Below, in pieces: positions 1 to 64,000 of a stretch of DNA of 64,000 nucleotides. Position 1 is the first letter of the stretch. Each line of letters begins with the position of its first letter. The position numbers were made by a program, and so were the translations under genes. Source of the stretch: Octopus sinensis (lineage: Eukaryota); the NCBI RefSeq assembly GCF_006345805.1, contig NC_043006.1, positions 19,654,001 to 19,718,000 of the forward strand. Direction: 5' to 3'. The notes under the pieces were generated by a model that worked only from the letters and a program-made list of their open reading frames with translations, was not told the origin of the DNA and did not search any database.

Positions 1-527
1 GATACACCAAATATTGATCACGCCATCCTTCATCTCCTACAATATTTCATATATCAGTCTTAGTGAATTCTTACCTTTCTTAAATTTTTTTTTTGATCAT
101 TTAGAAATAGAGATTCAAAAACATTCGTTGACTGATTCTAAAACGACTGACCGGCATGCTATCAGTAGGTTTTTTTTTTTAAATATTCGCTTCATTTCGT
201 AAAGTTTAACAATAAAATATTTTACTGCAATGTTATTATCATTCCAAATATGCTTGATGCAAGTTCGAACTGGGGAACAAGCTATTTACCACGGAAAATA
301 TATCTCGCTTGTTGACAAAGGAAATATTTATTGACCTAACATTCCCTGGCAAATACAGTTTATAGGGTTTTGAAAACTGGTCATTAGAAGGTTTGTTCCT
401 AAGCTACAACTCTAACGAATATAAATATGGCTGTTATTTATCCATCCATCCATCCGTCTATCCACCCATCCATCCGTTTACATACACATCCATAGGTACG
501 TTCTTTTAATTCTTATAAGCCGGGGGT

Positions 528-900
528 GGAGGCGCAATGGCCCAGTGGTTGGGGCAGCGGACTCGCAGTCATAGGATCGCGGTTTCGATTCCCAGACCGG
601 GCGTTGTGAGTGTTTATTGAGCGAAAACACCTAAAAGCTCCGGCAGGGGATGGTGGTGATCCCTGCTGTACTCTTTCACCACAACTTTCTCTGACTCTTT
701 CTTCCTGTTTCTGTTGTACCTGTATTTCAAAGGGCCGGCCTTGTCACTCTCTGTGTCACGCTGAATATCCCCGAGAACTACGTTAAGGGTACACATGTCT
801 GTGGAGTGCTCAGCCTCTTACACGTTAATTTCACGAGCAGGCTGTTCCGTTGATTCGGATCAACCGGAACCCTCGTTGTCGTAACCGACGGAGTGCTTCC
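528..900 (+). mobile_element. tRNA-derived SINE (family T)
   Basis: Head has Pol III A box TGGCCCAGTGG and B box GGTTTCGATTCC. Near-identical heads at 7085, 23937, 51948 (+) and ~41890, 53731 (-). Confidence 0.85.
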
Positions 901-1215
901 AAAAAAAAAATTAATAAGCCGGGGATAACACTAAGATTAAATTGTAGATACGTACTAAGGGACATAACTCAACAAGTTATTGTAAAGTAATTTCCCCTTC
1001 TAAACTTTATTGACCTTAGTGTTTCATATAATTTTGTAAATTCTTTTTGTGTACTGTGTTGGACTATGGCCATGCTGGAGCACCACCTTTAGGGAAGTTT
1101 TGTCAATTATCCTAGCCTTTTATTTCTCCCTAGCCTACATCGTTGTTTTATATTTTGCGGATTGACAATGCAACATATTTCACGCTAATCTTACTTTGTG
1201 TTGTGTTAAAAATTT

Positions 1216-1252
<37 letters not shown>

Positions 1253-1596
1253 GCATACGTACATGTCTATGTAATATATGTATATATTCCTTACTGGTGA
1301 CGGAAGCAGCATTCGTGCCGAGAAGCAATCCGTATACGTTACTTAACGTGGATATACTAGCAGAAAGCCACAAAACTGTGGTATTCGTCAAGAGAAAGCT
1401 TCCTGTAATAACGTTTAGTGCTAAAAAGCACAGAAGTGTTAGTAATAGACAGAAAATGTCAACACAACCACGGTAAGACAGCCAGGTCACACGACTTCTG
1501 CGTACTCACGCGTCATCGGTTGTTCGTTTATACAATCACTGCATACTTCGAGAAAAAGTCCCTGTATTGAGATGTAGAAAAACAGTGAGTAGTTTT

Positions 1597-1772
1597 GAGA
1601 AAGAAAGAAAGAAAGAAAGAAGTTAAGGAAGGAAGGAAGAATCGAAGAACGGAAGGAAGGAAGGAAGGAAGAAAGGAAGGAAAGAAGGAGGAATACGGAG
1701 AAAGAAGAAGAAAGAAAGGAAAAGAGGAAGGAAGAAAGGAAGGAAGGAAGGAAGGAAGAGAGAAAGAATGAA

Positions 1773-1816
<44 letters not shown>

Positions 1817-3045
1817 GAAAAAGAATGAAAGGAAAAAGAAAGAAAGGAAAAAGGAAGGAACGAACGAACGAATTAACGAACGAAGAACGGAAGGAAGGTA
1901 GAAAGAAAGAAAGAAAAAGGAAGGACGTATGGAAGAAAGAAAGAAAGAAAAAAAGAGGAAGGAAGGAAGGAAGGAAGAGAGAAAGAAAGAAAAAGGAGGG
2001 AAGTACGGAAGAAAGAAAGAAAGAAAGTAAGAAGAAGGAAGAAAGGAAGGAAGGAAGGAAGGAAGAGAGAGAGAGAGAGAGAGAAAGAAAGAAAGGAATG
2101 AAGAAACAAAGAAAGGAGGGAAGAAAGAAAGGAAAAGAGGAAGGAAGAGAGAGAGAGAGAGAGTGAGAGAGAGAAAAAAAGAAAGAAAGGAATGAAGAAA
2201 GAAAGAAAGGAGGGAAGAAAGAAAGGTAGAAAGAAAGGAAGGAAGGAAAGAAGAAAGAACAGAAGAAAGAAAGAAGATATAGAAAGAAAGACAAAAAGGA
2301 ACGAAATGAAAAATAAGAAAGGAAGAAAAAGAAGAAAGAAGGAAGAAGGAAGGAAGAAAAAAAGAAAGAAAGAAAGAAAGGAAGGAAGGAAGGAAAGAAG
2401 GAAGGAAGGAAGAAGGAAAGGAAGAAAGACAACGGAAGAAAGAAAGGAATGAAGAAACAAAGAAAGGAGGGAAGAAAGAAAGGAAAAGAGGAAGGAAGAA
2501 AGGAAGGAAGGAAGGAAGGAAGGAAGAGAGAAAGAATGAAAGAAAGAAAGAAAGGAAAAAGGAAGGAAGGAACGAAGAACGGAAGGAAGGAAGGTAGAAA
2601 GAAAGAAAGAAAAAGGAAGGAAGTACGGAAGAAAGAAAGAAAGAAAGGAAAAGAAGAAGGAAGGAAGGAAGAAAGGAAGGAAGGAAGGAAGAGAGAGAGA
2701 GAGAGAAAAAGAAAGAAAGAGAGAGAGAGAAAGAAAGAAAGGAATGAAGAAAGAAAGAAAGGGGGGAAGAAAGAAAGGTAGAATGAAAGGAAGGAAGGAA
2801 AGAAGAAAGAACAGAAGAAAGAAAGAAAGATAGTAAGAAAGAAAGACAAAAAGGAACGAATGAAAAAACGAAGAAAGGAAGAAAAAAGAAAGAAAGGAAG
2901 GAAGGAAGGAAGGAAGGAAAAAAGAAAGAAAGAAAGAAAGGAAGGAAGGAAAGAAGGAAGGAAGGAAGAAGGAAAGGAAGAAAGACAGAACAGAAGAAAG
3001 AAAGAAAGAAAGAAAGAAAGGAGGGAAGACAGAAAGGAAGGAAGA
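1597..3045. repeat. ~1.45 kb polypurine (GAAA/GGAA/GA)n low-complexity tract
   Basis: Almost exclusively G/A on the + strand, with internally re-duplicated blocks. It accounts for the spurious 475-537 aa F/L/S/P and K/E/R/G ORFs. Confidence 0.95.
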
Positions 3046-3310
3046 ACCACAACCGCTTACACAACATGTGCTTTCGACTGGCTCTGCTTTTTCGCCTCAA
3101 CTTCTTGTTACAGCTTCTTCAACAATTGTGTACCTTACTACGAAGTGGTATTTATTTTCATCTTGTGTCTGAACATTCATCTAGCGTCCTATTGTAGACA
3201 CTTTCCATGCTCTGTATTTTATCTCACACGCATACACCCTTGTTTGTACACACCTACACATTATGTATGCTTGACGGCCTGTCTATTATTATTATTATTA
3301 TTATTACATA

Positions 3311-3822
3311 CTAGCAGTATCGCCCGGCGTTGCTCGGGTTTGTAAGGGAAATAACTATATAAGCACTTTTAGAGAGTTACTTCCCTTATAGATGCCAATT
3401 CGGGCTTTCTTAGCCATTTCTGTTTTGGTGTCTTCAAGCCATGAAGTCGTTGTTCTAAAAGAACGCTGGTCTCCTTGATAACGCATTACGACGTTGATTT
3501 CCTTACACTCCCCTTCCCCACAGCTTCACGAGGGAGGGAAGGGGAGAAGCAAACACAGGTGCAGGTGTTTGAGCGTGGACGCCAACTCCGCCGCCATCGA
3601 CACACGAAAAATTATGCATTAAAATGGAATAAAAAATTATGTTAAATTATTTTTAAAATCGTAGACTCATCGTAGACGCGCGCTAATAGCCAGACGGGCT
3701 CGATATGAATCACGACTATAAGATACCCGGTTTTGGTGGGAGTAGTTAGGAATGTGGGAGTAGTTAGGAATCTAAATCGAAGAGGATAGACACTCACACA
3801 ACTACAGTTTTATATATATAGA
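3311..3822 (-). mobile_element. non-autonomous Helitron
   Basis: Minus strand reads A|TCTATATATATAAAA...CCCGAGCAACGCCGGG (hairpin) CGATACTG CTAG|T: canonical 5'-TC, 3' hairpin + CTAG, inserted between A and T with no TSD. Confidence 0.85.
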
Positions 3823-4245
3823 TGTACTTATGTCGCACACAAAAACACACACTCTGCTAACATCTAAATAAAACCTTTCTCTTAACATTCTAACAGTTCT
3901 TGTCTTTCTGACACTCTTATTCCTTTATCTATTTTTGCTTTTATTGTAAAGCGACCGGACCGTGCGGTGTGTTAAAGGAGTCATTCATTCGTCACTTCTC
4001 CTTTCGCACGGTCATTCTACAAAATAATAAAATAACAGTAATAAACGAGTGAAGAAATTATATAGTGCGTGTGTTTATTTGGCAAAAAGAAATAATTTAT
4101 AACAATAAATAAAATGACCGTCCCGAAATACAACAATATCCGTTTCAACACACGATCACATCAGAAATCTTGCAAAATGAATTGTTTAATATGTAAAATT
4201 GGTATGTCCAATAACGTCACACCGCTGTATATATTGGCTATTTAA

Positions 4246-4466
4246 CCCTTTCGTTACCGTATTTATTTTGAGATGCTCTGTGTTTCTTTCAATTATTTTA
4301 AATATAACAAAGAATTTAGTGAAATAACTTAGCTATCATTCAGCTAGTGTTAGGAATATAAATTGCAACTAAGGTTTGGTGGTATATTTTGATGAAAAAC
4401 TTATGAAAACAAGACATTTGTACTACAGAGCCAGAGCCGGTTTTGGCCGAGTTAGTAACGAAAGGG
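4246..4466. mobile_element. piggyBac-like MITE (family P1)
   Basis: TIRs CCCTTTCGTTAC / GTAACGAAAGGG flanked by TTAA on both sides. Sister copies at 12027-12248 and 25118-25337. Confidence 0.85.
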
Positions 4467-4757
4467 TTAAGCAATGGATGATTAAGGGGTTAGATAGGGG
4501 CTGATGAAGGAGTAAAAACAATCTAAAATATGGCACATAGGCCTATTACCCACTTTTCATCTTCGATCACATCTGACGTCTCGGATACGAAATAGCAAGC
4601 CAAAAAGCAGTGCCGGAAATAATTGCTATAGAATATCAGCAGAGATAACCTTAACAGGGAATATTATTGGTGTAGCAACGTTGGAGTGCTTCTAGTTCTA
4701 ACATTAGCTTAATTCTATGTGTAACAGGCGTGTGCATAGAATGATTCAAAGATCCCT

Positions 4758-4925
4758 TAGGCGTGACTGTGTGGTAAGAAGCTTGCTTCCCAACCACATG
4801 GTTCTGCATTTTGTCCCATGGTGTGGCACCTTGGGCAGGTGTCTTTTACTATAGTCTCAAGCCGACTAAAGCCTTGTGAGTGGATTTGGTAGACGGAAAC
4901 TGAAAGAAGCTCGTTGTACGTATGT
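4758..4925 (+). mobile_element. CORE-type SINE, 5' part (family C)
   Basis: GGCTGTGTGGTAAG..CCAACCACATGGTTC head and TGGCACCTTGGGCAAGT CORE-like motif; more than 10 copies in the window. Confidence 0.75.
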
Positions 4926-5067
4926 GTGTGTGTATATAACACGTGTGTACGTGCGTGTATATATATATATATATATAATATATATATATATATATCATAT
5001 ATATATATATATATATTATATATAATATATATATATATAATATATATATAATATTATATATATATAT

Positions 5068-6951
5068 AATTAATCAATATAGGGTGCCAAAAAAAATTTT
5101 GTAGAATTTTTTTGCCACCAGCGGCCTAGTGGGAAAAATTAAATAGTCATAGACCATTTTTAAGTTCAACATCAACAATCAAGGAACGGCCATAATAGGC
5201 CATTCACCCACTAGAAATAACAGCCAAAGCTTCAACCGCAAATAAAAGTCAATTCCGTAAACAGGAGAAAATTTAAAAAACATTTACCCTGTAATTCTTA
5301 TACGGTGCACCGTTTCGTCTGCTGTTTAATGGTAAACTAACCTGATTAAATTAAATCAAGCCAATCTTCCATAGGCCCTCTGATTCTTCAGTAAGAAATA
5401 GCCACAAGTCGGAACAGATATTTACACGAGGCATTTCCGACCCTGCCAAGTTAATATCTGACCTAAAATTTTCAAATCATCGCACTCGCGCCAAATTTAT
5501 CGGCAGCAAATAATATAAGCCGTCGATTCCATTACGGAATTAACAGAAAATTCATAATTAATCAATATAGGGTGCCAAAAAAAATTTTGTAGAATTTTTT
5601 TGCCACCAGCGGCCTAGTGGGAAAAAATTAAATAGTCATAGACCATTTTTAAGTTCAACATCAACAATCAAGGAACGGCCATAATAGGCCATTCACCCAC
5701 TAGAAATAACAGCCAAAGCTTCAACCGCAAATAAAAGTCAATTCCGTAAACAGGAGAAAATTTAAAAAACATTTACCCTGTAATTTCTTATACGGTGCAC
5801 CGTTTCGTCTGCTGTTTAATGGTAAACTAACCTGATTAAATTAAATCAAGCCAATCTTCCATAGGCCCTCTGATTCTTCAGTAAGAAATAGCCACAAGTC
5901 GGAACAGATATTTACACGAGGCATTTCCGACCTGCCAAGTAATATCTGACCTAAAATTTTCAAATCATCGCACTCGCGCCAAATTTATCGGCAGCAAATA
6001 AATATAAGCCGTCGATTCCATTACGGAATTAACCAGAAAATTCATAATTAATCAATATAGGGTGCCAAAAAAAATTTTGTAGAATTTTTTTTACCACCAG
6101 CGGCCTAGTGGGAAAAAATTAAATAGTCATAGACCATTTTTAAGTTCAACATCAACAATCAAGGAACGGCCATAATAGGCCATTCACCCACTAGAAATAA
6201 CAGCCAAAGCTTCAACCGCAAATAAAAGTCAATTCCGTAAACAGGAGAAAATTTAAAAAACATTTACCCTGTAATTCTTATACGGTGCACCGTTTCGTCT
6301 GCTGTTTAATGGTAAACTAACTGATTAAATTAAATCAAGCCAATCCTCCATAGGCCCTCAGATTCTTCAGTAAGAAATAGCCACAAGTCGGAACAGATAT
6401 TTACACGAGGCATTTCCGACCCTGCCAAGTTAATATCTGACCTAAAATTTTCAAATCATCGCACTCGCGCCAAATTTATCGGCAGCAAATAAATATAAGC
6501 CGTCGATTCCATTACGGAATTAACCAGAAAATTCATAATTAATCAATATAGGGTGCCAAAAAAAATTTTGTAGAATTTTTTTGCCACCAGCGGCCTAGTG
6601 GGAAAAAATTAAATAGTCATAGACCATTTTTAAGTTCAACATCAACAATCAAGGAACGCCATAATAGGCCATTCACCCACTAGAAATAACAGCCAAAGCT
6701 TCAACCGCAAATAAAAGTCAATTCGTAAACAGGAGAAAATTTAAAAAACATTTACCCTGTAATTTCTTATACGGTGCACCGTTTCGTCTGCTGTTTAATG
6801 GTAAACTAACCTGATTAAATTAAATCAAGCCAATCTTCCATAGGCCCTCAGATTCTTCAGTAAGAAATAGCCACAAGTCGGAACAGATATTTACACGAGG
6901 CATTTCCGACCCTGCCAAGTTAATATCTGACCTAAAATTTTCAAATCATCG
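5068..6951. repeat. tandem array of a ~490-bp unit (~3.8 copies)
   Basis: Anchor AGGGTGCC at 5081, 5569, 6059, 6550 (periods 488, 490, 491). Copies differ mainly by 1-bp indels. Flanked by (TA)n on both sides. Confidence 0.95.
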
Positions 6952-7084
6952 TAAACAGGAGAAAATTTAAAAAACATTTACATTTATTTGCGGTTGAAGC
7001 TTTGGCTGTTATTTCTAGTGGGTGAATGGCCTATTATGGCCGTTCCTTGATTGTTGATATATATATATATATATATATGTGTGT

Positions 7085-7390
7085 GGAGGCACAATGGCCC
7101 AGTGGTTAGGGCAGCGGACTCGCGGTCATAGGATCGCAATTTCGATTCCCAGACCGGGCGTTGTGAGTGTTTATTGAGCGAAAACACCTAAAGCTCCACG
7201 AGGCTCTGGCAGGGGGTGGTGGCGATCCCTGTTGTACTCTTTCGCCATAATTTTCTCTCACTCTTTCTTCTGTCGGCCTGCTCGCTTAGCCAGCGGGGTG
7301 GCGTCATTTGAAGGCTAAAACAATGCGAAGCGCATTGTGACCAGCGATGTGTAACACCATCTGATAGCCTGGTCGGTCACGGTGATCACG

Positions 7391-7395
<5 letters not shown>
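7085..7395 (+). mobile_element. tRNA-derived SINE (family T, variant tail)
   Basis: Same head as 528. Tail GCTTAGCCAGCGGGGTGGCGTCA...GATCACGGTGA is shared with the minus-strand copy at ~41585-41890. Confidence 0.85.
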
Positions 7396-7425
<30 letters not shown>

Positions 7426-8384
7426 CACACGTGTGTGTGTAACCTTTATAATACCTTTGTAAACTGGGCTAAATTTAACTGTTTCTCCGTAAATTGAATA
7501 AAATGATTTAAATCAATTTTCAAATCTTATTGTCTTCTCAGACGAGGCATCTACATCAGTTTGACCAATCTCAAAGAAATAAGCAGCCAATATTGATATT
7601 CTCAACAATTAGTCACTACTGAAAAATGGATTTATTAATTTGCATACCGTGTGTGTGTGTCATTGTGTCTGCATTTGTCCCCACCACTGCTTGTCAGCCG
7701 GTGCTGGTGTGTTTACATCCCTGTAACTTAGCGGTTCGCTAAAAAGGGTTCGATAGAATATGTACTAGGCTTTAAAAAAAAGGTAAGTACTGGAGTTGAT
7801 TCATTTGACTAAGTTCTTCAAAGCAGTGCCCCAGTATGGCCACAGTCTAATGACTGTGAAGCTTGGAAAAGATGTGCGTACATGTAGTGACCAAGCATGG
7901 CCACTGTCTAAAGACTGAAAGATGTAAAGCATGTATGTGTGTGTGTGTGAGAGAGAGAGAGAGAAAGAGAGTGTGCACGTACATGTATGCGTGTACGGGT
8001 CTGTAGGTGTGTGTGTGTGTAGACTGGAACAGATATAATAAATTATTAGAGCACTTATATTCAATCTCATTATCACAATCTCATTGACACTATCCCATTG
8101 TCCTGTCGGATTATAACAATCATAAAGACACTGGTCCCAATATATCCCCGTATTATAATGACAATTTCTCATCCCAAAAATTGCATTCCAGATTATAGTA
8201 AAAATCAAATAAACAGTGAAAAGCAAAACAATTTTACTTGTAGCTCCTTACAATTGTATCATAGACAAGTGTGGGGCATAACTTCAGACAAATTTTAGTT
8301 TTATTAGACCTCTTCTTCTTACTAGTTAAAGTGTAGGGAAGCAGTAAGTAAATCAATCAATTCATCGTCTGGAAGCCGTTCAGC

Positions 8385-9198
8385 GATGTGCAACCAAGAG
8401 AATACCCTCCATCAGGCATTTGCCATATTCTGAATGCCTTACTTCCCTGGGCATGGATACATTGAATCTCCAACGTCTGGTGGTTGACTTGTTAACCATC
8501 TTACTAACAATAACTCTGAGCACTTTTTCAAACTCCACCTGTCTAACACCTGTGGATATGTTTACAGAAAGCAGAAAACAGCACAGCTCCCATGACTTTC
8601 GGAAACATTTTTTTACGCAAAGAGTTGCTGAAGTATGGAACAAACTGCCAGCATCAGTTGTTAGTTGTCGGAGCACTGTATCCTTCAAAACTTCCATGCT
8701 TCCTGAGATTGTTAGCCAGTAAGTCATATTCTGAATGCCTTACTTCCCTTGGCATGGATACATTGAAACTCCGACATCTGGCAATTGACTTGGCAGACAC
8801 CCATAAAATTATTAACCATCTTACAAACAATAACTCTGAGCACCTTTTCAAACTCCACCTGTCTAACACCCGTGGACATATTTACAAAGTCAGAAAACAG
8901 CACAGCTCCCATGACTTTCAGAAACATTTTTTCACGCTAAGAGTTGCTGAAGCATGGAACAAACTGCCGGCATCAGTTGTTAGTTGTCGGAGCACTGCAT
9001 CCTTCAAAACTTCCATGCTTTCTGAGATTCGCCAACACTACACCTGATTTTCTCCCCTCCATACACACATAAGCATGTATCTGACTCATACACTGTTCAC
9101 TTCCCAAGCATTTGTACATTACTGCATATGCTTTATACGTACTTTTGACAAGCTGTGGTGCACCTGAGCACTGTATACGATAATTTCATTATCATTAT
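8385..9198 (+). mobile_element. CR1-like LINE 3' end with an internal tandem duplication
   Basis: Translation ..LRHLAIDLADTHKII..SNTRGHIYKVRK..KHFFTLRVAEAWNKLPASVV..SFKTSML matches the CR1 ORF2 C-terminal signature. It is present twice (~8400-8720 and ~8721-9047), followed by a 3' UTR. Confidence 0.85.
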
Positions 9199-9602
9199 TA
9201 TAGTTGATTATAAAGAGGTGTGCATGATTGTATTTGATACAGTTGATACTATACAATTCTCAGTTGATGTATCTGTTCTGATAGTGGGGAGGCATCTATG
9301 TAGTCACTTGGTCTGCTAAGAAAATTCTTTTATTGTTTTATTCTTTTACTTTTTTGCTTGTTTCAGTCATTTGACTGCTGCCATGCTGGAGTTCCACCTT
9401 AAAGGTTTTTTAGCTGAAGAAATCAACCCCAGGACTTATTTTTTGTAAACCTAGTACTTATTCTATCAGTCTCAATAATTCTTTGAGGTGGTGCCTCAGT
9501 ATGGCCACAGTTTAATGACTGAAACAAGTAAAAGATGTATTTTTGCTTTCTTTCTGTTTTCTTCTACCAAATCCATGCAAAAGACTTTAGAAACTAAAAT
9601 AT

Positions 9603-9895
9603 AGGCGCAGGAGTGGCTGTGTGGTAAGTAGCTTGCAAACCAACCACATGGTTCCGGGTTCAGTCCCACTGTGTGGCACCTTGGGCAAGTGTCTTCTGCT
9701 ATAGCCCCGGGCCGACCAATGCCTTGTGAGTGGATTTGGTAGACAGAAACTGAAAGAAGCCTGTCATATATATATATATATGTATGTGTGTTTGTGTGTC
9801 TGTGTTTGTCCCCCTAGCATTGCTTGACAACCGATGCTGGTGTGTTTATGTCCCTGTCACTTAGTGGTTCGGCAAAAGAGACCAATAGAATAAGA
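9603..9895 (+). mobile_element. CORE-type SINE (family C)
   Basis: GGCGCAGGAGTGGCTGTGTGGTAAG head, CORE motif, (TA)/(TG) middle and CTAGCATTGCTTGACAACCGATGCTGG tail. Confidence 0.85.
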
Positions 9896-10339
9896 GAAAA
9901 AGAGAAGACGTTTACTCAAGGTACCATACAATGGGACTGAACCAAAACAAACACATGGCTTGGAAGTGAACTTCTTAAACAAACAGCAATGTCTGCGAAT
10001 CCTAAAAATAGTAACTTTGGATAATGTAGTGCTAGATGCACAATATCTAAACTAAGGATTGGTAATGGTTGGAGCAACTTTGGTCAGAGATTTTTATTTA
10101 TTTTTAATTAATTAACATCGACCTCATTGGCCTGAAAAAGCACGTGAAGGGCAAGGACATTTTGTTCTTATTAGGCCTTATCTTATCTCATAAATCTAAT
10201 CCACTCCTTGAAGCTAGACACTCATGCAGAAACATTACCATATTCCACTGAATGGATCCTGCAATAAAAAGACCATTATATGAGGCAGAAGTTAAGTCTA
10301 TAGACTCAAATTGAAATACGTCAATGAGTGCAAGAAGGG

Positions 10340-11570
10340 CATATGTAAGGAGGGATGGAATTCCAGGAGGCTCATGCTCTGGACGTAGTAATTAGTTTAG
10401 TATCATGAGTGGTTAGGCATAATATGGGTGATGAAGAAAAGAGGGATGTATGAGTCAAGGGAGTATCTGAGAAGAGATGGTATGAAACCAGATGGTCCTA
10501 GAACGAGATGCCATTCGCAACGGCAGTCTGTTCATTCATTGTTCCAGAAGTAGGAGAGTGTTTGTGAGTGATTTCATGCAAAGCAGTCATGTATCCTTCA
10601 TCTAGATGTGGTGTAGGATATCAGAGAGTGTAGTAATTGTGCCCTTCCATGTATAAGAACAGTACTCAATTCTGGATCCCATCTGAGTTTCGTAGAATTA
10701 GCACTTGTTGGCTCTGAAGAGGGCATCTCTTTGAGAAAGACTGTTTGCTGTGCTAAGGTGATGCATTTGCCAGGAGTGATTCTCAATGATAGTGAGGATT
10801 CTAGTTGATACAACTCATCTTCATCATGAGGTGGGATTCAGTAAAGTTTTCTTGAAATTCGTATTGAGTCTTCTGTTGAAGGAAGATGAATCTAGCATGA
10901 TCTCCATTATGTTTGATGCTTTTATTTATGAAGTCAGTGCAGGTTTGGTGAGAGGTGTTCAGGTTGCATTTGGATGACAGTTGTGTGTGAAAAACTAGGG
11001 AAGATTGAAGGTGGTACTATCTGTACTGGAGTGAACATTGTTGGGGGTGACAGCAAACAGGTCATTGATGTATAGAAGGAAGTGTGTGGGAGGACAAAAC
11101 TGTACCCTAGGAAACACAAAGTTGATAGCATGTATATCAGACAGAGCCGCATCAATAGACATTGCAATAACAAGATCTGACAGAAAACCACTGATTAAAG
11201 AGATGAGTGAGGTATAGAACCCATAGGTAGGTAGTTTTGACAGAAGATTCATATACTAGTAATCCATCACAAGCTTTGATGTCGAGAGCAACAACATTGC
11301 TTTCACCAAACTTTCTTAACCCTTTAGCATTCAGATTATTCTGTCAAATATAAAGCTTATGTATTCACACCATGTAAAATTAATCTTGCATCATTTCATG
11401 GCTTTGAGATTTCAATGATGTGATTGTTTATTTTTAAAATGACACAATAAGGTAGCTATGAATGACCATATCTGACTAGTTTGAACATAAAATAGATAGA
11501 ATATTTTGGCCAGATATAGCCGGTTTAAACACTAAAGGGTTAAAGTACTATCCAGGATGCACTCCCCACA
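10340..11570 (-). mobile_element. decayed CR1/Jockey-group LINE reverse transcriptase fragment
   Basis: Minus-strand frames give FGESNVVALDIKA.., LLSKLPTYGF and FLLYINDL (RT motifs) with frameshifts. Interrupted by the MITE at 11320-11539. Confidence 0.7.
11320..11539. mobile_element. piggyBac-like MITE (family P2)
   Basis: TTAA|CCCTTTAG...CTAAAGGG|TTAA. Inverted sister at 39319-39538 and a partial at ~54565-54750. Confidence 0.8.
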
Positions 11571-12026
11571 CAAGCTTCACTCCAAAAGGTGGTATCCATA
11601 TATAGACTCTACAATTCCTATCTCATACCTCCTCACCTCAATCTCAGCAATGACGCCCAGTTACTCTGATTCAAAGTTTTCTTCCCTCATTCCCCTAAAT
11701 ATATCTGCTCCCTATTTTGCTCTATGAAATTCTCAAATCATTAGCATCCCTTTGGCCATATCTCCTCCTGCATTGAGAACTTAATCCCTACTTCTCCCTT
11801 CCCTGTAGTCAATGTCTTCACTGACTTCAACACTCACAACTACTTATGACTCTCGTACTCATCCCTCACTGATGCTGCTGATACAGAAACCAAATCTGCT
11901 ATTTTCTGCTCTTCATACCACCTGGTTTCGTCCCCTTTCTGACATTTCAGACTGACACACAGACACCTGTAAACACATCTCAACACCTAAAGGTTATCCT
12001 ACTATTACCTAATTGTAACAGATTAA

Positions 12027-12248
12027 CCCTTTCGTTACCGTATTTATTTTGAGATGCTCTGTGTCTCTCTCCGTTATTTTAGATATAACTAAGAATTTAG
12101 TAAAATAACTTAGCTATCATTAAGCTAGTGTTAGGAACATTAATTGTGACTAAAGGTTTGGTGGAAGATTTTAATTCAAAACTTATGAAAACAAGACATT
12201 TGTACTACAGAGCCAGAGCCAGTTTCAGGCGGGTTGGTAACAAATGGG
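12027..12248. mobile_element. piggyBac-like MITE (family P1)
   Basis: TTAA TSD; internal sequence closely similar to 4246-4466. Confidence 0.85.
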
Positions 12249-13624
12249 TTAACACATAATCACATACTACACAGCACTCTCTTCCCTTCCACTGAATCCA
12301 ATGACCCTTCAAGTTAGTCAACTCACTGAAGTTCTACCAGTTTTGTACCACTTATCCCTTGCAACACATTTGCTCCACTCCTAATCTATCAGAAACAGCC
12401 AAGTGGGTGAGTGAAACCACCTTTCTAGGCATGTCACTGCATATGCCACACACAACAAAAGCACAATGTCCCAAGTTCTCCAAGTCGTTTGTTCATTGCT
12501 GCACTGTAGTTGTTTGGACAAAAAAAAACATGACTTCTGTTTCTTGGAACTGACTGGTCATATATCTCCACCACTCAGGAACCCCAAATCCATTCATTTC
12601 TCTACTTCTCATGACCCTAGTTGCATCCACCCCTAACCCCACAATAACTATTATACTCAGTCTCCTTCTTCCTTGGAATATGCAATCTTCCTTCCCATGT
12701 CTTCCTTGCAGGGGTTGACCTGCAATAGTTTAAATGGAATATTAAAAACATCTCTCTCTAACTAGTTTCTGAGAGATTGCAAATGCCATAGTGACTGAAC
12801 TTTCTTCCAAACAGGGCTGCTTCAACTGCACAATAAGCCCCCAAACAAAGTAATGCTCTGAGTAACCCTTATAAACACAACTACAGTATACATAGATTTG
12901 CATTGGGTTGCTAGATCCTGTGCAGCTCCCAGGCAATTGCCCAGTGCACCCATGCTTCAAAATGGCACTGCCTGTAAATTGAACAAGTAAAAATTAAAAG
13001 TACAAAATTGTTACCAGTCTTGGAAAAATTCCAAGATTAAAAAATTAGTGATAGAGAAAACAAAAGTACAGATTTTTAAGAAGATTCAATAAATTTTGAA
13101 ATAGACTCAATGAAATTGGTGACCTTTATAACCAAGTTCTCAAAGTGTCAGAAATTTTAATAACAATTGAAAGAACACTAAATAAACAAACAACAAAAAC
13201 TGGGTTTTTTTTTATTTTTATATGCTAGTTATCAAGATTAAAATTCTAATGTGTAACTAAAGAAATTCTAATGTGTAATTAAAGAAGAAAAAAAAGCTGA
13301 TTCTTTTGTGATATTATCTGCAGTCCTAAGGTCTACTTGAACCGACATGTTGGCACCAAGAGTAGAATTATCAACCAAAAGTTCAAACATATAAAAGACA
13401 TCTGTGAACTTTCTCTTGAGATTTCTCTTAGTTCACGTTTTAGATATTTACATTGATAGCTTTGTCAAAACTTTGACAATCACAAGTCCTTTGGAACCAA
13501 TCAGTTTAATTTACAAAAATACTGCTATTTATAAAGCAGTTCCAGAACCAGTGTGTATTCTTAAAATACATACACATACACACATGCATGCATGCACACA
13601 TATGTATGCATATGTATTTGTAAA

Positions 13625-14140
13625 TCATCATCATCATCATCATCATCATCGTTTAACGTCCGTTCTCCATGCTAGCATGGGTTGGACGGTTCGACCGGGG
13701 ATCTGGGAAGCCAGAAGGCTGCACCAGGCTCCAGTCTTATCTGGCAATGTTTCTACAGCTGGATGCCCTTCCTAACGCCAATCACTCCGTGAGTGTAGTG
13801 GGTGCTTTTTACGTGCCACCCGCACAGGTGCCAGGCGAGGCTGGCAATGGCCACAGTCGGATTGGTGCATTTTACGTGCCACCGGCACGGAAGCCGGTCG
13901 AGGCGGCACTGGCATCGGCCACGATTCGGATAGTGCTATTTACGTACCACCAGTCCAGGGGTCCTGGCATCTGCCGGATGCCAGTCATAGGATTGGTTCA
14001 ATTTCGATTTCGATTTCGATTTCACTTGCCCCAACATGTCTTCGCAAGCAGAGGGGATTGGAATGGGTGCCTGTCGTCGGATGAGGTTTGATATCGACTT
14101 CGCTTGCCTCAACAGGTCTTTGTGTCCAAGGGAGGAAAGG
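13625..14140 (-). mobile_element. abundant (TGA)n-tailed retroposon (family R)
   Basis: (CAT)n-CGTTTAACGTCCG-TCCATGCTAGCATGGGTTGGACG..GGATGCCCTTCCTAACGCC. Further copies at ~23245, 24555-24930, 25350-25865, 28325, 30330-30780, 38100-38400, 39700, 45505, 55250. Confidence 0.75.
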
Positions 14141-14250
14141 CATGCATAAATATACATATATTATCATGTATGTATGTACGTTTGTGTATACATACATATA
14201 ATGATAAATGTTGCCCTTTTCAAGCCTAGTCAGGAAAGGAAAGAAAGGGG

Positions 14251-14285
14251 GTTCTATGTTTCGAGCAATGCTCTTCTTCAGAAAC
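14251..14285 (-). ncRNA. degenerate minimal type I hammerhead ribozyme motif (Penelope-type)
   Basis: Minus strand: GUUU-CUGAAGA-A-GAGC(AUU)GCUC-GAAA-CAU-A-GAAC. Stem III ACAU is a damaged ACGU palindrome. Confidence 0.45.
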
Positions 14286-14340
14286 AGGGGATAGAGGGAA
14301 GTCCAAGAGAAAAGTAAGATGGAGGAAAAAAATCACCAAC

Positions 14341-14760
14341 AGGTGCAAGAGTGGCTGTGTGATAAGTAGCTTGCTTACCAACCACATGGTTCCGGGTTCA
14401 ATCCCATTGCGTGGCACCTTGGGCAAGTGTCTTCTACTATAGCCTCGGGCCAACTAAAGCCTTGTGAGTGGATTTGGTAGACGGAAACTGAAAGAAGCCC
14501 ATTGTATATATGTATATATATATGTGTGTGTGTGTGTGCATGTATGTTTGTGTGTCTGTGTTTGTCCCCCTAGCATTGCTTGACAACCGATGCTGGTGTG
14601 TTTATGTCCCCGTCACTTAGCGGTTCGGCAAAAGAGACCGATAGAATAAGTACTGGGCTTACAAAAGAATAAGTCCCGGGGTCGAGTTGCTCGACTAAAG
14701 GCGATGCTCCAGCATGGCCGCAGTCAACTGACTGAAACAAGTAAAAGAGTAAAAGAGTAA
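14341..14760 (+). mobile_element. CORE-type SINE, near full length (family C)
   Basis: Head to GAAACAAGTAAAAGAGTAAAAGAGTA tail. Confidence 0.85.
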
Positions 14761-14972
14761 CAATCCACACACACACACAAGTTCGCATGCACACAGGCTG
14801 CAAAGTTCATATGCTCACTGAACTGAGAAGGAGTGATGCTAGAGGTGTGAAATCTTGCATGCTTTAATTTTATCTCTTCTTATTAATAACTGACATTGTT
14901 TCTTTCCTGGTAAACTGATGCCTGACTTTTCAAATAAAATTCAAAAATAACTAATAGTAAGTTCTCTTGAAA

Positions 14973-15680
14973 ATGGACAAAATTTTTTACATTGTCGTGT
15001 TATCAAATACCAGCAGAAAAGGGGTTTAGCCCCTAAAGACATTCATGCTGACATGGCTTCTACATTAGGGGATGATGTTCCAACTTTTTCACAGGGGCAA
15101 AAGTGGGCAGCTGAATTTTGAAGGGGAAAGGAGGGTCTTGAAGATGACCCAAGGTCTGGAAGTCCTGAAGCTGCCACCACTGAGGAAAACATTGGTCATG
15201 CTCACCACATGGTGATGGATGACAAATGATTTACTATAAATCAAATAGCCAATGCAATTAGAATATCTCTTGAGAGAATTGAGAATATTCTGCTCAATGA
15301 TCTCGGTTTCAGCTCAGTGGGTGGGTGCTACATTTTCTGACACTTGATCAAAAGTGCACCAGGTTGATTTCATCATGGAAAAATCTGAGATCGTTTCAGG
15401 CAGATCCAGCTGATTTCTTTGAATGTTTCCTGACCCAAAGACAAAGAGAAAATCCACTCCTCCTCACCTGCTTTAAAGAAGGCCAAAGTCATTTCATCTG
15501 CATGGTAGGAGTCAGCCTCAGTTTGGGGGGATGCAAAAGGCATTGTGTTTATTGACTATCTTCAAAAGTGTCATACCACCAATGAAGAGTACTATGCTAA
15601 CTTGCTGATGCAGTTACAAAAGGCTATCAAGACCAAACACCTAGGAAAACTGACAACAAAGGTTTTATTTCATCAGAAAT
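14973..15680 (+). mobile_element. decayed mariner transposase
   Basis: MDKI..VIKY..KRGLAPKDIHADM..LGDD..KWAAEF..LEDDPRSG..TTEENI: N-terminal HTH of a mariner transposase, with stops and frameshifts. Confidence 0.8.
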
Positions 15681-15744
15681 GTTGCGATCGATCTATATTA
15701 TTCATGGTAGGCACTGCTTACCTAGGCGGCACGTACCTTATATA

Positions 15745-17025
15745 CAGGGTGAAATGGGTAAATTGATGCCCATTTTATATTTCTAATTTCGTGCATGCAC
15801 ATTGTTTGTTTTTGATTTTGTCGACTACACAGTATAGTAGGGTCAGTTGGGCACCGTCTGTCAGAAAAACAGCACCGTGATGTAATTTACTCTGCCAGAA
15901 ATTTGGAAACAACATGCTGTACTGCTTCGCATTTACACCAGAAGCTCCAATATGAACATTTCAGAGTGTTTGGATGTCAATCTGAGGACCGTGCAGAGGA
16001 TTCGGAAAGAGATGGATGAGTCTACTGGTGATTGTGAAGGTACAGCAGTTCGGAAAACTTCCTCTGATCGTTCTGATAAGAAAATGAACTCCTAAATTTG
16101 TTGGTGAGATCAAGGCCATGATTGGCAACGTTCCCTCCAAGACAGGGACATGGGAGTGTCTGAGTTTCTTATCAGGCAGGTAGTGCATGAAGACATTCAG
16201 TATTCCTCATACATGCTGAGGAGAAAGGGCCAAATTTTATACCAGGCCATCAAGGACAAGAGGAAAGGCTGCACTACAAACTCAAGCATCCCCTCCAACC
16301 AAACATTCTTTGGTTTTTCTCAGATGAGAACATTTTCTGCCAGGACCAAATGGTGAACACACAGAACAACCATTGGCTTGCCATGTCCCCAAAACATGAG
16401 CGAAGAATGATAAAAATCAAGCATCCAGTCAACATCATAGCATTTGGAGTGATCACTAGTGATGGTGATGTTGTGCCTCCATTCCTCTTCACACATGGTC
16501 TCTGACTCAACACAGAGGCCTATATCAAGTGCCTTGGAGGAGGTAGTGCTGCCATGTATCAAGGGGGTGGCTGCTAGAAGATCCAATGTCTGACAACAGG
16601 ACTCTTCACCATGCTACACAATCAGGAGAACCCAGTCATGACTGTCAGACAATTTCTGAGACTACATCAACCCTAACATCTGGCCACCTAACTCCCCAGA
16701 TTACAACCCACTTCATTATTATGTGTGGGGCACAGTTGAGCGAGAGACCAACAAAACTCCTTGTAACACCGAAGGTGGACTGAACGCAAAGATTATGGCA
16801 GCATTCACCAACTTAAACAAGGAGGCTATCCAGAAGAGTTGCAAGAGATTCTAAAGTTGTCTAGAGGCTGTGGTTGAAACCAATGGTGATTTTATTGAAT
16901 AAATTTACTCTTTAGTATTTCAAGATATTTTTATCTAATTTTGGTAAATATATCTGTTAAAATGAGATGTCAGTGTTACTTTCATTTTTGCATAATTTAG
17001 ATGACAATTTATTCACTGCACCCCA
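15745..17025 (+). mobile_element. decayed maT (DD37D-type) Tc1/mariner element
   Basis: Imperfect TIRs CAGGGTG..AAATTG / CAATTT..CACCCC with flanking TA. Transposase remnants FFSDE.NF, QDSSPC..T, IWPPNSPDYNPL.YYVWG and LEAVVETNGDFIE*. Confidence 0.8.
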
Positions 17026-17184
17026 TATATATGTTGTTGTTGCTTTCCAGTTTCAGCTCTTGAGCTGTGGCCATGCTGGGGCACCGCCATATGTATATAA
17101 TATTACATAAATATATATATTTATGCATGTGTATAGTATTATGTGAGTATAACATTATATAGACATATACACATATTCTCTTAC

Positions 17185-17218
<34 letters not shown>

Positions 17219-17585
17219 AAGTGCATGCACGTGTGTGTGTTTCTGTGTGTGTGTGTTTCTGTGTGTGTGTGTGTATTAAATCTTAAACACACAATCTTAT
17301 CTCATGTTTTGAGAATGTTTGGGATTTGAGAGAGAATCCTTTAATGTCTTTTAATTAATCCTCAGCAATGATTAATTATGTAATAATGAAATTATTTGAC
17401 TCTTGGGTTTGGAGATTCTAACACGATTATGGAATGTCAGGTAAATAAGAGTGGTTGCTGTTGTTTGCACTAGATAAAGGTGGAGGTAACAGAGAAAGTG
17501 TGTGAAGTGGTTTGAACTAGAGAAGTGAACCAATCATAGTAATGTCTTTTAGAGACATGAAATTTCAGATTATTAAAAAAATAAG

Positions 17586-18003
17586 GGATCTTTTCTGTTT
17601 GAACGGCAGTTTTTTAAAATAATTTCCACGTAACTAAACACTTTTAAACTTCGTATACTGGTAGAATGTGTTTATAAAACATCTTTTTCTCTTGGCATTA
17701 TTGAGAAAATTCTATAGTTTGTAAGATATTTGTTGTTTTTCTTCTTCAATTTCTGTAATTTCAACCAATCAGTGACGTCTATTGAGGTGAAAACATTCTG
17801 TGCCGTATGAATATGTCCCTCGTTTAAGAAACAGATTGGGTTTATTTACATTTGTGAAGAAAAAAATATACCCTTCCTCCCACCCCTAACCCTAACCCTA
17901 AAACAGATTGAAATGCAATAGATCGATACTAGGGTCATAATTATGGGTGACAATTTCATATGACACCGCTAGGAAAAAACTGCCGTTCAAACCGAAAAGA
18001 TCC
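17586..18003. mobile_element. Merlin-like MITE containing (CCCTAA)n
   Basis: 30-bp TIRs GGATCTTTTCTGTTTGAACGGCAGTTTTTT / AAAAAACTGCCGTTCAAACCGAAAAGATCC. Putative 8-bp TSD AAAATAAG / AAAATAGG. GG termini with an 8-9 bp TSD are Merlin hallmarks. Confidence 0.7.
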
Positions 18004-18157
18004 AAAATAGGACTAAATAGGACACAACAAAGACAATGACAATAGCAGCAACATAGATAATGATGACGATGACAGCAATAACTATAATGATGATTTCTAT
18101 GAGAGCAGAAGTTTGGCATAAGAGAAATCTGGGTTAATATTTGAGCTTTTTCCATGT

Positions 18158-18565
18158 AGGCGCAGGAGTGGCTGTGTGGTAAGTAGCTCGTTTACCAACC
18201 TCATGGTTCTGGGTTTAGTCCCACTGCATGGTACCTTGGGCAAGTGTCTTCTACTATAGCCTCGGGCCGACCAAAGCCTTGTGAGTGGATTTGGTAGACG
18301 GAAACTGAAAGAATCCCATCGTATATATATATATATATATATATGCGTGTGTGTGTTTGTGTGTCTGTGTTTGTCCCTCTAACATTGCTTGACAACCGAT
18401 GCTGGTGTGTTTATGTCCCCGTTACTTAGCGGTTCGGCAAAAGAGACCGATAGAATAAGTACTGGGCTTACAAAAAGAATAAGTCCTGGGGTCGAGTTGC
18501 TCGATTAAAAGGCAGTGCTCCAGCATGGCCATGGTCAGATGACTGAAACAAGTAAAAGAGTAAAG
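18158..18565 (+). mobile_element. CORE-type SINE (family C), followed by an older copy at ~18615-18930
   Basis: Full head-to-tail match to the 14341 copy. Confidence 0.85.
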
Positions 18566-18781
18566 AGAGTACATTTGTTTGCCTTCTTCCTTGTAATTAA
18601 TATATCTATTGGTATGGTAGTGTGGTAAGAAGCTTGCTTCCCAACCATGTGGTTCCGGGTTCAGTCCCACTGCATGGTACCTTGAGCAAGTGTCTTCTAC
18701 TATAGCCTCAGGCTAACCAAATCTATGTGAGTGGATTTGGTAGATGGAAATTGAAAGAAGCCTGTCATATATACGTATGCA

Positions 18782-18812
<31 letters not shown>

Positions 18813-19075
18813 CTGTATGAGTGTTTTCATATCTGTGTTTGTTTTTTCACCACTTGACAACCGATGTTGGTGTGTTTATGTCCTCATGATCTAGTGGTTC
18901 AGAAAAAGAGACCAATAGAATAAGTACTAGTTCAAATTCCACCAAGACTAACTTTGCCCTTCATCCTTTCAAGGTTGATAAAAAAAGTACCAGTTGAATA
19001 CTGGAATCAATGTAACCAGCCCCCACCCCTGAGACTGCTGGCTTTGTGCCAAAATTTGAAACCAATGTATACATG

Positions 19076-19360
19076 CAGGGGTTGGACAAAATAATGGGGA
19101 CACATTAAAATTTCAAACAAATTTATTTTGCTATAGGGTAGGACTAACTTTGTGGGTAATTACAGCTTGATTTCTACAAGGTATGGACTCGTACAAAGTT
19201 TGAATTGTTTCCAAAGGAATTTTTTCCATTCTTCCGCTAAAACAGTCTCCAGTTCTTGTAGTGATGATAGTGGAGGATATCAACTCTTGTTTTTCTAATA
19301 TGCACCATAAATGCTCAATAATATTGAGATCTAGGGACTGTGGTGGCTACATAAGATGTT
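19076..19360 (-). mobile_element. Tc1-like fragment (transposase C-terminus + TIR)
   Basis: CAGGGGTTGGACAAAATAAT end. Minus strand encodes WKKIPLETIQTLYESIPCRNQAVI. Confidence 0.55.
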
Positions 19361-19419
19361 CGACTTCACTAGAATGTTCTTTGTGCCATTCAGTAACAAC
19401 TTTAACTGTGTGAATTGGT

Positions 19420-19705
19420 GCATTATCATCCCGAAAGATTGCGTTTCCATCAAAAGGTTCCTGAATAAGGAATGTTTACGGATGACAATCAAAACACCCA
19501 TGTTTCCAGAGGTGAATTATCCAACCCCAAAGAGTTCCTCTCAACACATGGCTATGATGCTCCCTCACTACTTCTGCTCATGATCAGAGATGCACATATC
19601 ATCAGCCACTAAGGGACATGCTCAACTGGTTTAAGGTCAAGAAACTGACAAGCAGATCTGTGGTTTTGAGCAGAAGATTTATTGTGGCCCATCTTTTATA
19701 CCAAG
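19420..19705 (+). mobile_element. (ATT)n-tailed retroposon 3' end
   Basis: CAACACATGGCTATGATGCTCCC..GATCAGAGATGCACAT..GAGCAGAA shared with ~22385-22840 and ~44140-44305; the copies here and at 22385 end in (ATT)n. Confidence 0.65.
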
Positions 19706-20101
<396 letters not shown>

Positions 20102-20334
20102 TACTTTTAATCTGCGTGTTTGCTACAATCACTTGCTGAGGCACACCCAGCATCCTGGGGTGATGAGTGAAGGATAAAATATGTTACAGTATGACTGAAA
20201 GCTTGGGGAGGGAAAGAGGCAGGGGCAGTAGTGAAATAATTTCATGTAATACAACACAGACATTTAAATTGATAGGGTTTTCTAAGGATGTGAGCAGTAC
20301 TTGTCAGCATAATCTTTTGGATTTCTCTATGATG

Positions 20335-21000
20335 TGATTCTCCTTGGGTATTATCTAGATGTTTCTGATATCCCTTTTTTTATCATACCTAGGGTAGCCA
20401 CAATAATAGGAACAGTTCTCACTTTAAGATACCACATCTTCTGTATTTCAATTTCCAGGTCCTTATATTTACTTAATTTGTCAAATTCCTTTATAGCTAT
20501 ATTTTTACCAGTGGGAACATTTACATCTATTAGTCAACAAGTATTTTTTTCTCAGTCTTTAATGACTATGTCTGGTCAATTAGCCTGGAAAGTTCTGTCA
20601 GTCTTGACTGGAAAATACCAAAGGATAGTGACATTCAACGACTGGTTCAAGATGATGTTCATACCAGTAAGTAGGAGTGCTGATTTTGTAGTGTTTACAT
20701 ATTTTCCAATGTAAATACTAACCTACCCTATCGTGATGACTTTTGCATTCATTTGGTGTCAGCACAGGACATCTTGAGATGAGATGGTCTATTGATTTGT
20801 CAAATTTACCGCAGAATCTGCATTTAGGGTCAGAACTGTTTTGAAGAACATTAGCCTGGTAGTTTTTGGTAAGCAAGCTTTGGTCTTGTGCCATCAATAT
20901 GAAACCTTCAGTCTCTGCTTTCAGGCCTAACCTTCTCAGCCACTGATGGGTTGTTGTTTGATTCTACATCAGCATTTCAGCTTCAAAGTACATACTGTCC
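20335..21000 (-). mobile_element. R4/Dong-like RLE LINE C-terminal fragment
   Basis: Minus strand ..VPTGKNIAIKEFDKLSKYKDLEIEIQKMWYLKVRTVPIIVATLGMIKK: restriction-like endonuclease tail. Confidence 0.7.
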
Positions 21001-21109
21001 ATGCAGAGGCTTCTGGCTCCACCGCACCTCAATATGTTTCTGCCCATTCATAGCAGTGTTACTTTTTGTATGCTTTATACTTTCATAAGACCTAGTGTTT
21101 TGGTTATGT

Positions 21110-21336
21110 ATTTACTCTTTACTCTTTTACTCTTTTACTTGTTTCAGTCATTTGACTGCAGCCATGCTGGGGCACCGCCTTTAGTCGAGCAAATCGACCC
21201 CGAGATTTATTCTTTGTAAGCCCAGTACTTATTCTATCGGTCTCTTTTGCTGAACCGCTAAGTGACGGGGACGTAAACACACCAGCATTGGTTGTCAAGC
21301 AATGCTAGAGGGACAAACACAGACACACAAACATAT

Positions 21337-21367
<31 letters not shown>

Positions 21368-21530
21368 CATATATACGACAGGCTTCTTTCAGTTTCCGTC
21401 TACCAAATCCACTTACAAGGCATTGGTCGGCCAGGGGCTATAGTAGAAGACACTTGCCCAAGATGCCACGCAGTGGGACTGAACCCGGAACCATGTGGTT
21501 GGTTAGCAAGCTACTTACGAGTTAGAATAT
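21110..21530 (-). mobile_element. CORE-type SINE (family C)
   Basis: Reverse complement of the 14341 copy; another at ~28770-29175. Confidence 0.85.
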
Positions 21531-21784
21531 TATACATGTAAGAGAAAATTATAAAATATCTCTTATTAAAAATTCCTCAGACAACGAATCAATTATCAGG
21601 TTGAATAAAAAATAAGCAACGTTTTGAACCATGAAGAATTTGTACCAGATTTTTGCAGGGTTTTGAATTTTTGTTAAACATTTTTTTGCAGTTGTCTGAT
21701 AATACAGATATAAACTTACCTAAATGCATCAGTCAGTATATGTTTTAATCATACCTAATGCATCTATTACTATAGATATTATTT

Positions 21785-22135
21785 CTGTTTTCAGGTTCCA
21801 CATTCAGGTTATCTCTATTTCCAGAGCTTTATACCTTTTAGAGAAACATTGTCAACTGTTGGGACTAATATGTTGATTAGAAGTAATTATTTTTCCTGAG
21901 GGTCTCTGATGACAATATCTGGTGATCTCTCTCTATATGTGTATATTGACATATCTCGGAATATGATTGCCTTTGTCATTTTCTGAGACCTTTTCTGGGA
22001 TATACTAATACCATTTATTTTTCTGTTGACGATCCATAGTATTGGCACAGCTTACTGTGTATAAATGTCCTAACTCTGTCATGTCTGAGGATATATTCCA
22101 TCTTAGTCAGGAATGGGCAGCCAGAGACAATATTA
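21785..22135 (-). mobile_element. R4/Dong-like RLE LINE fragment
   Basis: Minus strand GCPFLTKMEYILRHDRV..IHSKLCQYY..PDIVIRD..YKALEIEIT.MWNLK. Confidence 0.7.
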
Positions 22136-22152
22136 TTATTAGTAGTAGTAGT

Positions 22153-22375
22153 AAGGCAGCGAGCTGGCAGAATTGTTAGCACACTAGGCAAAATGCTTAG
22201 TGGTATTTCACCGGTTGCTACATTCTGGGTTCAAATTCCACCGAGGTTGACTTTACCTTTCATCCTTTTGAGGTTGATAAATTGAGTACCAGTGAAACAC
22301 TGGGGGTCAATGAAATCAACTAGTCTCCTCCCACTAAATTTCAGGCCCTGTGCTGATAATAGAAAGGATTATTAT
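22153..22375 (+). mobile_element. Nin/Deu-domain SINE (family N)
   Basis: GGCAGCGAGCTGGCAGAA head and CCTTTCATCCTT..GAGGTTGATAAATTGAGTACCAG central motif. Copies at ~22915, 23690, 27140(-), 37490(-), 52965, 53190, 61855. Confidence 0.7.
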
Positions 22376-22857
22376 TATTATTATTGAGTGAGAGAGCAGT
22401 TCATGCCACTGGGGTAAAATATACGAAGCCCAATATGCCCATCATGACTACCCGTCTGATAAAGGTACACCAGGCACATGCATCACAACCATATGTGCGC
22501 GACATGGTGATCTCATATCAAGATAAACAGCACATGACCTTGCAGGTGGGGCCCAGTTAGAATTTTCTTCAGGTTGAGTAGCCCATCCCGCTCAAACGGT
22601 CCCTGAATAAGGGTTGTTTAAGGATGTTGAAAGAACCACCCATGTTTCCAGAGGTGAACTATTCAAACCCCAAAGAATCCCTCTCAACACATGGCTATGA
22701 TGCTCCCCCACTACTTCTGCTCATGATCAGAGATGCACATATCGTCAGCCACCAAGGGACATGCTCAACTGGTTAAGGTCAAACAACTGACAAGCAAATC
22801 TGTGGTATTGAGCAGAATATTTGCTATAGCCCATCTTATTATTATTATTATTATTAT

Positions 22858-22913
<56 letters not shown>

Positions 22914-23133
22914 TGACAGAAAGCTGGCAGAAACGTTAGCATGCTGCGCTAAATGCTTAGCGGCATTTCATCCGTTTCCATGTTCTGAGTTCAAATTCCA
23001 CCAGGGTTGACTTTGCCTTTCATCCTTTCAGGGTTCTGGGTCAATGAAATAAGTATCAGTTGAGCACTGGGGTGGATGAAATTGACTAAGCCCCTCCCCC
23101 AAAATCTCAGGCCTTGTGTCTATAGTAGAAAGG

Positions 23134-23177
<44 letters not shown>

Positions 23178-23210
23178 GTTATTATTGTTATTATTATTAA
23201 TAATATTATT

Positions 23211-23243
<33 letters not shown>

Positions 23244-23936
23244 CATCATCATCATCATCATCGTTTAGCGTCCGTTTTCCATGCTAGCATGGGTTGGACG
23301 GTTCTACTGGGGTCTGTGAAGCCAGAAGGCTTCATCAGGCCCAGTCAAATCTGGCAGTGTTTCTACGGCTGGATGCCCTTCCTAACGCCAACCACTCCGT
23401 GAGTGTAGTGGGTGCTTTTTGCGTGCCACCCGCACAGGTGCCAGACAGAGCTGGCAAACGGCCACGAACGGATGGTGCTTTTAATGTGCCACCGGCACAA
23501 GGGCCAGGCGAGGCTGGCAACGGACACGAAATGGGGCGGTGCTGGCAACGGTCACGAAACGGAAGGTTCTCTTACATGCCACCGGCACTGGTAACACATC
23601 TGCAATTTCCATTGATCGATTTCCATTCTGATAATAATAATAATAATAATAATGTTGTTGTTGATGTTGTTGTTGTTACAGTGAGCAGGTAGACTCATTA
23701 GAGCATTGGGAAAAATACTATTGGATATTTATTTGTTCCAGCTCTTTATATTCCAAGTTCAAATCCCATTGAGGTCAACTTTACTTTTCATTCCTCAAGG
23801 GCCAATAATATAATGCACTATTCAAACACTGCAATCGACATTACCCACTTAACCCCTCCCCTCAAATTAACTGGCTTTCTGCCTAAATTAGATATTACTA
23901 TTATGAACAGTGACAGATCAGCATAATTATTAGAGT

Positions 23937-24237
23937 GGAGGCATGTAGCCTAGTGGTTAGAGCAGCGGACTCGCGGTCGAGGGATCGTGGGTTCAAATCT
24001 CAGACCAGGCGATGTGTGTGTTTATGAGCGAAACACCTAAGCTCCACGCGGCTCCGGCAGAAGGTAATGGCAAACTTCTGCTGAGTCTTTCGTCACAACT
24101 TTCTCTCACTCTTTCCTCCTGCATCTTGCAGCTCACCTGCGACGGACCAGCGTCCTGTCCAGGTGGGGAACCTATACAGCAAGGAAACCAGGAAACCGGC
24201 CCTTATGAGCCAGGCATGGCTCGAGAAGGAACAAACA
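23937..24237 (+). mobile_element. tRNA-derived SINE (family T, second variant tail)
   Basis: A/B boxes present; tail shared with 51948-52245. Confidence 0.85.
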
Positions 24238-25117
24238 TAATTATTAGAGAGGCAGAAAAAAAGTACCCAACAGTATTTCTTCCAACTCTTTATGTTCTGA
24301 GTTCAAATTCTTCTGGACTCTTTATACCTCAAGGGTCAATAGATTAAAGGGCCAAGCAATTACTGACGTTGATGTGATCAGCTAACCCCTCTCTTTAAAA
24401 TTGCTAGCCTTTTGTCTAAATCAGAAATCATCATTTTCATTGTTGTTGTTATCCTCCTTGGCTCTTCTACTACTACTGCTACTACTACTGCTGCTGCTAT
24501 AACTACTATTATGACTACTGCCACTGCTGTTTCTGCTGCTGTTTGATATTTCTGTTAATGGGTAGCACGTAAAAGCACCATCCGTTCATGTCCGTTGCCA
24601 GCCTTGCCTGGCCCCGTACCGGTGGCACGTAAAAACACCATCCGTTCGTGTCCGTTGCCAGCCTCGCCTGGCCCCCGTGCTGGTGGCACGTAAAAACACC
24701 ATCCGTTCGTGGCCGTTTGCCAGCTCTGTCTGGCACCTGTGCAGGTGGCACGTAAAAAGCACCCACTACACTCACGGAGTGGTTGGCGTTAGGAAGGGCA
24801 TCCAGCCATAGAAACACTGCCAGATCTGACTAGGCCTGATGAAGCCTTCCGGCTTCACAGACCCCAGTTGAACCGTCCAACCCATGCTAGCATGGAAAAC
24901 GGACGTTAAATGATGATGATGATGATGATGACGTGTCATGTTTGTCACTGAGCTTTGAATTCCTGTTTCACTTAATGGTTGTTTGATTACTAAAGCCTGA
25001 TAAATATGGCACAACCAATACCAACATAATGACTACCATCACCACTAACACCATCAACGTCACCACCACCACTAATACCATCTCTACCATCAACACCACC
25101 ACCACCACTATCATTAA

Positions 25118-25337
25118 CCCTTTCGTTACCAACCCAGCTGAAACCATCTCTGGCTCTGAGTATAAATGTCTGGTTTTCATAAGTTTTGGATTAAAATCTT
25201 CCACCAAACCTTAGTCACAATTTATACTCTTAACACTAGCTTAATGGTAACGAAGTTATTTTACTAAATTCTTTGTTATATTTAAGATAATTGAAAGTAA
25301 CACAGAGCATCGCAAAATAAATACAGTAACGAAAGGG
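25118..25337. mobile_element. piggyBac-like MITE (family P1), inverted relative to 4246
   Basis: TTAA|CCCTTTCGTTAC...GTAACGAAAGGG|TTAA. Confidence 0.85.
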
Positions 25338-26065
25338 TTAATACCTCCACTACCGGTGATGCATAAAAGGGGCCCATGCTGGAGATATGTAGAAAGCATC
25401 CATGCTGGTGGCACATAAAATTCACCCGTGCCAGTAACACATAAACGACACCCTTTCTCGTGACACATATAAGTCACCTGTGCCAGTTACACATAAAAGG
25501 CACCTTTGCCAGCGACATATGAAAGGCACTCATGTCAATGACTCATAGGAGGCACCCATGCCAGTGACACGTAAAAGGCACATGTGCCAGTGACATGTAA
25601 GAGAGCTTTGTGCTGGTGACCCATAAAAGGCATCCATGTCGGTGGCATGTAAAAGGAAACCGTGCCAGTGACATATAGATAAATGGCACTCATGCCTGTG
25701 ACACCTAGTACACTCTGTAGAGTGGATGGCATTTGGAAGGGCATGTAGTCATAGAAACCGAGCCAAAACAAGCTTGGGACCTGGTGCAACTCTCCAGCTT
25801 ACCAACCCCAGTCAAACCATCTTACCCAAACCAGCATGGAAAACAGGTGCTAAATGATGATGATGGTGGTGGTGGTGGTGGTGGTGGTGGTGGTGGTGGT
25901 AGTGGTGGTGATGGTGATGATGATGCAGCCTGCAAGACTCTGTGAATGGCATGTCTAACTAAAAATTACCTTGAATTTTCTTCATACTACAGCCTGCCTA
26001 ATGATTGAGTTATGTCCCAAGTGGTCCACTCCTTAAGAAAAGATTGCTCATACCTTGATCTACAC

Positions 26066-26322
26066 CCGTGGTTCCCCAAAGTTTTCAGGCTTGACACCCA
26101 GGCTACATTCCTAGCACCCCCATCCCAACTAACCCTTACAAACAGAGACCCCTTTCTGAAGCAAATTCAAAGCAACTGTATTTCACAAATAAAACTTAAC
26201 CTATCGAACCCATTCTTTTGTTGTTTTTACATGAATCGATACCCCCTTATCACCCAGCTTTTCTTCAATAGAACTTTCCACTGCCCCTAGGGGGGCAATA
26301 CTACCCACTTTGGGAACCACTG
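26066..26322. mobile_element. hAT-type MITE
   Basis: Ends CCGTGGTTCCCC / GGGAACCACTG with a perfect 8-bp TSD ATCTACAC (26058-26065, 26323-26330). Confidence 0.85.
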
Positions 26323-28478
26323 ATCTACACAAACACCAAACCAACAATATGAACACCCCACCATCATCATCATCACAACCTGCATTAACAGTTAAATAAA
26401 AGTTAAATAACGAGGGTAGAAATTGATATTAATTAATATCAATTAATATTATATTTATTTAACTGTTAACACAGGTTGTGATATTAATTAATTAATATCA
26501 ATTAATATTATATTAATTAATTAATAACACTACCACACAATCATCACCACCAACACTAGCACCAACAATAAAACCACATCAGCAACAGGGCTAGTCTTGA
26601 AGCCTCTGCATGGTCATGTGATATGCTAGAAATAGCATCCAGTTCTCCTTGAAATTACTTCCAATCATCTGAGAAAAAAATACATTGGATAATGTTGTCT
26701 TGGGTTACCTGCACAGGAAAAAGATGAGGTGGTCATGGATGGAATGATTTTGATCATGTTTGTTTGGTCAGGATTGATCTGAGGTTAAAATAATGCTATT
26801 ATTCTAGGGTTGTTTGGTTAGAGGCTGACCATAGTAACATAGTACTACCACCAATATCATTAACTGATACCACCATTGAGACCACTAATAACACCACCAC
26901 TACTACAACCAACACCAACACCACCAAATCACCACCAACAACACTATCACTTCCACCACAGTTACCATCAACACCACAACCATCACAACAAAAAAACACC
27001 AATACTACTACTGTCACCACTACTAACGTCATCACCACTGTTACTTCTACTACCACCAACACTGCCAATAGCACCAACAATACCACCACTACTAACACCA
27101 CCACTGCCATCATCGCTGTTACCACTAATACCTATTTCTTTATTACCCACAAGGGGCTAAACACTGAGGGGACAAACAAGGCCAGACATAGATATTAAGT
27201 CGATTACATCGACCCCAGTGCATAACTGGTACTTATTTAATCGACCCCGAAAAGATGAAAGGCAAAGTTGACCTCGGCGGAATTTGAACTCAGAACGTAG
27301 CGGCAGACGAAATACTGCTAAGCATTTCGCCGAGAGTGCTAACGATTCTGCCAGCTCACTGCTAATACCACCACTAATACCACCACCACCACCAACAACA
27401 ACAACAACGTCAATACCATTACCACTACCAGATAACCAACAATAATCCACAATAAGTCTCCACTAAGTATCGAAAATTTAAACTATGTTCAAGTTTGGAC
27501 TTGTAACTCACTTAAGACCATTTAATCTTGTTAGCTTCCATGAGCCTAACTGTGGATATTAAAGTATTTTAATTACAGAAAATAAAGAGACAAGTGGATA
27601 AGGTAAATAAATCAACAAATTATGTGTCAGGAGTTCAAATGCACTGTAAGCCTTTTTTTTCACTGGGCCTCTGACAGTGGTACATTGCATAACAAAGGAC
27701 TAAAATATCTGGCACCTTGAGCTTGAGAAAACCCACTCATCACCACAGAACTGATATCCTAAAACAACCTTGATACATGCTTGTATATGCAAAGCTCTGC
27801 CCAGCTTCCATTCCTTCTTCCCATCAAGCTTCCCCCACATCTCATTCTGCACCTTCATCATTTCTTTATCTCTGATATTATCGGGCTCCCATGATCACTT
27901 GAGAGCAGAATAGGCACATACTACATACACACACACACACACACACACTTTTCCCTAACCTTCCCCTTTTCTTTCCTCACCAGAACTATTTCCATTCCTC
28001 ATTATCTTTTTCCAGCCTTGCTCTCCCCTCACTCTGCTCGATGCAGTCCTTAAAACCACCTCCATTTCTCACTATCTTCTTGCCATGCTCTCTCTCCTCT
28101 CAGCTATATGCCATCCATCCTTACCCCTCATTCATCCCAATCTCTTCCCATGCCTACACATATCAAGCATAACCCCTTTTTCCCCTGAGCCACTCCTCTA
28201 TCACACACCTTCAATTACTACAGCCACCTCTATCCCCCATTTCTTACCATTTCCCCTCACATTCGTATGAAATTTTCCCCGCTGTTTCCCCCATCTAGTC
28301 CAATCCTTTGAATCCCTTTCAGATAAGACTGGAGTCTGGTGCAGCCTTCTGGCTTCCCAGATCCCCAGTCGAACTGTCCAACCCATGCTAGCATGGAGAA
28401 CGGATATTAAACGATGATGATGATGATGATGATATATATATATATATATATACATATTGAAAACAAGGAAGGTCAGTT

Positions 28479-28672
28479 TATGGGATTACCTTAGGATTCC
28501 TGTCCATAAAGAATTTAGCTTTATGGTGTATCGTCAGATCCCAAAACCCCGTTGGCCCATGACCTCTTCAAAATCCTCCTCATGCAGGTCATGGGCCAAC
28601 AGGTTTTTGGGATCTGATGATACGCCATAAAGCTAAACCCTTTGTGGACAGGAAACCTAGGGTAATCCCATA
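28479..28672. repeat. fold-back element (~87-bp arms) carrying two inverted hammerhead motifs
   Basis: TATGGGATTACC..GGCCCATGACCT / AGGTCATGGGCC..GGTAATCCCATA with a ~20-nt spacer. Confidence 0.85.
28609..28669 (+). ncRNA. candidate type I hammerhead ribozyme
   Basis: GGGAU-CUGAUGA-U[acg]CCAUAAAG(cuaaacc)CUUUGUGG[aca]G-GAAA-CC(uag)GGU-A-AUCCC: intact core, 5-bp stem I, 8-bp distal stem II, UA cleavage site. Confidence 0.6.
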
Positions 28673-29539
28673 CACTTCTCTTCCCCATTTTTAATATATA
28701 AACTGTTCTACATCTTAAAGTCTGCTTCTTCTTTTGGGTTTATATTTTCTTCAAACGATATATCAAGATATACTCTTTTACTCTTTTACTTGTTTCAGTC
28801 ATTTGACTGCGGCCATGCTGGAGCACCACCTTTAGTCGAGCAAATCGATCAGGACTTATTCTTTGTAAGCCTAGTACTTATTCTGTCGGTATCTTTTGCC
28901 GAACCGCTAAGTTACAGGGACGTAAACACACCAGCATCGGTTGTCAAGCAATGTTGGGGGACAAACACAGATACACAAACATACACACACATACATATAT
29001 ATACATATATACGACGGGCTACTTTCAGTTTCCGACTATCAAATCCACTCACAAGGCTTTGGTCGGCCTGAGGCTATAGTAGAAGTTACTTGCCCAAGGT
29101 GCCACATAGTGGGACTGAACCCAGAAACATGTGGTTCGTAAGCAAGCTACTTACCACACAGCCACTCCTACGCCTATATATATATATATATATTATATAT
29201 ATATATATATATAATTTAGAAAAAAACACCTTTTATCAATTCAATAATGAAAAAATTAAATTATACCATTTAGAAAAATTACATCTCATAGAAAGATTAA
29301 ATATAAGATAAAACATATACCAATGATTAAGTAATGTGCAAAATAATAAATAAAACGTATATATTTGGTAGAATAACTACATGTGTTTCATGTCTATATT
29401 GAAGAAATGCTAATAGTAAAATCACTTCAATATAAATATAGTCACTCTTCAGGTTAAAGATAAAAACAATAAAATAATTAATTAGATAAATTGATAAATA
29501 TACATATATAATCTTGTAAAATATGAAATATCTTAATGT

Positions 29540-30258
29540 CGCATTTCCATCTGTGATTTGCTTTATAAATGGAATGAAAATGTGCCTTTTTTAAAGCAAA
29601 TTGTGACAGGTGATGAGAAATGGATCATCTACCGAAATGTTCAGAGAAAGTGATCCTAGAGTACGCAACATGAGCCACCCTTAGCCACCCCAAAAGCGAG
29701 TCTTCACCCTAAAAATGTCTTGCTTTGTGTCTGGTGGGATTGGAAAGGAATTCTGTACAATGAGCTTCTCCCAAGTAATCAAACAATTATTCTGAAAAAT
29801 ACTGCACACAACTGGATGAGTTTAAAGCAGCGATTCAAGAGAAATGTCCAGAATTGCCCAACAGGAAGGGTGTTGTTTTCCAACATGATACTGCAAGACT
29901 GCATGTTTCTTTGAGAAGCAGACAAAAATTGCTGCAGCTTGGCTGGGATGTGTTACCCGACCCTCCATATTCACCAGATATTGCCCCTTCGGATTTCCAC
30001 TTATTCAAGTCTCTGCAGAATAGTCTTAATTTTTAAAAATTTCAATTCCTTGGATGATGTAAAAGATACCTTGATGAATTTTTTGGCATGAAACCACCTC
30101 ATTTCTGAAAAGAGGGTATTTTTAAGTTAAAGGAAAGATGGAGATGCATTGTGCAGCAAAATGGTTCATTTTTGGTTGACTAAAAATGTAATGGCAAGTA
30201 TTTATTGACCTTTTTCTTTCCTTTAAAAATTGGCACAAACTTTCCGGACAACCCAATA
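29540..30258 (+). mobile_element. mariner element, 3' half with TIR
   Basis: IVTGDEKW, LCVWWDWKGILY, FQHDTAR and PPYSPDIAPSDFHLF motifs. 3' TIR GGCACAAACTTTCCGGACAACCCAA then TA. Confidence 0.9.
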
Positions 30259-30794
30259 TATACACATATATACATGCATCCATATATTTATATATATATA
30301 CACATATATACATCGATCAACAACAATGGAAATCGTAGCTGTGATACCATTGCCGGTGGCACATAAGAGAACCATCCGAACATGGCCATTGCCAGCACCA
30401 CCCCAACTGCCTCCGTGCCAGTGACATGTAAAAAGCACCATCCAATCGTGGCCATTGCCAGCCTTGCCTGGCCTCCGTGCCGGTGGCATGTAAAAAGCAC
30501 CGTCCGATCGTGGCCATTGCCAGCCTTGCCTGGCCTCTGTGCCAGTGGCACGTAAAAAGCACCATCTGATCATGGCCGTTTACCAGCCTCGTCTGGCACA
30601 TAAAAAGCACCCACCACACTCATGGAGTGGTTGGCGTTAGGAAGGGATTCGAGCTGTAGAAACATTGCCAGATCAGACTGGGCCTGGTGCAGCCTTCTGG
30701 CTTCCCAGACCCCAGTTGAACCGTCCAACCCATGCCAGCATGGAAAGCGGACGCTAAATGATGATGACGATGATGATGACATACATACACACAT

Positions 30795-30825
<31 letters not shown>

Positions 30826-30986
30826 GGTGCAGGTATGGCTGTGTGGTAAGTAACTTAGTTCCAAAACACATGGTCCTGGGTTCAGTCCCACCATGTGGTA
30901 ACTTGGCATGTGTCTTATGCTATAGCCTCAGACCAACCAAAGCCTTGTGAGTGGATTTCATAGACAGAGACTGAAAGAAATCAATC

Positions 30987-31041
<55 letters not shown>

Positions 31042-31255
31042 TGTAAGTGTGTCTGTATTTCTCCCTCATCACTGCTTGACAACTGCTGTTGGCTTATTTA
31101 CATCCTATCTTACTGGTTTGACAAGAAGAGTCTGATAGAATAATTACCAGGCTTATCAAAAAAAAAAAAACTACTATCTTTCTGTGTATATATAATATAC
31201 ACACACAAACACACACACAATCATATATACATGTATGTATATGTGCATATTTATA

Positions 31256-32984
31256 TCCATTATATAAAAGTCAATGTCTTTGTGTGTGTTCATGTGTTAC
31301 TTATAGATTCGAAGACTACTGACCAATCATAATGAAATTTGGAACACAAAATCCAAGCCTAGGGAGAAGGGTAATGCTGTATGTTTCATACAATTTCATG
31401 GACCAAAATTACAGAATGGATCTTTATGATATTTGGAACTTAGATTCAATGCGGGTATAATGCAGTATGCTTGGTTTGAATTTGAGGTGGCTTAAAGGGG
31501 GCAGAATCCCCATGAAAATTCATAAATTTCCAATGTCGATGAAATTTCAACCATAGGTAATTCACACACATCAAGAAGTTTTCCCAAGAAGTACTTCCAA
31601 AGTTTCCGCTCCTCATGAAGATTCTAAGATTCCCCAATGGGGGCCTTAACTCCCAAATTTTAGTCATTTCTTTTATGATTCAAAACAAGGTCAAAAGTAC
31701 TGAATGGATATTTATGAAATTTTAAAATTATATTCTGTGCATAAGGACAGATGTAATGCAGTATATGTTTGAAAGTGAGGGGGCATAAATGAGGCCATAA
31801 CCCCCATGAAAATTCATATATTTTTGCTGTTGATGAAATTTTAACCATAGATATTAGACACAAATGAAGTAATATTTCTAAAATTTCAACTTCTTAGGCA
31901 TTAGTAAGACTGCTTAACCCCAACAATTTAGTCATTTTTTTCCTAAGCCAAGACAAATACAATTGTACTCTTGGAAGCTGTAGAGTCACCCAAGCATACA
32001 AGATGAGCCTTATTTGTATTCAATGGTACGACAGTGAAAGACTTTGCTTTGAGATATACTTAGATTGTGATTTCTGTAATGTGGTGCATAAATTGTCAAG
32101 TAAAGGAGAGGCATCTCTGCCTCCACTGATTCAGTTGCAAAGTGTTTTTTGAGTTGCAGACCTCCTTTGAGTCTTTTTATTATCATTGGGTCAGAGATAG
32201 TCCCCAGATGGTAACATTGATTTCAAGCCCTTCCCAGATAAGTGACTGGCCATTCAAAGAAATTTATAGATTGCAAATTTATTCTGCCCAGTTACTTATG
32301 AGTATAGTGATCATTGAAAAACTCCAGAGGTGACATTTTCATTTCTCCTTAGCCCTCACGTCACACAGTTGTTAAAGTTTATTTGAGTTGGGTCACACTT
32401 TTCCAATAGCTATAGATACGTAATGCATCTTACAGCTGTGCCTGTCTCCTGTATGGTGAGGAATCCTACATTGGGTGGGTGGTAATTACTAGGATAGAAT
32501 AGCTGACTGCTTATTGTGATCATTTGTCTTTGGGTTTCCTGTAGCTTTACTCTCTTTTACAAACCCAGTGAACATTCATATATTTCCGATTTCAAAGAAA
32601 TTTGAACAATAGATATAAGACCTAAGTTAAAAAAGATTCCCAACAATTCAACTTCTCTGGTTGACTTTAAGACCCAAAATGAGCCTTAACTCATACGTTT
32701 TAAAGCTCCATGTGCTCCATTTTTCAGGAGGAAAAACCTTTGAATAGGTTTCATAAGATTTGGATTTTGGAATCTGGGCATAAAGGTGAGTAGTATGGGA
32801 TAAATATGTTATGATTAGAATTTTTGTTAGGGTGTGTAAAGAGAGAAAGAACCTTCATTAAAACTATTAATCTGCAATTTTAATGAAATTCAAATCATAT
32901 GTATTCCAGTTCTGAGAAAATACAAAAGAAAAGACTAATTCTTCAATTGCGTGCCATACGGGCAAAGCCGGGTATCTCTGCTTG
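31256..32984 (+). mobile_element. old non-autonomous Helitron-like element
   Basis: 5' A|TCCATTATATAAAAGTC, internal ~290-bp-period duplication, 3' CGGGCAAAGCCGGG hairpin + CTTG|T. Confidence 0.6.
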
Positions 32985-33073
32985 TATATATATATATATA
33001 CCGGAGTAAACACATAAATGTGAAACAAGGTGGAGAAAAGATATTCTCAAATACCAGTGGTAGAGTAATATGT

Positions 33074-33309
33074 TTTATTTAAAGCAGCAGAAAATTCAAC
33101 AAAACCTGTTACTCTGAGTTTCACGTTGCCATTCGTCGGACAGTTTTTTACTAGAATAACAAAACCTGTTACTCTGAGTTTCAAGTTGCCGTTCATCGGA
33201 CAGTTTTTACTAGAATAGCAAAACTATTCTAGCAAAAACTGTCCGACAAATGGCAACGTGAAACTCAGAGTAACAGGTTTTGTTGAATTTTCTGATGCTT
33301 TAAATAAAG
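33074..33309. repeat. Penelope-LTR-like palindrome with three hammerhead-like units
   Basis: TTTATTTAAAGC..GTTTTT / AAAAAC..GCTTTAAATAAA inverted arms, plus one extra 60-bp tandem unit. Units at 33106-33143(-), 33166-33203(-), 33239-33276(+). Confidence 0.8.
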
Positions 33310-33479
33310 TATATATATATATATATATACATATATACATAATGGGTTTTTAGTTTCCATCTCCCAAATTCACTCACAAAATTTTGGTCAGCTTACGGTT
33401 ATAATAGAAGACACTTGCCCAAAGTGTCAAATGATTGGGAAAATATGCTTCTCAAGTACACAGCCATGTCATTTACAAG

Positions 33480-33850
33480 GTACCACTGGTACTGATGATG
33501 TACCAGTCTGTTGCAGGGTTAAGCCACTAGAAATAGGGTAAACTAGTCTATTGAGGGAGAAATCGTCATTTGTCACTGATACTAAGGGTAACACAGTCTA
33601 TTGATAGGTAAATCCACTAGCTGCCATATGTACTGATAATACCTCAGTTTGTTGATAGGTTAACCCACTAGCTGCTAATGATGTTGAGGGTACTCTAGCC
33701 TATTGATGGGTTAACCCACTAGCTTCCACTGGTACTGAAGGTATACCAATCTGCTAATAGTTTAACCCACTAGCTGCCACTGGAACTGAGGATATTCCAG
33801 TTTCTTGATGGGCTAACCAACAAACAGCCACTTTGTACTGGGGGTACACC
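33480..33850. repeat. degenerate ~51-bp minisatellite upstream of each first exon
   Basis: CCAC anchors at 33614, 33665, 33716, 33767 (unit ~TAACCCACTAGCTGCCACTGGTACTGAGG..). Homologous blocks at ~35345-35710 and ~42660-42915. Confidence 0.8.
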
Positions 33851-34472
33851 ACATCACCCTGAAATGCATTCACTGCATTACCTTCCACCCAATAGCTAGA
33901 TTGTGATCGCCATTCACTTCTACAGCGCCGTCGTCTATACCTTACCCCTTACCCCCTTACCCACCCATGCATCACCCTCCATCCATCCACCCACACTCAC
34001 ACATCATCATCGTCATCATCGTCGTCATTATTGTCATCATCATCATCATCATTATCGTCTTTGTCATTGTCATCATCTTCACCCATTTCTACCCTCTATT
34101 CAACCAACACCACAGCAATAACAACAAGTAACATAAATCAAAGAAATGTCGATAACATTGATAACATAAATTTCTTGAATCTAAACACAACAAAATATCT
34201 TTTAAAGAACTATTAATCAGGATATTGTCCAAACTATACTGGTCCACTATGATTAAAAGAGCTTTAGTGGCTCAAGCAACTGTTAATTCCTGATCAACAA
34301 AATTTTCACTGCATTCCTTGTCATATTTCTAAGCAGTTTGCGAAAAACTCTTCATTCTGTCCATTGCAGCAGTTAAGTCAACAAGGAATGACTTTTGATT
34401 TCAAAGTAATTACTTAAAGAATTAAATTGTGCAGACGAATTTGGTCAAAAGAAATTCTTTATTTCATAAACG

Positions 34473-34770
34473 ATGCATAACATTCTATGGTTAATGATAA
34501 TTGCTTTATACTGTTTCCAACCAGTGCAGACATGGTGGCTTTGGAATAAAAAAAAATCTCCAAACGAATGCATAACCCAAAACATAACTCCATGGTCTGC
34601 CTGCAGACATAGATGTGGAGATATCTCTAAAAGACAAGTAATTGCCCTATGCACACATCATAAAGACAACTTACAGAAATGTGCTCCAGTCTGTGGAATC
34701 CCAGACACCAGAACATCAAAACCATGTTATCCTAGTGGATGCCATTCATCACAATATTGTTGTCCAAATC
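34473..34770 (+). CDS. variable first coding exon A: signal peptide + 10-Cys TSP1-like domain (99 aa + 1 nt)
   Basis: MHNILWLMIIALYCFQPVQT|WWLWNKKKSPNEC..WSACRHRCGDISKRQV..C..C..C..RTSKPCYPSGCHSSQYCCPN. Hydrophobic N-terminus, WSxC..CG..R motif, donor AATC|GTGAGT, phase 1. Confidence 0.85.
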
Positions 34771-36309
34771 GTGAGTACTTACTGTTATATATTTTTTTTA
34801 TATTGTTTGCAGACTACTTGAAGATGCAATATATATATATTGCAAACAACTTGCAAGTACAAGGGCTACCAGTTGAAAGCTCCGCATACCAGATGCTGGC
34901 AAGTTTATGATGTCATCAGGAGAGAATATATGCCATTTTGGGGCCTTCCTCTCGGTGGCATCATTTTGCAAACCACCCACCCTCATTGAAATGAAGCTCT
35001 GCTTACTAGACCAACCGGTTATTAGGTTTCGCTCAATATTCTTTCTTGCTCATAGTCTCTTTTTTAACCAAATCTAGTGGCTCACCTTCTCCACTGTAGT
35101 CTGGACATCACTCAGGGTGGTATTTGTTCTATGATGAGTAACAGGATTTGTTGAATTTTCTGATGCTTTAAATAAAGTATATATATATATATATACATAT
35201 ACATAATGGGTTTTTAGTTTCCATCTACCAAATCCACTCACAAAATTTTGGTCAGCTTACGGTTATAATAGAAGACACTTGCCCAAAGTGTCACATGATT
35301 GGGAAAATATGCTTCTCAAGTACACAGCCATGTCATTTACAAGGTACCACTGGTACTGATGATGTACCAGTCTGTTGCAGGGTTAAGCCACTAGAAATAG
35401 GGTAAACTAGTCTATTGAAGGAGAAATCGTCATTTGTCACTGATACTAAGGGTAACACAGTCTATTGATAGGTAAATCCACTAGCTGCCATATGTACTGA
35501 TAATACTTCAGTTTGTTGATAGGTTAACCCACTAGCTGCTAATGGTGTTGAGGGTACTCTAGCCTATTGATGGGTTAACCCACTAGTTTCCACTGGTACT
35601 GAAGGTACACCAATCTGCTAATAGTTTAACCCACTAGCTGCCACTGGAACTGAGGATATTCCAGTTTCTTGATGGGCTAACCAACAAACAGGCACTGGTA
35701 CTGGGGGTACACCACATCACCCTGAAATGCATTCACAGCATTACCTTCCACCCGATAGCTAGATTGTGATCGCCATTCACTTCTACAGCGCCGTCTGTCT
35801 ATACCTTACCCCTTACCCTCTTACCCAACCATGCATCACCCTCTATCCATCCACCCACACTCTCACATCATCATCGTCGTCATTATTGTCATCATCATCA
35901 TCATCATTATCGTCTTTGTCATTGTCATCATCTTCACCCATTTCTACCCTCTACTCAACCAAAACCACAGCAATAACACGTAATATAAATCAAGGAAATG
36001 TTGATAACATTGATAACATAAATTTCTTGAATCTAAACACAAAATATCTTTTAAATATCTATTAATCAGGATATTGTCCAAACTATACTGGTCCACTATG
36101 ATTAAAAGAGCTTTAGTGGCTCAAGCAACTGTTACTTCCTGACCAACAAAATTTTCACTGCATTCCTTGTCATATTTCTAAGCAGTTTTCATTCTGCCCA
36201 TTGCAGAGAGTAAGTCAACAAGGAATGACTTTTGATTTCTTAGTAATTACTTAAAGAATTAAATTGTGCAGACGAATTTGGTCAAAAGAAATTCTTTATT
36301 TCATAAAGG

Positions 36310-36574
36310 ATGCATGACATTCTATGGTTAATGATAATTGCTTTATACTGTTTCCAACCAGTGCAGACATGGTGCACAATCACAGAAATATCTCCATGGT
36401 CTGCCTGCAGACATAGATGTGGAGATATCTCTAAAAGAGAAGTAAGTACCGCATGCGTACAAGATGAAGACAACTCAGAGAAATGTGCTCCACTCTGTGG
36501 AGTCTCACACATAAGAACATCAAAACCATGTTATCCTAGTGGATGCCACATGTTTCAATATTGTTGTCCAAATC
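36310..36574 (+). CDS. variable first coding exon B (88 aa + 1 nt)
   Basis: Paralog of A with an in-frame 33-nt deletion, all 10 mature Cys kept and the same phase-1 donor AATC|GTGAGT. Confidence 0.85.
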
Positions 36575-36979
36575 GTGAGTACTTACTGTTTTATAATTTT
36601 TTTATATTGTTTGCAGACTACTTGATGCAATATATATATATATATTGCAAACAACTTGCAAGTACCAGGGCTACCAGTTGAAAGTTCCGCATACCAGATG
36701 CTGGCAAGTTTATGATGTCATCAGGAGAGAATGTGTGCCATTTTGGGGCCTTCCTCTCGGTGGCATCATTGTGCAAACCACTCACCCTCATTGAAATGAA
36801 GCCCTGCTTACTAGACCAACTGGTTATTAGGTTTCGCTCAATATTCTTTCTTGCTCATAGTCTCTTTTTTAACCAAATCTATTGGCTCACCTTCTCCACT
36901 GTAGTCTGGACATCACTCATAGTGGTATTTGTTCTATGATGAGCTAGGCCTAGCAACAACAACAACAACAGTCGCCTCA

Positions 36980-37142
36980 CAATGTTTCCAACAAATCCTC
37001 TACATCCAACTTCGATTGGAAAATGCACTGTTTTCCAGCCTGTGTTTTCAGATTCCTCAACGAGGTTTTTATAGCAGTCGATCATTCAATCCTGAGTGGC
37101 ATCCTGATGGATGTCACTCATCGCAATATCATTGTCCAAACC
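36980..37142 (+). pseudogene. relic first exon C
   Basis: ..WHPDGCHSSQYHCPN then AACC|ATAAGTACTCACTACTTTATAATACT, which aligns with D's AATC|GTGAGTACTCATTACATTATAATACT. Donor GT->AT, Cys lost, no signal peptide. Confidence 0.7.
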
Positions 37143-37323
37143 ATAAGTACTCACTACTTTATAATACTATTAATATTCTCTTCCTAATTTCAGTAATAAG
37201 TTTATTATTATTTAAACACACACAACTGTGGCTGTGTGTCTAAAAAGCTTGCTTCCCAATCACATGGCTTCGGGTTCATTCCCACTGTGTGATACCTTCA
37301 ACAATTGTTGTCTACTATATATT

Positions 37324-37488
37324 TCATTTTGTGCCGGGTAGAAGCACCACTGATGCTATATTCCTGGTCCGACAACTGCAGGAGAAGTACCTAGCTAAAG
37401 ATAAACCCCTCTACATAGCTTTTGTGGACTTGGAGAAAGCCTTTGACAGGGTTCCCCGATCCCTTATCTGGTGGTCGATGCGGAAACT
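37324..37488 (+). mobile_element. RTE-clade LINE RT fragment
   Basis: FVPGRSTTDAIFLVRQLQEKY..LYIAFVDLEKAFDRVPRSLIWWSMRKL. Confidence 0.9.
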
Positions 37489-40400
37489 AAACACAGAGGG
37501 GACAAACAAGGACAGACAAACGGATTAAATCGATTACATCGACCTCGACCCCAGTGCGTAACTGGTACTTAATTTATCGACCTCGAAAGGATGAAAGGCA
37601 AAGTCGACCTCGGCGGAATTTGAACCCAGAACGTAACGGCAGACGAAATACGGCTACACATTTCGCGCGGCGTGCTAACGTAGCCCTTAGGATGACCAAA
37701 GCCTTGTCAGTAATCCACAATAAGTCTCCATAAAGTATCAAAAATGTAAACTGTGTTCAGAATCAGGCTCACTATCATGAGGTAGTGAGTTCAATTCCCA
37801 GACCAAGCTGTGTGTTGTGTTCTTGAGCAAGTCAGTTTATTTCACATTGCTCCAGTTAACTCAGCTGTAGAAATGAGTTGCAATGTCACTCGTGCCAAGC
37901 TGTATCGGCCTTTGCCTTTCTCTTGGATAACGTCATGACATGGAGAGAGACAGCTGGCATCAATGGGCAACTGCTGGTCTTCCATGAACAACCTGGCCTG
38001 GACTTGTGCCACAGAAGGTAACTTCCTTGGTGCAATCCTATGGTCATTCATGACCAATGGCGGTGGTCCTTTATAATTACAGATAATATATGGCCACATA
38101 ATTACAGATAATATAGGGTCACATAAAAAGCACCCATGCCAGTGGCATGTAAAAAGCACCTGTCCCAGTGCCACGTAAATAGTGCTCATGATGGTGCCAG
38201 ATACAAAGCAACCATGCTGGTGCCACGTTAAAAGCACACAGTACACTCTGTAGAATGGTTGGCATTAGGAAGGGCATCCAGCCATAGAAACCATGCCAAA
38301 ACAGATAATTGGAGCCTGGTGCAGCTCTCCAACTGGCCACCCCCTGTCAAACCATCCAGCATGGAAAATGGACTTTAAATGATGATGATGATGATGATGA
38401 TAACAGTGACGTTGATGACACTGACAGAGGTGGTGGGAGCTACAGAGGGGGTTGTGGCAGCAGATGTGACAGCTGTGGCTGGGGGGGGGGACAGCAGTTG
38501 TGCTGGTAGCTGTGGTTTTAGTCACAGCAAAGGCAGTAGCAGTGGTGGCAGCAATGATAGGGGCAAGTGGATAAGATAAATAGATCAACAAATTATGGGT
38601 CAGGAGTTCAAATCCACTGTAAGCCTTTTCACTGGGCCTTTTACAGGGGTTCATTATGATACATAAGCAGTGGTTATAATTTGAGAAAAATATTTCTTGG
38701 GAAATCTTCAAATATATTTAAGGGGCAAAAATATCTTATCATTTCTTTTATATGATCCCAACTTTAAATGTTGATGTCTCCTGTACTCTGGGATGTTTTC
38801 AAGGGACCAGCTTTTAGTTAAGTGTGACAAGGTTCAAGTAGAAGAAAATTATGTCCCTTAAATATGGAAATGGCAGTCAGTGTCACACAAGTTACTCTAG
38901 TGAACTGTCCCAGTGATGTTTGAATTGTACTCTCCAGTGTGATATCCAGTTGTATCTCCCCAGTATAGAGTGTTTAATAGGATCTAAATCTGGACAGTAT
39001 GTTATTCAGAATAGGTCTTAGCCCATGCCAGTGGGTCCCAAAACCCTCCACATCACTGATGGGTCCAAAGAAACAGCACAGCCATTACAATTTAGCACCA
39101 ACGTTGCTACAGAAATTATCAGACTAAGATTGCAGACAACATCAAAGAGATTCAGAGACACTGACTCCTGATTTTTCCCTAGGGTTAATTCCTGAAGCCT
39201 TTCCCATGGCAGTGGGGGTGAGATTGGAATCAGAGTTTCCCTTCCTTCTCTTAGCTGGGTTGACCCCCATCACCTCCAGGTTAATGAGCTCCATCTGTCC
39301 ATTTGACTAGCCTGTTAACCCTTTAAAATTTAACCCAGCCATATCTGGCCCAAATATTCTACCCGTTTTATGTTAAAACTGGCCATATCTGGACTCTCAC
39401 ACCTATCCTACAATGTCATTCTAGAAATAAACAATTACATCCTCAAAATCGCTAAGCTTCAAGATGATGCATGATTAAATCAAAACCATATGAATAAATA
39501 AGCATTATGTTTGACAAAATAATCTGAATGCTAAAGGGTTACCTTATACCTGGGACCCTGAGAGGTGTTACGACTCCAGATTAAAGTAGGCCTGGAAGCA
39601 ATAGTGGCTAAGAGGGTTCCATGACTGGATGCAGTTTAATGTCATAACCAAGACATTCCTTAATCTCACATACCTGCCTGTTGTACAATATAAACATCAT
39701 CATCATCATTTAACGTGCGCTTTCCATGCTAGCATGGGTTGGACGATTTGACTGAAGACTGGCAAACCAGGTGGCTGCACCAGGCTCCAATCTTGATCTG
39801 GCAGAGTTTCTACAGCTGGATGCCCTTCCTAACGCCAACCACTCTGAGAGTGTAGTGGGTGCTTTTTACATGCCACCAGCATGAGGGCCAGTAAGGCGGT
39901 ACGACCATATAACATCATAATAATTTTATAGTATAACTTTAACAATGGTCTATATCACCATCTTCATCATCTCTCCATCACTATCTCTACATCATCATCT
40001 GTATCATCACCATCATTGCCATCGTTATCATCATTATCATCATCATTACTTGCAGCAACATTAGCATGACATCCTTAGCATTATCATCAGTGGTGTTATC
40101 GTCATCATCACCACCTTCATCATCATTGTCATCATCACCACCACCACCATCATCATCGCTATCATCGTCATCATCATCATCATCATCATCCTCATAAATA
40201 TCAGCAGTAGCAGTAGTGAAACCGTACAGTCATTTTCATCATCATCATCATCATGACAATCCCCAGCACCACTACCACCAACATCATCATCGTTATCATC
40301 ATCACCACCACCAACACTATTATCATCATAACACTAGAAAGCACCACTACAACACCATCAACCCACTGCCAATACAACCACCACCACTACCACAACAGTA

Positions 40401-40700
40401 CCCCCAATACCAAAGCTTCTACAAACACAGTATAGATGTTAAATGATAAAGTCTATTATTTAGTCTTGTACTTGCTTCACTCACTGGACTACAGCCATGC
40501 ACGTGCACTGTCTTGAAATGTTTAATGGAACCAATAAACCCCTGCACTTATTTTTAAGCTTTGTGCTTATTCTATAAGTTTTTTTACTGTAGTGCAAAAT
40601 TATGGGGATGTAAACAAAGTAACACCAGTTGTCAAGTAGCAGTGTGGAACAAATATAACACAGGCACAAAGACACCCACATTGATACATACATACATACA

Positions 40701-40736
<36 letters not shown>

Positions 40737-40982
40737 TACAAATATGAGAGAGAATCCACTATGTGGACGCTCTTACGCTAGAGATAGATCCGCAAGGGTC
40801 CCAACCACTAAGAACCCTTGCAGATCATAGTGGATTCTCTCTCATATTTGTGTATTAATAATATTTACTGAATCTCAGTCTTTTATGTGCTAGACCACTG
40901 GTGTTTAAATTGATGTTATTAAATTAATATCCAATTTTTTCACCCTCATTTTTGACATACATATATATATATATATATATAT

Positions 40983-41201
40983 CAGTGCTTTTCAAACTTT
41001 TTTCTGGAGTGGAACCCCAAGGAAACATTCCACTGGCTCGAGGAACCCCTGTGCAATAATTTAATAGTCTTATGCACACATATCTGCACAGGAGAATTAA
41101 AAATTACTGCCGATTTTAGCAGTTTTGTAACTTCTTGCGGAACCCCTGGACTGTACTGGCGGAACCCTAAGGTTCCGAGGAACCCTGGTTGAAAACCACT
41201 G
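40983..41201. mobile_element. hAT/Charlie-like MITE inserted in (TA)n
   Basis: CAGTGCTTTTCAA...TTGAAAACCACTG with an ATATATAT 8-bp flank on both sides. Confidence 0.8.
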
Positions 41202-41273
41202 ATATATATATATATATTAAAAATATTGAATTTCTAAATGTCTCAGAGAGACATGAGCGGTGGTGGGGCGATG

Positions 41274-41554
41274 TAGTGGTTGTATACTGTCAACTCAACG
41301 TGACAGTCCCGTAAAAGGAATCACACCACCTAGGAAGCATCGACGCTTCCTGTCAGCTTTGACACATTTCCTGTGTCCTTATATTTGCAAAGGGGTGCTA
41401 ATCCTAGCTGGCAGGTGTGCTTGCCTCCCCTTTGCAAATATAAGGACACAGGACATGTGTCAAAGCCAATAGGAAGCATCGATGCTTCTTAGGGCTAAAT
41501 AGCGGTGATGTGATTCCTGTTACAGGACGTTGAGTTGACAGTATACAACTACTA
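41274..41554. mobile_element. palindromic fold-back MITE
   Basis: TIR TAGTGGTTGTATACTGTCAACTCAACGT / ACGTTGAGTTGACAGTATACAACTACTA, plus an inner arm CCTGTGTCCTTATATTTGCAAAGGGG / CCCCTTTGCAAATATAAGGACACAGG. Confidence 0.75.
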
Positions 41555-41885
41555 TATATATATATCCCGTGATCACGTGATATATATATAGTGATCACGT
41601 GACCGACCAGTCCATCAGATGTAGTTACACATCGCTGGTCACAATGCGTTCGCATTGTTTTAGCCTTCGGATGACGCCACCCCGCTGGCTAAGCGAGCAG
41701 GCCAACAGAAGAAAGAGTGGGAGAAAGAGTGGTGAAAGAGTACAGCAGGGATCACCATCCCCTGCCGGAGCCTTGTGGAGCTTTTAGGTGTTTTCGCTCA
41801 ATAAACACTCACAACGCCCGGTCTGGGAATCGAAACCGCGATCCTACGACCGCGAGTCCGCTGCCCTAACCACTAGGCCATTGCG

Positions 41886-42212
<327 letters not shown>

Positions 42213-43671
42213 GAATACTGGAGTGGTTTCCTATTACCTTCTCCAGACAGGCTGGATTTGTGCTCAGAATGTAGAGAGCTGGAAAATATATTGTAAAGCT
42301 TTTCTGCTAATATGCCAGTGATTTTGCCAGTCTTCCCCCTGCATAGCAACGTGAAATGAAGTACTTTGTTCAAGAACATAATGTGCCACCTGGTCCAGGA
42401 ACTGAACTCACAATCTAGCGGTTGTGAGTGGAACACCTTAACCACTTGGCTACATGCCTTCACATTTACATGAGTGTGTGTGCGTGTATGTGCGTGTGTG
42501 TGTGTGTGTGATGGGCTTCTTTTAGATTCCATGTACCAGATCCATTCACAAGGATTTGATCAGCCCAGAGCTATAAGAGAAAACCGTTGCCCAAGGAACC
42601 ATGCAGTGGTACTGAAACCATGACTGCATGGTTGGGAAAATGAGCTCCTTAACCACACAGCCAGTCTGTTGCAAGACTATTTCACCAAGCTACCACTAGT
42701 ACTGATGATGCCAGTCTGTTGTAGGCTTTAGCTACCAACAGCCACTAGGAGTGAGGGTAAAGTAGTCTGCTGAGGGTAAACCTATCAGCTGCCACTGATA
42801 CTGGGGATACTCCAATTTCTTGTTAGATTAACCCACAAGCTGCCACTAGTACAGATGGTACCCCAATCTGTTGCAAGGTTAACCCACAGATATCCACTGG
42901 AACTGAGGATACATGATATTACCTTGGAATTTATTCACTTCTCTACCTTCCACCCACTAACAAAATTGCAGTCACCCTAATTCTACGCACACACTACAAC
43001 ACCTTTTTCCTCCCTGCTACCCTTCGGTCCACCCACTACATTAAACTTTGCCCACCCACTATTGTATTGCTTTCTACTCACCCTCCATATGAGCCTCTTT
43101 TTGCCCTTTATTACCAACCACTACCCACCAACTAGATTGCTTTACAGCCACCCTCTATCCCATATACTTCTTGATCACCTTCTACCAACACCTTATCCAC
43201 TCCTACATCACCCTCTGTCTGACCACCCCATACAATCATCATCATCTTCCTCTTCTACCCTCTACCCAGCCACCACCACAGCAACAACAAGTAATATGAA
43301 GCAACTGATCGCTGGGGCGTTGACAACATTGATAACCTATATTCCAATCAAAAAGAAAACAAAAACGTGAAATGTTTTTCAGATAACTATTATTCATGAT
43401 ATTCTCAAAACTGAATTGATCCCCCTTGATTAAAAGAGCTTTAAGTGGCTCAAGTTAATGTTAATCTCTGACCAATGAGATTTTTGCTGCGTTCCTCAGC
43501 ATGTTTCAAAGCACTTTGCAAAATGATTTTCAGTGTCCATTACAGAGGGTAAGTCAACTAGGAATGACTTTCAATATCAAACTTTGGTGCAGTAACTATT
43601 AAAGGATTGAATTGTGCACAAAAATTGAAGAAAATAATTGTGTGAAGAAAGAATTATTTATCTCATAAACA

Positions 43672-43972
43672 ATGCATAGCACTCGATGGCTAACGATAAT
43701 TGTTTTAGTCTGTCTCCAACCGGTGCAAACATGGTGGCTGGGTAAAGGCCGTAGCAAACCTCCAAACAAATGTTCTTCTAAACGAATTACTCAATGGTCT
43801 GCCTGCACACATAGATGTGGAGATATTTCTAGAAGACAAGTAGGTGCCTCTTGCACAGATTATGGAAATAACTTACAACAATGTGCTTCAGTATGTGGTA
43901 TCTCAGACACCAGAACATCAAAGGCATGTTATCCTAGTGGTTGCCACTCATCACAATATTGTTGTCCAAATC
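43672..43972 (+). CDS. first coding exon D (100 aa + 1 nt), nearest to the shared exons
   Basis: MHSTRWLTIIVLVCLQPVQT|WWLGKGRSKPPNKC..WSACTHRCGDISRRQV..CYPSGCHSSQYCCPN. Same 10-Cys frame and AATC|GTGAGT phase-1 donor. Confidence 0.9.
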
Positions 43973-45451
43973 GTGAGTACTCATTACATTATAATACTCT
44001 GAGCATTTTCTTACTGATTTCAATAACACCGTGTAACAAGGTCTTTGTCGTTGGGTAGCAACAGTCATTTCCTACTTACTTACCCTTAGAAAGTATGAAA
44101 AATGGCTAATATTTCCTTTAAACTTTGCATCTATTACAGTTATTCAAACCCCAAAAATACCTCTCAGCACATGGCTATAATGATCCCTCACTACTCCTGC
44201 TCACGATCAGAGATGCCAATTCTGTCAGCCATTAAGAGATATGCTTAAGTGGTTAAGGTCAAGCAACTGACAAGCAAATCTGTGGTATTGAGCAGAATAT
44301 TTGATATAACGATATTTCTGCTTCAGCAACTTAGTGCTGACTCTGTCTGAAATGTAATGGAAAATTGGTCAGTTTCAAAACATTGATGTCCAAGTCACAA
44401 AAGCAAAGTTTGAAGGGAATAGTAGTCATTTCCTTTGATTTCTAGATAGAGGCAACTAGGAAACAACACTTACTGACCAGAGACTAAAATAAAGTAAATC
44501 TCATTACACAGTGCAGCACAACCATGGTCATGTGTCATAAAAAGCTTGCTTCCCAATCACGTCATCTCAGGTTCAGTCCCACTGTGTGTCATTTGTACAG
44601 GCTCCTGTCAAGACTTCGGACCCCATACAGCTAATTTCCTTAGCAAAATCAAGATGACTGCTACACATTTGAGAAATGAGCCCCGCAAGGTGGAATGGAT
44701 GTTGCAAGTGTCACTGGGCATTCTCCATGGCAACATCTTTGCATTTATGTCCATGAGGCACAGGAGTGGCTGTGTGGTAAGTAGCTTGCTTACCAACCAT
44801 ATGGTTCCGGGTTCAGTCCCACTGTGTGGCATCTTGGGCAAGTGTCTTCTACTATAGCTTCGGGCCAACCAAAACCTTGTGAGTGGATTTGGTAGATGGA
44901 AACTGAAAGAAGCCCGTCGTATATATGTATATATATATATATATGTGTGTGTGTTTGTGTGTCTGTGTTTGTCCCCCTAGCATTGTTTGACAACTGATGC
45001 TGGTGTGTTTACGTCCCCCGTCACTTAGCGGTTCGGCAAAAGAGACCGATAGAATAAGTACTGGGCTTACAAAGAATAAGTCCCAGGGTCAATTTGCTCC
45101 AGCATGGCCGCAGTCAAATGACTGAAACAAGTAAAAGAGTAAAGAGTAAAGAGAGAGGCATGGCTGAGCATATCATTTGGACTAGAATGTACAACCTGTT
45201 ACTCCCTCCCTTGCCATCCTTTGTTGCTTAATTCCACCCCTCCACTTTTCATTTGCTTTGTGTCCTAGGTGAAGTAATTCTGGCAAGGGTGGGGTGGATC
45301 TTAATAATTTAATATTTTATACTTTTAATTTTTTTCTTTCTTTTCTTCTTGTAAAAAAATATGTTGCTAAATAAAAATACTTTGCTATAAAAAATGCCAA
45401 TTATAAGCCTTATAAAGGAATTTGGCAGACAGAAAGGGGTAAAAAATTATC

Positions 45452-45488
<37 letters not shown>

Positions 45489-45824
45489 ATATATATATAT
45501 TTATATATCATCATCATCATCTTCATTGTTTAACGTCCGCTTCCCATGCTAGCATGGGTTGGATGATTTGACTGAGGACTGGCGAACCAGATGGCTGCAC
45601 CAGGCTCCAATCTTGATCTGGCAGAGTTTCTTCAGCTGGATGCCCTTCCTAACGCCAACCAACTCCGAGAGTGTAGTGGGTGCTTTTACGTGCCACTGGC
45701 ACGGGGGACAGTCAGATGGTACTGGCAACGACCTCACTCGAATGCTTTTTCATGTGCCACTGGCACAAGTGGCAGTAAGGCGACGCTATATATATAATAT
45801 ATACACATATAAATATAGCTCAAT

Positions 45825-46530
45825 AGCACTTTCTCAAGGGAGATACAAGTGGTGCCATGATAGGATGCTTGCAACACTTGCTCACATCTTGGAGCGGAAA
45901 AGTCTCAAGGAACATCTTCATCAGGGGAAAACAACAGCTATAATTAAGTTCGCAAAAGAGGGAGAGAGGCCAGTAAGGACAGCAAAAAAGACATATAGCT
46001 TGTTACATAGATCCCAATCATGGGATATGAAAGTGGACCTGGTGGGGAAACTGCAGTTTCCCTAAGTCATCCATACAACCCTGAGGCCAGAAGTGGTTAT
46101 GAAAAGACTAAGAAAATTATTTTGATTGAGCTTACAGTCCTGTGGGAAGAAAGTTGTTATCAGTCCCACAAACTGAAGCATACCAAGTATGAGATCCTTC
46201 TGAAGGGATGGCAGAGAGAAGGGGTGGCAGTTGTGGCTTTTGCCAGTTGAAGTTGGTTCTAGGGGATTCCCTGACCGATAGGTATGGAGGATGCTTACAG
46301 CCACTGGAATGAGAGGAAAGGAGCGAAGGGTGTTTGTGCACAGGATGGGAGAGGCAGCTGAAAGAGCCTCTTATTGGTTATGGAGCAAGAGAGAGGTGTT
46401 AAGCTGGAAGCCAAGAGGAGATGAGAAGCAGAGATTTGGCCAGTTCTGTTGACCCACCAATGGGAGGGTATTATGGTTCAGGGTCAAAACACCCGATGAA
46501 TATTGGATACTGTCTAATGACATCAGTTTC
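45825..46530 (+). mobile_element. HERO/NeSL-like RLE LINE 3' fragment
   Basis: SQGRYKWCHDRMLATLAHILE, IILIELTVLWEE, KHTKYE and EVGSRG motifs, frameshifted. Confidence 0.75.
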
Positions 46531-47639
46531 TCCATTCATTTTGTTGAGTGGAATAAAGCACCTTCTTCTAGGTGTTATCAAATAACATGTGTGTGTATGC
46601 ATGCATATCTGTATATATGTATGTATGTAAGTATGTATAGTTATGCATATATGTATGTGTGTGTGGATGTGAGCCTGGATGAGCATTCGTCCATCCGTCG
46701 ATGCTCTCGGTGTCGGCGGTTGACCTGCTTTCTCTTCTGTGGGTCTTACGAATAGCAAAGGACCACGCTTCGGACTTCTCCCAGGCGCTCAACAAACAAA
46801 CAAGCAGCAACAACGATAACAACAGCAACAGTGTGAACAATAAAGAGTGAAAACGAAAACAAGAATGCAGATATCACGGAGAACAGTAGTAATAACGTCA
46901 AAAAACGTGGAAAACAACAATAGCAACATAAAAAAAAGCAACCTTTTATCTTTTTAGAAGGCAGTTAGCCAGTGAACTGTGCATCGGATGCAAGATCTAG
47001 GTAAAATCCTCTAGTACAAAAATGATATAGCAAAACCAGGTGTTCTGTTGCTTAATGAAGGGTAAATTTCCTACACCGGCAGAAACAGAAAAATACCTTC
47101 AAGGTGTGTGGCCCTCAGTGCTACACATATATAAAGGAAAATAATATAGGACGGGAATCTCGTTCAGAGATTTATTATTGCTTGCAGACAGTTTTTCGAA
47201 ATCAGTGACGGAAGTTACTAGAAAAACACTTAAGTATTTGCATACAGGCTTTCCCTTTCATCGTAAACCGGTGATTACCGCCCGTTGACAAGAGGCAACA
47301 ACCTCGAAACTGCGGTCCGTGCGTATCACTTAGGCTTACGAGAAAGGGATGGCCTCCCTTTGCAAATACCATAAGGGCACAGATAGTGTGCCTAAAGCCA
47401 GCTGGAGACGATGATCTCCTGGGGCTAAAAGCTACAGTAACACCCACCCTTTGTGGTTAGCCATATTGAGATGGCTATTATACTTTACAATATAGGACGG
47501 TAGCTGATATAATCACCAGCGAGCAAGAAGCCAGAAGAATGACAAGCTAAACTTTTATAATGATCACCCTATAGTTTTGTTAAGCTATACGCAAACAAAC
47601 TAGTGGAGAAAAGAACGCATTTATCAAAGGTTTATTACT

Positions 47640-50600
47640 TTATGTACACCAGGGCTTAAGTCGCCAGTTATTTCTGCTTAGTTCATTTAGCTAGCCCGCA
47701 GCGAAGTTCCTGTCTACAGTTTGTCTGTCACGAATCCCTGCCCTACATAGCTACCCCACCCCCAAGAACTGTTGACTATCATTGGAAACGGGAAGGCATT
47801 TTAATTGCCCCGTCCATGCGTGTGCTTATTCGGTTATTTGGTGACCGTTCCTTGTCAAAAGTTGGTGTGATCTGTCTAGGACGGCCCCTGTTTGGTGTCT
47901 GGGCCACTTGAACGGGGCTGTCAATATCGAGATGGGTTGGTTTCACTCTATCGATGAAGACTGTCTTGTCATCCTCCAATTAGGAGTTGGAATGTTTCAT
48001 CTCCCGGATGTATGACTTGATATGGACCATCGTAGAGTGACTAGAGGGGTTTTCGTCGTGTGTCACGTCGAACGACCACAAAGTTAGCCGTGCGGATGTC
48101 ATTTGGTACGGATGATCCGGGTATACCGTGTGTTGACGTGGGAACAAGGCGAACTGGCCCACACTGTATCTCTGTTGAGCGAAGTACCGTTTGAATTCCA
48201 GATCCGACTTCGTATTCGGAAGGAACTCTCCTGGCACTGTAAGAGTAGCACCGTACACCATTTCCGCGGAGGAAGTGCCGAGATTTTCTTTTGGGGCAGG
48301 GCAGATTCCTAGCATCGCCACGGGAGTTGATCAATCCAATTTGGTCCATTAAGTCTGGTTGTCAGGGATTCCTCCAGACGGCGGTGAAATCTCTCCACAA
48401 ATTCGTTGGTCTGTGGGTGGAAGGCTATTGTACGATTCATTGTGATTCTGAAAAGATCACACATGTCATTCCATAGCTTTGAGGTGAATTGTGGACCCCG
48501 ATCGGATAAGATGCTATCTGGAACACCAAAACGGGCAACCCAGTTTGCGATGAAGGTTCGGCTGACTTCTTGTGTTTCCGTGCAGCGGAGAGGCATAGCT
48601 TCAGGTGTAGCGGTCTACCAAGGTTAGTAGATACGAGGAACCCTGTGAAAGTGGTAGGGGGCCGACAAGGTCGATGTTGACATAGCTGAATCGGGCCTGA
48701 GGTGGTTCATAGTTGCCGATGGGTGCTTCGGTATGTTGATGGACCTCAGCTTGTTGACAGGAGACGCAGGACCTGGTCCAGTCCCCGATTTGCTTGGCCA
48801 TATTGTGCCAGATAAATTTGCTTGACAGCAGCCGCCGTGTGGATTTAGTACCTGGGTAGAAAAGTCCGCGAACGATGTGGAAAACTTTCTTACGCCAGGC
48901 TGATGGGACGATCGGTCGTGGCTTCCCAGTGGATACGTCACACAGTAGGGTTTTGCAGTTAGAGCCAAAGTGTACATCCTGCTAAGAAAGTGATGTGATA
49001 GCAATGCGGTAGGCCCTTATCTCGTCATCTATCTGTTGGGTTGCAGCCATAGCTTCATAATCCAACCTTCCGTTATTGGTGCTAGGTAGGTGTGAGAGCA
49101 GGTAGGAGCACGAGAGAGTGCGTCAGCAACTGGGTTGCCCTTGCCAGCTATGTATTGGATGTCTGTAGAGTACTCAGAAATTGCCGATAGCATTTGTTGG
49201 TGGCGTGCCAACCAAGGCTCTGAGAGCTTGCTCATAGCAAAGGTGAGTGGTTTGTGATCCGTGTATACTGTAAGGAAATAGCAAAAGTGGCGGACACCTA
49301 GATGGACAGTCAGTAGTCCCCAGTCAAAAGCACTGTATTTTTGTTCAGGGGGTCGTAGTTGTCGGCTGAAGAAGATGAGATGTGTTGTTCCGAAACGCCC
49401 ATATTGGCTGCGTCAGATGTGTCAACTGTGAGTGCAGTCCAAGTTGACATATGAGTATGGGACAGTATGGTTGCTTGAGCCAGGGCTTGTTTTGCGGATT
49501 CGAAGACTGGGGCCATTGTACTATCCCACTCCACTTGTCTTTTTGAACCCTCTTTTGACAGTGCCTTGTATAGAAATCTCATCACTTTTGCTGCAGAAGG
49601 AATGAAACGATAGTAAAAGTTTACCATGCCCACAAATTGGTGTAGAGCCTTGCTTGTGGTGGGGCATGGAACGGATAGGATAGCTTTCACTTTCTCTGGC
49701 AGGAGTGTAGTGCTGGCACTTGTAGTTCGATGTCCCAAGAAGTCGATTTCTGTCGCACCAAAATGTACTTGACCGGGTTAATTACTAAACCATACTGTTC
49801 CAGCCTATCCAAAAGGGTCACTAGTGCCTCTTATGTAACTCTGCATTTGGGATTGCAATAAGGATATCATCTAAGTATGCAAAAGACAAAATCGAGGCGT
49901 TGGAAGGCTTGTGCTGCGTTTTTCAGCCCAAAAGGTGTAGGTAGGAATTTGTACAGACTGAAAGGAGTGATCACAGCAGTTTTCGGTACATCGTCGTCTT
50001 GTACTGGTATTTGGTGGTATCTGCGGATGAGGTCAACCTTGGAAAAACCGAGCTCCCGGCTAACTGGGCTGAAAAATCCTGTATGGGCGAAATGGGGTAG
50101 CAGTCAGGTGTCGTATCCACTTTGAGACGGCGGTAATCTCTGCAGGGTCGATAACCTCAGTTGGATTTGGGGGCCATACACAAGAGTGATGATCAGGGAC
50201 TGCTTGATCAGGGACTGCTTGATCAGCGAACTATGCCCGATGCTTCCATATTGTCGAACTCGGCCTTTGCGATTGCAAATTTGTCAGGTGATAGACGACG
50301 TGTGCAGCTGTGCATTGAGGGGAGGGGCCGGTGGTAGAGATGTGGTGTGTCACTCTGTGATGGGCTGTAAGTTTGGAAAATGTCGGGGTGGTGAGATTGG
50401 GGCTACTTACAAGAAGATCCGAGAATTCGTTTTTGGTCTGCGAGATGGTTGCTATGTGAGGGGAGGCATGAGCAGATGTTGCAAGAGGCACAGAAGCGTA
50501 TGTTTTGTTGTCGAGGAATCGTCTCCCCCACCCAAATCAATCAGTAGTAAGTGTGCTCAAAGAAAGTCTGCATCGATTATGGGTTGAAGGACATGGTGAA

Positions 50601-50960
50601 TGCTCATTTGTATTTTTGTGAGTCAATGTTTAGAGAAAGGGTGCAACGACCGTATGCCTCGATTGTGAACCCGTTGGTGGCTGTTAAAGGTTGGCTCCGC
50701 TTTCCCTGATGGTGGTCCCTTGCCGATTCCGCGATCACGCTGACTTCTGCTCCTGTGTCGATTAGGAGCCTGCGCCTGGAGCTGCAATTGCAGACATAGA
50801 GGAGTATTTGGTCATGTCTGCCGGCCACCAGGGCGTTCAATGTCGGCTGGCCCCTGAAGTTTCTCTGGGTCGCTGGTGAAGGGGTCTCGAAGCTACATGA
50901 TTGTTTGTACTTTATTGCCTTTACCCCGAACTTTGCGACGTAGATGCACAGGTCATCTAA
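47640..50960 (-). mobile_element. decayed Ty3/Gypsy LTR retrotransposon (CsRn1-like), gag 3' end-PR-RT-RH-IN, PPT and 3' LTR start
   Basis: Protease LIDTGAEVSVI, RT KTAVITPF..PFGLKNAAQAFQR, RNase H ALTVDTSD and NPVADALSR, integrase NIDLVGPLP / ILSDRGPQFTS / FHPQTN..VERFHR. PPT GGGGTGGGGTAG before TGTAGGG at ~47748. Many frameshifts; no 5' LTR seen. Confidence 0.85.
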
Positions 50961-51560
50961 TACGCCTTCTTAAATAGATGTTGCCCACGAGAGTCTCGCT
51001 GTGGTCTCGCGCATGGCAACATGGTTGTAGGCGTGTTTCGGACATGGTAATGGCTGCCGGCGAGATCTCGTACAAAATGGCACTGGCTTCTTGTGTCACA
51101 CAACAGATCTATCCACGACAGACTCCACCTTATGCGACACATCATAGAGAGGGCTGGAACCAAAGCCGGCTTCCGTGGGAAACTGATCAATTTGGGTCAA
51201 TGCAAAGCATTCAAAAGAGTCGACCATCGCTACTTCGAAGCCATCCTGAAAGCAATCGGTTTTGGACCCATTTTCAGTGGCTGGATTGCTTCAATGCACA
51301 GCGGAACCTGCTCGGGAGTCAAAGTAGATGGCCACCTATCGGAACCATTTTGCTTCACATGCTCTGTCTATCAAGGCTACCTGTTGTCACCTCTTCTGTA
51401 AATGCTGGCTCTAGAGCAAATTCTGCGGAAAATGAAACAGTTGCGAGGCATCCCTTTCGAACTGGAACAGTGCCATTTTTGTTCTATGTGTTGATAATAC
51501 CTTAACCTCTATGTTAATAACCGAGCATCTATGTTCTACTTGAGCATGTTGGTAGAACAC
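50960..51560 (+). mobile_element. L1/Tx1-clade LINE RT fragment
   Basis: RSIHDRLHLMRHIIE..LINLGQCKAFKRVDH..GFGPIF..WI..V.G.LSEPF..SVYQGYLLSPLL. Confidence 0.8.
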
Positions 51561-51840
51561 TGACAAGCTTTTCTCCTCTTTGAGCTCCCGCCAGTTTTTT
51601 TTCCTATTCGCTCCGCTATACTGCGTGCCGTCACTTCGGTATACGTTGTCTTATTTCTGCAGGATGATGACCATGTCAGTTACATAATCATCATCATCCC
51701 CATCATCATTTTCATCATTGTCATAGCCATTATCATCTTTGATATAATCATCATCAGCACCACCACCATCACAACCACCGCCACCACTACTACTTTGATC
51801 ATTCTCATTGTCATCATCGTTATCAACTTCGTCGTCGTCG

Positions 51841-51885
<45 letters not shown>

Positions 51886-52607
51886 CCATCATCACCATCA
51901 TGATTTATTATTGCTATTATCCTCATTGTTATCAATTGTCATCGTGCGGAGGCACATGGCCTAGTGGTTAGAGCAGCGGACTAGAGGTCGAGGGATCGCG
52001 GGGTTCGAATCTCAGACCGGGCGATGTGTGTGTTTATGAGCGAAACACCTAAGCTTCACGTGTCTCCGGCAGAAGGTAATGGCGAGCTTCAGCTGACTCT
52101 TTCGCCACAACTTTCTCTCACTCTTTCCTCTTGTAGCTTACCTGCGACGGACCGGTGTCCTGTCCAGGTGGGGAACCTATACACCAAGGAAACCGGGAAA
52201 CCAGCCCTTATGAGCCAGGCGTGGCTCGATAAGGAACAAACAACAAATTGTCATCGTCATCATTATCAACATCATAATAATTTATTATTGTCATCATCAA
52301 CTTCATCATCATTTTTGCTGTCGTCATTATCGTTGTTGCTGTCATTGTCGTCATCATCATTATCATCATCCTCACACACATGCATGCAAATATATTAACA
52401 ATCCCAAGTATCAAAAATGGAAAGCAAAGAAGACAATTATTTTCAAAGAACGTGTCCGATTTGGAAAACATCTCTTCCTCTTTCTTTCTCTCTTTTCCCC
52501 TCTCTTTCTAGCCATCTATCAATCTATCTGTCTATCTCTATGTCATCTCTCTCTCTCTCTCTCAGCCACTACACACATTTTTTTCTCTCCTTGTTTTTTC
52601 TGTGTCC

Positions 52608-52643
52608 CTTTCTGTAGAAGAGCGTAGGCTCGAAACGTAAAAG
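52608..52643 (+). ncRNA. minimal hammerhead-like motif (Penelope-type), core variant
   Basis: CUUU-CUGUAGA-A-GAGC(GUAG)GCUC-GAAA-CGU-A-AAAG: perfect stems I and II, palindromic ACGU stem III, but A6->U in the core. Confidence 0.45.
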
Positions 52644-52780
52644 ACTTTTTCTATACTTGAGCATTATACTAATACATCTGTTTGTTTTGTACACCACCTG
52701 TCTTCGTCTTTTGTTGTTGTTTTTCGTAAACTCTCCCTATATATTCTAATTTACCATGATATTTACTTCCCTGTCTCTAG

Positions 52781-52921
52781 AATGTTCAAATTATATTGAG
52801 AATTGTCAAACCATGAGTTGCAACAGCAATCAAAGACCTTTCTGTTCTACATGTAAACAGTACAATGTGAGAGGAGCAGAATTTTCTATGGCCTGGCCTG
52901 AAGGACCACTCAAATGCAATC
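52781..52921 (+). CDS. shared exon 2, 6-Cys module
   Basis: CTGTCTCTAG| acceptor, C|GTGAGT donor, 141 nt, phase 1-1. (Q)CSNYIENCQTMSCNSNQRPFCSTCKQY..PLKCN is in frame with exons A, B and D. Confidence 0.85.
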
Positions 52922-53348
52922 GTGAGTACATAATTTTTTGTTGTTATTTTTATTATAAGCTAGTGAGCTGGTAGAATAATAAATACGTTGGACAAAATAT
53001 TCAGTGGTATTTCTTCCATTTGTTTACATTCTGTGCACAACTCACAGAGGTTGATTTTACCTTTCATTCTCTTGAGGTCAATAAAATCAAATACCAGTCA
53101 TGTACTAGGGTTAGTATGATCAACTAATTCTCTCCAACTAAGACATCTTGACTTGGGCCAAAATTTGAAACTATTATTTAGGCAATGGCCTGGACGGGCT
53201 ATTAGTATCTGAGACAAAATGCTTAGCAGTTTTTCTTCCATCTTCTTTATATTCTAAGCTCAAAATTCCATCGAGGTCAACTTTGCCTTTTTATCTCTTC
53301 AGGGGTGATAGAATAAAGTCCAAGTCAAGTACTGGAATCATGGAACAT

Positions 53349-53731
53349 GGAAGCACTCTGTCGGTTACGACGACGAGGGTTCCGGTTGATCCGAATCAAC
53401 GGAACAGCCTGCTCGTGAAATTAACGTGTAAGTGGCTGAGCACTCCACAGACACGTGTACCCTTAATGTAGTTCTCGGGGATATTCAGCGTGACACAGAG
53501 AGTGACAAGGCTGGCCCTTTGAAATACAGGTACAACAGAAACAGGAAGTAAGAGTGAGAGAAAGTTGTGGTGAAAGAGTACAGCAGGGATCACCACCATC
53601 CCCTGCCGGAGCCTCATGGAGCTTTTAGGTGTTTTCGCTCAATAAACACTCACAACGCCCGGTCTGGGAATCGAAACCGCGATCCTATGACCGCGAGTCC
53701 GCTGCCCTAACCACTGGGCCATTGCACCTCC
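53349..53731 (-). mobile_element. tRNA-derived SINE (family T), reverse copy of the 528-900 type
   Basis: Near-identical reverse complement of 528-900. Confidence 0.9.
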
Positions 53732-54866
53732 ACCACTGGAATCATTATCATCAGGTTGCCTCCACCTCTTAAATTGCTGACCATTAGCCAAAACTAGAAA
53801 GTATTATTATAATGATGGTGAGCAGGCAGAATAGTTTGTGTATCAGACAACATGCTCAGTGACATTTCTTTCAGCTCTTTATATTCTGTGTAAAAATTGC
53901 CTCTATGCAGTTGCTTGACCCGCTAGAAGTAGCAGCCACATCTCCAACCAATCAGAGCCTACTATTGTAAAAAAAAAAAAAAAAGAAAGATGTTGGCTAG
54001 TATCATCCTGGAATCCTTGTACATGGATAAATATTGGATGGTCACATCTGGAATGCCTTTAAATCATAAGTCTGCTCAGTCAGAATTAACCAGAAGTAAC
54101 TGCTTCGCTACTATCTACCTATATGGAACATGTGGCCAAAATCACAATGCATGGTGGGTCATCCATGTTTTGCTTGGGCTTCACTTCAGTGACTTCAAAA
54201 CCAAAAACGATCCATTTGGCTCCCCACTTGAAAAGAACAGAGTGGATAATGTCAATGACCATTTGCCACAATGACTACCACCAAGCAGATGTCACTGTAC
54301 AATGCAGTAATCTAGTTCCTGAAAATTGGACTACAACTGGCTACATACAGCACAACCACCAGGGTACTAACGGTTTCAACCCTATTAGATATTTTTGAGT
54401 GATCTCTGTTCAGCACCCAATCAAATCTGAATTTTTAAAAAAAAACCCTCTCTGTGAGGTATAACTTGATGTGGAGATTGTCAAAGATACATTTGTCTGG
54501 GATCACACAGGTTTTAGCAAACCCAACAACACAGCTAAGTACTAAGTATAAGTACTAACCTTTCACCCTTTAGCATTTAAACAGGCCACATCCAGCCAAA
54601 ATATTCTACCTGTTTTATGTTCAGACTATCATGATCTACCCTACAATGTCAGTCTAAAAATATACAATCACATCATTGAAATCTCAAAGCTACAAAATAA
54701 AGCTGGATAAATTCAAAACAATTACATCTAACTGAGTAATCTGAATGCAAATAAAATTATGGGTCTGAAATAATGAAAATACTATTCCTATTATAATTGT
54801 CTTGTTTTGTTTGTTGATTTTGCTCTGAAATCCTATTAAATTTATTATTTTAAATCTACTTTACAG

Positions 54867-54992
54867 CTACATGTTCCTGGTTCAACCACAACTGCTGGCC
54901 TGGCACATGTGGCAAAAGTCACCTTGCCAGAAATTGTCAGTGCAATCAAGGTTTTGTCGTGGATAAGACTAACCAAAACACAAAATGTGAAC
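54867..54992 (+). CDS. shared exon 3, EGF-like module
   Basis: CTTTACAG| acceptor, C|GTAAGT donor, 126 nt, phase 1-1. (P)TCSWFNHNCWPGTCGKSHLARNCQCNQGF..KCE has C-x6-C-x4-C-x8-C-x-C-x14-C spacing. Confidence 0.85.
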
Positions 54993-56618
54993 GTAAGTAC
55001 TCTATAATATTTCTATATATTTCTATACACCTATCATACATTTATTGTAGAACTCTATAAATACTCTATAATGTATTTCTATATACTTCTACACAACTAT
55101 CATACATATTAGGGGTACCAAACAGTAATATCATATTTTCAAACAAATAATCTGATATCATACCACAAATAGTTCATAAGCCAATAAACAACCTTTGCAA
55201 TCACCCAGTCAGCATAGAATTAATGACCAAACATAAATGTGGAACACATCATTATCATCATCATCATCATCATCATTTAACGTCCGCTTTCCATGCTAGC
55301 ATGGGTTGGACGATTTGACTGAGGTCTGGCAAACCAGACTCTAATCTGATCTGGCAGAGTTTCTACAGCTGGATGCCCTTCCTAACGCCAACCACTCCGA
55401 GAGTGTAGTGGGTGCTTTTATGTGCCACCAGCACGAGGGCCAGTTTGGTGGTACTGGCAACGGCCATGCCCAAATGGTGCTTTTTACATGCCACCTGCAC
55501 AGGAGCCAGTCCAGCGGCACTGGCGACGACCTCACTCGAATGTTTCACATGCCACCAGCACAAGTGCTAGTAAGGCGATGCGGTAACGATCACGCTCGAA
55601 TGGTGTGCTTAAACATGCCAGCTTGTTGTTTTGGCAATGATCTCACTCGTATGGTACTCTTAGCGCTCCACTAGCAATGGATGCCAGTCACTGAGTTTGA
55701 TTTTGACTTCGATTTCGCTTGCCTCAACTGGTCTTCGCAAGCAGAGTTTAGTGTCCAGAGAAGAAGTGTGGGCATGGCTGTGTGGTTAGGGAGCTTGCTT
55801 CCTAGCCATATGGTTTCGGGTTCAGTCCCACTGCGTGGCACTTTGGGTAGGTGTCTTCTGCTATAGCCCCGAGCTGACCGGAGCTTTGTGATTGAATTCG
55901 GTAGGTGGAAGTTACTGCCGTGTGTGTATGTGTGCGTATAGCTGCTCAGTGCCTCTCCAAAAGAGAGAGAGGGATATATATATAATATATATATATATAT
56001 TATATATATATATATAATATATATATAATATATATATATATGTTCTATATGATAGCTCATAGAAGAAAATGACTTTAGTGAACTGCATAGTCAGCATTGA
56101 GAAGATTGCAAGAAGCAATAAAAAAGCTTTAACGAACAAAAACAAAACAATCGGATGTTTAATGAGTGGAATTGAACCAGTGTGTGTATTAATTATATTG
56201 ACATAATGACTCTCCCTAGACACAAGAATATACATATATATATATATAGTACAAAGTAAGATAGGGGTTATGGGTGTAACCCACTATGAGATATCATTTA
56301 TCCAATATACTGTTGGTAAAGTACCCAAATTCTTAATACATAAATGTTTTTCATTGCAATGCAATTAAGTAATTTATTGTATTAAACAGGTGAAGATAAA
56401 GAAATAGTTTTACCGTAAATTTATAATACAAATAAGAAAAAGGAGAAACAAATTTGGTTTGTTCATCAGCTTAACGGATATTATGATGTTGGATTATTTA
56501 TTCATTTTAGATTTGTTTAATGAATCTAAAATGAATAAATATTCCAACATTATAATATCCGGAAGTTGATGAACAAACCAAATTTGTTTCTCCATTTCCT
56601 TACTTGTATTATATATAC

Positions 56619-56661
<43 letters not shown>

Positions 56662-57235
56662 CATGTATGTATGAGGGAAAACAAAAATCACCTGCACTTT
56701 CGCCATAACATATTGTTATTATTATCACACTGCCTTCTGTGTATGCATGCCTACAGTTGGTATTATTGTGGTCATGTGATCAAAGGCGTAGGATTGGCTG
56801 TGGTAAGTAGCTTGCTTACCAACCACATGGTTCCGGGTTCAGTCCCACTGCGTAGCACCTTGGGCAAGTGTCTTCTACTATAGCCTCTCGCCGACCAAAG
56901 CCTTGTGAGTGGATTTGGTAGACGGAAACTGAAAGTAGCCTGTCGTGTATATGTATATTTATATATATATATGTGCATGTGTGTGTGTGTGTGTGTATGT
57001 TTGTGTGTGTATGTGTGTTTATGTGTGTGTATGTTTGTGTGTCCCCCCAACATCGCTTGACAACCGATGCTGGTGTGTTTACGTCCCCGTAACTTAGCGG
57101 TTCAGCAAAAAAGGACCGATAGAATAAGTACTAGGCTTACAAAGAATAAGTCCTGGGGTCGATTCGCTCGACTAAAGGTGGTGCTCCAGCATGGCCACAG
57201 TCAAATGACTGAAACAAATAAAAGAGTAAACGAGT

Positions 57236-58266
57236 AAAGTTTGAGCCTGACCATGCCATTTTTCTTTCTGGCTTTACAGTCTAAGCATGGCCACTCCACT
57301 AGAAACGTACACCAAAGAAGAACAAAGAGCAGTGATCCGATTTCTCTGGTCTGAAGGTGTGTCAGGTGCTGAAATACATCGGAAGCTTTTTGCATAATAT
57401 TGAGACAGTGCACTACCATGTAGAAGTGTGTATGAGTGGATTGAGAAGTTTAAAAGTAGCCAGATAAGCATGATGCACAAGGAGGGAGCAGGATGCCTGT
57501 CGACCTCCACCACTGACAAGAAGATTCAGCAAGCTTATGAAATGGTAATGGTAATGGCGAACTGGTGAGCTTTCATCAATGAGGTAGCTCGTTCTCTGCT
57601 GATTAGTCGTGGTTCTGCCTATCAAATCAGCTAACCCTAACCCTAACCCTGCCATAAAGCCTGTGCAAGAAAGGTGCCAAGAAAGCTTACTGCAGAGCAC
57701 AAGCACAAACATCTTGAGTTTGCCAACATTTACTCAACTGATACAACAATGAGGGCAAGAAATTTTTGAGCAGAATAGTTACAGGAGATGAAACGTGGGT
57801 CCATCATTATGAGGCTGAATCCAAAAGACAGAGTATGGAGTGGAAACATCCTGGCTTTCCATTGAAGAAGAAATTCAAGACACAGTCTTCTGCGAGAAAG
57901 GAGATACTAACCCTTTTGCGGGGCTTAAAAGGGCCTGTACTGGAAGACTACCTGGAAAAGGGTGTATGATCAACAGTGTAAAATACAGTGTTTTGCTGGC
58001 CAACAAACTGAAGCCAGCAATTCACACCAAATGCTGACGCCTATTGTTAAAGAAAGTTTTGTTGTTTTATGACAATGCTTGCCCAGACATGGTCGCCCAA
58101 ACCATTGAAACCATTAACCAATTGTGCTAAAAGCCGTCGATGACACACTTGACCAGAGAAATCAGATCACTACTCTTTGTTCTTCTTTGGTGCACATTGT
58201 TAGTGGAGTGGCCATGCTTAGACTGTAAAGCCAGAGAGAAAACTGGTGCAATCAGGCTCAAACTTT
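57236..58266 (+). mobile_element. rearranged mariner: transposase 5' two-thirds capped by an inverted copy of its own 5' end
   Basis: MATPLETYTKEEQRAVIRFLWSEG..IVTGDETWVHHYEAESKRQSMEWKH..FYDNA. 58141-58266 is the reverse complement of 57236-57365. Confidence 0.85.
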
Positions 58267-58389
58267 GATCTTGTGAGCACAATAATACCAACTATAAGCA
58301 CACACGCACAGAAGGCAGTGGGACAATAATAACGATATGTTATGGCAAAAGTGCAGATGATTTTTTACTTACCCTCATATATTTATACG

Positions 58390-58423
<34 letters not shown>

Positions 58424-58739
58424 TGTATGTATGTATGTATGTATAAACTGTAAATACAAACGCTTGTATATATCTTAACAGTTTTACTCAGCACCAAGTA
58501 GCTTAAAGTTTCATGGACAGGACCATCTCATCTTATATCAGAAGAGTAAAGGATTTGAGACAAATTCGAAATGGCTCTTTTAGTAGCTAAGGTCACATAG
58601 TGTTAATGCTGTGGAAGTGATACCAGTTCATTTCTTTGTCTGCTCCACTATTAGAAGGGTTATGAGGTTGATCCAATGGGGTTGCATCACTGCAGTAATT
58701 GACTGGTTCTGTGACATCGAAAATAAAGCAACCTGTAAG

Positions 58740-59480
58740 ATCACCCACTTCAACATTATGGATTTCTAACCTTCAGTATTAAAATCGTTCCTCCCGAAGG
58801 CCTTAGACATTGGGAGACAATTCACTAAAATCAGTGAACACAATATCAGTATCGCCATGAATGCTAGAAAGTCGATCTTGGCTCACTAAGATTCAAACTG
58901 GATAAAGCAGGAAGGTGACCCACTGCTTGATATATCTATAGGGAAGTACAGCAGGGCTGAAATCACCGCCCTTGTCAAGTAACTTATCCTGGATACTTTG
59001 GAGAAGCGCTCACACTCCCATAGCTTGGCCCTGTATAGGAATGATGGTCAGGCAACCTCAAGCCCTATAAAAGGTCACATCAGAGACAATTTTAGGTAGG
59101 ATTTAATACAAATCTTCAAAGAATTTGGCTAACCTATTACAGTTACTATTAATTTGACAAAAGTTGACTGACAGGATATAACAGGTGAGGACCACCCTTA
59201 CAGAATGTTCAATGAGGAAACTGTTTACATCTACAGAAACTCTAACCATCTCTCAGCTGTAATCAACAACCTTGTCACAGGGATAAGTAGAAGAATCTCT
59301 AAACTCTCAGCAGACAGAGAGATCTTCCCACAACAACAAGGTATTAACAAAGAGTGAATTCACTGAGACATTAGTATATACAGGACACCCTACCCCAACC
59401 ACCAAACCTCAAAAGCCAGAAAAAGAAAGATAATTTGGTGCAATCCTTCATTTAACTGAGAAGTTTCAACTAATATGGCT
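58740..59480 (+). mobile_element. decayed Penelope-like element RT fragment
   Basis: ARKSIL..WIK..G..L.DISIGKYSRAEI (MGSYDGAE-like), LYRNDG, SNH..I..RIS and RKIIWCNPSF motifs, with stops. Confidence 0.65.
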
Positions 59481-59674
59481 ATGTGACTGATATTTTATTT
59501 TATCAATGTTGGAGGAATGAAAAGCAAAGTTGATCTTGACAGAATTTGAACTTAGAATTAAAAGGACAAGAATAAACACCACAAGGTATTTTCTCCAACA
59601 CTAACAATTCTGCCCATCCATTGCACTGGTTTGAAAAATATATATAATAAATAATTTTTCTTTTCTTATTGCAG

Positions 59675-59929
59675 TTGAAAAGGGACCGAATTTAATGGCT
59701 TGTGATTTTGGTATCAAGAGTCAGTATGGCGACATCTCTAACTTCAGGAGTTCAAGTGGTTGTCACAGTGAACAGGACATCTTTGTTAAATTCATCCCAA
59801 ATGCCATTTCTTTGCAAATCGAGTCACTTTTAACCTTGAACGTTACCATGCCACTAATGCCACACGTTGTAAAATTTACAATGGGTGTTGTTTCTGGAAG
59901 ACTTTCTGTAAAGAAAATATCACCTTCAG
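59675..59929 (+). CDS. shared exon 4
   Basis: TTTCTTATTGCAG| acceptor, 255 nt open in phase 1-1: (L)EKGPNLMACDFGIKS..GCHSEQD..NVTMPLMPHVVKFTMGVVSG..SPS. The donor G|GTCAAT is weak, but its phase fits exon 5. Confidence 0.75.
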
Positions 59930-60639
59930 GTCAATGCTTACACTTTTTATACTTTATATATATATTCTATGTATACATTTTATATATGTGCTTTATATAG
60001 GCGCAGGAGCGGCTGTGTGGTAAGTAGTTTGTTTACCAACCACATGGTTCTGTGTTCAGTCCCACTGCGTGGCACCTTGGGCAAGTGTCTTCTACTATAG
60101 CCTCGGGCCGACCAAAGCCTTGTGAGTGAATTTAGTAGACGGAAACTGAAAGAAGCCCGTCGTATATATGTATATATATGTGTGCGTGTATGTTTGTGTT
60201 TGTCCCCCTAGCATTGCTTGACAACTGATGCTGGTGTGTTTATGTCCCCGTCACTTAGCGGTTCGGCAAAAGGGACCGATAGAATAAGTACTGGGCTTAC
60301 AAAGAATAAGTCCCGGGGTCGAGTTGCTTGGTTAAAAGCGGTGCTCCAGCATGGCCGCAGTCAAATGACTGAAACAAGTAAAAAAGTAAAAGAGAGTCAA
60401 GAGTATATAAATATACCCTTTTTATGAACACTTTATGTATGCCATATGTGTGTGTGTGTGTGTGTTTGTGATGCTATCAAAGAAGGTAAACAGAGAGAAA
60501 ATAGAAAGCTTTACATCATGCCAGGAGATTTGAATAAGTTAACGGGACCTGCTAGACTGAAGATGGGCTTTTGTGCGTGAAATATAAAAGTTTTATAAAA
60601 TTCCTGGAGTCATACATATGTAGCAGGCTTGCTATCTGC

Positions 60640-61280
60640 TGTCTACAGTACCATGCTATCTGTTCTTTTCAACTATCTAATACTTTTCTGATTATCTCGG
60701 CTGTGCCAAGGAAGCAAACCTTTTGTGACAGTTCTACTGGGCACTCTATTCCGATTTCCTTTATATTCTCTTTGATGCCTTCTGATAACTGACCCCAAGG
60801 ACCCAACAATACTTGGCACTATCTTCACCTTTTTCATTTTCTATAGCTGGCCTATTTCATACTTAAGGGAGTTGTTTTTTTCAATTTTTATGCCTTCCTT
60901 CTTGACTATTCATAGGTCAAAGGGGCATGCAACATCAGCTGTATAACATATGTGGTGTATCTTGGACCACAATGTCCAATGTTATGCTCTAGCACCTTAT
61001 TATTGTTGTTGTTGTTAATAATAATGATAACAATAATAATAATAATAATAATAATAGACCTACCAAAAACTGAGCAAATATAAAGATCTTGAAATAGAAA
61101 TCAGCAAAATGTGGAACCTGAAAACTAAAACAATACCTGTTGTCATAGGTGCCCTGGAATGATAGCAAAAGGGGCTGATTGCTACCTAACTCAGATACCA
61201 GGAAGCCCAAAACTGGCAGAAATTCAAAAGATAGTGCTCATGGGAACTGCTCATATCCTACGCAAAATACTTTCTATGTA
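60640..61280. mobile_element. two R4/Dong-like RLE LINE C-terminal fragments (60640-60900 minus, 61045-61280 plus)
   Basis: LSQKVCFLGTAEIIRKVL (-). KLSKYKDLEIEISKMWNLKTKTIPVVIGAL..IQKIVLMGTAHILRKILSM* (+). Confidence 0.75.
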
Positions 61281-61502
61281 ATCTCAGGGTTTAAAACAAA
61301 CATAATTTTCGTTTTTTTTTTTTTGGACATTCACTAGTACAACACCAAAAGAAAAAAAAAAGGCTCACTAGGCATAACAACAACATGAACTTCCAACCTG
61401 TTGTCTCTTGAGGTCTCTGGGTGAGACTTGGAGCCAACTTGTACAAATATAAAGCAAAAGTCAAACATAGAATAATAATAATAAATTTATCTTTATCATT
61501 AG

Positions 61503-61647
61503 GTAACATATCTTTTCTTAAAATCATGAAGCTGCCTGAAGAGGGTACCTGCAACAGAAACTTCAGTCAAGGATTCCCTTCCAAGTCAAAAGTTCATTGT
61601 TCTAGAGCATTCCAGTTAGGGAACTTTACAATGGAACATGGAGACAG
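61503..61647 (+). CDS. shared exon 5
   Basis: TCTTTATCATTAG| acceptor, AG|GTGAGA donor, 145 nt, phase 1-2: GNISFLKIMKLPEEGTCNRNFSQGFPSKSKVHCSRAFQLGNFTMEHGD(R). It supplies exactly the phase change needed to reach exon 6. Confidence 0.8.
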
Positions 61648-62069
61648 GTGAGACTCGTAATATTGTCATATTAGGGATGTACACATATGAAAGTAAAATA
61701 TGATATGTTGTTGTTGTTATTGTTTAACACCAGGTCAGCCTGGACAGATCTATGATCAAAAATATTCCAACCATTATCATCCAATATGTTCTTACTTTTG
61801 GCACATCAGAAGAATCTGCAATTAACAATCTGTCATTTCTCCTGTTAGATATTTGAGCTGGCTGAAACGTTAGCACGCCGGGCGAAATGCGTAGCCGTAT
61901 TTCATTTGCCGTTACGTTCTGAGTTCAAATTCCGCCGAGGTCGACTTTGCCTTTCATCCTTTCGGGGCCGATTAAATTAGTACTGGGGTTGATGTAATCG
62001 ACTTAATACGTTTGTCTGTCCTCGTTTGTCCTCTCTGTGTTTAGCCCCTTGTGGGTGGTAAAGAAATAG

Positions 62070-62400
62070 ATATTTGATCTTGGTCAAAGTTTTTCTCATC
62101 AGAGAAGAACCAAAGTATGCCATGTCGAAAGAGTTTTTAATCTTATGAAATAGCCACTTGGTATGTGCTAAAAGGTTTTCCCGTGTTTTTGTAGACATGA
62201 ATTGACCTCTCCTCATACGACATGTATCAAATGTCCTCATGTACCACAGTTCCGATAATCCATTCCAACACTTGAAGTTCTTTGGTGATGGCTCTCATTG
62301 GTTTTCTGGGATCATCATTGATAATGTTTGAAGTTGTTGGATGACTTGTGATGCCTTTACGGTGTCCAAATATTTAAAAAATGATTTTATATTTTTGATA
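62070..62400 (-). mobile_element. maT-type transposase fragment
   Basis: Minus strand IINDDPRKPMRAITKELQV..WFFSDEKNFDQDQ. Confidence 0.65.
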
Positions 62401-62912
62401 AACCAGAAATATTGCTGCCTGAGGCTTCCAACTCTATTCAAATTTTGTGTACAAAAGTGCTTTCAACATTTAGAAAAGTAGCAATTTCTAAATCTGTTCC
62501 AAGGGCACAGCTGGGGTAAATGGCACCCAGGGCAAGCAACAAAATTGATTTGAAGAGAGGATGATGATGATGATGATGAAGATGTTGATCGCAGTGAGGT
62601 TGAGCATGATGACAATGATGAGAGTGATGGTAACAATGATAACAGTGATGACATTGATGATGATGAGAAGGAGGAGGGGGGAGGAGGAGGAGAAGAGGAG
62701 AGGAGGAGGGGGAGAATAGGGGAGGGGGAGGAGGAGGAGAGGAGAGGAGGAGAGGAGGAGGGGGGAGGAGGAGGAGGAGGAGGAGGAGGAGGAGACGGAG
62801 GGGGAGTAGGCAAAGTGCTGGAGAAGGAAGTAGGGTTGGCTGGTATCATAATTCCTGTGTCTTGTATACGTTGCAATTTGTCATAAACCATTAACAATTT
62901 CTTCTCTTTCAG

Positions 62913-63586
62913 ATTGTGTACAGAGTTTACCTCCTATGGTGGAGGCTACTTGACTGTTAAGCCCATCAATTCAAGTCCATCACCCACACAGTATTACCGA
63001 CAAACTGCATCGACAGAAACGAAATGCTTCCAATACGATAGAAAACCTCCTCAACACTGTAGCGAGACATTAAAGTGTGGTTCGGAGCCTTTGAAAGTGA
63101 TTCCAACTCTTTCCCGATCACCAAATGTTACAATTATGTTCGATGGTTGGTTTGATGGTAATGTCTACAGAAATGGAACTGGAAACAACGGCGTTGAATC
63201 ATATGAAGTTGTAGTCCATCCTATGACAGTAGCAGGAGATAAACTGCAAGTAGATCAAACGAAAACACTTTATAAGTATGAGAGTTTTAATGAAACAACT
63301 TTAGAGTTAAGTCTGTCTGCAGCACCAGGAGTTTATGCGGTATATCTCACCATCAAAGATTTTGCTCACAATGCCCAGTATGCTCGCAAATTCTTTCTCT
63401 ATGACAACAGTTCCTTGATTGAAGCCAGAAATATTCCTCTACCGAAAGTTATTTCAAAAACTGGTCGAAGTGACATCCCTTGGTATTCAGATGAAGAAAA
63501 CGCCTGTATCACATGGTACAATCTTTTTATGAACACTTTTCTTGAAACGTATTTGAAACCAATAAAGGAAGATAATACTATACCAG
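62913..63586 (+). CDS. shared exon 6 (large ectodomain segment); gene continues beyond the window
   Basis: CTTCTCTTTCAG| acceptor phase 2, 674 nt open: LCTEFTSYGGGYL..YDRKPPQHC..C..PL..GWFD..GVESY..PGVYAVYLTIKDFAHNAQYARKFFLYDNSS..W. Several N-x-S/T sites. Donor CAG|GTACTT. Confidence 0.85.
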
Positions 63587-64000
63587 GTACTTAACTGTTC
63601 ACTCTTAACTTTCTATATGGCAAAATACCACAGACAACTGACAATATATATATTAGCTAGCCATTGAAAAACATACTAACTGTATTTACATTTATTTTCA
63701 ATGAAATGGGCTCTCATTTTCTTCTTCCATTAATCATTACTATGCTTTAACAAAATCATCACAGGATTGAGTTTTTAACATAAAAAATTTTCTACAATAC
63801 GTTAAGAATATAATAACAAGAAGCAATTAGCTAAGGGTACCATCATATGATTTTTTGATTTTTTTTTTTTGTATTTGCTACATCAGAAGAGAGAAGCAAT
63901 GCTCATGGCCTTCAAAGTGAGATTGATATCATTGATGTTTCTTTCGAACTTCTATCATTAATGTTTCTTTCGAACTTCTATAAGTCAACACCAGTAAGAA

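Follow-up and report, generated by a model that had tools for sequence, protein, structure and literature searches.

The window, by which we mean the whole 64,000-nucleotide stretch of Octopus sinensis DNA analyzed here, carries three live exons on its forward strand, A, B and D, that appear to be the first coding exons of an undescribed, lineage-restricted family. Each would consist of a start codon, a signal peptide, a short basic linker (missing from B) and a 67-residue domain with ten cysteines that remotely resembles a thrombospondin type-1 repeat (TSR), followed by a phase-1 splice donor. Exons A and B sit in the two copies of a tandem duplication, D is an older paralog and C is a decayed remnant. 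A large uncharacterized extracellular-repeat gene begins downstream, at 62913 or 62924, and runs >40 kb beyond the window. Coordinates are collected in Table 1.

Table 1. Features of the locus, numbered from the first nucleotide of the window.
Feature	Position	Strand	Content and basis
Tandem duplication unit, copy 1 (U1)	33268-35135	+	1,868 bp; exon A, preceded by ~1.2 kb of upstream sequence and followed by 365 bp of intron; aligned pairwise with copy 2
Upstream region of A	34070-34472	+	Putative promoter or 5'UTR; shares conserved blocks with B, D and the D ortholog; four-way alignment
Exon A	34473-34770	+	Translation, hydrophobic core, splice donor
Exon A, ATG and predicted signal peptide	34473-34535	+	
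Exon A, basic linker	34536-34568	+	WLWNKKKSPNE (33 nt)
Exon A, mature domain	34569-34769	+	Ten-Cys TSR-like domain; 1 further base, then donor GTGAGT (phase 1)
Tandem duplication unit, copy 2 (U2)	35136-36940	+	1,805 bp; holds exon B; alignment to copy 1
Counterpart of upstream region, B	35925-36309	+	
Exon B	36310-36574	+	Layout as exon A minus the 33-nt linker
Exon B, signal region	36310-36372	+	
Exon B, mature domain	36373-36573	+	
GAG repeated after U2	36941-36943		
Remnant C	37021-37145	+	Decayed copy of the exon's 3' half; tblastn, alignment
Counterpart of upstream region, D	43236-43671	+	
Exon D	43672-43972	+	Older paralog, used as outgroup; ATG, signal, basic linker, ten Cys, phase-1 donor
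First recognizable exon of the large downstream gene	62913-63586	+	Same strand as A, B and D

That the exon is really coding follows from D, which is under purifying selection relative to its ortholog in another species (P0001/L012; dN/dS = 0.26); for A versus D the ratio is 0.38. Two other readings of the exon were rejected. One treats the "signal" as intron and the exon as internal, starting at CCAG/TG or GCAG/AC (a slash marks a splice boundary or junction here and below). D, despite its purifying selection, has CCGG and GCAA at these sites, the AGs having been lost via a synonymous CCA->CCG change, and in each of the four sequences the frame runs open up to a conserved ATG; the internal exon was therefore dismissed as the main reading. 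For B alone, splicing of the donor of A into CCAG/TG, in frame, is possible. In the other reading, translation would run on through the donor. The tails that result are wholly unlike among A, B, D and the ortholog, and are therefore not coding.

Protein and DNA searches of the 2.7-Gb genome recovered no family members beyond A, B, D and remnant C, leaving three live copies. Remnant C is a dead family member whose cysteines and donor GT are gone and whose intron start is D-like. Weak genome matches (L004-L011) were considered as paralogs and rejected, the cysteine pattern being absent from all of them. Among 5.8 billion proteins a single relative was found, the genomic open reading frame from another species that is the D ortholog (P0001). 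It was also the sole match in word-indexed searches, run in length bands of 55-175, 178-565 (chimera with the 62913 exon) and 566-1800 aa (read-through reference, region limited to the exon), which found no annotated protein of 55-1800 aa containing the exon. The read-through open reading frames of A, B and D have no exact database match, an Rfam scan of 28-48 kb of the window gave no match, and a literature search for a positively selected TSR-like family in octopus returned nothing relevant.

The likeness of the ten-cysteine domain to the TSR is remote and lies below family thresholds. Against Pfam, B alone matches TSP1_spondin (16.4 bits against a cut-off of 41, E = 0.012); A and D show no TSR match, and the gathering threshold is reached by none of the three. 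Alignment of A1 with eight true TSRs in hhalign gave 82% probability over 41 columns, with identical C-x11-C-x3-CG spacing. When the family profile was searched against 1.84 billion proteins, the best non-self matches were genuine multi-TSR proteins, with TSP1_spondin repeats at E = 3.4e-7 and 6.9e-4 (TSR repeats of P0002 and P0005). A search of PDB sequences with the profile gave no match even at E up to 10, and an AlphaFold2 model from the four-sequence alignment was too poor to give a fold (mean pLDDT 48.0 for the whole exon and 48.7 for the mature domain). Set beside the Pfam families TSP_1 (PF00090) and TSP1_spondin (PF19028), the N-terminal half of the domain shares the spondin/properdin-type C-x11-C-x3-C-G arrangement, the Trp that precedes the second Cys by three residues, and the basic residue and hydrophobic strand that come next (C..PWSACRHRCGDISKRQV). 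Unlike TSRs, the domain (ITPWSACRHRCG) has a single Trp and no WxxW(xxW) ladder; it lacks the Cxx(S/T)CG fucosylation motif, having CRHRCG with Arg in place of Ser/Thr; and it contains ten cysteines rather than six, with an additional C-terminal CYPSGCHxxQYCC knot. TSRs are extracellular binding modules, and by sequence likeness the domain of A, B and D may have a similar role.

The two copies of the duplicated unit meet at GAGTAACAGG...TTCTATGAT/GAG, a junction with 3-nt GAG microhomology. Outside the mature domain U1 and U2 differ at 55 of 1601 sites (3.4%), and by substitutions in this part of the unit they are 3.1-3.4% apart; the overall range for flanks is 3.1-4.2%, with 30/715 (4.2%) in those adjoining the exon. 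Nine indel events, including ones of 33, 12 and 9 nt, also separate the copies. The duplication is recent, with a neutral divergence between the copies of ~3-4%. Flank divergence is uneven along the unit, ~1% in the distal 5' part and 4-6% beside the exon in a sliding window, which makes this neutral yardstick approximate. In the 3' intron a naive alignment gives 18 differences in 365, a figure that drops to 13 once a misaligned (TA)n/AAG indel is scored as a gap; the original prediction had reported the same number (~13 substitutions in ~365 nt). Similarity among the paralogs covers ~400 nt upstream of the exon and just ~30 nt of the intron. False duplications occur in heterozygous invertebrate assemblies, and A and B might be divergent haplotypes or an assembly artefact laid in tandem. 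We give this almost no weight: the window has no Ns, the microhomology junction is clean and lies inside a 106-Mb contig, and 3-4% divergence with nine indels would be far above ordinary heterozygosity. Moreover, the excess of replacements described below would need explaining even between alleles.

The unit contains one divergence peak only: at 34583-34832 the sliding window counts 12-18 substitutions per 100 nt, compared with 1-7 elsewhere. The mature domains of A and B differ at 31 of 201 nt (15.4%; against the remainder of the unit, Fisher P = 3.4e-10, binomial P = 3.5e-12). These differences are amino-acid-changing in 22 of the 67 codons and purely silent in one (CAT/CAC), leave all ten Cys codons unchanged, and cluster at QVIALCTHHKDNLQK to EVSTACVQDEDNSEK, IPDT to VSHI and SS to MF. 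Held fixed in B are the disulfide scaffold and two blocks, PWSACRHRCGDISKR and RTSKPCYPSGC; its ATG and reading frame are intact, as is a phase-1 donor identical to that of A (C/GTGAGT). The signal regions differ at 1 of 63 nt (N3D). Exon B lacks the linker that is present in A and D, and its product has a net charge of 0 (pI 6.95), compared with ~+7 (pI 9.0) in A, which resembles D and the D ortholog in this respect. The original prediction had given the same counts and clusters for A and B, and all were reproduced. Its emphasis on a conserved signal was not borne out, since 1 difference in 63 is the neutral expectation for a young duplicate and marks no special conservation.

The changes were polarized with paralog D and its ortholog in another species as outgroups. 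In the mature domain the B lineage takes 21-22 changes and the A lineage 8, with 2 ambiguous. No change on B is silent; the sole silent change is on A, whose other 7 are replacements and whose total is slightly above the neutral expectation. The relative rate of B to A is thus 21:8 in the exon (P = 0.024), versus 8:8 in 385 nt of flank. Replacement divergence between the mature domains (dN = 0.199) is 4.6-6.2 times that of the flanks (0.032-0.043; Fisher P = 5e-8 to 1.6e-11), which rules out relaxed constraint as the cause, and the excess of replacement relative to the flanks is decisive. Tests that use codons only range from borderline to significant. Pairwise NG86 dN/dS is 2.5 (P = 0.07), a value obtained from only ~42 silent sites and with a dS (0.08) that averaging over paths in multi-hit codons has raised. 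In the branch model omega_B is ~6-7, with a background of 0.3-0.6 (likelihood ratio P ~0.002 against one ratio, P = 0.02-0.07 against omega_B = 1). A dN/dS well above 1 had been anticipated for the B branch and was recovered as an estimate, although its significance against 1 is borderline. The 21 replacement and 0 silent changes on this branch give a Fisher P of 0.005.

Young redundant duplicates frequently die, and B might be a decaying pseudo-exon that lost its function after the duplication, its replacements being neutral drift. The dead remnant C lies 450 bp downstream, chance leaves an 88-codon frame open fairly often under 22-31 hits (P = 0.21-0.32), and database protein searches gave no evidence of expression. 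Drift, however, cannot outpace the neutral rate, and against an expectation of 2.7-3.3 changes, taken from its own flanks, the mature domain of B has accumulated 21 (Poisson P = 2e-12 to 8e-11). In addition, the lack of any silent change among the 21 (P = 0.005), the retention of ten cysteines (P = 0.012-0.047), the in-frame nature of the deletion, and the intact ATG, donor and conserved upstream blocks all speak against decay, which we consider very improbable. For ten Cys codons to survive 31 random hits P = 0.012, and to do so without a stop codon P = 0.003. The original inference of present or past translation of B held up.

Gene conversion offers a different account, in which the divergent tract of B was copied from a more distant paralog. 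The three patchy blocks of difference do resemble tracts of conversion, and exchange of segments is common in multigene families. Such a chimeric origin had been raised in the original prediction as the challenge to selection, and we looked for a donor genome-wide. The 2.7-Gb genome holds A, B, D and remnant C only, which makes conversion unlikely; the three divergent clusters of B (34, 23 and 23 nt) have no second copy in the genome even at 2-3 mismatches, and the derived states of B match none of D, the D ortholog or remnant C. A donor as distant as D would import ~12 silent differences (A and D differ by Sd = 13.7), whereas a single purely silent one is seen. Indeed, the flanks predict 1.4-1.7 purely silent differences in 201 nt, and the probability of observing one or fewer if neutral divergence were 15% is 0.008. 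The silent sites of the tract are thus no older than the flanks, so that the tract is neither old nor imported, and selection on B is not displaced by a conversion event to which we assign a very small probability.

The age of these silent sites also bears on the possibility that the duplication is old and that later conversion homogenized the flanks, the signal and the conserved blocks, leaving the loops alone to show its age. The uneven flanks (~1% distal, 4-6% proximal) could mark later partial conversion of this kind. Nevertheless, within the 201 nt the silent sites show no greater age than the flanks, and it is B, not A, that bears the excess, an asymmetry that is unexpected under an older shared age. 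Conserved and diverged blocks also alternate every 30-45 nt, an interval that is probably much below typical conversion tracts. We judge an old, homogenized duplication to be improbable.

Nine of the changes in B fall in four multi-hit codons (TCA->ATG, TCA->TTT, ACC->ATA and ACA->GTA), which could be multi-nucleotide mutation events and as such inflate codon tests. Multi-nucleotide events are known to inflate branch tests. A local mutational process, such as clustered multi-nucleotide mutation or error-prone repair, might have made most of the excess: the nine are among only 21-22 changes in all, and at codons 60-61 five of six adjacent bases have changed (TCATCA->ATGTTT). Counting one event per codon, however, still leaves 16 replacement and 0 silent changes (P = 0.005-0.024). 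The hits spare ten Cys codons and two conserved blocks, their transition:transversion ratio of ~1:1 is the same in the flanks, and the adjacent intron and signal show no excess. Three of five C<->G transversions produce acidic residues (Q56E, H64D, Q69E), a coherent shift in charge. A mutational origin for most of the excess is therefore unlikely in our estimation.

The history that we favor, and regard as probable, is a recent tandem duplication followed by positive selection on B, with loss of the linker and a shift in charge. A 1,868-bp segment comprising exon A and its upstream region would have been duplicated in tandem at the 3-nt microhomology junction. Copy B would then have come under positive (directional) selection that fixed 21-22 changes between the cysteines, all of them amino-acid-changing, and the basic linker would have been deleted in frame, the product passing from basic to neutral with its disulfide scaffold kept. 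The positive selection first proposed for B finds support in the 4.6- to 6.2-fold excess over the flanks, in the bias of change toward B where the flanks are even, and in the retained cysteines. The exon presumably codes for a secreted protein and B is presumably expressed; its changes may alter what the domain binds, which would amount to neofunctionalization of a binding module.

As an instance of adaptive evolution after gene duplication, this case is clear but not unusual. Its value lies in being a clean and well-dated example, in which about one quarter of the mature residues were replaced at ~3-4% neutral divergence (16 of 67 on the branch of B itself, with 22 of 67 differing from A), and in its intact flanks, which supply an internal neutral yardstick that is missing from most comparable cases. 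It also gives this cephalopod genome, whose gene complement is poorly annotated, a candidate secreted module for binding or recognition, and the basic A and neutral B form a concrete pair of proteins for comparison of targets.

Conserved blocks upstream of the exons, among them GATTAAAAGAGCTTTAGTGGCTCAAG and AGTCAACAAGGAATGACTTT, suggest that each exon may have its own promoter or 5'UTR. Clusters of variable first exons that have their own promoters and are joined to constant exons are known from the clustered protocadherins and UGT1A. Like these systems, the locus presents a same-strand array (A, B, dead C and D) in which the live exons have their own ATG, conserved upstream blocks and a phase-1 C/GTGAGT donor, and a large multi-exon gene follows the array at a distance of 19-28 kb. 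In a crude scan of the 33 kb from 30000 to 62912, A, B and D were the only plausible signal-peptide first exons, and none belonging to the large gene itself turned up ahead of its first recognizable exon. The strong acceptor of the downstream exon at 62913 is in the wrong phase (phase 2), although a weaker AG 11 nt further on, at 62924, is in phase 1 and thus in frame with the donors of A, B and D; these exons may be spliced to it. The array also differs from the protocadherin and UGT1A clusters in having three live exons only, with a putative joining to the large gene. That A, B and D, instead of being small genes in their own right, act as variable first exons of the extracellular-repeat gene, each bringing a promoter, a signal peptide and a TSR-like recognition domain and being alternatively spliced to its constant part, seems to us rather doubtful. 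If they did, tandem exon duplication and positive selection on B would generate diversity at the N-terminal tip of a giant protein, either secreted or at the surface, and the locus would represent a variable-exon system of the protocadherin/UGT1A style on a different scaffold, a considerably more interesting finding.

Adaptive divergence of the mature-peptide region after duplication is familiar from mammalian beta-defensins, conotoxins and snake three-finger toxins. The pair A and B resembles these families in being a young tandem duplicate with near-identical non-coding flanks and signal, in replacements that exceed the neutral rate between invariant cysteines, and in a change of net charge. 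It differs from them in several respects: A, B and D have no sequence relationship to these families; only one copy, B, is accelerated, with A mildly so; selection on the older paralog D, measured against its ortholog, is purifying (0.26); and signal and mature domain are encoded together in a single exon. Unlike in conotoxins, moreover, conservation between A and D is no higher in the signal (dN 0.179) than in the mature part (0.157). Of the toxin-like pattern that was originally proposed, a fixed cysteine framework with changed loops in A versus B stands, whereas special conservation of the signal does not. The family is not generally hypervariable, with a dN/dS of 0.26 for D and its ortholog and of 0.38 for A and D. 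The toxin- or immune-like label for A and B is best read as only an analogy.

Exons A and B, paralogous exons for a predicted secreted protein with ten cysteines, are carried by the two tandem units U1 and U2, both of which start with GAGTAACAGG and end with TTCTATGAT; GAG directly follows U2, giving 3 nt of microhomology at the junction. With the mature domain set aside, 55 of 1601 aligned sites (3.4%) distinguish the units, or 50 of 1596 without a misaligned (TA)n indel; in the exon-proximal flanks the figure is 30 of 715 (4.2%). The mature domain itself differs at 31 of 201 positions (15.4%), with 22 replacement codons and one silent codon. These counts agree with the original prediction, as do the single difference in the 63-nt signal, the identity of all ten cysteines between A and B, and the three clusters of change. 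In a 100-nt sliding window, the sole peak (12-18 substitutions per 100 nt) falls at 34583-34832, with 1-7 elsewhere; comparison of the mature domain with the remainder of the unit gave Fisher P = 3.4e-10. One signal difference is the neutral-rate expectation and thus gives no sign of special signal conservation. That A and B are alleles mis-assembled in tandem is unlikely, given nine indels between the copies and the clean junction.

Features of the window, in window positions
Feature	Position	Strand	Remark
Triple 62-nt tandem repeat	30409-30594		SINE-like sequence
U1	33268-35135		tandem duplication copy 1, carries exon A
51-bp tandem repeats, U1	33543-33850		...CCACTAGCTGCC...GGTAC...
Exon A	34473-34770		open frame
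U2	35136-36940		tandem duplication copy 2, carries exon B
51-bp tandem repeats, U2	35407-35765		as in U1
Exon B	36310-36574		open frame
Remnant C	~37021-37145		decayed fourth copy of the exon's 3' half
Reverse-transcriptase fragment (RVT_1)	37244-37528		directly after remnant C region
(TA)n-rich microsatellite block	41859-42269		400 bp
Exon D	43672-43972		third, older copy
LTR-retroelement pol remnants	47980-49780	minus	degenerate (integrase H2C2, RNase H); between D and large gene
Large multi-exon gene	62913/62924-63586 (start)	plus	continues at least 40 kb past window (L014-L017, window-equivalent 64001-104000)

Divergence between the units is uneven, at ~1% in the distal 5' part (33372-33721) versus 4-6% over the last 400 nt before the exon (34082-34470); the low distal value could reflect later conversion there, or the putative promoter could be changing faster. 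A SINE-like element adjoins the 51-bp repeats, with further copies at 29023, 33348, 35212 and 42520. SINE-like, microsatellite and retroelement sequence is abundant throughout the window, which is AT-rich (39.7% GC), contains zero Ns and belongs to a eukaryotic genome of 2.7 Gb.

Exon D has the same layout as A and B: an ATG with an in-frame TAA before it, a hydrophobic N-terminus, a ten-cysteine domain and a phase-1 donor (C/GTGAGT). The N-terminus of A and B, MHNILWLMIIALYCFQPVQT/W, has a 10-residue Kyte-Doolittle mean of 2.6-3.0, with V/T at positions -3/-1. B lacks 33 nt (WLWNKKKSPNE) that A and D possess. In remnant C, the cysteines are replaced (…WHPDGCHSSQYHCPN), the donor GT is lost, and the intron start (intron-like 37146-37200) resembles that of D, not that of A and B. 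The entire 2.7-Gb genome, searched at both protein and DNA level, yielded no copies beyond these four. Similarity of A and B to D extends ~400 nt upstream of the ATG, partly as blocks also kept in the D ortholog described below, and is gone within ~30 nt of the intron, a pattern that would fit a unit made up of a promoter and a first exon.

Among 5.8 billion proteins, the only close relative was P0001, an ORF from two genomic Logan contigs of another species (L012/L013; SRR11869384, SRR11869391). Because these contigs match D and its surroundings, non-coding DNA included, at 80-85%, and A at only 73%, P0001 is the D ortholog. The mature parts of D and its ortholog have dS 0.23, dN 0.06 and dN/dS 0.26, with 0.43 in the signal; dN/dS between A and D is 0.38. 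Purifying selection in both comparisons shows, at the level of sequence, that the predicted reading frame is real. In an alternative model, the "signal" would belong to an intron and the exon would begin at an internal AG (CCAG/TG or GCAG/AC). This is disfavoured, since D has CCGG (a synonymous Pro change) and GCAA at these sites, and each of the four sequences keeps an open frame back to a conserved ATG. The protein collection yielded no A- or B-like copy from the ortholog's species, although the contigs are not long enough for its absence to be established; this would fit a duplication that postdates the split from that species.

D and its ortholog also served as outgroups for polarising 32 A/B differences, with 22 derived in B, eight in A and two ambiguous, the sole silent change lying on A. 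The B:A split is 8:8 in the 385 nt of outgroup-alignable upstream flank versus 21:8 in the mature domain (P = 0.024), so that the acceleration belongs to B's exon and not to its entire unit. By NG86, A versus B gives dN 0.199 and dS 0.080 (ratio 2.5, Fisher P = 0.07), dS being inflated by path-averaging over multi-hit codons. Our own implementation of a GY94 branch model, on the tree ((A,B),(D,Do)) with Do the D ortholog, gave omega_B of ~5.7-7.2 against a background of 0.30-0.62; two ratios fitted better than one (P = 0.0015-0.005), and better than omega_B = 1 with P = 0.019-0.071, varying with codon frequencies and inclusion of the signal. Parsimony places 21 replacement and no silent changes on the B branch (Fisher P = 0.005), or 16:0 at one event per codon (P = 0.005-0.024).

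The duplicate's own flanks provide a neutral yardstick far more powerful than codon-only tests. Against it, dN/flank is 6.2 with all flanks (P = 1.6e-11) and 4.6 with proximal flanks only (P = 4.9e-8). The 21 replacements on the B branch compare with 2.7-3.3 expected (Poisson P = 2e-12 to 8e-11); A shows a mild excess, seven versus ~3 (P = 0.02-0.05). The original proposal, that positive selection acted on B and that B is or was translated, is therefore supported by sequence comparison, strongly against this internal yardstick and at borderline to significant levels on codon-only tests. Under relaxed constraint on B the neutral rate would be a ceiling, yet B exceeds it, and the sparing of all ten cysteines would be improbable (for 31 hits, P = 0.012, or 0.003 if the absence of stop codons is also required). 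Two observations contradict an old duplication whose flanks were later homogenised: the silent sites are young (P(<=1 silent) = 0.008 at 15% neutral divergence), and the changes are asymmetric between A and B. Conversion of B's tract from another paralog, a possibility raised in the original prediction, is contradicted as well: the genome searched holds no donor paralog, B's three divergent clusters each occur only once in 2.7 Gb, with up to 2-3 mismatches allowed, and silent differences were not imported (one purely silent, whereas A and D have 13.7 synonymous differences).

The derived changes of B lie in the segment following the first cysteine, between RxV and the fifth cysteine, and in two short loops (IPDT->VSHI and SS->MF), at the positions where A, D and the ortholog also differ from one another; no change affects PWSACRHRCGDISKR, RTSKPCYPSGC or QYCCPN. 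B has new acidic residues (two Q->E, one H->D and one N->D) and has lost the KKK-containing linker; its net charge (K+R-D-E) is 0, compared with +7 in A, +8 in D and +10 in the ortholog, and pI falls from ~9.0-9.5 to 6.95. Clustered multi-nucleotide mutation may have contributed, as nine changes fall within four multi-hit codons (including TCATCA->ATGTTT), but it leaves unexplained the lack of silent hits, the avoidance of cysteines and two conserved blocks, and the coherent charge change.

A has gained an N-I-T glycosylation sequon (34581-34589) just before the conserved PWSAC, where B has EIS and D has RIT; the third base of its Asn codon (alignment site 38.3) is derived on the A branch and the first is ambiguous. 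In B, ATT->AGT (Ile->Ser; 36442-36447) turns GTAATT into GTAAGT, a consensus-like phase-0 splice donor within the exon, where A and D have the weaker GTAATT/GTAGGT; its use would truncate the domain after ...DISKRE.

The phase-1 donors of A, B and D require at least one further exon. No such exon was identified, and read-through tails past the donor are unrelated between copies. The large downstream gene has long open exons (~221-480 codons) in which the motifs W.GF.D.ESGI and D.(T/S)PP recur, and matches no Pfam family, with a weak fn3 hint only. Its first recognisable exon is single-copy and has a strong phase-2 acceptor at 62913 and a weaker AG at 62924 (phase 1), in frame with an A, B or D donor; its phase-1 donor at 63586 fits a phase-1 acceptor at 66951. 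In a crude scan of 30000-62912, A, B and D were the sole candidates with ATG, hydrophobic stretch and donor, apart from microsatellite artefacts. It seems doubtful that A, B and D are variable first exons of this gene; alternatively, they would be small separate genes.

With regard to domain identity, Pfam gave only a sub-threshold TSP1_spondin match, and this for B alone (16.4 bits; cut-off 41). When 1.84 billion representatives were searched with a family profile (A, B, D and P0001), the matches after P0001 included proteins with multiple thrombospondin type-1 repeats (TSRs), namely P0002 (E = 3.4e-7, six stretches) and the spondin-like P0005 (E = 6.9e-4), both TSP1_spondin/TSP_1 proteins in Pfam; an unrelated protein with Cys repeats and a spurious hit also came up. 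Alignment of the family with eight true TSRs (hhalign) gave 82% probability over 41 columns. The predicted structure (pLDDT 48) was too low in confidence for a fold test, and a PDB search found no relative. The toxin- or immune-like label of the original prediction finds no support here and is an analogy, the family overall being constrained rather than hypervariable. The domain shares the C-x11-C-x3-CG spacing of true TSRs, but has neither WxxW ladder nor Cxx(S/T)CG motif and carries four extra cysteines; judged by these features, it is TSR-like and not a TSR family member. What is seen here in a Cys-rich, predicted secreted module is asymmetric adaptive divergence after a recent tandem duplication, a new case of a well-known kind of event, in an apparently undescribed exon family.
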